In this document: in pieces, positions 1 through 24,000 of the stretch
Layout of the letters: every line of letters starts with the position of its first letter
How positions within the stretch are numbered: the stretch's first letter is position 1
NCBI GenBank assembly: GCA_963666705.2
Contig: CAXXKO010000028.1
Location: 86,431-110,430, forward strand
Direction: 5' to 3'
Source: Alphaproteobacteria bacterium
GTDB taxonomy: Bacteria > Pseudomonadota > Alphaproteobacteria > CADEGL01
DNA: 24,000 nt
Position numbers and translations under genes: made by a program
Notes under the pieces: generated by a model
Told to the model about the DNA's origin: nothing
Seen by the model: only the letters and a program-made list of their open reading frames with translations
Databases searched by the model: none

Positions 1-335
1 ATACGGCAGGTGGCAGTAGACAACCGCCAAGCGCGAAGGCAAGCACACTCACCGCAATAATTCTCACTGATTTTCCCTCCAACACGCACGCTAACTTATG
101 CTTATTTTGCGGCACACTGCCGGATTTCATACCAGTGCGCAACTAGATATTGACTTAACTTGAAAAAAAACACACATCTTGCCCAATGTCTGACGTGCCA
201 AATGGAGGCCTTTTGGTATTGTTTTTGGCCAACCAGGATATCGAGACCGTACAAAGGCGAGACCCCGATTCATTCGCCCAGCGTTTTTCGGATCGAGGAA
301 ATCCATCCCCTCACTACTGGTTTGCCGTGACATAA
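1..335. other. Low-GC, apparently non-coding region upstream of rnd
   Basis: Hand counts of 60-nt blocks give about 57, 47, 35, 48 and 55% GC, against about 70% for the rest of the window. The only ORF is a 68-aa minus-strand ORF with no Shine-Dalgarno and no recognisable motif. Contains an A8 run and several short hairpins. Confidence 0.4.
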
Positions 336-497
336 TTGCGGCATCGCCAAGACGCCGTGACCCATTCCCTTGGGACCGCGGACTCTAGCCTTGAGGGCCT
401 TGCGAGGCACGACCCGGCGTGGGCCGCCATAATCCGCCGGCCAGAAGGGTCAGAGACCTTATCGACCCGGCGCGCGAGTATGTATATCTGGGCACGC

Positions 498-1676
498 ATG
501 AACCAAATCTTGGACACAAGTACCCTCGACGCGCTCTGTCGACGACTCCGTCAAGTCCCCTTCGTCACGATCGACACGGAGTTCATCCGGGAAAAGACCT
601 ATTGGCCGCTGCTCTGCCTCGTGCAGCTCGCGGGCCCGGAGGAAGCCGCGGTCATCGACGCGCAGGCGGAGGGATTGGATCTCCAGCCCCTGCTCGAGCT
701 CCTCGCGGACCGGTCCGTGCTCAAGGTCTTCCACGCGGCGCGGCAGGATATCGAGATCTTCCATCACCTGACGGGTACCGTTCCCGCGCCCGTATTCGAC
801 ACACAGATCGCGGCCATGGTGTGCGGATTCGGCGACCAGGTGGGCTACGACCGGCTCGTCGCCAAGCTCGCCGGCGAGCACATCGACAAGGGTCCCCGCT
901 TCACGGACTGGAGCCTCCGGCCCCTGACCGCGAAGCAGATCAGCTACGCGCTCGCCGATGTGACGCACTTGCGCGTCATCTACGAAAAGCTCCAGCAAAA
1001 GCTGGAGCGCAACGGGCGGGTTTCGTGGCTCCAGGAGGAGATGGGCATCCTCACCACGCCCGAAACCTATAGAGCCGAGCCCGAGGACGCCTGGAAGCGC
1101 TTCAAGCTGCGCGGTAGCGACCCGCGCTACCTGGCGCTGGTCCAGGCGCTGGCGGCGTGGCGCGAGCGCGAGGCGCAAGCGCGGGACATTCCCCGCAACC
1201 GCATGCTGCGCGACGAGGCCATCACCGAGATCGCGGCGAGCCACCCGCGGGACGCGGACGCCCTCGCGCGCACGCGGGCGCTGCCGCGAAGCGTGGCCCA
1301 AGGAAACATCGGCGCGGCCATCCTGGAGACGGTCGAAAGGACCATGTCCCTGCCGCCGTCCGAGCTGCCCCGCCCGGCGCCCAGGCCCGACCTGCCGCGC
1401 GGCTTGGGCCCGGTGATCGACCTGCTCCGGGTGCTGCTCAAGATGCGCTGCGACGAAAGCGGGGTGGCGCCGAAGCTGGTGGCGAGCTCGGCCGACTTGG
1501 AGCGCATCGCCGCCGACGACGAGGCGCCTGTCCGGGCACTCGGCGGCTGGCGCCGCCAGCTATTCGGCGAAGACGCGCTGGCGCTCAAACACGGGCGTAT
1601 CGCGCTCACCGCCGACGGCAAGCGGATGAAGGTCGTGGCGACAGGTGCCGCGGCGGAACCGACCGCGGCGCAGTAA
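498..1676 (+). CDS. rnd: Ribonuclease D (3'-5' exoribonuclease, DEDD family with HRDC region)
   Basis: ORF 336..1676. The sequence MNQILDTSTLDALCRRLRQVPFVTIDTEFIREKTYWPLLCLVQLAG aligns with the RNase D N-terminus and DEDD exo motif I (DTEF); HAARQDIE and YALADVTHL supply the other exo motifs. The ATG at 498 matches the E. coli Rnd N-terminus. The upstream extension (ATG 336 or 480) looks non-coding. Confidence 0.9.
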   Translation: MNQILDTSTLDALCRRLRQVPFVTIDTEFIREKTYWPLLCLVQLAGPEEAAVIDAQAEGLDLQPLLELLADRSVLKVFHAARQDIEIFHHLTGTVPAPVFDTQIAAMVCGFGDQVGYDRLVAKLAGEHIDKGPRFTDWSLRPLTAKQISYALADVTHLRVIYEKLQQKLERNGRVSWLQEEMGILTTPETYRAEPEDAWKRFKLRGSDPRYLALVQALAAWREREAQARDIPRNRMLRDEAITEIAASHPRDADALARTRALPRSVAQGNIGAAILETVERTMSLPPSELPRPAPRPDLPRGLGPVIDLLRVLLKMRCDESGVAPKLVASSADLERIAADDEAPVRALGGWRRQLFGEDALALKHGRIALTADGKRMKVVATGAAAEPTAAQ

Positions 1677-1745
1677 TGCGGCAGCCGCTGGACCGCGGAC
1701 GGCGCCCGGCGGCGCCGCGTCGCGAGACCGATATCTAGGGGGCAG

Positions 1746-2267
1746 TTGCACGCCGTGCCGACGCTCTACCTTCTCCGACACGCCCGCTACACGGCCAAGG
1801 CGGGCGACGGCGACCCACCGCTCGACGAGGTCGGCCGCGCCGACGCGGCGAGATTGGGAGCCCATATGGAGGCCGCCGGCCTGGTTCCCGACACCATCCT
1901 CTGCTCCACCGTAAGACGCGCGGCCGAAACCCTCGACCTCATCGCGGGGCGGCTCGGCGCCCGGCCCGATATCGTCAGGGATTCGCTGCTGACGGTGGCG
2001 GACGAGGCCGGCCTGCTCCACCGGCTGCGCCTCCTCGAAGAGGCGCGGCGGCACGTCATGTTCATCGGCCACAACCCGACCATGCACCGCTTCGCCCTAC
2101 GGATGGTCGGCGGCGGGGCCGCGGCGACGCGAAGCCGGCTCGAGCGCGGCTTCCCGGCGGGCGCCTTCGCCGCGATCGAGCTCCCGGACCGGCCCTGGGA
2201 GTCTCAGGGGCCAGGCGACGGCGCACTGCTCGTCTTCCTCACGCCCGCCGATCTTCCGCGCGCGTAA
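1746..2267 (+). CDS. Histidine phosphatase family protein (SixA-like phosphohistidine phosphatase)
   Basis: 173-aa ORF with a TTG start. It has the LYLLRHA (RHG-type) motif near the N-terminus, ILCSTVRRAAET, and a second catalytic His in FIGHNPTM, as in the SixA branch of the histidine phosphatase superfamily. Confidence 0.75.
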   Translation: MHAVPTLYLLRHARYTAKAGDGDPPLDEVGRADAARLGAHMEAAGLVPDTILCSTVRRAAETLDLIAGRLGARPDIVRDSLLTVADEAGLLHRLRLLEEARRHVMFIGHNPTMHRFALRMVGGGAAATRSRLERGFPAGAFAAIELPDRPWESQGPGDGALLVFLTPADLPRA

Positions 2268-2279
2268 CGCCCCGCCCGC

Positions 2280-3113
2280 TCAGGACCCGGGCTTCCACCA
2301 GTCGTCGGGCGACTCGATGGCGCGGAAATTGGCCATCTTCCGAGGCCGCTCCTCGGGCAGGCACAGCATGTTGACCGAGACGATGCGACCGAAGACGTTC
2401 TCGGGGTTGGCGAGGAAGTTGTCGGGGTTGAACAGCGGCGGCAGGTGCCAGTAGAGACGGTAGCCGAGGCCGAAGAGCTGGGCGATAAGGGATGCGGACT
2501 TCTCGCGCCGGTCGTTCTCCACATAGAGCACGGGCCGGAACGCACGGATCGTTTCCGCGGCGCCCGCGATGACCTCGCCCTCCATGCCCTCGACGTCGAT
2601 CTTGAGGAAGTGGCAGGCGCCGAGGCCGAAATCGTCGAGCCGCGCCACGCGGACCCGTGCGCCCTTCTCGTATTCGCCGAGCGTCACGCCGCCGAAATTG
2701 CCCTCCGCGCCATAATCGATGTTGGGCACGAGGATGTGGCCTTCCTCCCGCCCGGCCGCCGCATGGTGGGTATGGACGTTGGTGTGGCCGGCCAGCGCCA
2801 CGTTCGCGCACAACATCTGGAACAGGACGCGTTGGGGCTCGAGTGCCAGCACCCCGCCCCCCGGCCCCACCATGGCCGCGAGCGCCGCGGTATGGGCGCC
2901 GATATTGGCGCCGATTTCGGCCACCACCTGGCCTGGTTTCACAAGCTGCCGGAACAGGTCCGCCTCACCCTGCGAGAACTCGCCGTAGCGGTCGAGCGAC
3001 CAGCCGACGAAGCGGTCGGTGAGCGGATAGACCGTGAGGCCGTGCCGGCAGCGCCGGAGCCGGGTATAGCCCCGGTCGAACAGAACCTCGCCCGGCCAAG
3101 CGCCGCCGGTCAA
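2280..3113 (-). CDS. FkbM-family SAM-dependent methyltransferase
   Basis: This is the C-terminal 277 aa of ORF 2280..3578. It has SAM motif I VVAEIGANIGAHT and the FkbM signature FLKIDVEGMEGEVIAG. The part of the ORF upstream of 3113 overlaps the SDR gene and is Arg/His-rich junk. The only ATG/GTG/TTG I identified at or just upstream of the conserved block is TTG 3111-3113, which overlaps the SDR stop (TTGA). Identity is more certain than the start. Confidence 0.7.
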   Translation of the reverse strand: MTGGAWPGEVLFDRGYTRLRRCRHGLTVYPLTDRFVGWSLDRYGEFSQGEADLFRQLVKPGQVVAEIGANIGAHTAALAAMVGPGGGVLALEPQRVLFQMLCANVALAGHTNVHTHHAAAGREEGHILVPNIDYGAEGNFGGVTLGEYEKGARVRVARLDDFGLGACHFLKIDVEGMEGEVIAGAAETIRAFRPVLYVENDRREKSASLIAQLFGLGYRLYWHLPPLFNPDNFLANPENVFGRIVSVNMLCLPEERPRKMANFRAIESPDDWWKPGS

Positions 3114-3889
3114 AGGGTGCCGGGATAGGAGCCGCCGTCGAGCACCAGGTTCTGGCCGGTGATAAAGCTCGCCTGATCGCTGCACAGATAGGCGCAGGCG
3201 TCGCCGAACTCCTCGGCCGTGCCGAACCGGCCGGCGGGGTTCCCCTCCATGCGCGCACGGCGCACGTCCTCGATGCTCGTCCCGGTGGCCTCGGCCATGG
3301 CGATCATGGTGCCCTGGAGGCGGTCGGTATCGAAGGGCCCCGGCAGGATATTGTTGATGGTCACGTTGCGGCGCACGGTCTCGCGCGCGAGGCCGGCGAC
3401 GGCCCCGGTGAGGCCCGCGCGGGCGCCGTTCGACAGGCCGAGGATCGGTATCGGCGCCTTCACCGAGGTCGAGGTGATGTTGACGATGCGGCCCCAGCCG
3501 CGCTCCATCATGCCATCGACCGTGGCCTTGATGAGCAGGATGGGCGTCAGCATGTTGGCGTCGACGGCCGCGATCCATTCGTCCCGCCCCCAGTCGTGGA
3601 ACTTGCCGGGCGGTGGGCCGCCCGCATTGTTGACCAGGATGTCGGGCGCGGGGCAGGCGGCGAGGGCCGCCACCCTGCCCTCGTCCGTGGTGATATCGGC
3701 CGCCACGGCCGTGACCCTGGCCCCCGTGGCCGCGCGAATTGCCTCGGCCGTCGCCTCGAGCGGCCCTGGCGTGCGGGCGACGATCGTCACGTCACAGCCT
3801 TCGCGCGCGAGGGCGTGCGCGCAGCCCCGCCCGAGCCCCTTGCTGGCCGCGCATACCAACGCCGATCTGCCCGCGATTCCGAGATCCAT
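3110..3889 (-). CDS. Short-chain dehydrogenase/reductase family protein (atypical, no YxxxK)
   Basis: 259 aa. Rossmann motif ALVCAASKGLGRG, NNAG motif, and a C-terminal ITGQNLVLDGG typical of SDRs. GGGGAGG Shine-Dalgarno 8 nt upstream of ATG 3889. The expected catalytic Tyr/Lys position reads LSNGAR. Confidence 0.85.
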   Translation of the reverse strand: MDLGIAGRSALVCAASKGLGRGCAHALAREGCDVTIVARTPGPLEATAEAIRAATGARVTAVAADITTDEGRVAALAACPAPDILVNNAGGPPPGKFHDWGRDEWIAAVDANMLTPILLIKATVDGMMERGWGRIVNITSTSVKAPIPILGLSNGARAGLTGAVAGLARETVRRNVTINNILPGPFDTDRLQGTMIAMAEATGTSIEDVRRARMEGNPAGRFGTAEEFGDACAYLCSDQASFITGQNLVLDGGSYPGTL

Positions 3890-3904
3890 GCCGACTGCCT
3901 CCCC

Positions 3905-4600
3905 TTAAGTATCGATCCCACGGGCCCGGAGGACCTCGCGCACGAAGGGCACCGTCACATTGCGATGGGCGGCCAGCGCGCCCGCATCGATGGTGGCCAC
4001 CACATCGCGGGCGGCCTCGAAGGACCGCTCCATGCGGCGGACGAGAAACCCAACCACCTCTCGGCCGACGCGCAGCTGGCGATCGGCGAACAGCTTGACC
4101 AAGACCGCGGCCATGAGGGCGTCGTCGGGCGCCGTGACCGCCACCGCCGGAGCGGCGCGCAGGCGCGAGGCCAGGTCGGGCAGGCGAATGGCCCAGCGCG
4201 CGGGCGCCGTCCGAGCCGTCAGCAGCAGGTGGCCGCCCGCTTCCGCCAGCGCGGTATGGAGGTGGAGGAGTGCCGCCTCGTCGATCCGGCCCCCCCCTTC
4301 GAGGACCCGGTCGGCATCATCGAGGACCACGGCGCCAACCGCCTCGGCCAGCCGGCGTGCCCCGGCCGCCGTCAAGTCCGCGGCACCGACCGGCCGGGCG
4401 TGGGCGCGGGCCCGAAAGACCTGGGCGAGATGGGTCTTGCCACAGCCCCGCGGGCCATGGATCGCGAGGACCGGCCCCGGCCATCGCGGCCAGCTGTCGA
4501 GCCAGCCTACCGCGGCCTCGTTGCACGGCCCGACGACGAAGTCCTCCATGCCGAGCGCGGGCCGAGTCCCGAGGTCGAGCGCGAGCTGATCGACGCTCAT
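3905..4600 (-). CDS. hdaA: DnaA regulatory inactivator HdaA/Hda (DnaA-related AAA+)
   Basis: MSVDQLALDLG...NEAAVGWLDSWPRWPGPVLAIHGPRGCGKTHLAQVF (Walker A) and VLDDADR (Walker B-like), about 231 aa as for Hda. The ATG at 4598-4600 overlaps the upstream gene stop (ATGA). The ORF-track extension to 4882 is Arg-rich and overlaps the transporter gene. Confidence 0.8.
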   Translation of the reverse strand: MSVDQLALDLGTRPALGMEDFVVGPCNEAAVGWLDSWPRWPGPVLAIHGPRGCGKTHLAQVFRARAHARPVGAADLTAAGARRLAEAVGAVVLDDADRVLEGGGRIDEAALLHLHTALAEAGGHLLLTARTAPARWAIRLPDLASRLRAAPAVAVTAPDDALMAAVLVKLFADRQLRVGREVVGFLVRRMERSFEAARDVVATIDAGALAAHRNVTVPFVREVLRARGIDT

Positions 4601-5682
4601 GGCTCGGCGTCCGAATCCGGTGGCCCCTCGACGCCGCGATAGAGCGGGCTCGCGAGATAGCGCGAAAGCGCGAAGCGGATGAGCACGCCGATGGCGGCCG
4701 CGAGGGGAATGGCGAGGAGCAGGCCCACAAAGCCGAGCAATGCGCCGCCCGCGAGCAGCGCGAATATGATCCAAACCGCGTGCAGCCCGACCCGGTCGCC
4801 GACCAGCTTGGGCTGGAGGACGTTGCCCTCGATCGCCTGACCGACAATGAAGATCGCGGCGACGATGGCGATATCGATCCACTCGGAGAACTGGGACACG
4901 GCGAGGGCGATGGCGACGACGAACCCGCTCACCGCACCAAGATAGGGAACGAAGGAGATCAAGCCGGCCGAGAGTCCGACGATGAGCCCGAACTTGAGCC
5001 CGGCGATGGAAAGGGCGATGGCGTAGAAGGCGCCGAGTGCCAAGCAGACCATGGCCTGCCCGCGCACGAAGCCCGAGATGGTGCGGTCGATCTGGCGCAG
5101 GAGGTCGCGGATGGTCGCCGCATGCTGGCGCGGCAGCCAGTCATCGACCTTGACCCTCATGCGGTCCCAATCCCGCAACAGGTAGAAGGCGACGATCGGC
5201 GTGATGAAGATGAGGGAGAGGAGATTGAAGAGGGCGAGGCCGCCACTCACGATCCGGGCCACCATGGAGCCGATGCTGCCGACCACGCCGCCGACATACT
5301 CGCCGATCGCGGTACGAAGGCGCTCCGCGTACTCGGGCGGCAGCTTGGCCTGGGCGATGGCCAGAAGGGCCTGAATCTGCTCCCACAAGAATTGGCCGAT
5401 CGCCGGCAAGGCCGAGATCAATTCCACGATCTGGTTTTGGAGAAGAGGGAACAGGAGCAGAATGACGGCGAACGTGAGCACCACGATGAGAAGCGTGATG
5501 ATGCAGGTGGCGACTGTTCGCGAGCAGCCCCACTTCTCCAGCTTGTCCGCCGCGGGATCGAAGAAATAGGCGATCGCCATGCCGGCGACGAAGGGCAGCA
5601 GGATGCTGCTCAGCAGGTAGAGCGCCACGACCAGGAACGCGAGGGCCCCGAGCCAATAACGGAGCTGCCTGGCCGGGCTCAT
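4597..5682 (-). CDS. AI-2E family transporter (PerM/YdiK-like permease)
   Basis: 361 aa beginning MSPARQLRYWLGALAFLVVALYLL. Multiple hydrophobic helices and a conserved FVPYLG...QAIEGNVLQPKLVG block typical of AI-2E/PerM permeases. The ATG at 5680-5682 overlaps the upstream stop (ATGA). The ORF-track extension to 6561 is spurious. Confidence 0.85.
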   Translation of the reverse strand: MSPARQLRYWLGALAFLVVALYLLSSILLPFVAGMAIAYFFDPAADKLEKWGCSRTVATCIITLLIVVLTFAVILLLFPLLQNQIVELISALPAIGQFLWEQIQALLAIAQAKLPPEYAERLRTAIGEYVGGVVGSIGSMVARIVSGGLALFNLLSLIFITPIVAFYLLRDWDRMRVKVDDWLPRQHAATIRDLLRQIDRTISGFVRGQAMVCLALGAFYAIALSIAGLKFGLIVGLSAGLISFVPYLGAVSGFVVAIALAVSQFSEWIDIAIVAAIFIVGQAIEGNVLQPKLVGDRVGLHAVWIIFALLAGGALLGFVGLLLAIPLAAAIGVLIRFALSRYLASPLYRGVEGPPDSDAEP

Positions 5683-6224
5683 GTGGTGTCTTCCAGGGTG
5701 GCCGTCTGGCGCGCCCACTTGAACAGATAGCTCCCCCCCGAGAGCAGGGTCGTGGTCGCGACGGCGTAGATCAGGGCGTCGATCAACAGCCTGTCGCCGA
5801 TCCCGAGTCCCAGCATGGCGAGCGTAAGCGCCGCCAGCACGATCTGGGCGAAGGTATTGAGCTTGCTGATCAGCAGGGGCTGGATCTTGACCGACTGGCT
5901 CATCATCAGGGCGAGGGCCGAGCAGCCGACGATCAGCATGTCGCGGGCGACGACCAGGATAACGAGCCAGGACGGCAGCTCGTCCTGGATGCCCAGCACC
6001 ACGTAGACGCTGACCAGCAGCACCTTGTCGGCCAGGGGGTCGAGGTAACGCCCGAGCTCGGTGCGCTGGCCGAGCCGCTTGGCGAGATAGCCGTCGACGC
6101 CGTCGGATACCCCCGCCGCCACGAATAGCCAGAAGGCGGCGCCATAGGCGCCCGTGGTGATGAGCCAGAGCGCCACCGGGACCGAGAGCAGCCGCGCGAG
6201 GCTTATGACGTTGGGCGCGTTCAC
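5679..6224 (-). CDS. CDP-alcohol phosphatidyltransferase family protein (PgsA-like)
   Basis: 181 aa, polytopic. Carries the CDP-alcohol phosphatidyltransferase signature DGVDGYLAKRLGQRTELGRYLDPLADK (D-G-x2-A-R-x8-G-x3-D-x3-D). The GTG start at 6222-6224 overlaps the upstream stop (GTGA). Confidence 0.85.
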   Translation of the reverse strand: MNAPNVISLARLLSVPVALWLITTGAYGAAFWLFVAAGVSDGVDGYLAKRLGQRTELGRYLDPLADKVLLVSVYVVLGIQDELPSWLVILVVARDMLIVGCSALALMMSQSVKIQPLLISKLNTFAQIVLAALTLAMLGLGIGDRLLIDALIYAVATTTLLSGGSYLFKWARQTATLEDTT

Positions 6225-7357
6225 TCGCCGGGCGCCGTGGTGGCGGCGGGCGCCGCGCCGAGGCGCAGCACCCAGTCGAGCGGCTCGCGGACGAGGTCGA
6301 GGCCCGCCGCTTGGAGCGCGGCCGAGAGCCGTGTCTCGTCGCCCAGATAGCTGAGGTCGATGCGCGCCGACCGGCGCGAGATGGCGATCGGCTCGACGCC
6401 CATGACGACGGCGATGGCGGCCAGCCGGCTCCGCACCTCGATCCAGTCACCGAGCCCACCCAGGGGAACCACGGCCACGAGGCTCGTGGCGAGGTCGAAA
6501 TTGAGCAGGTTGTCGCGTTTCCAGCTCTCCTCGATGCCCTGGCTGATGGCCGCCACGGCACGCGCCAGCAAGACCTCCTCGCGCTCCCCGGGCTCGGCCG
6601 CGAACTGCCGGACCGTGGTCGGCTCCGGCGTTGTGGTGCCGTAGTGGCTGACCGTGACCCCGAGGGTCGTCGCGTCCTGCATGTCGTTTACGGTCAGCCG
6701 TGCCAGCGCCACCATGGTCCGTGTGGCGCCATAGCGCGCGCCGATCAGGGCGAGGCGCCCTTGGTTGCCCCCGAGGGCGTGTGTCGCGTCGATGTCCGCA
6801 ACGTCCCGCAAGTCGCCATAGGGCACGACGAGCGGCACCAATCCAGCGTTGGTGGGGGCGGCGTACCAGGCCTCGCGCCAGGGATTGGGGTCGTCCCACA
6901 GCAGTAGCTCGCCCCGGAAATCGAAGACGGGCAGGACGAGGACCGGCTTGCTCGGCGTCTCGGCGAAGGGAACGCGGGCACCCCGAAGGAGAGCGCGCAC
7001 CGCCCGCGGCTTGAAGCGGATCGTCAGCTTGGCGAGATAGCGGACGGAGGAGGTCTTCTCCTCGGCAACGTCGAAGTCCCTGATGAGGGCGCCGATCCCG
7101 GCACCATCCAGCTCCGGCACACCCAGTGCGCCCGCCGGGACGAGCCGCGCCATGAGGCGCCCATAGGCGCGCCGCTGCCCCTCGGCGAGCGCCAGCTCGC
7201 GGGCCGCGGTGGCCGTGTCCGCCGTCCGGTCCACGACCACGCCTTGGACCACGAATACGCCCTCGTCCGCGGTCTGCGCCGCGGCGGCGGTCGAGATGAC
7301 GGCAAATGCAAGACCGGCCGCCAACATCACGAGCCGGACACTTCCCCGACGAGCCAT
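6221..7357 (-). CDS. Exported protein of unknown function (recalled as DUF2066-like)
   Basis: 378 aa from ATG 7355-7357. N-terminal signal peptide [30 protein letters not shown]. Composition is ordinary and protein-like. Its position, divergent from purM and upstream of a permease and hda, matches the DUF2066 neighbourhood as I recall it. The family assignment is from memory, not from a search. Confidence 0.65.
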
Positions 7358-7410
7358 TGCAAAGCGTCCCCGTTTCAGTATCTTCTCGGCGCGAGGGGGC
7401 ATTTCGCCCT

Positions 7411-7416
7411 TATAAT
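7411..7416 (+). promoter_or_regulatory. Perfect TATAAT hexamer in the DUF2066/purM divergent spacer (candidate purM -10)
   Basis: TATAAT at 7411-7416, 24 nt upstream of ATA 7441. No convincing -35 at 17-bp spacing. Confidence 0.3.
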
Positions 7417-7440
7417 GCCTCTCTTACACGCGAGGAAGCC

Positions 7441-8502
7441 ATAACCACACGCAGCTACCGGGCGGCGGGCGTCGATATCGCGGCTGGCGCGGCACTGGTC
7501 GAGGCCATCAAGCCCCTGGCGGCCGCGACCGCGCGTGCCGGCGCAACCGGCGGCCTCGGCGGATTCGGCGGCATGTTCGACCTGGCCGCCGCCGGTTTCC
7601 GCGACCCCGTCCTGGTGGCGGCGACGGACGGGGTGGGTACCAAGCTCGAGATCGCCGGCGCGGTGGGCCGGCACGACACGATCGGGATCGACCTAGTCGC
7701 CATGTGCGTGAACGATCTGGTCGTGCAGGGTGCCGAGCCCTTGTTCTTCCTCGACTACTTCGCCACCGGGCGGCTCGATGTGGCGAAGGCCGAGGCCGTC
7801 GTCTCGGGCATCGCCGCCGGCTGCCGCGAGGCCGGCTGCGCCCTGATCGGCGGCGAGACGGCGGAGATGCCGAGCCTGTACGCCGGCGCGGACTACGACC
7901 TCGCCGGCTTCGCCGTCGGCGCGGTGGAGCGTGACCGGGTCCTGACCGGCGCGGATGTGGCCGAGGGCGACATCGTGCTCGGCCTCGCCGCCAGCGGGCT
8001 GCACTCGAACGGCTTCTCCCTGGTACGCCAAGTGGTGGCGGAGAGCGGCCTGGACTACGGCGGGCCGGCGCCGTTCGGCCCGGAGAAGCGCCTTGGTGAA
8101 GCGCTGCTGGAGCCGACCCGTATTTATGTGCGGAGCTGCCTCGCGGCCATCGCCACCGGGCATGTCCGGGCGCTCGCGCATATCACGGGTGGCGGCCTCG
8201 TCGAGAATATACCCAGGGTGTTGCCGGGCGGCCTCGCCTGCCGCATCGACGGCGGCGCCTGGCCGGTGCCGCCGGTCTTCGCCTGGCTCGGCGAATCGGG
8301 CCGGGTGCCGGGCCCGGAGATGGCGCGCACCTTCAACTGCGGCATCGGCATGATCGCCATCGCCGCGGCGGCGGGCGCGGATGCCGCCCAAGCAGCCTTG
8401 CGCGAAGCCGGCGAAGCCGTGTGGCCCATCGGCCGGGTCGCGCCGCGGGCCGGCGGCGACCCGGTGATCATCGACGGCATGGGTGAGCGGTGGCCGCGCT
8501 GA
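7441..8502 (+). CDS. purM: Phosphoribosylformylglycinamidine cyclo-ligase (AIR synthetase)
   Basis: [21 protein letters not shown]...[12 protein letters not shown]...[14 protein letters not shown]...[33 protein letters not shown] is collinear with E. coli PurM. The ORF is open from ATG 7306, but the conserved N-terminus begins about 7450. The only in-frame canonical starts upstream are ATG 7306 and TTG 7357. The start given here is the ATA at 7441, preceded by GAGGAAG (see finding). Confidence 0.9.
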
Positions 8503-9143
8503 AGATCGGCGTCCTGATCTCGGGCCGGGGCACGAACCTTCAGGCCCTGATCGACCATTGCGCCGACGCATCGTTTCCGGCCCGGATCGCGGTCGTGATC
8601 TCGAACAAGGCGGACGCGGCGGGCCTCGCGCGGGCGGCCGAGGCGGGCATCGCGACGGCGGTCGTCCCGCATGGCGACCATGACGGGCGCGCCGCCTTCG
8701 ACGCCGCGATCGGCAAGGTGCTCGCGCGGCACGGGGTGGGGCTCGTCTGCCTCGCGGGCTTCATGCGGCTCCTGGGCGCCGAGTTCGTCGATGGGTGGCG
8801 CGACAGGCTGATCAATATCCACCCCTCCCTCCTGCCTGCCTTCAAGGGCCTCGATACCCATGCCCGGGCACTCGAGGCCGGCGTCAGGCTCACCGGCTGC
8901 ACCGTGCATTTCGTGCGCGCCGAGATGGACGAAGGGCCGATCATCGTCCAGGCCGCCGTGCCGGTGCGGCCCGATGACACGGAAGACACCCTGGCCGCCC
9001 GGGTGCTCGCGGCCGAGCACCGCGCCTACCCGCTGGCCGTTCGCCTGATCGCCCAGGGGCGGGTGCGAGTCGTGGGCGAGCGCGTGGAGATCGACGGCGC
9101 GCGGGTCCCCGACGCGGCAATGCTCAACCCGCGCGACGACTAG
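8490..9143 (+). CDS. purN: Phosphoribosylglycinamide formyltransferase
   Basis: 217 aa. [41 protein letters not shown] and GCTVHFV...MDEGPII are the PurN formyltransferase motifs. The GTG start overlaps the purM stop by 13 nt. Confidence 0.92.
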
Positions 9144-9170
9144 AGCGTTTCCAGTTCGACTGGAATCGCT
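9144..9170. terminator. Stem-loop immediately after the purN stop (possible terminator, no U-tract)
   Basis: agcgtttccag / ttcga / ctggaatcgct. 11-bp stem with one mismatch and a 5-nt loop, starting 1 nt after the TAG. It lies in the convergent spacer shared with the lipoprotein gene. Confidence 0.3.
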
Positions 9171-9294
9171 CCAGGCCGCAAGGCGGCCCGCCGGTCGCCC
9201 GGCGCGCCCGCGCAGGCGCGGACCACTTGGTCCGCTGCCGCGAGCGACAAAAAAGGCTCGAGTGGGTCCGATCGAAGCGGAACCGCTCTTGGCG

Positions 9295-9690
9295 CTACGC
9301 GGCCCGGCGCCAGAGTGCGCGCATATGTTCGATGCGAGGGGCACAGCTATCATCGACCAGAAAGAACTGCGCCGTCCATTCGCTGACGGCGATGGCGACG
9401 GAGACGGTGTAGCGCCCCTCGACCCCGACGCAGGCCGCCGTGTCCGCGTCGTCGAGGATGGTGATGCCCACGCCCTCGACCGTGTAGCGCCCGGCAATCG
9501 GCGCCTCACCGTCCGCCGGAGTCACCAGGTAGGTGCCATCCTCGTTGAAGGCGATGGTGAGGCCGTCGACGGTGCTGCGCCAATTGCCGCGCAACAGCAG
9601 GCCGCGGTCCTCCTCGACGGCGAAGCGGTCGCAACCCATAAGCCCGACGGCCAATGACGCCAACAGAGCCGCGAGATGGAGCGCGCGCAT
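9295..9690 (-). CDS. Small putative lipoprotein, unknown function
   Basis: 131 aa from ATG 9688-9690, preceded by GGGAGGG. Signal peptide plus lipobox MRALHLAALLASLAVGLMGC. The mature part contains a repeated GRYTV motif and two further Cys residues. Confidence 0.6.
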   Translation of the reverse strand: MRALHLAALLASLAVGLMGCDRFAVEEDRGLLLRGNWRSTVDGLTIAFNEDGTYLVTPADGEAPIAGRYTVEGVGITILDDADTAACVGVEGRYTVSVAIAVSEWTAQFFLVDDSCAPRIEHMRALWRRAA

Positions 9691-9768
9691 ATTCCCTCCC
9701 CGCCGAAAGGCGCGATGGTGCCGGGCGCGGGCATCCGGCACAAGGCGGGAAGCGCGACGCCGGCGGGC

Positions 9769-10191
9769 TCAGCCGACGATATCGACCTCGCCGAAGAAGA
9801 AGCCGATCTCGCGCGCCGCGTTCTCGGCCGAATCCGAGCCGTGGGCCGAGTTGGCCTCGATCGATTCGGCGAACTCTCGACGGATGGTGCCCTCGGCCGC
9901 ATCGGCCGGGTCGGTGGCGCCCATCACCTCGCGGTTGCGGTCGACCGCGGCCTCGCCCTCGAGCACCTGGACGACGACGGGGCCCGAGGTCATGAACGTG
10001 CAAAGGCTGTCATAGAACGGCCGCTCCCTATGCACCGCGTAAAACTTCTCGGCCTGGGCGCGGGTCAGCCGCATGCGCTTCTGCGCCACGATGCGCAGGC
10101 CCGCGTCCTCGAGCAACGTATTGATGCGCCCGGTCAGGTTCCGGTGGGTGGCGTCCGGCTTGATGATCGAAAGGGTGCGTTCGACGGCCAT
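9769..10191 (-). CDS. ndk: Nucleoside-diphosphate kinase
   Basis: 140 aa. [14 protein letters not shown]...[14 protein letters not shown]...NSAHGSDS contains the active-site His motif and is full-length Ndk. Confidence 0.95.
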
Positions 10192-10272
10192 CTCTTCCCG
10201 TGCTCCTCTTCCGTGGCGCCCGTCCGGACGGCCTTATAGCGCATTATCCGACATGCTGGAACCGGCCCGCGC

Positions 10273-10722
10273 CTATGTCTTCCGTTCCCAGCCGCCGCGT
10301 TCGGTCTGACGCCAGTAGGTGACCGCGTGGCCCGCGTCCCGGTAGGCGGTCCAGCGCGCGCGCGCGGCGCTCACCGCGTCCGGGTCCCTGCCGTCGAAGA
10401 GCTCGCAGCAGATCTCGAACCCATCCACCATGCTGGTACGCGCGCCGTCGGCCAGGACCAGCACACTGGCCCCGTTCGGGTTCTCGTCCTCGGCCGTGAG
10501 GTAGACCGGCTGCCTGGCGGCGAAGCCGTCGCGCGCGCTGCCGTGGGGCAGGAAGCCGCGGTCGTCGTAGGTCCAGAGGAGCGCGTTCAGGTGCTCGACC
10601 CGCTCCTCCGAGCCGGCCATGACGACGGCGCGCGAGCCCCGCTCCAGCACCTTCTCCAGGAGCTCGGGGAGGGCCCGCTCGAGCGGCTTGCCCTGCAGGT
10701 GATAGAAGCGGATGTCGGTCAT
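10273..10722 (-). CDS. holC: DNA polymerase III subunit chi
   Basis: 149 aa from ATG 10720-10722. MTDIRFYHL...RAVVMAGSEERVEHLNALLWTYDDRGFLPHG is typical of HolC. It lies immediately downstream of pepA, as in E. coli. The ORF-track extension to 11181 overlaps pepA. Confidence 0.85.
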   Translation of the reverse strand: MTDIRFYHLQGKPLERALPELLEKVLERGSRAVVMAGSEERVEHLNALLWTYDDRGFLPHGSARDGFAARQPVYLTAEDENPNGASVLVLADGARTSMVDGFEICCELFDGRDPDAVSAARARWTAYRDAGHAVTYWRQTERGGWERKT

Positions 10723-10741
10723 GCGCCTCGAGCCGGGCCGC

Positions 10742-12241
10742 CTACTCCGCCTCGTAATGGTCGGCCACGAGGCGATCGAGGAGGCGCACGCCGAAGGCGG
10801 TGCCGCCCTTGGGCACCATGGCGGAATCCTTCTTGGACCAGGTGACGCCGGCGATGTCGAGATGCGCCCACGGCACCTTGTTGACGAAGCGCTGGAGGAA
10901 CTGGGCCGCCGTGATGCTGCCGGCACCGCCGCCGGTGGCGATGTTCTGCATGTCGGCGACGTCGCAATCGAGCGCCTTGTCGTAGGTCTCGTGCAGGGGA
11001 AAGCGCCACACCAGCTCCGAGACCGCCTCGCCCGCCGCGTGGAGGCGCTCCGCCAGTTCGTCGTCGTTGCTGAAGAGGCCGGCATGGACGTGGCCGAGCG
11101 CCACGATGATGGCGCCCGTGAGGGTGGCGAGATTGACCATGAACCGGGGCTTGAAACGGTCCTGGCAGTACCACAGGGCATCGGCCAGGACGAGCCGGCC
11201 CTCGGCGTCGGTGTTCAGCACCTCGATGGTCTGGCCGGACATGGAGGTGACGATGTCGCCGGGGCGCTGGGCGTCGCCATCGGGCATGTTCTCGACCAGA
11301 CCGACGATCCCGATCACATTGGCCTTGGCCTTGCGGCCGGCCAGCGCCTTCATGAGGCCGATGACCACGCCGGCCCCACCCATGTCCCACTTCATGTCCC
11401 ACATGCCAGCCCCGGGCTTGAGCGAGATGCCGCCCGTATCGAAGGTCACCCCCTTGCCCACGAAGGCTATCGGCTTCTCGCTTCCCGGCGCCGGGGCGCC
11501 GTCCCAGCGCATGACCACGAGCTGGGATTCGCGCCGGCTGCCCTGGCCGACGCCGAGCAGGGAGCCCATGCCGAGCTTCGCCATGCGTGCTTCGCCCAGC
11601 ACCTCGACCTTGACGCCGAGCTTGGTGAGCGCGCGGGCCTCTTTCGCCAGCGCGGCGGGGTAGAGGATGTTCGCGGGCTCCGACACCAGGTCGCGGGTCA
11701 GGAAGACGCCGTCGGCGATCTTGTCGAGCGGCCGGTAGGCCTTGCGCGCGGCCGCCGCATCGCGGACCAGGATGGTGAGGCGCTTGAGCCTCGGCTTCTT
11801 CTCGGCCTTCTCCTTGGTACGGTAGCGATCGAAGCGATAGCTGCGCAACCGTGCGCCGTAGCCGATGCCGGCGGCGAGCGCCGCCGTCCCCAGCTTGCTC
11901 TTGCGCACCGGGTCCACGGCCACGGCAACCGCGCCCTTGGCCCGGGCGAGGCGGGCATAGAGGGCACCGCCCACGGCGCCGGCGGCGAGGTCGTCGAGCT
12001 TCTCGGGCGCGCCGAGCCCGACGGCCACGACGCGGTCGAGCTTGGTGCCGGCGGGCGCCAGCAGCTCGACGATCTCCGCCTTCTTGCCCGTGAAGTCGCC
12101 GGCCGCGATGGCCCGCAAGAGCGCGCCGCCCAGGCGCTCGTCGACGCGCTTCACAGTGGCGCCGAGCTCGCCACCAGCGAGCGCGGTGACGACGAGAGTG
12201 CCGCTCGTGGGCAGCCTGGGTTCCGAAAAAGCGATGTCCAT
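10742..12241 (-). CDS. pepA: Leucyl aminopeptidase (M17 family)
   Basis: 499 aa. Contains GKGVTFDTGGISLKP and the M17 signature NTDAEGRLVLADAL. Confidence 0.95.
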   Translation of the reverse strand: MDIAFSEPRLPTSGTLVVTALAGGELGATVKRVDERLGGALLRAIAAGDFTGKKAEIVELLAPAGTKLDRVVAVGLGAPEKLDDLAAGAVGGALYARLARAKGAVAVAVDPVRKSKLGTAALAAGIGYGARLRSYRFDRYRTKEKAEKKPRLKRLTILVRDAAAARKAYRPLDKIADGVFLTRDLVSEPANILYPAALAKEARALTKLGVKVEVLGEARMAKLGMGSLLGVGQGSRRESQLVVMRWDGAPAPGSEKPIAFVGKGVTFDTGGISLKPGAGMWDMKWDMGGAGVVIGLMKALAGRKAKANVIGIVGLVENMPDGDAQRPGDIVTSMSGQTIEVLNTDAEGRLVLADALWYCQDRFKPRFMVNLATLTGAIIVALGHVHAGLFSNDDELAERLHAAGEAVSELVWRFPLHETYDKALDCDVADMQNIATGGGAGSITAAQFLQRFVNKVPWAHLDIAGVTWSKKDSAMVPKGGTAFGVRLLDRLVADHYEAE

Positions 12242-12292
12242 GTCCGTCCCTCCACAAATCTCGAGCCGCGTCCGGCGGGATTGCGGGCGACT

Positions 12293-13372
12293 TTAACGGA
12301 TCGTCAGCGGAAGGGAAGTGCCCTCGCGGCCCGGGGCGAGATAATTGAACATGCCCGGTATGCCGCGCCGCTCGCGCACGGCGAAGGCGATCAGGCCGGG
12401 CAAGCGGTCGGCCACATCCACCGAATAATGCAGCGGGTCCCAGTAGTTCTCATCGCGATCCGTGATCCGGGATTCGATCATGAAGTCGAGCACGTAGGCA
12501 TTCTCGTTTCGTGCGGCCAAGTCGGCAAGCCGTCGTTTGCATTCGGCCCACCGGGCGGCCTGCAGCGAGCCCGCCGCGGGCTGGGCGAAGAAGTGGTAGG
12601 GTGCGATCAGCAGGATCTTGAGCGTATCGTCGGGCAGCGCGCCCAGCATGGCGGCCAGGAGGTCGTGCGTGGCGTATATCCAGCCCGCGCGCTCGGCCGC
12701 CGTCGGGGCGGCGGGCGGCGCGGTGGCGGGCCTTCGGCGCGGCCCCAGTGCGCCGTATATATGGCCGCGGGCGCGTTCGAGATCGTACTCGTGGGCCGGT
12801 GGCAGGAAATCCGTATAGCCGTCGAGGCCATATTTGAGCGGGCGCAGGCCCGTCAGGTAGGCGAGCTGGCGCCCCGCTTCCTCGAGGGCCGGCAGGTTGA
12901 AGAGGTGCGCCAGGTCGTTGGCCCGATCGGTGTCGTACATCCAGGGCGGGAAAGGCCGCTCGGTGAAACGCGCGAAATCGTCCTCGACCTCGCACCAGAC
13001 CACGTCGATGCCAATGACGACGGCCCGCGCCGCCGGGTGGTGGCGGGCGAAGACCGCGAGGATACGCGACTGCTCGTACGCCGTGCCGCTGTTCATCGAG
13101 AGGTTGACGAAGGCGCCGCCGAGGGCCGCGTCGAGCGCGGCGGGGCGCAGGAGGCGGGTGGTCGAGGTGCCCACCACGGCGCTGTCGAAGCGTGGGCTTC
13201 GGGCGAGGGCGGGGAACGAGAAGCGCTGGTTGGTGGCGACGGGCGCGCGCGCGAGGTCGGGTGAGAACCAGACCGTGTCGTACGGGTCGATGAAGAGGAT
13301 GGTGGCGTAGAGCGCGGCCGCGGCGGCCACCGCCCACCCCACCGCCGTCCGCCAGAACCCACGCCATTCCAT
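12293..13372 (-). CDS. Membrane-anchored hypothetical protein, possible SGNH/DltD-like partner of the adjacent MBOAT
   Basis: 359 aa. A single N-terminal hydrophobic helix (WRTAVGWAVAAAAALYATILFI) followed by a soluble domain. Candidate SGNH blocks occur in the right order (VVGTSTT near residue 66, NLSMNSG, and a C-terminal WDPLHY, i.e. DxxH). The start is 12 nt after the MBOAT stop, preceded by GGGGGAAGGG. Function is inferred from context and weak motifs only. Confidence 0.6.
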   Translation of the reverse strand: MEWRGFWRTAVGWAVAAAAALYATILFIDPYDTVWFSPDLARAPVATNQRFSFPALARSPRFDSAVVGTSTTRLLRPAALDAALGGAFVNLSMNSGTAYEQSRILAVFARHHPAARAVVIGIDVVWCEVEDDFARFTERPFPPWMYDTDRANDLAHLFNLPALEEAGRQLAYLTGLRPLKYGLDGYTDFLPPAHEYDLERARGHIYGALGPRRRPATAPPAAPTAAERAGWIYATHDLLAAMLGALPDDTLKILLIAPYHFFAQPAAGSLQAARWAECKRRLADLAARNENAYVLDFMIESRITDRDENYWDPLHYSVDVADRLPGLIAFAVRERRGIPGMFNYLAPGREGTSLPLTIR

Positions 13373-13384
13373 CGCCCTTCCCCC

Positions 13385-14764
13385 TCAGAACTGGAAGTAG
13401 ATGAACTCGGCGTTCTCGCTCCCGCCAACCAACACGGTCATGTAGACGAGGGCGAGGCCGACACCGATCGCGCCAAGGCGGCTTGGGCGCAGGTGGTCGA
13501 GGGCGATGCGCTGGCTCGTCGGCAGGGCCAAGGCGACGGCAACCGCCACGGCGATCAGCCAGGCATCGGTGACGCCGACGGTGGCCTCCAGGCCCCGCGC
13601 CCCCACCATGGCCCACCAGATGTCCGCCGCCGCGGCGAAGCCCTCGGCCCGGAACACGACCCAGGCGAAAAACACGACCAGCATGGTAAGCAGCCAGGCC
13701 AAGGCGCGCGGCAGGGGGCGGCCCCGGGCCGACCAGGCGTGCTGGACGACGAGGGCCATGCCGTGAATGCCGCCCCAGGCCACGAAGGTCCAGGCCGCAC
13801 CGTGCCACAGGCCCCCCAGGAGCATGGTGAGCATGAGCGCCGCGACCATGCGGGCGCGGCCGTGGCGGCTGCCGCCGAGAGGGATATAGAGGTAGTCGCG
13901 CAGGAAGCGCGACAGGGTCATGTGCCAGCGGCGCCAGAAGTCCCTTATCGAATGTGCCCGGTAGGGGGCGTTGAAGTTGAGCGGCAGTGTGAATCCGAAC
14001 AGAAGGCCGAGCCCGATGGCCATATCGGAATAGCCGGAGAAATCGAAATAGATCTGCAGGCCGAAGGCGCCCGCCGCCGCCCAGGCCTCGGCCAGGCCAA
14101 GGGATTCGCCCATGCCGGCGGCGGCGTAGAGGGGATCGGCCACGCGCCCCAGGCCGTCGGCGATCAATGTCTTCTTCGCGAGGCCGAGAACGAACAGGAC
14201 GAGGCCCCGCGACAGGCGCTCGTCGAGCCCGTCCCGGCGCGGGTCCAAGGCGTATTGGTGGATGATTTCATTGTGGCGAACGATTGGCCCGGCAATAAGT
14301 TGCGGGAAAAAGCTGATGAACAGCGCGAACTCTGGGAAGCTGTAGAGCGGGGCCTGCCCACGGCGTAGATCGACGAGGTAGGAGATCTGCTGGAAGGTGA
14401 AGAAACTGATGCCGAGCGGCAAGACGATGCCCCACGGCTGGTGGTGCCATCCGAACACGCCGCCCAGGCTCTGGGAGAAGAAATCGGCATACTTGAAGAG
14501 GCCGAGGACCGCGAGGTTGAGGGCGACCCCCGCGGCGACGAGGAAGCGGCCCCTGCCACCGCCGAAGGCCCGCGCGAAGAGCCAGTTGACGCTGATCGAG
14601 CCGGCGAGAAGCGGCACCAGCCGGAGGTCCCAGTAGCCGTAGAAGACGAACGAGGCACCGATCAGGAGCCACATGGGGAGCCGCCCACGGGCAGCGGCGA
14701 GGTAGTAGGCCGCAAGCACGAGCGGCAGGAACAGAATGAGAAATACCTGGGACGAAAATAGCAT
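13385..14764 (-). CDS. MBOAT family O-acyltransferase (AlgI/DltB/PatA-like)
   Basis: 459 aa from ATG 14762-14764. The N-terminus MLFSSQVFLILFLPLVLAAYYL matches the AlgI-type N-terminus. Contains FWRRWHMTLSRFLRDYLYIPLGGSR and the catalytic-His region LGGLWHGAAWTF. The ORF-track extension to 15001 is Arg/Pro-rich and unlikely to be coding. Confidence 0.88.
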   Translation of the reverse strand: MLFSSQVFLILFLPLVLAAYYLAAARGRLPMWLLIGASFVFYGYWDLRLVPLLAGSISVNWLFARAFGGGRGRFLVAAGVALNLAVLGLFKYADFFSQSLGGVFGWHHQPWGIVLPLGISFFTFQQISYLVDLRRGQAPLYSFPEFALFISFFPQLIAGPIVRHNEIIHQYALDPRRDGLDERLSRGLVLFVLGLAKKTLIADGLGRVADPLYAAAGMGESLGLAEAWAAAGAFGLQIYFDFSGYSDMAIGLGLLFGFTLPLNFNAPYRAHSIRDFWRRWHMTLSRFLRDYLYIPLGGSRHGRARMVAALMLTMLLGGLWHGAAWTFVAWGGIHGMALVVQHAWSARGRPLPRALAWLLTMLVVFFAWVVFRAEGFAAAADIWWAMVGARGLEATVGVTDAWLIAVAVAVALALPTSQRIALDHLRPSRLGAIGVGLALVYMTVLVGGSENAEFIYFQF

Positions 14765-15226
14765 TCGATCTCGACCGCCACCCGGGGCCCGAAGCCGGGG
14801 CCAGAGGCGCCCGCCGGCGGCGGCGACCGCCGGCGGCGACGCACGACCGAGCCCTGGCCGGCGGCGCAGTCTAGTCAGCGTCCCCGAGCCCCACAAGCGG
14901 CGCGCGCAGGGCCAGGATGCCTTCCCCATCGCGCCCCAAAACGAAGATAGCGGAAGGCGTTTTCGATGGTGATTCGAGGGTGACAAAATCCCACAAGCCA
15001 CGGCTTCGAACTATGTCGCGTCAATCGCGGTCAATTACTTCCCACATACTTTCTCGGGCGAAAAAATATATTTGAATCAGGAGGATAAATCCGTTAAAGC
15101 AAACCGATGTCCATGGTGGATGCTTGTACCCATCCGCGGTGGCGTATTGGTGTGTTTCGAGGCGCACGCCACAATGAACGATATAGCCGCGTGTTTGCAG
15201 AGGCCAAGGGACCGGTCAGGCCACCC

Positions 15227-16357
15227 ATGAGAGCGATCAGCCGTTACATATTTCGCCAGCTCTTCGACGCGACCGTCTTCGTGACCATTGCCCTGGCCTG
15301 CGCCATCTGGCTGACGCAGTCGCTGCGGTTCGTCGAGCTGATCATCAATCGCGGGCTATCGCTGGGCGTCTTCGCCTACTTGACCATGCTGCTGTTGCCC
15401 ACCTTCCTTACGGTGATCCTGCCGATAGCGACTCTGAGCGCGATCCTCTTCGTCTACAACAAGCTGACCATCGACAGCGAGCTCGTGGTCCTGCGCGCCG
15501 CGGGCATGAGCCAGGGCTCCCTGGCCAAGCCGGCGCTCCTGCTGGCGGTCTTGGTTTCGGTGATCTGCCTCTCCCTCAACGTCTATTTCCTGCCCACCTC
15601 CTACCGCCAGTTCAAGGATCTCGAATTCACGATTCGCAACGACTATTCAGCCATCCTGCTCCAGGAGGGCGTGTTCAACACCTTGACCGAGGGGCTGACC
15701 GTCTATGTCCGGGCACGGGAAAGCAATGGCGAGCTGCTGGGCGTCCTGGTGCACGACAATCGCCAGCCGACCAAGCCCGTGACCATGATGGCGGAGCGCG
15801 GCGCGATGGTGGCTTCGGATTCCGGGCCGCGCGTCGTGATGTTCAAAGGCAACCGACAGGAGATCGAGCGCGCGAGTGGAGAATTGTCGCTGCTCTATTT
15901 CGACCGCTATATCTTCGATCTCGGTCAATTCACCGACGAGATCGAAGAGCGCTGGCGCGAGCCGCGCGAACGATACCTGCACGAGCTGTTCTTCCCCGAT
16001 TACGAGTCCGAGGCCGATTCCTACTACGCCGACAAGCTGATCGCCGAGGGGCACCAGAGGCTGGCCAACTCCTTCCTGGTCGTCGCTTTCGTGTTCGTCG
16101 GCCTCGCCGCCCTGCTCTCCGGCCAGTTCAACCGCCGCGGTCAGCTTCGACGGATCCTGGTCGCCGCGGGCCTGGTCGTGGCGATCCAGTCCGCCGGCCT
16201 CGGCCTGCACAATCTCACCTCCCGACTGCCGGCGGCGGCGCCGCTCATCTATCTCAACGTGCTACTACCGATCCTCATCAGCACCATCGTCCTCACGCAC
16301 CGGCCACGGCGACGGCGCGTCGGCTCGACCCCTCGCGCCGCCATGGGCGCGGGCTGA
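15227..16357 (+). CDS. lptF: LPS export ABC transporter permease LptF
   Basis: 376 aa from ATG 15227. MRAISRYIFRQLFDATVFVTIALACAIWLTQSLRFVELI is the YjgP/YjgQ permease N-terminus. It is followed directly by its paralog lptG. Confidence 0.88.
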   Translation: MRAISRYIFRQLFDATVFVTIALACAIWLTQSLRFVELIINRGLSLGVFAYLTMLLLPTFLTVILPIATLSAILFVYNKLTIDSELVVLRAAGMSQGSLAKPALLLAVLVSVICLSLNVYFLPTSYRQFKDLEFTIRNDYSAILLQEGVFNTLTEGLTVYVRARESNGELLGVLVHDNRQPTKPVTMMAERGAMVASDSGPRVVMFKGNRQEIERASGELSLLYFDRYIFDLGQFTDEIEERWREPRERYLHELFFPDYESEADSYYADKLIAEGHQRLANSFLVVAFVFVGLAALLSGQFNRRGQLRRILVAAGLVVAIQSAGLGLHNLTSRLPAAAPLIYLNVLLPILISTIVLTHRPRRRRVGSTPRAAMGAG

Positions 16358-16373
16358 GCGGGAGCGGGAAGCC

Positions 16374-17471
16374 ATGCGCGTCTCGACCACCCTCTCGCGC
16401 TACATCGGACGCCAGTTCCTGGTCTGGTTCGGTTCGATATTCGTGGCCATCGTGGGTGTCATCCTCATCTTCGACGTGGTCGAGTTGATGCGCCGGGCGT
16501 CCTCCAAGCCGGACGCGACCATGGGCATCGTGATCGACATGGCGTTGCTCAAGCTGCCCACGCTCGCGCAGGAGATCGTACCTTTCGCCGTTCTGTGGGG
16601 CGGGATGGTGGCCTTCTGGCGGCTCACCCGCAGCCGCGAGCTCGTGGTGGTGCGCGGCGCCGGCGTCTCGGCCTGGCAGTTCCTCCTGCCCGTCCTGCTT
16701 CTCGCCCTCATGATCGGCGTCTTCAAGATCGCGGCCTTCAATCCCCTCGCCTCGGTCACCCAGTCGCGCTACGAGCAGCTCGAGAACAAGTACCTGCGTG
16801 GCCGCACCAGCCTCCTCGCCGTCTCGAGCTCGGGCATCTGGCTGCGCCAGTCGGACGATTTCGGCCAATCGGTGATTCACGCCCGTCAGGTCTCGCCCCA
16901 GGGCATGGAGATGCAGGACGTGATCGTCTTCATGTTCGAGGGGACCGACAGGTTCGTCGGCCGTATCGACGCCGCGACGGCGATGCTCGAGGACGGCTAC
17001 TGGCATCTCCGGGAAAGCTGGATCATGGCGCCGGACGCACCGGCGCGGTTCGAGCCCGAGTTCACGGTCAAGACGGACCTCACCATCGACCGCATCCAGG
17101 AGAGCTTCGCCTCGCCCGAATCGATCTCGTTCTGGGACCTGCCCGGTTTCATCGAGGCGCTGGAGGAGGCCGGATTCTCGGGCCTGCGCCACCGGCTTTA
17201 CTGGCATTCGCTGCTCGCCGACCCGCTCCTCCTGGGTGCCATGGTCATGTTCGCGGCCGCGTTCACCCTGCGCACCTCGGTGCGCCGCGGAGCGGCCGCC
17301 ATGATGATCGGCGGCGGCGTCTTCACGGGCTTTCTCCTCTATTTCCTGTCGGACGTGGTCCTTGCGCTCGGCAAGGCCGCCACGATCCCCGTGGCCCTCG
17401 CCGCCTGGGCCCCGGCGATCGCGGCGCTCCTGATCGGCATCTCGATGTTGCTGCACACGGAAGAGGCCTAG
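16374..17471 (+). CDS. lptG: LPS export ABC transporter permease LptG
   Basis: 365 aa. LSRYIGRQFLVWFGSIFVAIVGVILIFDVVELMRR. YjgP/YjgQ family, with a periplasmic beta-jellyroll region between TM3 and TM4. Confidence 0.88.
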   Translation: MRVSTTLSRYIGRQFLVWFGSIFVAIVGVILIFDVVELMRRASSKPDATMGIVIDMALLKLPTLAQEIVPFAVLWGGMVAFWRLTRSRELVVVRGAGVSAWQFLLPVLLLALMIGVFKIAAFNPLASVTQSRYEQLENKYLRGRTSLLAVSSSGIWLRQSDDFGQSVIHARQVSPQGMEMQDVIVFMFEGTDRFVGRIDAATAMLEDGYWHLRESWIMAPDAPARFEPEFTVKTDLTIDRIQESFASPESISFWDLPGFIEALEEAGFSGLRHRLYWHSLLADPLLLGAMVMFAAAFTLRTSVRRGAAAMMIGGGVFTGFLLYFLSDVVLALGKAATIPVALAAWAPAIAALLIGISMLLHTEEA

Positions 17472-17477
17472 GCGGCC

Positions 17478-19658
17478 ATGCGCTCGATTCTCTTCCTTGC
17501 GGCCGCCTCCTTCGCGCTCGCCATCGCCCTTGCGGCGCCCGCCCCCGGGCAGGAGTCCGTCTCGACCGGGCGCCCGGTCCTGCTCAGCGCCGACCAGGTC
17601 AGCTACGACGAGGAGCTCGGCATCGTCATCGCCACGGGCAACGTGGAGATCGCCCAGGACGTCCGCGTCCTGATGGCGGACACCGTCACCTACAACGAGC
17701 GCACCAACCAGGTCGTGGCCACCGGCAACGTGAGCCTCCTGGAGCCCGACGGCAACGTCGTCTTCGCCGAGTATGTCGAGCTGACCGACGACATGAAGAA
17801 CGGCGTGGTGCGGGACCTCGCCGTGCTCATGACCGACAACTCGCGCTTCGCGGCCGCCGGCGGCCGGCTCGAGGGCGGCGTGCGGACCCAGTTGCGCAAG
17901 GCCGTCTATTCGCCCTGCGAGCTGTGCGAGGACGATCCCGAGCGCGCGCCCCTATGGCAGCTCAAGGCCGAGAAAGTGGTCCACGATAAGAGGACCCACG
18001 ACATCGAATACACCGATGTCTGGCTCGAGATGGCCGGCATCCCGGTGCTCTATTCGCCCTACCTCTCGCACCCGGATCCGACGGTCAAACGGCGGACCGG
18101 CTTCCTCGCGCCGACCATGGGCAGCGATTCTCAACTGGGCTTCGTCGTCCGCACGCCCTATTACTTCACCATTGGCCCAGACAAGGACGCCACCCTGGAG
18201 CCCATCTTCACCAGCAAGGAACGGGTGGCCCTCGCCGGTGAGTACCGCCAGCGTTTCTCCGATGGCGAGATCGAGGCATCGGGCAGCATCACGCGGGTCC
18301 GCCGCCGGGGCTCCGACGGCGAGCAACTGGACGAGGACAAGACGCGCGGCCACCTCTTCGGCAGCGGACGATTCGACATCAACGAAACCTGGCGCTGGGG
18401 CTTCGACGGGGCCTATGCCACGGACGACACCTATCTACGCCGGTACAAATTCAGCTCCGAGGACACACTCACCACGAGCCCGTTCGCGGAAGGGTTCAGG
18501 GGCCGCAACTACATGTCCGCGCGGGGCTACTATTTCCAGGGCCTGCGGGAGGACGACGACCCCGGCGACACGCCGATCATCCTGCCGCTTGTGGACTATG
18601 CGCATATCGGCGAGCCCGATAGTTACGGCGGCCGGTGGTCGGTCGACGCGGACCTCATGAACCTCACGCGCACGTCCGGAACGGACAGCCGGCGCCTCTC
18701 GCTCAAGCTCGGATGGATGGCGCCCTACACGTCGTCGTGGGGCGATGCCTGGACGTTTTCGGCCAGCGCCCAGAGCGACGCCTACTGGGTGGAAGAGGTC
18801 AAGAAGCCCAACAACCCGAACGGCGACACGCTCAACGGGCTTACCGGCCGCTTCTTTCCCCAGGTGATGATCGAGTGGCGCCATCCCTTCGTCCGCGAGT
18901 CGAGCTCGGGCGCCTTCCGCCAACTGATCGAGCCGGTGGCGGCGCTGGTGGTGGCGCCGAATGGCGGCAACCCGGGAAAGATCCCGAACGAGGACAGTCA
19001 GGATTTCGAGTTCGACGACACCAACCTGTTCAGCGCCAACCGTTTTCCCGGGCTCGACCGGGTCAATGGCGGCCAGCGGTTCGTCTATGGCATGAAGGGC
19101 GGCGTCTACGGCAATTCGGGCGGCAGCTCCGAGTTCTTCCTCGGCCAGAGCTACCGCTTCCGGGCCGACGATACGTTCGACGAGGGGTCGGGCCTTCGCG
19201 ACCGCCAATCGGACATCGTCGGCCGCGTCCAGGCGGCGCCCAACAGGTACCTCGATCTCCTGTACCGCTTTCGCCTCGCGCGCACCGATTTCGGCCCCAT
19301 CCGCAACGAGGTCAAGGTGGGGGTCGGGGGCCGAGCCCTTCGCCTCAACCTCGGCTACGTCTTCTTCGCCCAGAACAAAATCGACAGCGAGTTCCCCGAG
19401 CGCGAGGAGCTCAATATCGGCGTGCGATCCCAGGTCACCGAATACTGGTCGGTGCGGGCGACCCACCGCCGGGACCTGACGAGCGACGGCGGTGCCCTTT
19501 CGACGCGCCTCGGGCTCGGCTACGAGGACGAATGCTTTACTTTCAACGTCGGTATCGAGCGTAACTTTTTCCGTGGCCGGGATTTCGAATCTTCCGATAC
19601 CGTGCTATTCCGAGTGCTCTTCAAGGGCCTCGGCGAGGCTCGCTCGACGGTCAAGTAG
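17478..19658 (+). CDS. lptD: LPS-assembly outer-membrane protein LptD
   Basis: 726 aa. Signal peptide MRSILFLAAASFALAIALAAPAPG, an OstA-like N-terminal domain (LSADQVSYDEELGIVIATGNVEI...) and a large C-terminal beta-barrel region. It lies upstream of surA. Confidence 0.9.
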   Translation: MRSILFLAAASFALAIALAAPAPGQESVSTGRPVLLSADQVSYDEELGIVIATGNVEIAQDVRVLMADTVTYNERTNQVVATGNVSLLEPDGNVVFAEYVELTDDMKNGVVRDLAVLMTDNSRFAAAGGRLEGGVRTQLRKAVYSPCELCEDDPERAPLWQLKAEKVVHDKRTHDIEYTDVWLEMAGIPVLYSPYLSHPDPTVKRRTGFLAPTMGSDSQLGFVVRTPYYFTIGPDKDATLEPIFTSKERVALAGEYRQRFSDGEIEASGSITRVRRRGSDGEQLDEDKTRGHLFGSGRFDINETWRWGFDGAYATDDTYLRRYKFSSEDTLTTSPFAEGFRGRNYMSARGYYFQGLREDDDPGDTPIILPLVDYAHIGEPDSYGGRWSVDADLMNLTRTSGTDSRRLSLKLGWMAPYTSSWGDAWTFSASAQSDAYWVEEVKKPNNPNGDTLNGLTGRFFPQVMIEWRHPFVRESSSGAFRQLIEPVAALVVAPNGGNPGKIPNEDSQDFEFDDTNLFSANRFPGLDRVNGGQRFVYGMKGGVYGNSGGSSEFFLGQSYRFRADDTFDEGSGLRDRQSDIVGRVQAAPNRYLDLLYRFRLARTDFGPIRNEVKVGVGGRALRLNLGYVFFAQNKIDSEFPEREELNIGVRSQVTEYWSVRATHRRDLTSDGGALSTRLGLGYEDECFTFNVGIERNFFRGRDFESSDTVLFRVLFKGLGEARSTVK

Positions 19659-19673
19659 AGGCCCCGCCAAGGG

Positions 19674-19691
19674 CACCCTGGCGACAGGGTG
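19674..19691 (+). other. 7-bp stem, GCGA tetraloop hairpin in the lptD-surA spacer
   Basis: caccctg gcga cagggtg is a perfect 7-bp stem with a GNRA-type loop. It lies 16 nt after the lptD stop and 12 nt before the surA ATG. Confidence 0.4.
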
Positions 19692-19702
19692 AGACATAAC
19701 GA

Positions 19703-21025
19703 ATGCCGGATACGCACCCACGGCGAAAACCAGCGACCGGCCGCCCGGCGGCGGGGCGGCGATGCGCCTTCGCCGCGGTGCTGAGGGGGGCGCTGCTGCT
19801 CGCCGCGATCGTGGTCGCGGGCCCGGCCCAGGCGCAGGAGGTCATGCGCATCGCCGCGGTGGTCAACGACGAGGTCATCTCGGTCTACGACCTGAGCGCG
19901 CGGATGCGGCTGGTGCTGATCTCCTCGGGCCTCGAGGACACGCAAGAGGTCCGCAATCGCCTGGTCCCCCAGGTCCTCCGCGGCCTCGTCGACGAGAGGC
20001 TCCAGCTCCAGGAAGCCAAGCGCCTCAACATCTCCGTGCGCCAGGACCGCATCGACGAGGCCCTCCACACCATAGAAGAGCAGAACGAGATGGCGGCCGG
20101 GGGGCTCGACGCCTTTCTCGGCCGCGCGGGCGTCGACCGCGCAACCATCGAGGAGCAGGTGCGCGCGGGTATCTCTTGGGCGCGCCTCCTCGAACGCGAG
20201 TCCAAGATCAGCGTCATCGTGACCGATGAGGAGGTCGACGAGGTCATCGCCCGCATCGATGCCAATCGCGGCCGGCCACAGAGCCTGGTCTCGGAAATCT
20301 TCCTGGCGGTGGATTCGGTGGACGAGGCGCGCGAGGTGGAGGTGGCCGCCTTGCGCCTCACGGAACAGATACGCGCGGGCGCCAACTTCCAAGCCCTCGC
20401 CCAACAGTTCTCGCAAAGCGCCACGGCGGCCGTGGGTGGCGATCTCGGCTGGATGCAGGAGGGTCAGCTTTCGCCGGAGATCGAGCAGGCCCTGGCATCG
20501 GTCGAGCCGGGCCAGATCACGCCGCCCGTCCGGACCCTCACGGGCTTCCATATCCTGCAACTGCGCAAGCGGCAGATGTTCGCGGCGGCCAACATGGACG
20601 ATGTCGTCGTGACCCTCGAGAACCTCTATTTCGAGCTCCCCCGCAATGCGAGCGAGGACGACGCCCAGAGCGCGCGGGACTTGGCCGCCGTCATCAGCGA
20701 CACCGTCGCCAATTGCGGGGACATGCGCTCCCTGCGGGAGGAGAGTGGCGCCACGACCTTCCCGCTGCCGAGAGAGATCCGCGTCGGCGACCTCAACGAG
20801 GAAATCCGCGCAACGGTCGGTGGCCTCGAGATAGACGATGCCAGTCCGCCGCTCGCCATCGGCGCCGGGGTGATGGTGCTCATGGTGTGCAGTCGAACCC
20901 AGCCGCCCGGCGGGATCGACCGCGAGGAGATCCGCGAGACCCTGGTCTCTCAGCAACTCGACGTGCTCGCGCGCCGCGTGATGCGCGACCTCCGCCGGGC
21001 CGCCTTCATCGACCTGCGCCTATGA
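19703..21025 (+). CDS. surA: Periplasmic chaperone / peptidyl-prolyl isomerase SurA
   Basis: 440 aa. Signal peptide ending AGPAQAQE, a SurA N-terminal chaperone domain, and a parvulin PPIase block GGDLGWMQEGQLSPEIEQAL...TGFHILQL. Confidence 0.88.
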   Translation: MPDTHPRRKPATGRPAAGRRCAFAAVLRGALLLAAIVVAGPAQAQEVMRIAAVVNDEVISVYDLSARMRLVLISSGLEDTQEVRNRLVPQVLRGLVDERLQLQEAKRLNISVRQDRIDEALHTIEEQNEMAAGGLDAFLGRAGVDRATIEEQVRAGISWARLLERESKISVIVTDEEVDEVIARIDANRGRPQSLVSEIFLAVDSVDEAREVEVAALRLTEQIRAGANFQALAQQFSQSATAAVGGDLGWMQEGQLSPEIEQALASVEPGQITPPVRTLTGFHILQLRKRQMFAAANMDDVVVTLENLYFELPRNASEDDAQSARDLAAVISDTVANCGDMRSLREESGATTFPLPREIRVGDLNEEIRATVGGLEIDDASPPLAIGAGVMVLMVCSRTQPPGGIDREEIRETLVSQQLDVLARRVMRDLRRAAFIDLRL

Positions 21026-22074
21026 GGGGACGCGCCGCCGCTCCGGCGGCCGGGGGCGAGGCGCCGCTCGCCCTCACCCTCGGCGAGCCGGCGGGGATCT
21101 GCGGCGAGATCGCGTGCCGGGCCTGGCGCGCGCTCAGCGCCTCGGGACCCGTCTTCTTCGCCATCGGCGACCCGGCGTACTACGAGCGCACCGCGAGCGA
21201 CCTCGGGCTCTCGACGCCGGTGGCCGCCATCGATTCGCCCGCGGCGGCGGCGGCGGTCTTCCCCGGGGCGCTGCCCGTGCTCGGCCAGCGGCTGCCGGCA
21301 CCGGCCGTCGCGGGCCGGCCCGACCCGGCCAACGGCGCGGCGGTGACCGCGTCGATCGAGCGCGCCGTCGAATTGGCCCTGGCGGGGCAAGCGGCGGGTC
21401 TCGTCACCAACCCCATCCACAAGCGCACCCTCTACGATTCGGGCTTCGCCTATCCCGGCCACACCGAGCTCCTCGCCGCCCTGGCCGGCCCGGCATACCG
21501 GCCGGCGATGATGCTGGCCTGTGAGGGGTTGAGGGTAGTGCCCGTCACCATCCACCTGTCGCTGGCCGAGGCCCTCACGCGCCTCGATGCGGACACGATC
21601 GTCGCCCAGGGCGAGATCACGGCCGCGGCGCTCAGGCGGGATTTCGCCATTGCGCGGCCGCGCCTCGCGATCGCCGCCCTCAACCCCCATGGCGGCGAGG
21701 ACGGCCATATGGGGCGCGAGGAGATCGAGATCATCGCCCCGGCGGCCGAGCGCCTGCGCCGCGCGGGGATCGAGGTCCTGGGCCCGGCCCCGGCGGATAC
21801 CCTGTTCCACGCGGCCGCGCGGACGCGCTACGACGCCGCCCTCTGCATGTATCACGACCAGGCGCTGATCCCGCTCAAGACCATCGATTTCGACGGCGGC
21901 GTCAACCTCACCCTCGGCCTGCCTTTCGTGCGCGCCTCGCCCGACCATGGCACGGCGCTCGACATCGCCGGCCGCGGCGAGGCCAACCCCGCCAGCCTGA
22001 TCGCCGCCCTCCGCATCGCCCGCGAGATAGCCAGCAACCGCGCGAGGGCGGCCGGAGCGCGGGCGGCCGTCTAG
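21022..22074 (+). CDS. pdxA: 4-hydroxythreonine-4-phosphate dehydrogenase
   Basis: 350 aa from ATG 21022, which overlaps the surA stop (ATGA). LALTLGEPAGICGEI, YPGHTELLA, LNPHGGEDGHMGREE and the C-terminal RASPDHGTALDIAG are PdxA motifs. Confidence 0.9.
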   Translation: MRGRAAAPAAGGEAPLALTLGEPAGICGEIACRAWRALSASGPVFFAIGDPAYYERTASDLGLSTPVAAIDSPAAAAAVFPGALPVLGQRLPAPAVAGRPDPANGAAVTASIERAVELALAGQAAGLVTNPIHKRTLYDSGFAYPGHTELLAALAGPAYRPAMMLACEGLRVVPVTIHLSLAEALTRLDADTIVAQGEITAAALRRDFAIARPRLAIAALNPHGGEDGHMGREEIEIIAPAAERLRRAGIEVLGPAPADTLFHAAARTRYDAALCMYHDQALIPLKTIDFDGGVNLTLGLPFVRASPDHGTALDIAGRGEANPASLIAALRIAREIASNRARAAGARAAV

Positions 22075-22088
22075 GAGACCGGACCATG
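22073..22088 (+). promoter_or_regulatory. Intact Shine-Dalgarno plus ATG of the inferred ancestral rsmA start
   Basis: AGGAG at 22073-22077 overlaps the pdxA TAG, followed by an 8-nt spacer and ATG 22086-22088. This ATG is out of frame with rsmA today, and in frame once the 266 bp (element plus one TA) are removed. Confidence 0.6.
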
Positions 22089-22095
22089 GCCGGTT

Positions 22096-22131
22096 CTAGT
22101 ACCCACTTTCATAATTCCGTGTGCCATACGA
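22096..22131. repeat. Left terminal inverted repeat of the MITE-like element
   Basis: ctagtacccactttcataattccgtgtgccatacga. Its reverse complement matches 22330-22365 at 35 of 36 positions. Confidence 0.9.
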
Positions 22132-22362
22132 CGGCGCCCCGAGGTTCCCGGCTAGGAGGGTGGCGCGCCGTGATGCCGGGGCATCACAAGCGGCGCGCGA
22201 CGACGTCCGGGGGCCTCGGGGCGCCGCCCTACGGGTCGCTTTTCCCGCCCCCTCGGGGCGTCGAGGACGCTGGACGATGCCCCGGCATCGCCGGCGCGCC
22301 CCCTCCTACCGAGGAGACGGGAAAAGCGATCGTATGGCACACGGAATTATGAAAGTGGGTTC
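22099..22362. mobile_element. 264-bp non-autonomous MITE-like element inserted in the 5' end of rsmA
   Basis: 31-bp perfect terminal inverted repeats (22101-22131 acccactttcataattccgtgtgccatacga versus 22330-22360), extending to 36 bp with one mismatch. It is flanked by TA within CTAG on both sides (22096-22099 and 22362-22365), which is also an 8-bp direct repeat GGTTCTAG (22092-22099 and 22358-22365). The AT-rich ends contrast with the GC-rich host. There is no room for a transposase. Confidence 0.8.
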
Positions 22363-22365
22363 TAG
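22330..22365. repeat. Right terminal inverted repeat of the MITE-like element (carries the present rsmA start codons)
   Basis: tcgtatggcacacggaattatgaaagtgggttctag. Contains in-frame ATG 22334, ATG 22349 and GTG 22355. Confidence 0.9.
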
Positions 22366-23218
22366 CCCGGGCGACGCCCCTCCCCTGCGCGAGGTCATCG
22401 CCCGGCACGGCCTCTCGGCCCGGCGCTCCCTGGGCCAGCATTTCCTCCTCGACCTCAACCTGACGCGGCGCATCGCCCGCGCCGCGGGGCCGCTCCAGGG
22501 CGCCCAGGTGATCGAGGTGGGCCCGGGCCCCGGCGGCCTCACCCGCGCGCTCCTCGCCGAGGGCGCGGCCCACGTCCACGCCATCGAGCGCGACGCCCGC
22601 TGTATCGCGGCCTTGCGCGAGCTCGAGGCGGCGGCGCCCGGGCGCCTCACCATCATCGAGGGGGACGCGCGTGAGATCGACGCCGCCGCCCTCGTGCCCG
22701 CGCCGCGGCGCATCGTCGCCAACCTGCCCTACAACCTCGCGACCGTGCTCCTGCGCCGCTGGCTCAGCCAGGCCGACGCCTTCGAGAGCCTGACCCTGAT
22801 GTTCCAGAAGGAGGTCGCGGACCGCCTGGCCGCGTCACCCGGCGGCAAGACCTATGGCCGCCTGAGCATCCTCGCCCAATGGCTGTGCGAGGTGCGGGTC
22901 CTGTTCGAGATTCCGGCCGCCGCCTTCACCCCGCAGCCCAAGGTGACCTCGGCGCTCGTCGGCCTGCGGCCCCGCGCGGCACCATTGGCGGCGGCGGAGA
23001 TCGGCGTGCTGGAGCGGGTCACGGGCGCCGCCTTCGGTCAGCGGCGCAAGATGCTGCGCTCGAGCCTGCGCGCGCTCGGCGGCGACGTGGGCGCGTTGCT
23101 GGCGGCGACGGGAATCGACCCCACGGCCCGGGCCGAGACCCTCACGGTGGTGGAGCTCTGTGCCCTGGCGCGCGCGCTCGCGGCGCGGGAACGGGCCGAA
23201 TCGGCCAAGGTTTGTTAG
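22334..23218 (+). CDS. rsmA: 16S rRNA (adenine1518/1519-N6)-dimethyltransferase RsmA/KsgA
   Basis: PPLREVIARHGLSARRSLGQHFLLDLNLTRRIARAAG and the SAM motif VIEVGPGPGGLTRALL, followed by NLPYN. The start is ambiguous: ATG 22334, ATG 22349 or GTG 22355, all inside the right repeat. The frame is open back to GTG 22121. Confidence 0.85.
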   Translation: MAHGIMKVGSSPGDAPPLREVIARHGLSARRSLGQHFLLDLNLTRRIARAAGPLQGAQVIEVGPGPGGLTRALLAEGAAHVHAIERDARCIAALRELEAAAPGRLTIIEGDAREIDAAALVPAPRRIVANLPYNLATVLLRRWLSQADAFESLTLMFQKEVADRLAASPGGKTYGRLSILAQWLCEVRVLFEIPAAAFTPQPKVTSALVGLRPRAAPLAAAEIGVLERVTGAAFGQRRKMLRSSLRALGGDVGALLAATGIDPTARAETLTVVELCALARALAARERAESAKVC

Positions 23219-23271
23219 GGTAGATGGAAACAGAATGTAATAAAAACAATAGGTTGGTGGAATCGACTCCG

Positions 23272-23291
23272 AACCTTGACAAACCTTGACA
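23272..23291. repeat. Perfect tandem duplication of the decamer AACCTTGACA
   Basis: aaccttgaca aaccttgaca at 23272-23281 and 23282-23291, giving two TTGACA hexamers 10 bp apart, in the AT-rich convergent spacer between rsmA and gmk. Confidence 0.7.
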
Positions 23292-23375
23292 GCGCACCGC
23301 GTCGGGGCCGTCCACCATTGGGTATATGGGGATCAGGTCCTACCAAGTCAAGCGGCTATCCCGGCCACGCGCGCC

Positions 23376-24000
23376 TCACCGGCCCGCCCGCAGGCCCTTG
23401 ACGAAATCTGACAGGCCGCTCTGTCGCTCGCGGCGCAGGCGCTCGGCGGCGAGGATGGCCTGGACGTGGGCCACGCTCTCCTCCACGCCGTGGTTGATGA
23501 TGATGTAGTCGTACTCGGTGTAGTGGCTCATCTCGTCGGCCGCCTTCGCCATGCGTCGGGCGACCACCTCGTCGCTGTCCTGGGCGCGGGTCTTGAGGCG
23601 GCGCTCGAGCTCGGCCGTCGACGGCGGCAGGATGAAGACACTCACGAGGTCGTCGCGGGCGCTCTCCGCCACCTGCTGGGTGCCCTGCCAGTCGATATCG
23701 AAGAGCACGTCCTGGCCGCCCGCGAGGGCCTCTTCCACCGGCGACCGGGGGGTGCCGTAGTAGTGGTCGAACACTTTCGCGAACTCCAGGAGCCCGCCCC
23801 GGTTTATCATCAGGCTGAAGTCTTCCGACGCCACGAAGTGGTAGTCCACGCCCGCCGCCTCGCCCGGGCGCTGGGGCCGGGTGGTGGCCGAGACCGACAT
23901 GGTGATGCCGCCGTCACGCTCCAGGAGCCGGCGCGAGATGGTCGTCTTACCGGCCCCCGATGGCGAGGACAGCACCAGCATGAGGCCGCGCCGCTTGATG
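23376..24000 (-). CDS. gmk: Guanylate kinase (5' end runs off the window)
   Basis: LMLVLSSPSGAGKTTISRRLLERD (P-loop)...YHFV...FAKVFDHYYGTP...DIDWQGTQQV. The reading frame continues upstream of M at 23981 (..IKRRGL) to the window edge, so the true start probably lies beyond 24000. Confidence 0.9.
   Translation of the reverse strand, partial: IKRRGLMLVLSSPSGAGKTTISRRLLERDGGITMSVSATTRPQRPGEAAGVDYHFVASEDFSLMINRGGLLEFAKVFDHYYGTPRSPVEEALAGGQDVLFDIDWQGTQQVAESARDDLVSVFILPPSTAELERRLKTRAQDSDEVVARRMAKAADEMSHYTEYDYIIINHGVEESVAHVQAILAAERLRRERQSGLSDFVKGLRAGR

Follow-up and report, generated by a model that had tools for sequence, protein, structure and literature searches.

The rsmA (ksgA) gene of an alphaproteobacterium carries within its first codons a 264-bp MITE that belongs to a previously undescribed family of an already known general kind. 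The reading frame of the gene is intact after the insertion, and rsmA very probably still works, because one end of the element itself provides a start codon. In the complete account, a MITE of a new family inserted into a CTAG site in rsmA, likely by means of an IS630-type transposase, and rsmA would now be translated by a restart that is coupled to its old start. The probability of this account was estimated as roughly 0.75.

The rsmA locus

In the window (the whole stretch of 24,000 nucleotides that was analysed), the gene order is lptF, lptG, lptD, surA, pdxA, element, rsmA, with gmk on the opposite strand. pdxA (21022–22074, plus strand) is the upstream gene of the lptD-surA-pdxA-rsmA cluster and ends with a TAG at 22072–22074. 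A Shine-Dalgarno-like AGGAG (22073–22077, plus strand) precedes the ancestral rsmA ATG (22086–22088) by 8 nt, and the ATG lies 11 nt after the pdxA stop, both as given in the preliminary description; the same spacing of pdxA stop, 11 nt and ATG is found in element-free relatives. The ancestral ATG opens an 88-codon frame (22086–22352, plus strand) that ends with a TGA at 22350–22352. Present-day rsmA (22349–23218, plus strand; 289 aa, PF00398) begins with an ATG at 22349–22351, which overlaps this TGA in an ATGA (22349–22352, plus strand). Other in-frame starts of rsmA are an ATG at 22334 and a GTG at 22355.

Three ENA metagenome contigs (L001–L003; 61, 123 and 640 kb) are 99.83–99.96% identical to the window over 11.65 kb (window position = L001 position + 12348). 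They differ from it by 5–16 SNPs over 11.6 kb, and their copy of the element is without any difference. In these contigs, pdxA was called as a 350-aa protein matching PF04166 and the 88-codon frame as an 88-aa gene. Gene callers thus divide the locus between a gene of 88 aa and an RsmA of 289 aa (MKVGSSPGD..., P0001/P0245) with a 4-nt overlap. The insertion is present in all four independent same-species assemblies examined, and rsmA shows no further damage in them. An assembly artefact was rejected because the four independent assemblies agree. An RsmA identical to that of the window (P0245) is also encoded on a 174-kb contig from NCBI/ENA. Among named homologues of RsmA, the nearest are approximately 70–73% identical and stem from metagenome-assembled genomes of Stellaceae and Rhodospirillaceae, which identifies the host as an uncultured, GC-rich alphaproteobacterium.

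Boundaries and composition of the element

Homology among the copies described below starts at 22099 and stops at 22362, and the alignment with empty sites contains a gap of 266 bp; both delimit an element of 264 bp. The 31-mer ACCCACTTTCATAATTCCGTGTGCCATACGA occurs at 22101–22131 on the plus strand and at 22330–22360 on the minus strand with 0 mismatches, and no such repeat pair arose in 100 shuffles of the sequence. Taken to the true ends of the element, the left (22099–22131, GTACCCACTTTCATAATTCCGTGTGCCATACGA) and right (22330–22362) terminal inverted repeats are 33 bp long with one mismatch, a T opposite a T at 22100/22361. Base 22361 is a T in the window and an A in all other copies. The terminal inverted repeats are kept in all aligned copies, and the repeat-end sequence of the family is GTACCCACTTTCATAATTCCGTG.

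Across both ends, the window reads ggttcTA/GTACCCACTTTCATAATTCCGTGTGCCATACGA...TCGTATGGCACACGGAATTATGAAAGTGGGTTC/TAgcccgg. According to the alignment of the 12 flanked copies, the left copy of the duplicated TA is at 22097–22098, inside the CTAG at 22096–22099, and the right copy is at 22363–22364, inside the CTAG at 22362–22365. The preliminary description had arrived at the same 264 bp, the same flanks (ggttcTA/G...C/TAgcccgg) and the same perfect 31-bp repeats. It had also listed an extended repeat of 36 bp with one mismatch; the single mismatch is correct, but the count had taken in the TA and the outer C/G, and the repeat of the element proper measures 33 bp.

The element is non-coding, almost wholly self-complementary and GC-rich in its interior; it is 264 bp long here and 275 bp long in a sister subfamily. 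At both ends the GC content is 0.48–0.55, compared to 0.7–0.85 in the surroundings. The element contains no transposase gene, and the 88-aa frame matches no Pfam family. A promoter and terminator scan of 21900–22600 yielded nothing; the element contains no obvious sigma-70 promoter or intrinsic terminator.

Empty sites and the ancestral gene

Deletion of 22099–22364 gives ATG GCC GGT TCT AGC CCG GGC GAC, that is, MAGSSPGD. The reconstruction joins the ATG at 22086 to the N-terminus of RsmA, as had been proposed. The insertion point is the TA of TC/TA/GC; an assignment to codon 5 had been correct in placing the element inside early rsmA, but the TA spans codons 4 and 5 (TC/T A/GC). In relatives whose RsmA is 86–90% identical (P0002–P0004), the pdxA stop is followed by 11 nt and by ATG GCC GGC CCG GGT CCG GGC GAC, and the element is missing. 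The N-termini of the relatives' enzymes (MAGPGPGD, MADPGPGD and MASPDTGD) are exactly as long as the reconstructed MAGSSPGD. At the position of the element, the alignment gap comprises exactly 266 columns in four loci (L004, L005, L007 and L008).

A fifth locus (L050), with 95.6% nucleotide identity to the window, reads ...ccATAgccGGTACTAGcccaggcgac, in agreement with the prediction for the empty site, and retains the CTAG target; the site as read is ...ggaccATAgccGGTACTAGcccaggcgac. BLAST of this locus joins window position 22099 directly to 22358. The element is therefore missing at the pdxA-rsmA junction in five relatives' loci, and the empty-site alleles that the preliminary description had suggested looking for at this junction do exist, in L050 and in three more distant relatives, and are exactly 266 bp shorter.

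The gene start of L050 is itself altered: its rsmA ATG is lost (ATA), and the pdxA stop is changed too.

Further copies of the element

Eleven further copies were found, which are 89–98% identical to the one in the window and have unrelated flanks; the family is thus known from 12 loci in all. A scan of JGI metagenomes with an exact 20-mer of the repeat yielded eight genuine copies (seven on PVBE01 contigs, one on MPMF02) that are 89–96% identical over the whole element. Four of these eight end at contig edges, which is expected of a repeat. A query with peptides from all six frames, whose candidate list was taken up by low-complexity words, yielded at least two proteins, both of them host genes overlapping other copies, and gave the loci L047 and L048. 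L047 is situated on the 639.8-kb host contig of L001 and holds two more copies (97.8% and 96.7% identical); L048 holds one copy (93% identical). Three copies were read within 42 kb of one 640-kb host contig. Not counting the two copies on which the choice of sequence was based, one additional copy was found in approximately 55 kb of host sequence, which hints, as a very rough estimate, at tens of copies per genome. The copies inside the host differ by only 2–3%, and an 11-bp stretch found in most other copies, TCGGAACTCCT, is missing from the host subfamily.

The exact 20-mer scan of 185,579 GTDB reference genomes detected no real copy and three single chance matches in Clostridia. The same 20-mer had 0 matches in the viral contigs. 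In a plasmid BLAST, the whole element had no match and its 49-nt end had one chance match of 22 nt, and the repeat sequences did not occur in the literature that was searched. As judged from these searches and from Rfam, the element is unrelated in sequence to the families described so far.

The 12 copies are distributed as follows. The copy in the window interrupts codons 4/5 of rsmA, and one of the two copies of L047 (L047a) interrupts codons 2/3 of an amidohydrolase gene. Three copies (L048, L031 and L032) are inserted in the TA of a TAG stop codon; the G with which the element begins restores the stop. Two (L037 and L023) are located in short spacers between co-oriented genes, one (L047b) is 43 nt upstream of recX and one (L014) is 33 nt upstream of a caspase-like gene. 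Two (L035 and L040) lie in longer intergenic regions, and one (L041) is at the centre of a 64-nt perfect palindrome. None of the 12 copies is located in the middle of a gene. At both sites of L047, the element is missing at the matching position in a close relative (L049).

These observations bear on an alternative reading, in which the sequence between pdxA and rsmA is not a mobile element but a conserved structured RNA, either a leader or a regulatory one. The 268 nt that comprise the element and both TAs are predicted to fold into a single long hairpin, with -198.7 kcal/mol as RNA (z = -15.3) and -119.3 kcal/mol as DNA (z = -14.8), and both this very stable fold (z = -15 as RNA) and the fixed position inside the operon in four assemblies are what a leader would display. 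However, the same site is empty in the loci of five relatives, and copies occur at 11 unrelated loci. Moreover, an Rfam search with E <= 1 returned only a chance miRNA match outside the element, and across the copies a compensatory change affects 1 of 111 predicted pairs, with a covariation term of -0.01. The empty sites and the dispersed copies refute a structured leader RNA, whose remaining probability is negligible. A single copy at the same site in all relatives, the situation that the preliminary description had named as speaking against a mobile element, is not what was found; its proposal of a MITE-like mobile element in rsmA is borne out by the empty sites, the 11 other copies and their shared target.

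Target site and type of transposase

In the flanked alignment, all copies share GTACCCAC...GTGGGTAC. Outside the element, the shared sequence is limited to C-TA, which occurs in 8 of 10 left flanks, and TA-G, which occurs in 9 of 10 right flanks; the right flank of L014 is CTAA. A TA inside CTAG had been proposed as the target, and this part of the proposal is supported by the flanks of the copies. The equally ranked alternative was an 8-bp duplication, GGTTCTAG, as made by IS1595-type elements, which would reduce the element to 22100–22357. In the window, GGTTCTAG does occur on both sides, and IS1595-family transposase genes are found nearby in the host contigs. In every other copy, however, GGGTAC is element sequence and the left 8 nt vary (GTGGCTAG, GACCCTAG, GCGCCTAG and others). 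The 8-bp repeat of the window consists of a flank that happens to read GGTTC and of a private A-to-T change at 22361. Since only C-TA-G is shared across the copies, the 8-bp duplication was rejected as extremely improbable.

The host genome is poor in such targets. The window contains 8 native CTAG sites compared to 69 expected, and similar ratios were determined for three other loci. CTAG is 6–8 times under-represented in the GC-rich host genome, and the remaining sites are concentrated at gene boundaries; many of them consist of a C and a TAG stop codon, and TAG accounts for 24 of the 62 stops counted. It is the rarity of CTAG and its concentration at gene boundaries that make the copies collect there.

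The element was most likely mobilised by a DDE transposase of the IS630/Tc1-mariner type. According to the passage of PMC2170065 that cites Tenzen and Ohtsubo (1991), IS630 prefers the TA in CTAG, and according to the citation of Fournier (1993) in PMC13630536, IS870 needs CTAG. No autonomous partner with matching ends was detected by exact 20-mer search or BLAST in approximately 130 kb of sequence from the host and the relatives' loci, nor in the GTDB genomes, JGI metagenomes, viral contigs and plasmids. The search for a cognate transposase, which had been suggested in the preliminary description, was thus negative in these sequence collections, and the IS630 type is for this reason a likely assignment only. 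IS1595, IS4/IS5, IS1380-like and IS21 elements occur near the host loci, and their ends are unlike the repeat of the element.

A transposase of the IS5 family is an unlikely but more serious alternative than an 8-bp duplication. The same kind of element would then have duplicated the 4-bp CTAG (YTAR-type), and the element proper would be 22100–22361 (262 bp). IS5 targets comprise 4 bp. CTAG is present at both ends of nearly all copies, the CTAA of L014 also fits YTAR, and DDE_Tnp_1 transposase genes exist in the host contigs. The flanks alone predict the same sequence in either case: because CTAG is palindromic and every fully flanked copy sits in C-TA-G, a 2-bp duplication of TA (IS630 type) and a 4-bp duplication of CTAG (IS5 type) look alike. 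Against IS5, no insertion sequence in 60 kb of host sequence has ends like the repeat of the element, and the repeats of 31–33 bp exceed the usual size in the IS5 family, for which they are long. Furthermore, IS630 and IS870 are documented at the TA in CTAG in the citing statements of PMC2170065 and PMC13630536. The IS630 type is the preferred assignment.

A start codon supplied by the right repeat

Read outward, the consensus right repeat is ATG GCA CAC GGA ATT ATG AAA GTG GGT AC/T AG. This frame is open and holds two ATGs and one GTG. The second outward frame is closed by a TGA that overlaps the second ATG, and the third is closed by the TAG of the CTAG target. As the end reads ATG AAA GTG GGT AC/T AG, an insertion in the phase xCT/AGx puts the ATG of the repeat into the frame of the host gene. 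The TC/TA/GC of rsmA offered this phase. The claim that the gene remains open proved right, and the rsmA frame is intact from the ATG at 22349. What had been missed is that the right repeat supplies the new rsmA start and that the old frame ends in the ATGA overlap.

RsmA from the new ATG begins with MKVGSSPGDAPPLREV, the ancestral enzyme with MAGSSPGDAPPLREV. The N-terminus has changed from MAGSSPGD to MKVGSSPGD; because the restart would occur at the repeat's ATG at 22349, which is in frame with rsmA, the protein would be altered only by the replacement of Met-Ala with Met-Lys-Val, a net gain of one residue. The N-terminal peptide of present-day RsmA would be MKVGSSPGDAPPLR.

The old Shine-Dalgarno motif and the old ATG are located outside the hairpin; the new ATG is located inside the 31-bp perfect stem, and no good Shine-Dalgarno motif precedes it. 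The most economical route to RsmA that can be inferred from this arrangement is translational coupling at the ATGA, because the old start is outside the hairpin and the new ATG is in the stem without a convincing Shine-Dalgarno motif. Overlaps of the ATGA type have been shown experimentally to support termination-reinitiation (PMC6728339). The proposed sequence of events is as follows. The element would have moved in trans, with a DDE transposase cutting at the 33-bp ends and joining them to the TA in CTAG. Ribosomes would start at the old Shine-Dalgarno motif and ATG (22073–22088), just outside the hairpin, and translate the 88-codon frame across the element, thereby melting the hairpin. They would stop at the UGA at 22350–22352 and restart at the overlapping AUG at 22349, which is encoded by the right repeat.

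The same layout at a second gene

The copy L047a is inserted in GTG GC/TA/GG of the amidohydrolase gene, in the same orientation as the copy in the window. The insertion is also present in an NCBI genome (P0248). The reconstructed gene begins with GTG GC/TA/GG CGG CTC CTG = MARRLLRGRYVV, and its product with MARRLLRGRY. Homologues begin with M-x-[RK]-[RK]-LLRGRYVVTDP, and the closest relatives, which start with MATRLLRGRY, MNRRLLRGRY and MGTRLLRGRY, match the reconstructed MARRLLRGRY in length. In the interrupted gene, the old GTG opens an 86-codon frame whose TGA overlaps the ATG of ATG AAA GTG GGT ACT AGG CGG = MKVGTRRLLRGRY. Had the element been inserted the other way round, the incoming frame would have met a stop codon about halfway through it.

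A related pattern was noticed at co-oriented genes that start within 45 nt of the repeat end. The open outward frame is in frame with the gene in the case of rsmA, the amidohydrolase gene and the caspase-like gene; upstream of lgt, the EIIA-Man gene and recX, the outward frame ends in a TGA that overlaps the ATG of the gene. All six gene starts thus fit one of two outcomes. Either outcome is expected in approximately 47% of cases, a figure based on the frequency of ATG starts (54 of 62 genes) and of an A at position +4 (29 of 62), which corresponds to a p value of roughly 0.01 for a small sample and a pattern that was noticed post hoc. The pattern at nearby gene starts is therefore a lead, and it may be due to chance.

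A tentative and rather doubtful extension is that the ends of this MITE are shaped to let it occupy gene boundaries without silencing the genes, which would make it a portable translational coupler and not a neutral passenger. If this were true, an insertion in the phase xCT/AGx near a gene start would re-create a start that is coupled to the old one via ATGA, and an insertion in a TAG stop would re-create the stop. Insertions just upstream of a gene would tend to survive only if the outward frame either continues into the gene as a fusion or stops in an ATGA where the gene starts.

Selection on rsmA

Between the host and L004, the dN/dS value of rsmA is 0.17, and the values of neighbouring genes are in the range of 0.11–0.29; the split of the two lineages corresponds to a dS of 0.31. 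With L004 used for polarisation, the host branch of rsmA carries two non-synonymous and three synonymous changes, which are few for a decay test. There is no sign of decay of rsmA, which, with five host-branch substitutions and hence low power, is weak evidence. The low power follows from the young age of the insertion; relative to the host-L004 split, this age is indicated by the difference of only 2–3% between the host copies. Likewise, an open frame in a genome of 69% GC, a short time after the insertion, would weakly support function.

The observations may also be explained by a recent loss of function. In this alternative, rsmA was effectively silenced by the insertion, its frame has stayed open only since the event is recent and GC-rich DNA is poor in stops, and the ATG of the repeat is coincidental. 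RsmA (KsgA) is dispensable in E. coli. The small differences between the host copies (2–3%), which make the insertion young compared to a split at dS 0.31, agree with such a course, as do the mere five substitutions on the host branch of rsmA and the position of the new ATG, buried in the perfect 31-bp stem without a good Shine-Dalgarno motif. The changed rsmA start and pdxA stop of L050 moreover suggest a weak constraint on the gene start in the clade. On the other hand, the insertion is present in all four assemblies with rsmA otherwise undamaged, the second gene displays the same ATGA layout and orientation, and six of six gene starts within 45 nt fit the outward-frame pattern at a chance of approximately 0.47 per case. 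Silencing is for these reasons considered improbable, and a gene that is still translated from the start codon of the repeat is the preferred reading.

Comparison with known systems

In its behaviour, the element is closest to RUP, to IS630 and IS870 with regard to the target, and to Correia elements with regard to the co-transcribed hairpin at TA sites. RUP (repeat unit of pneumococcus), a non-coding bacterial MITE that occurs in multiple copies, has terminal inverted repeats and inserts at TA; it is thought to be mobilised by IS630-Spn1 (PMC2229807). The element in rsmA resembles RUP in these properties, as both are multi-copy non-coding MITEs with terminal inverted repeats inserting at TA. 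RUP differs in being 107 bp long, AT-rich and intergenic, with stops in all six frames and a known partner insertion sequence, whereas the element comprises 264 bp with a GC-rich interior, open frames and an ATG that reads outward. The sequences of the two are not similar. With IS630 of Shigella and IS870 of Agrobacterium vitis the element shares the TA in 5'-CTAG-3', a likeness that concerns the target as described in the citing statements of PMC2170065 and PMC13630536. In the description of IS870 given there, the target TAG completes a stop for a frame reading out of its end; one outward frame of the element similarly ends with ...GGG TAC TAG. Both IS630 and IS870 are autonomous and encode a transposase, whereas the element encodes none.

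Correia elements (CREE) of Neisseria are small, have terminal inverted repeats, insert at TA, are co-transcribed and form long mRNA hairpins, which are cut by RNase III with an effect on expression (PMC10969869, PMC2229807). The element is likewise a small element with terminal inverted repeats at TA that would form a long hairpin in the mRNA. There is no sequence relationship between the two, and Correia elements differ in exerting their effects via promoters, IHF sites and RNA processing. By analogy, RNase III could cleave the 268-nt hairpin, and rsmA would then no longer be coupled to the old start. Both in-frame fusions and RNase III processing are already known for MITEs (PMC10969869); the roles listed in that review include no donated start codon with an ATGA overlap, and the term 'start codon' is absent from it.

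RPE of Rickettsia are palindromic MITE-like repeats inside protein genes that stay open (PMC10969869). Translation passes through them in frame, so that the protein gains an internal peptide, whereas the element causes a net insertion of 266 bp (266 mod 3 = 2), which leaves a throw-away upstream frame and a restarted gene. Read-through of the RPE type was rejected, since 266 cannot be divided by 3 and the old frame ends at 22350–22352. Elements derived from REP/RAYT or IS200/IS605 have sub-terminal hairpins and a fixed 4-5-mer neighbour but no terminal inverted repeats and no duplication. An origin of this kind was also rejected, as the long inverted repeats reach the very ends of the element and TA/CTAG is present on both sides.

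Implications

For annotation, the insertions give rise to a spurious 88-aa protein and to N-terminally extended calls, namely an RsmA of 365 aa and an amidohydrolase of 535 aa. Short-read assemblies break at the copies, and this is probably why no reference genome contains the family. The combination of a start-bearing outward repeat and an ATGA layout, which was seen twice, could set the family apart from known MITEs. The family is an example of a CTAG-targeting element that is channelled to gene boundaries in a genome purged of CTAG. The insertion in rsmA clearly illustrates how, in nature, a transposable element can lie within the first few codons of a ribosome-biogenesis gene that is universally conserved and yet leave this gene intact. 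It offers a testable route for the expression of rsmA, in which a start donated by the repeat would be used by termination-reinitiation at the ATGA, with the same solution at a second gene.

Target sequence and the copy in rsmA

The target of the element is rare in the loci concerned. Taken as wholes, the window, L004 (a relative with an empty site), L047 (a second locus on the host contig) and L049 (the close relative of L047) contain CTAG 5-10 times less often than expected from base composition. In the window, 8 native CTAG sites are found versus 69 expected; TA is likewise under-represented (350 versus 589).

The copy in the window has a sole private substitution, an A to T at position 22361. 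Owing to this substitution (compare position 22095), the right element end (GGGTTC) matches the left target flank (GGTTC), and the 8-bp repeat GGTTCTAG arises. In the sister lineage, represented by L050, the empty site (positions 5851-5858) reads GGTACTAG, which is identical to the consensus element end followed by TA and G. This resemblance may be a coincidence or the result of conversion between short repeats; alternatively, the element may have been lost from L050 by deletion between them.

L050 lacks the element and shows 95.6% identity; its pdxA-rsmA junction (5825-5860 and 6001) is altered. The start codon of rsmA is ATA in place of ATG, and the stop codon of pdxA is TTG in place of TAG, so that pdxA extends to a TAG that overlaps the old rsmA start (ATAG). 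The full rsmA frame remains open; the RsmA start assigned by gene callers is an internal GTG, which yields a protein of 236 aa without the N-terminal motif. This shorter RsmA was found in two independent assemblies (P0242 and P0244), and the two entries differ only in whether the GTG start codon is written as V or as M.

Copies at gene boundaries

In three cases (L048, 3668-3670; L031, 3939-3941; L032, about 135), the insertion falls within the TA of a TAG stop; the genes affected encode a PTS EIIA/HPr protein, a rhodanese-domain protein and a DUF1848 protein. The first base of the element is G, which restores the stop codon at these insertions. Upstream of genes, an ATGA overlap was observed in three separate insertions (L037; L023; L047, 15085-15175), where the TGA that ends the outward ATG frame of the element overlaps the ATG of lgt, of a PTS EIIA-Man gene or of recX.

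Repeats and insertion sequences near the copies

The copy in L041 lies at the exact centre of a 64-nt perfect palindrome (30-60 and 342-372; CTGGGCCGAGGCCCGCCGCGTGACGATCGCC TA GGCGATCGTCACGCGGCGGGCCTCGGCCCAG), possibly a small palindromic repeat of another kind, or else the stem of a terminator. The spacer 5' of the amidohydrolase gene comprises about 150 nt in L049 (2983-3135; protein 85% identical) versus 11 nt in the host. Within the L049 spacer are two short hairpins, GGTCAAAtccagTTTGACC and GAGCGGTTCCAGatgaaCTGGAACCGCTC. A motif of this spacer, GAGCGGTTC, was seen again adjoining the copy near recX (L047, 15441-15475); its recurrence suggests a further small-repeat family.

The host loci L001, L002 and L003 are near-identical, yet wholly different 3' of gmk/yicC (from about 11700 to 20870, past the window end). 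There, their sets of transposase genes differ (IS1595, IS4/IS5-type, and IS1380-like with DDE_Tnp_1_4), and yicC is disrupted in L002. The region 3' of gmk is an insertion-sequence hot spot in these strains. Separately, an IS21 fragment (IstB) is present in L047.

Spurious gene calls

Gene callers have produced long spurious frames that run into copies of the element (L048, 2364-3527; L032, 135-2015). One such call is a 387-aa protein that belongs to no family and whose final residues are element-coded; in another case, a frame with a match to PF10712 ("NAD-GH") is fused to a DUF1848 gene. Calls of this kind add element-derived peptides to protein databases and thus inflate them.
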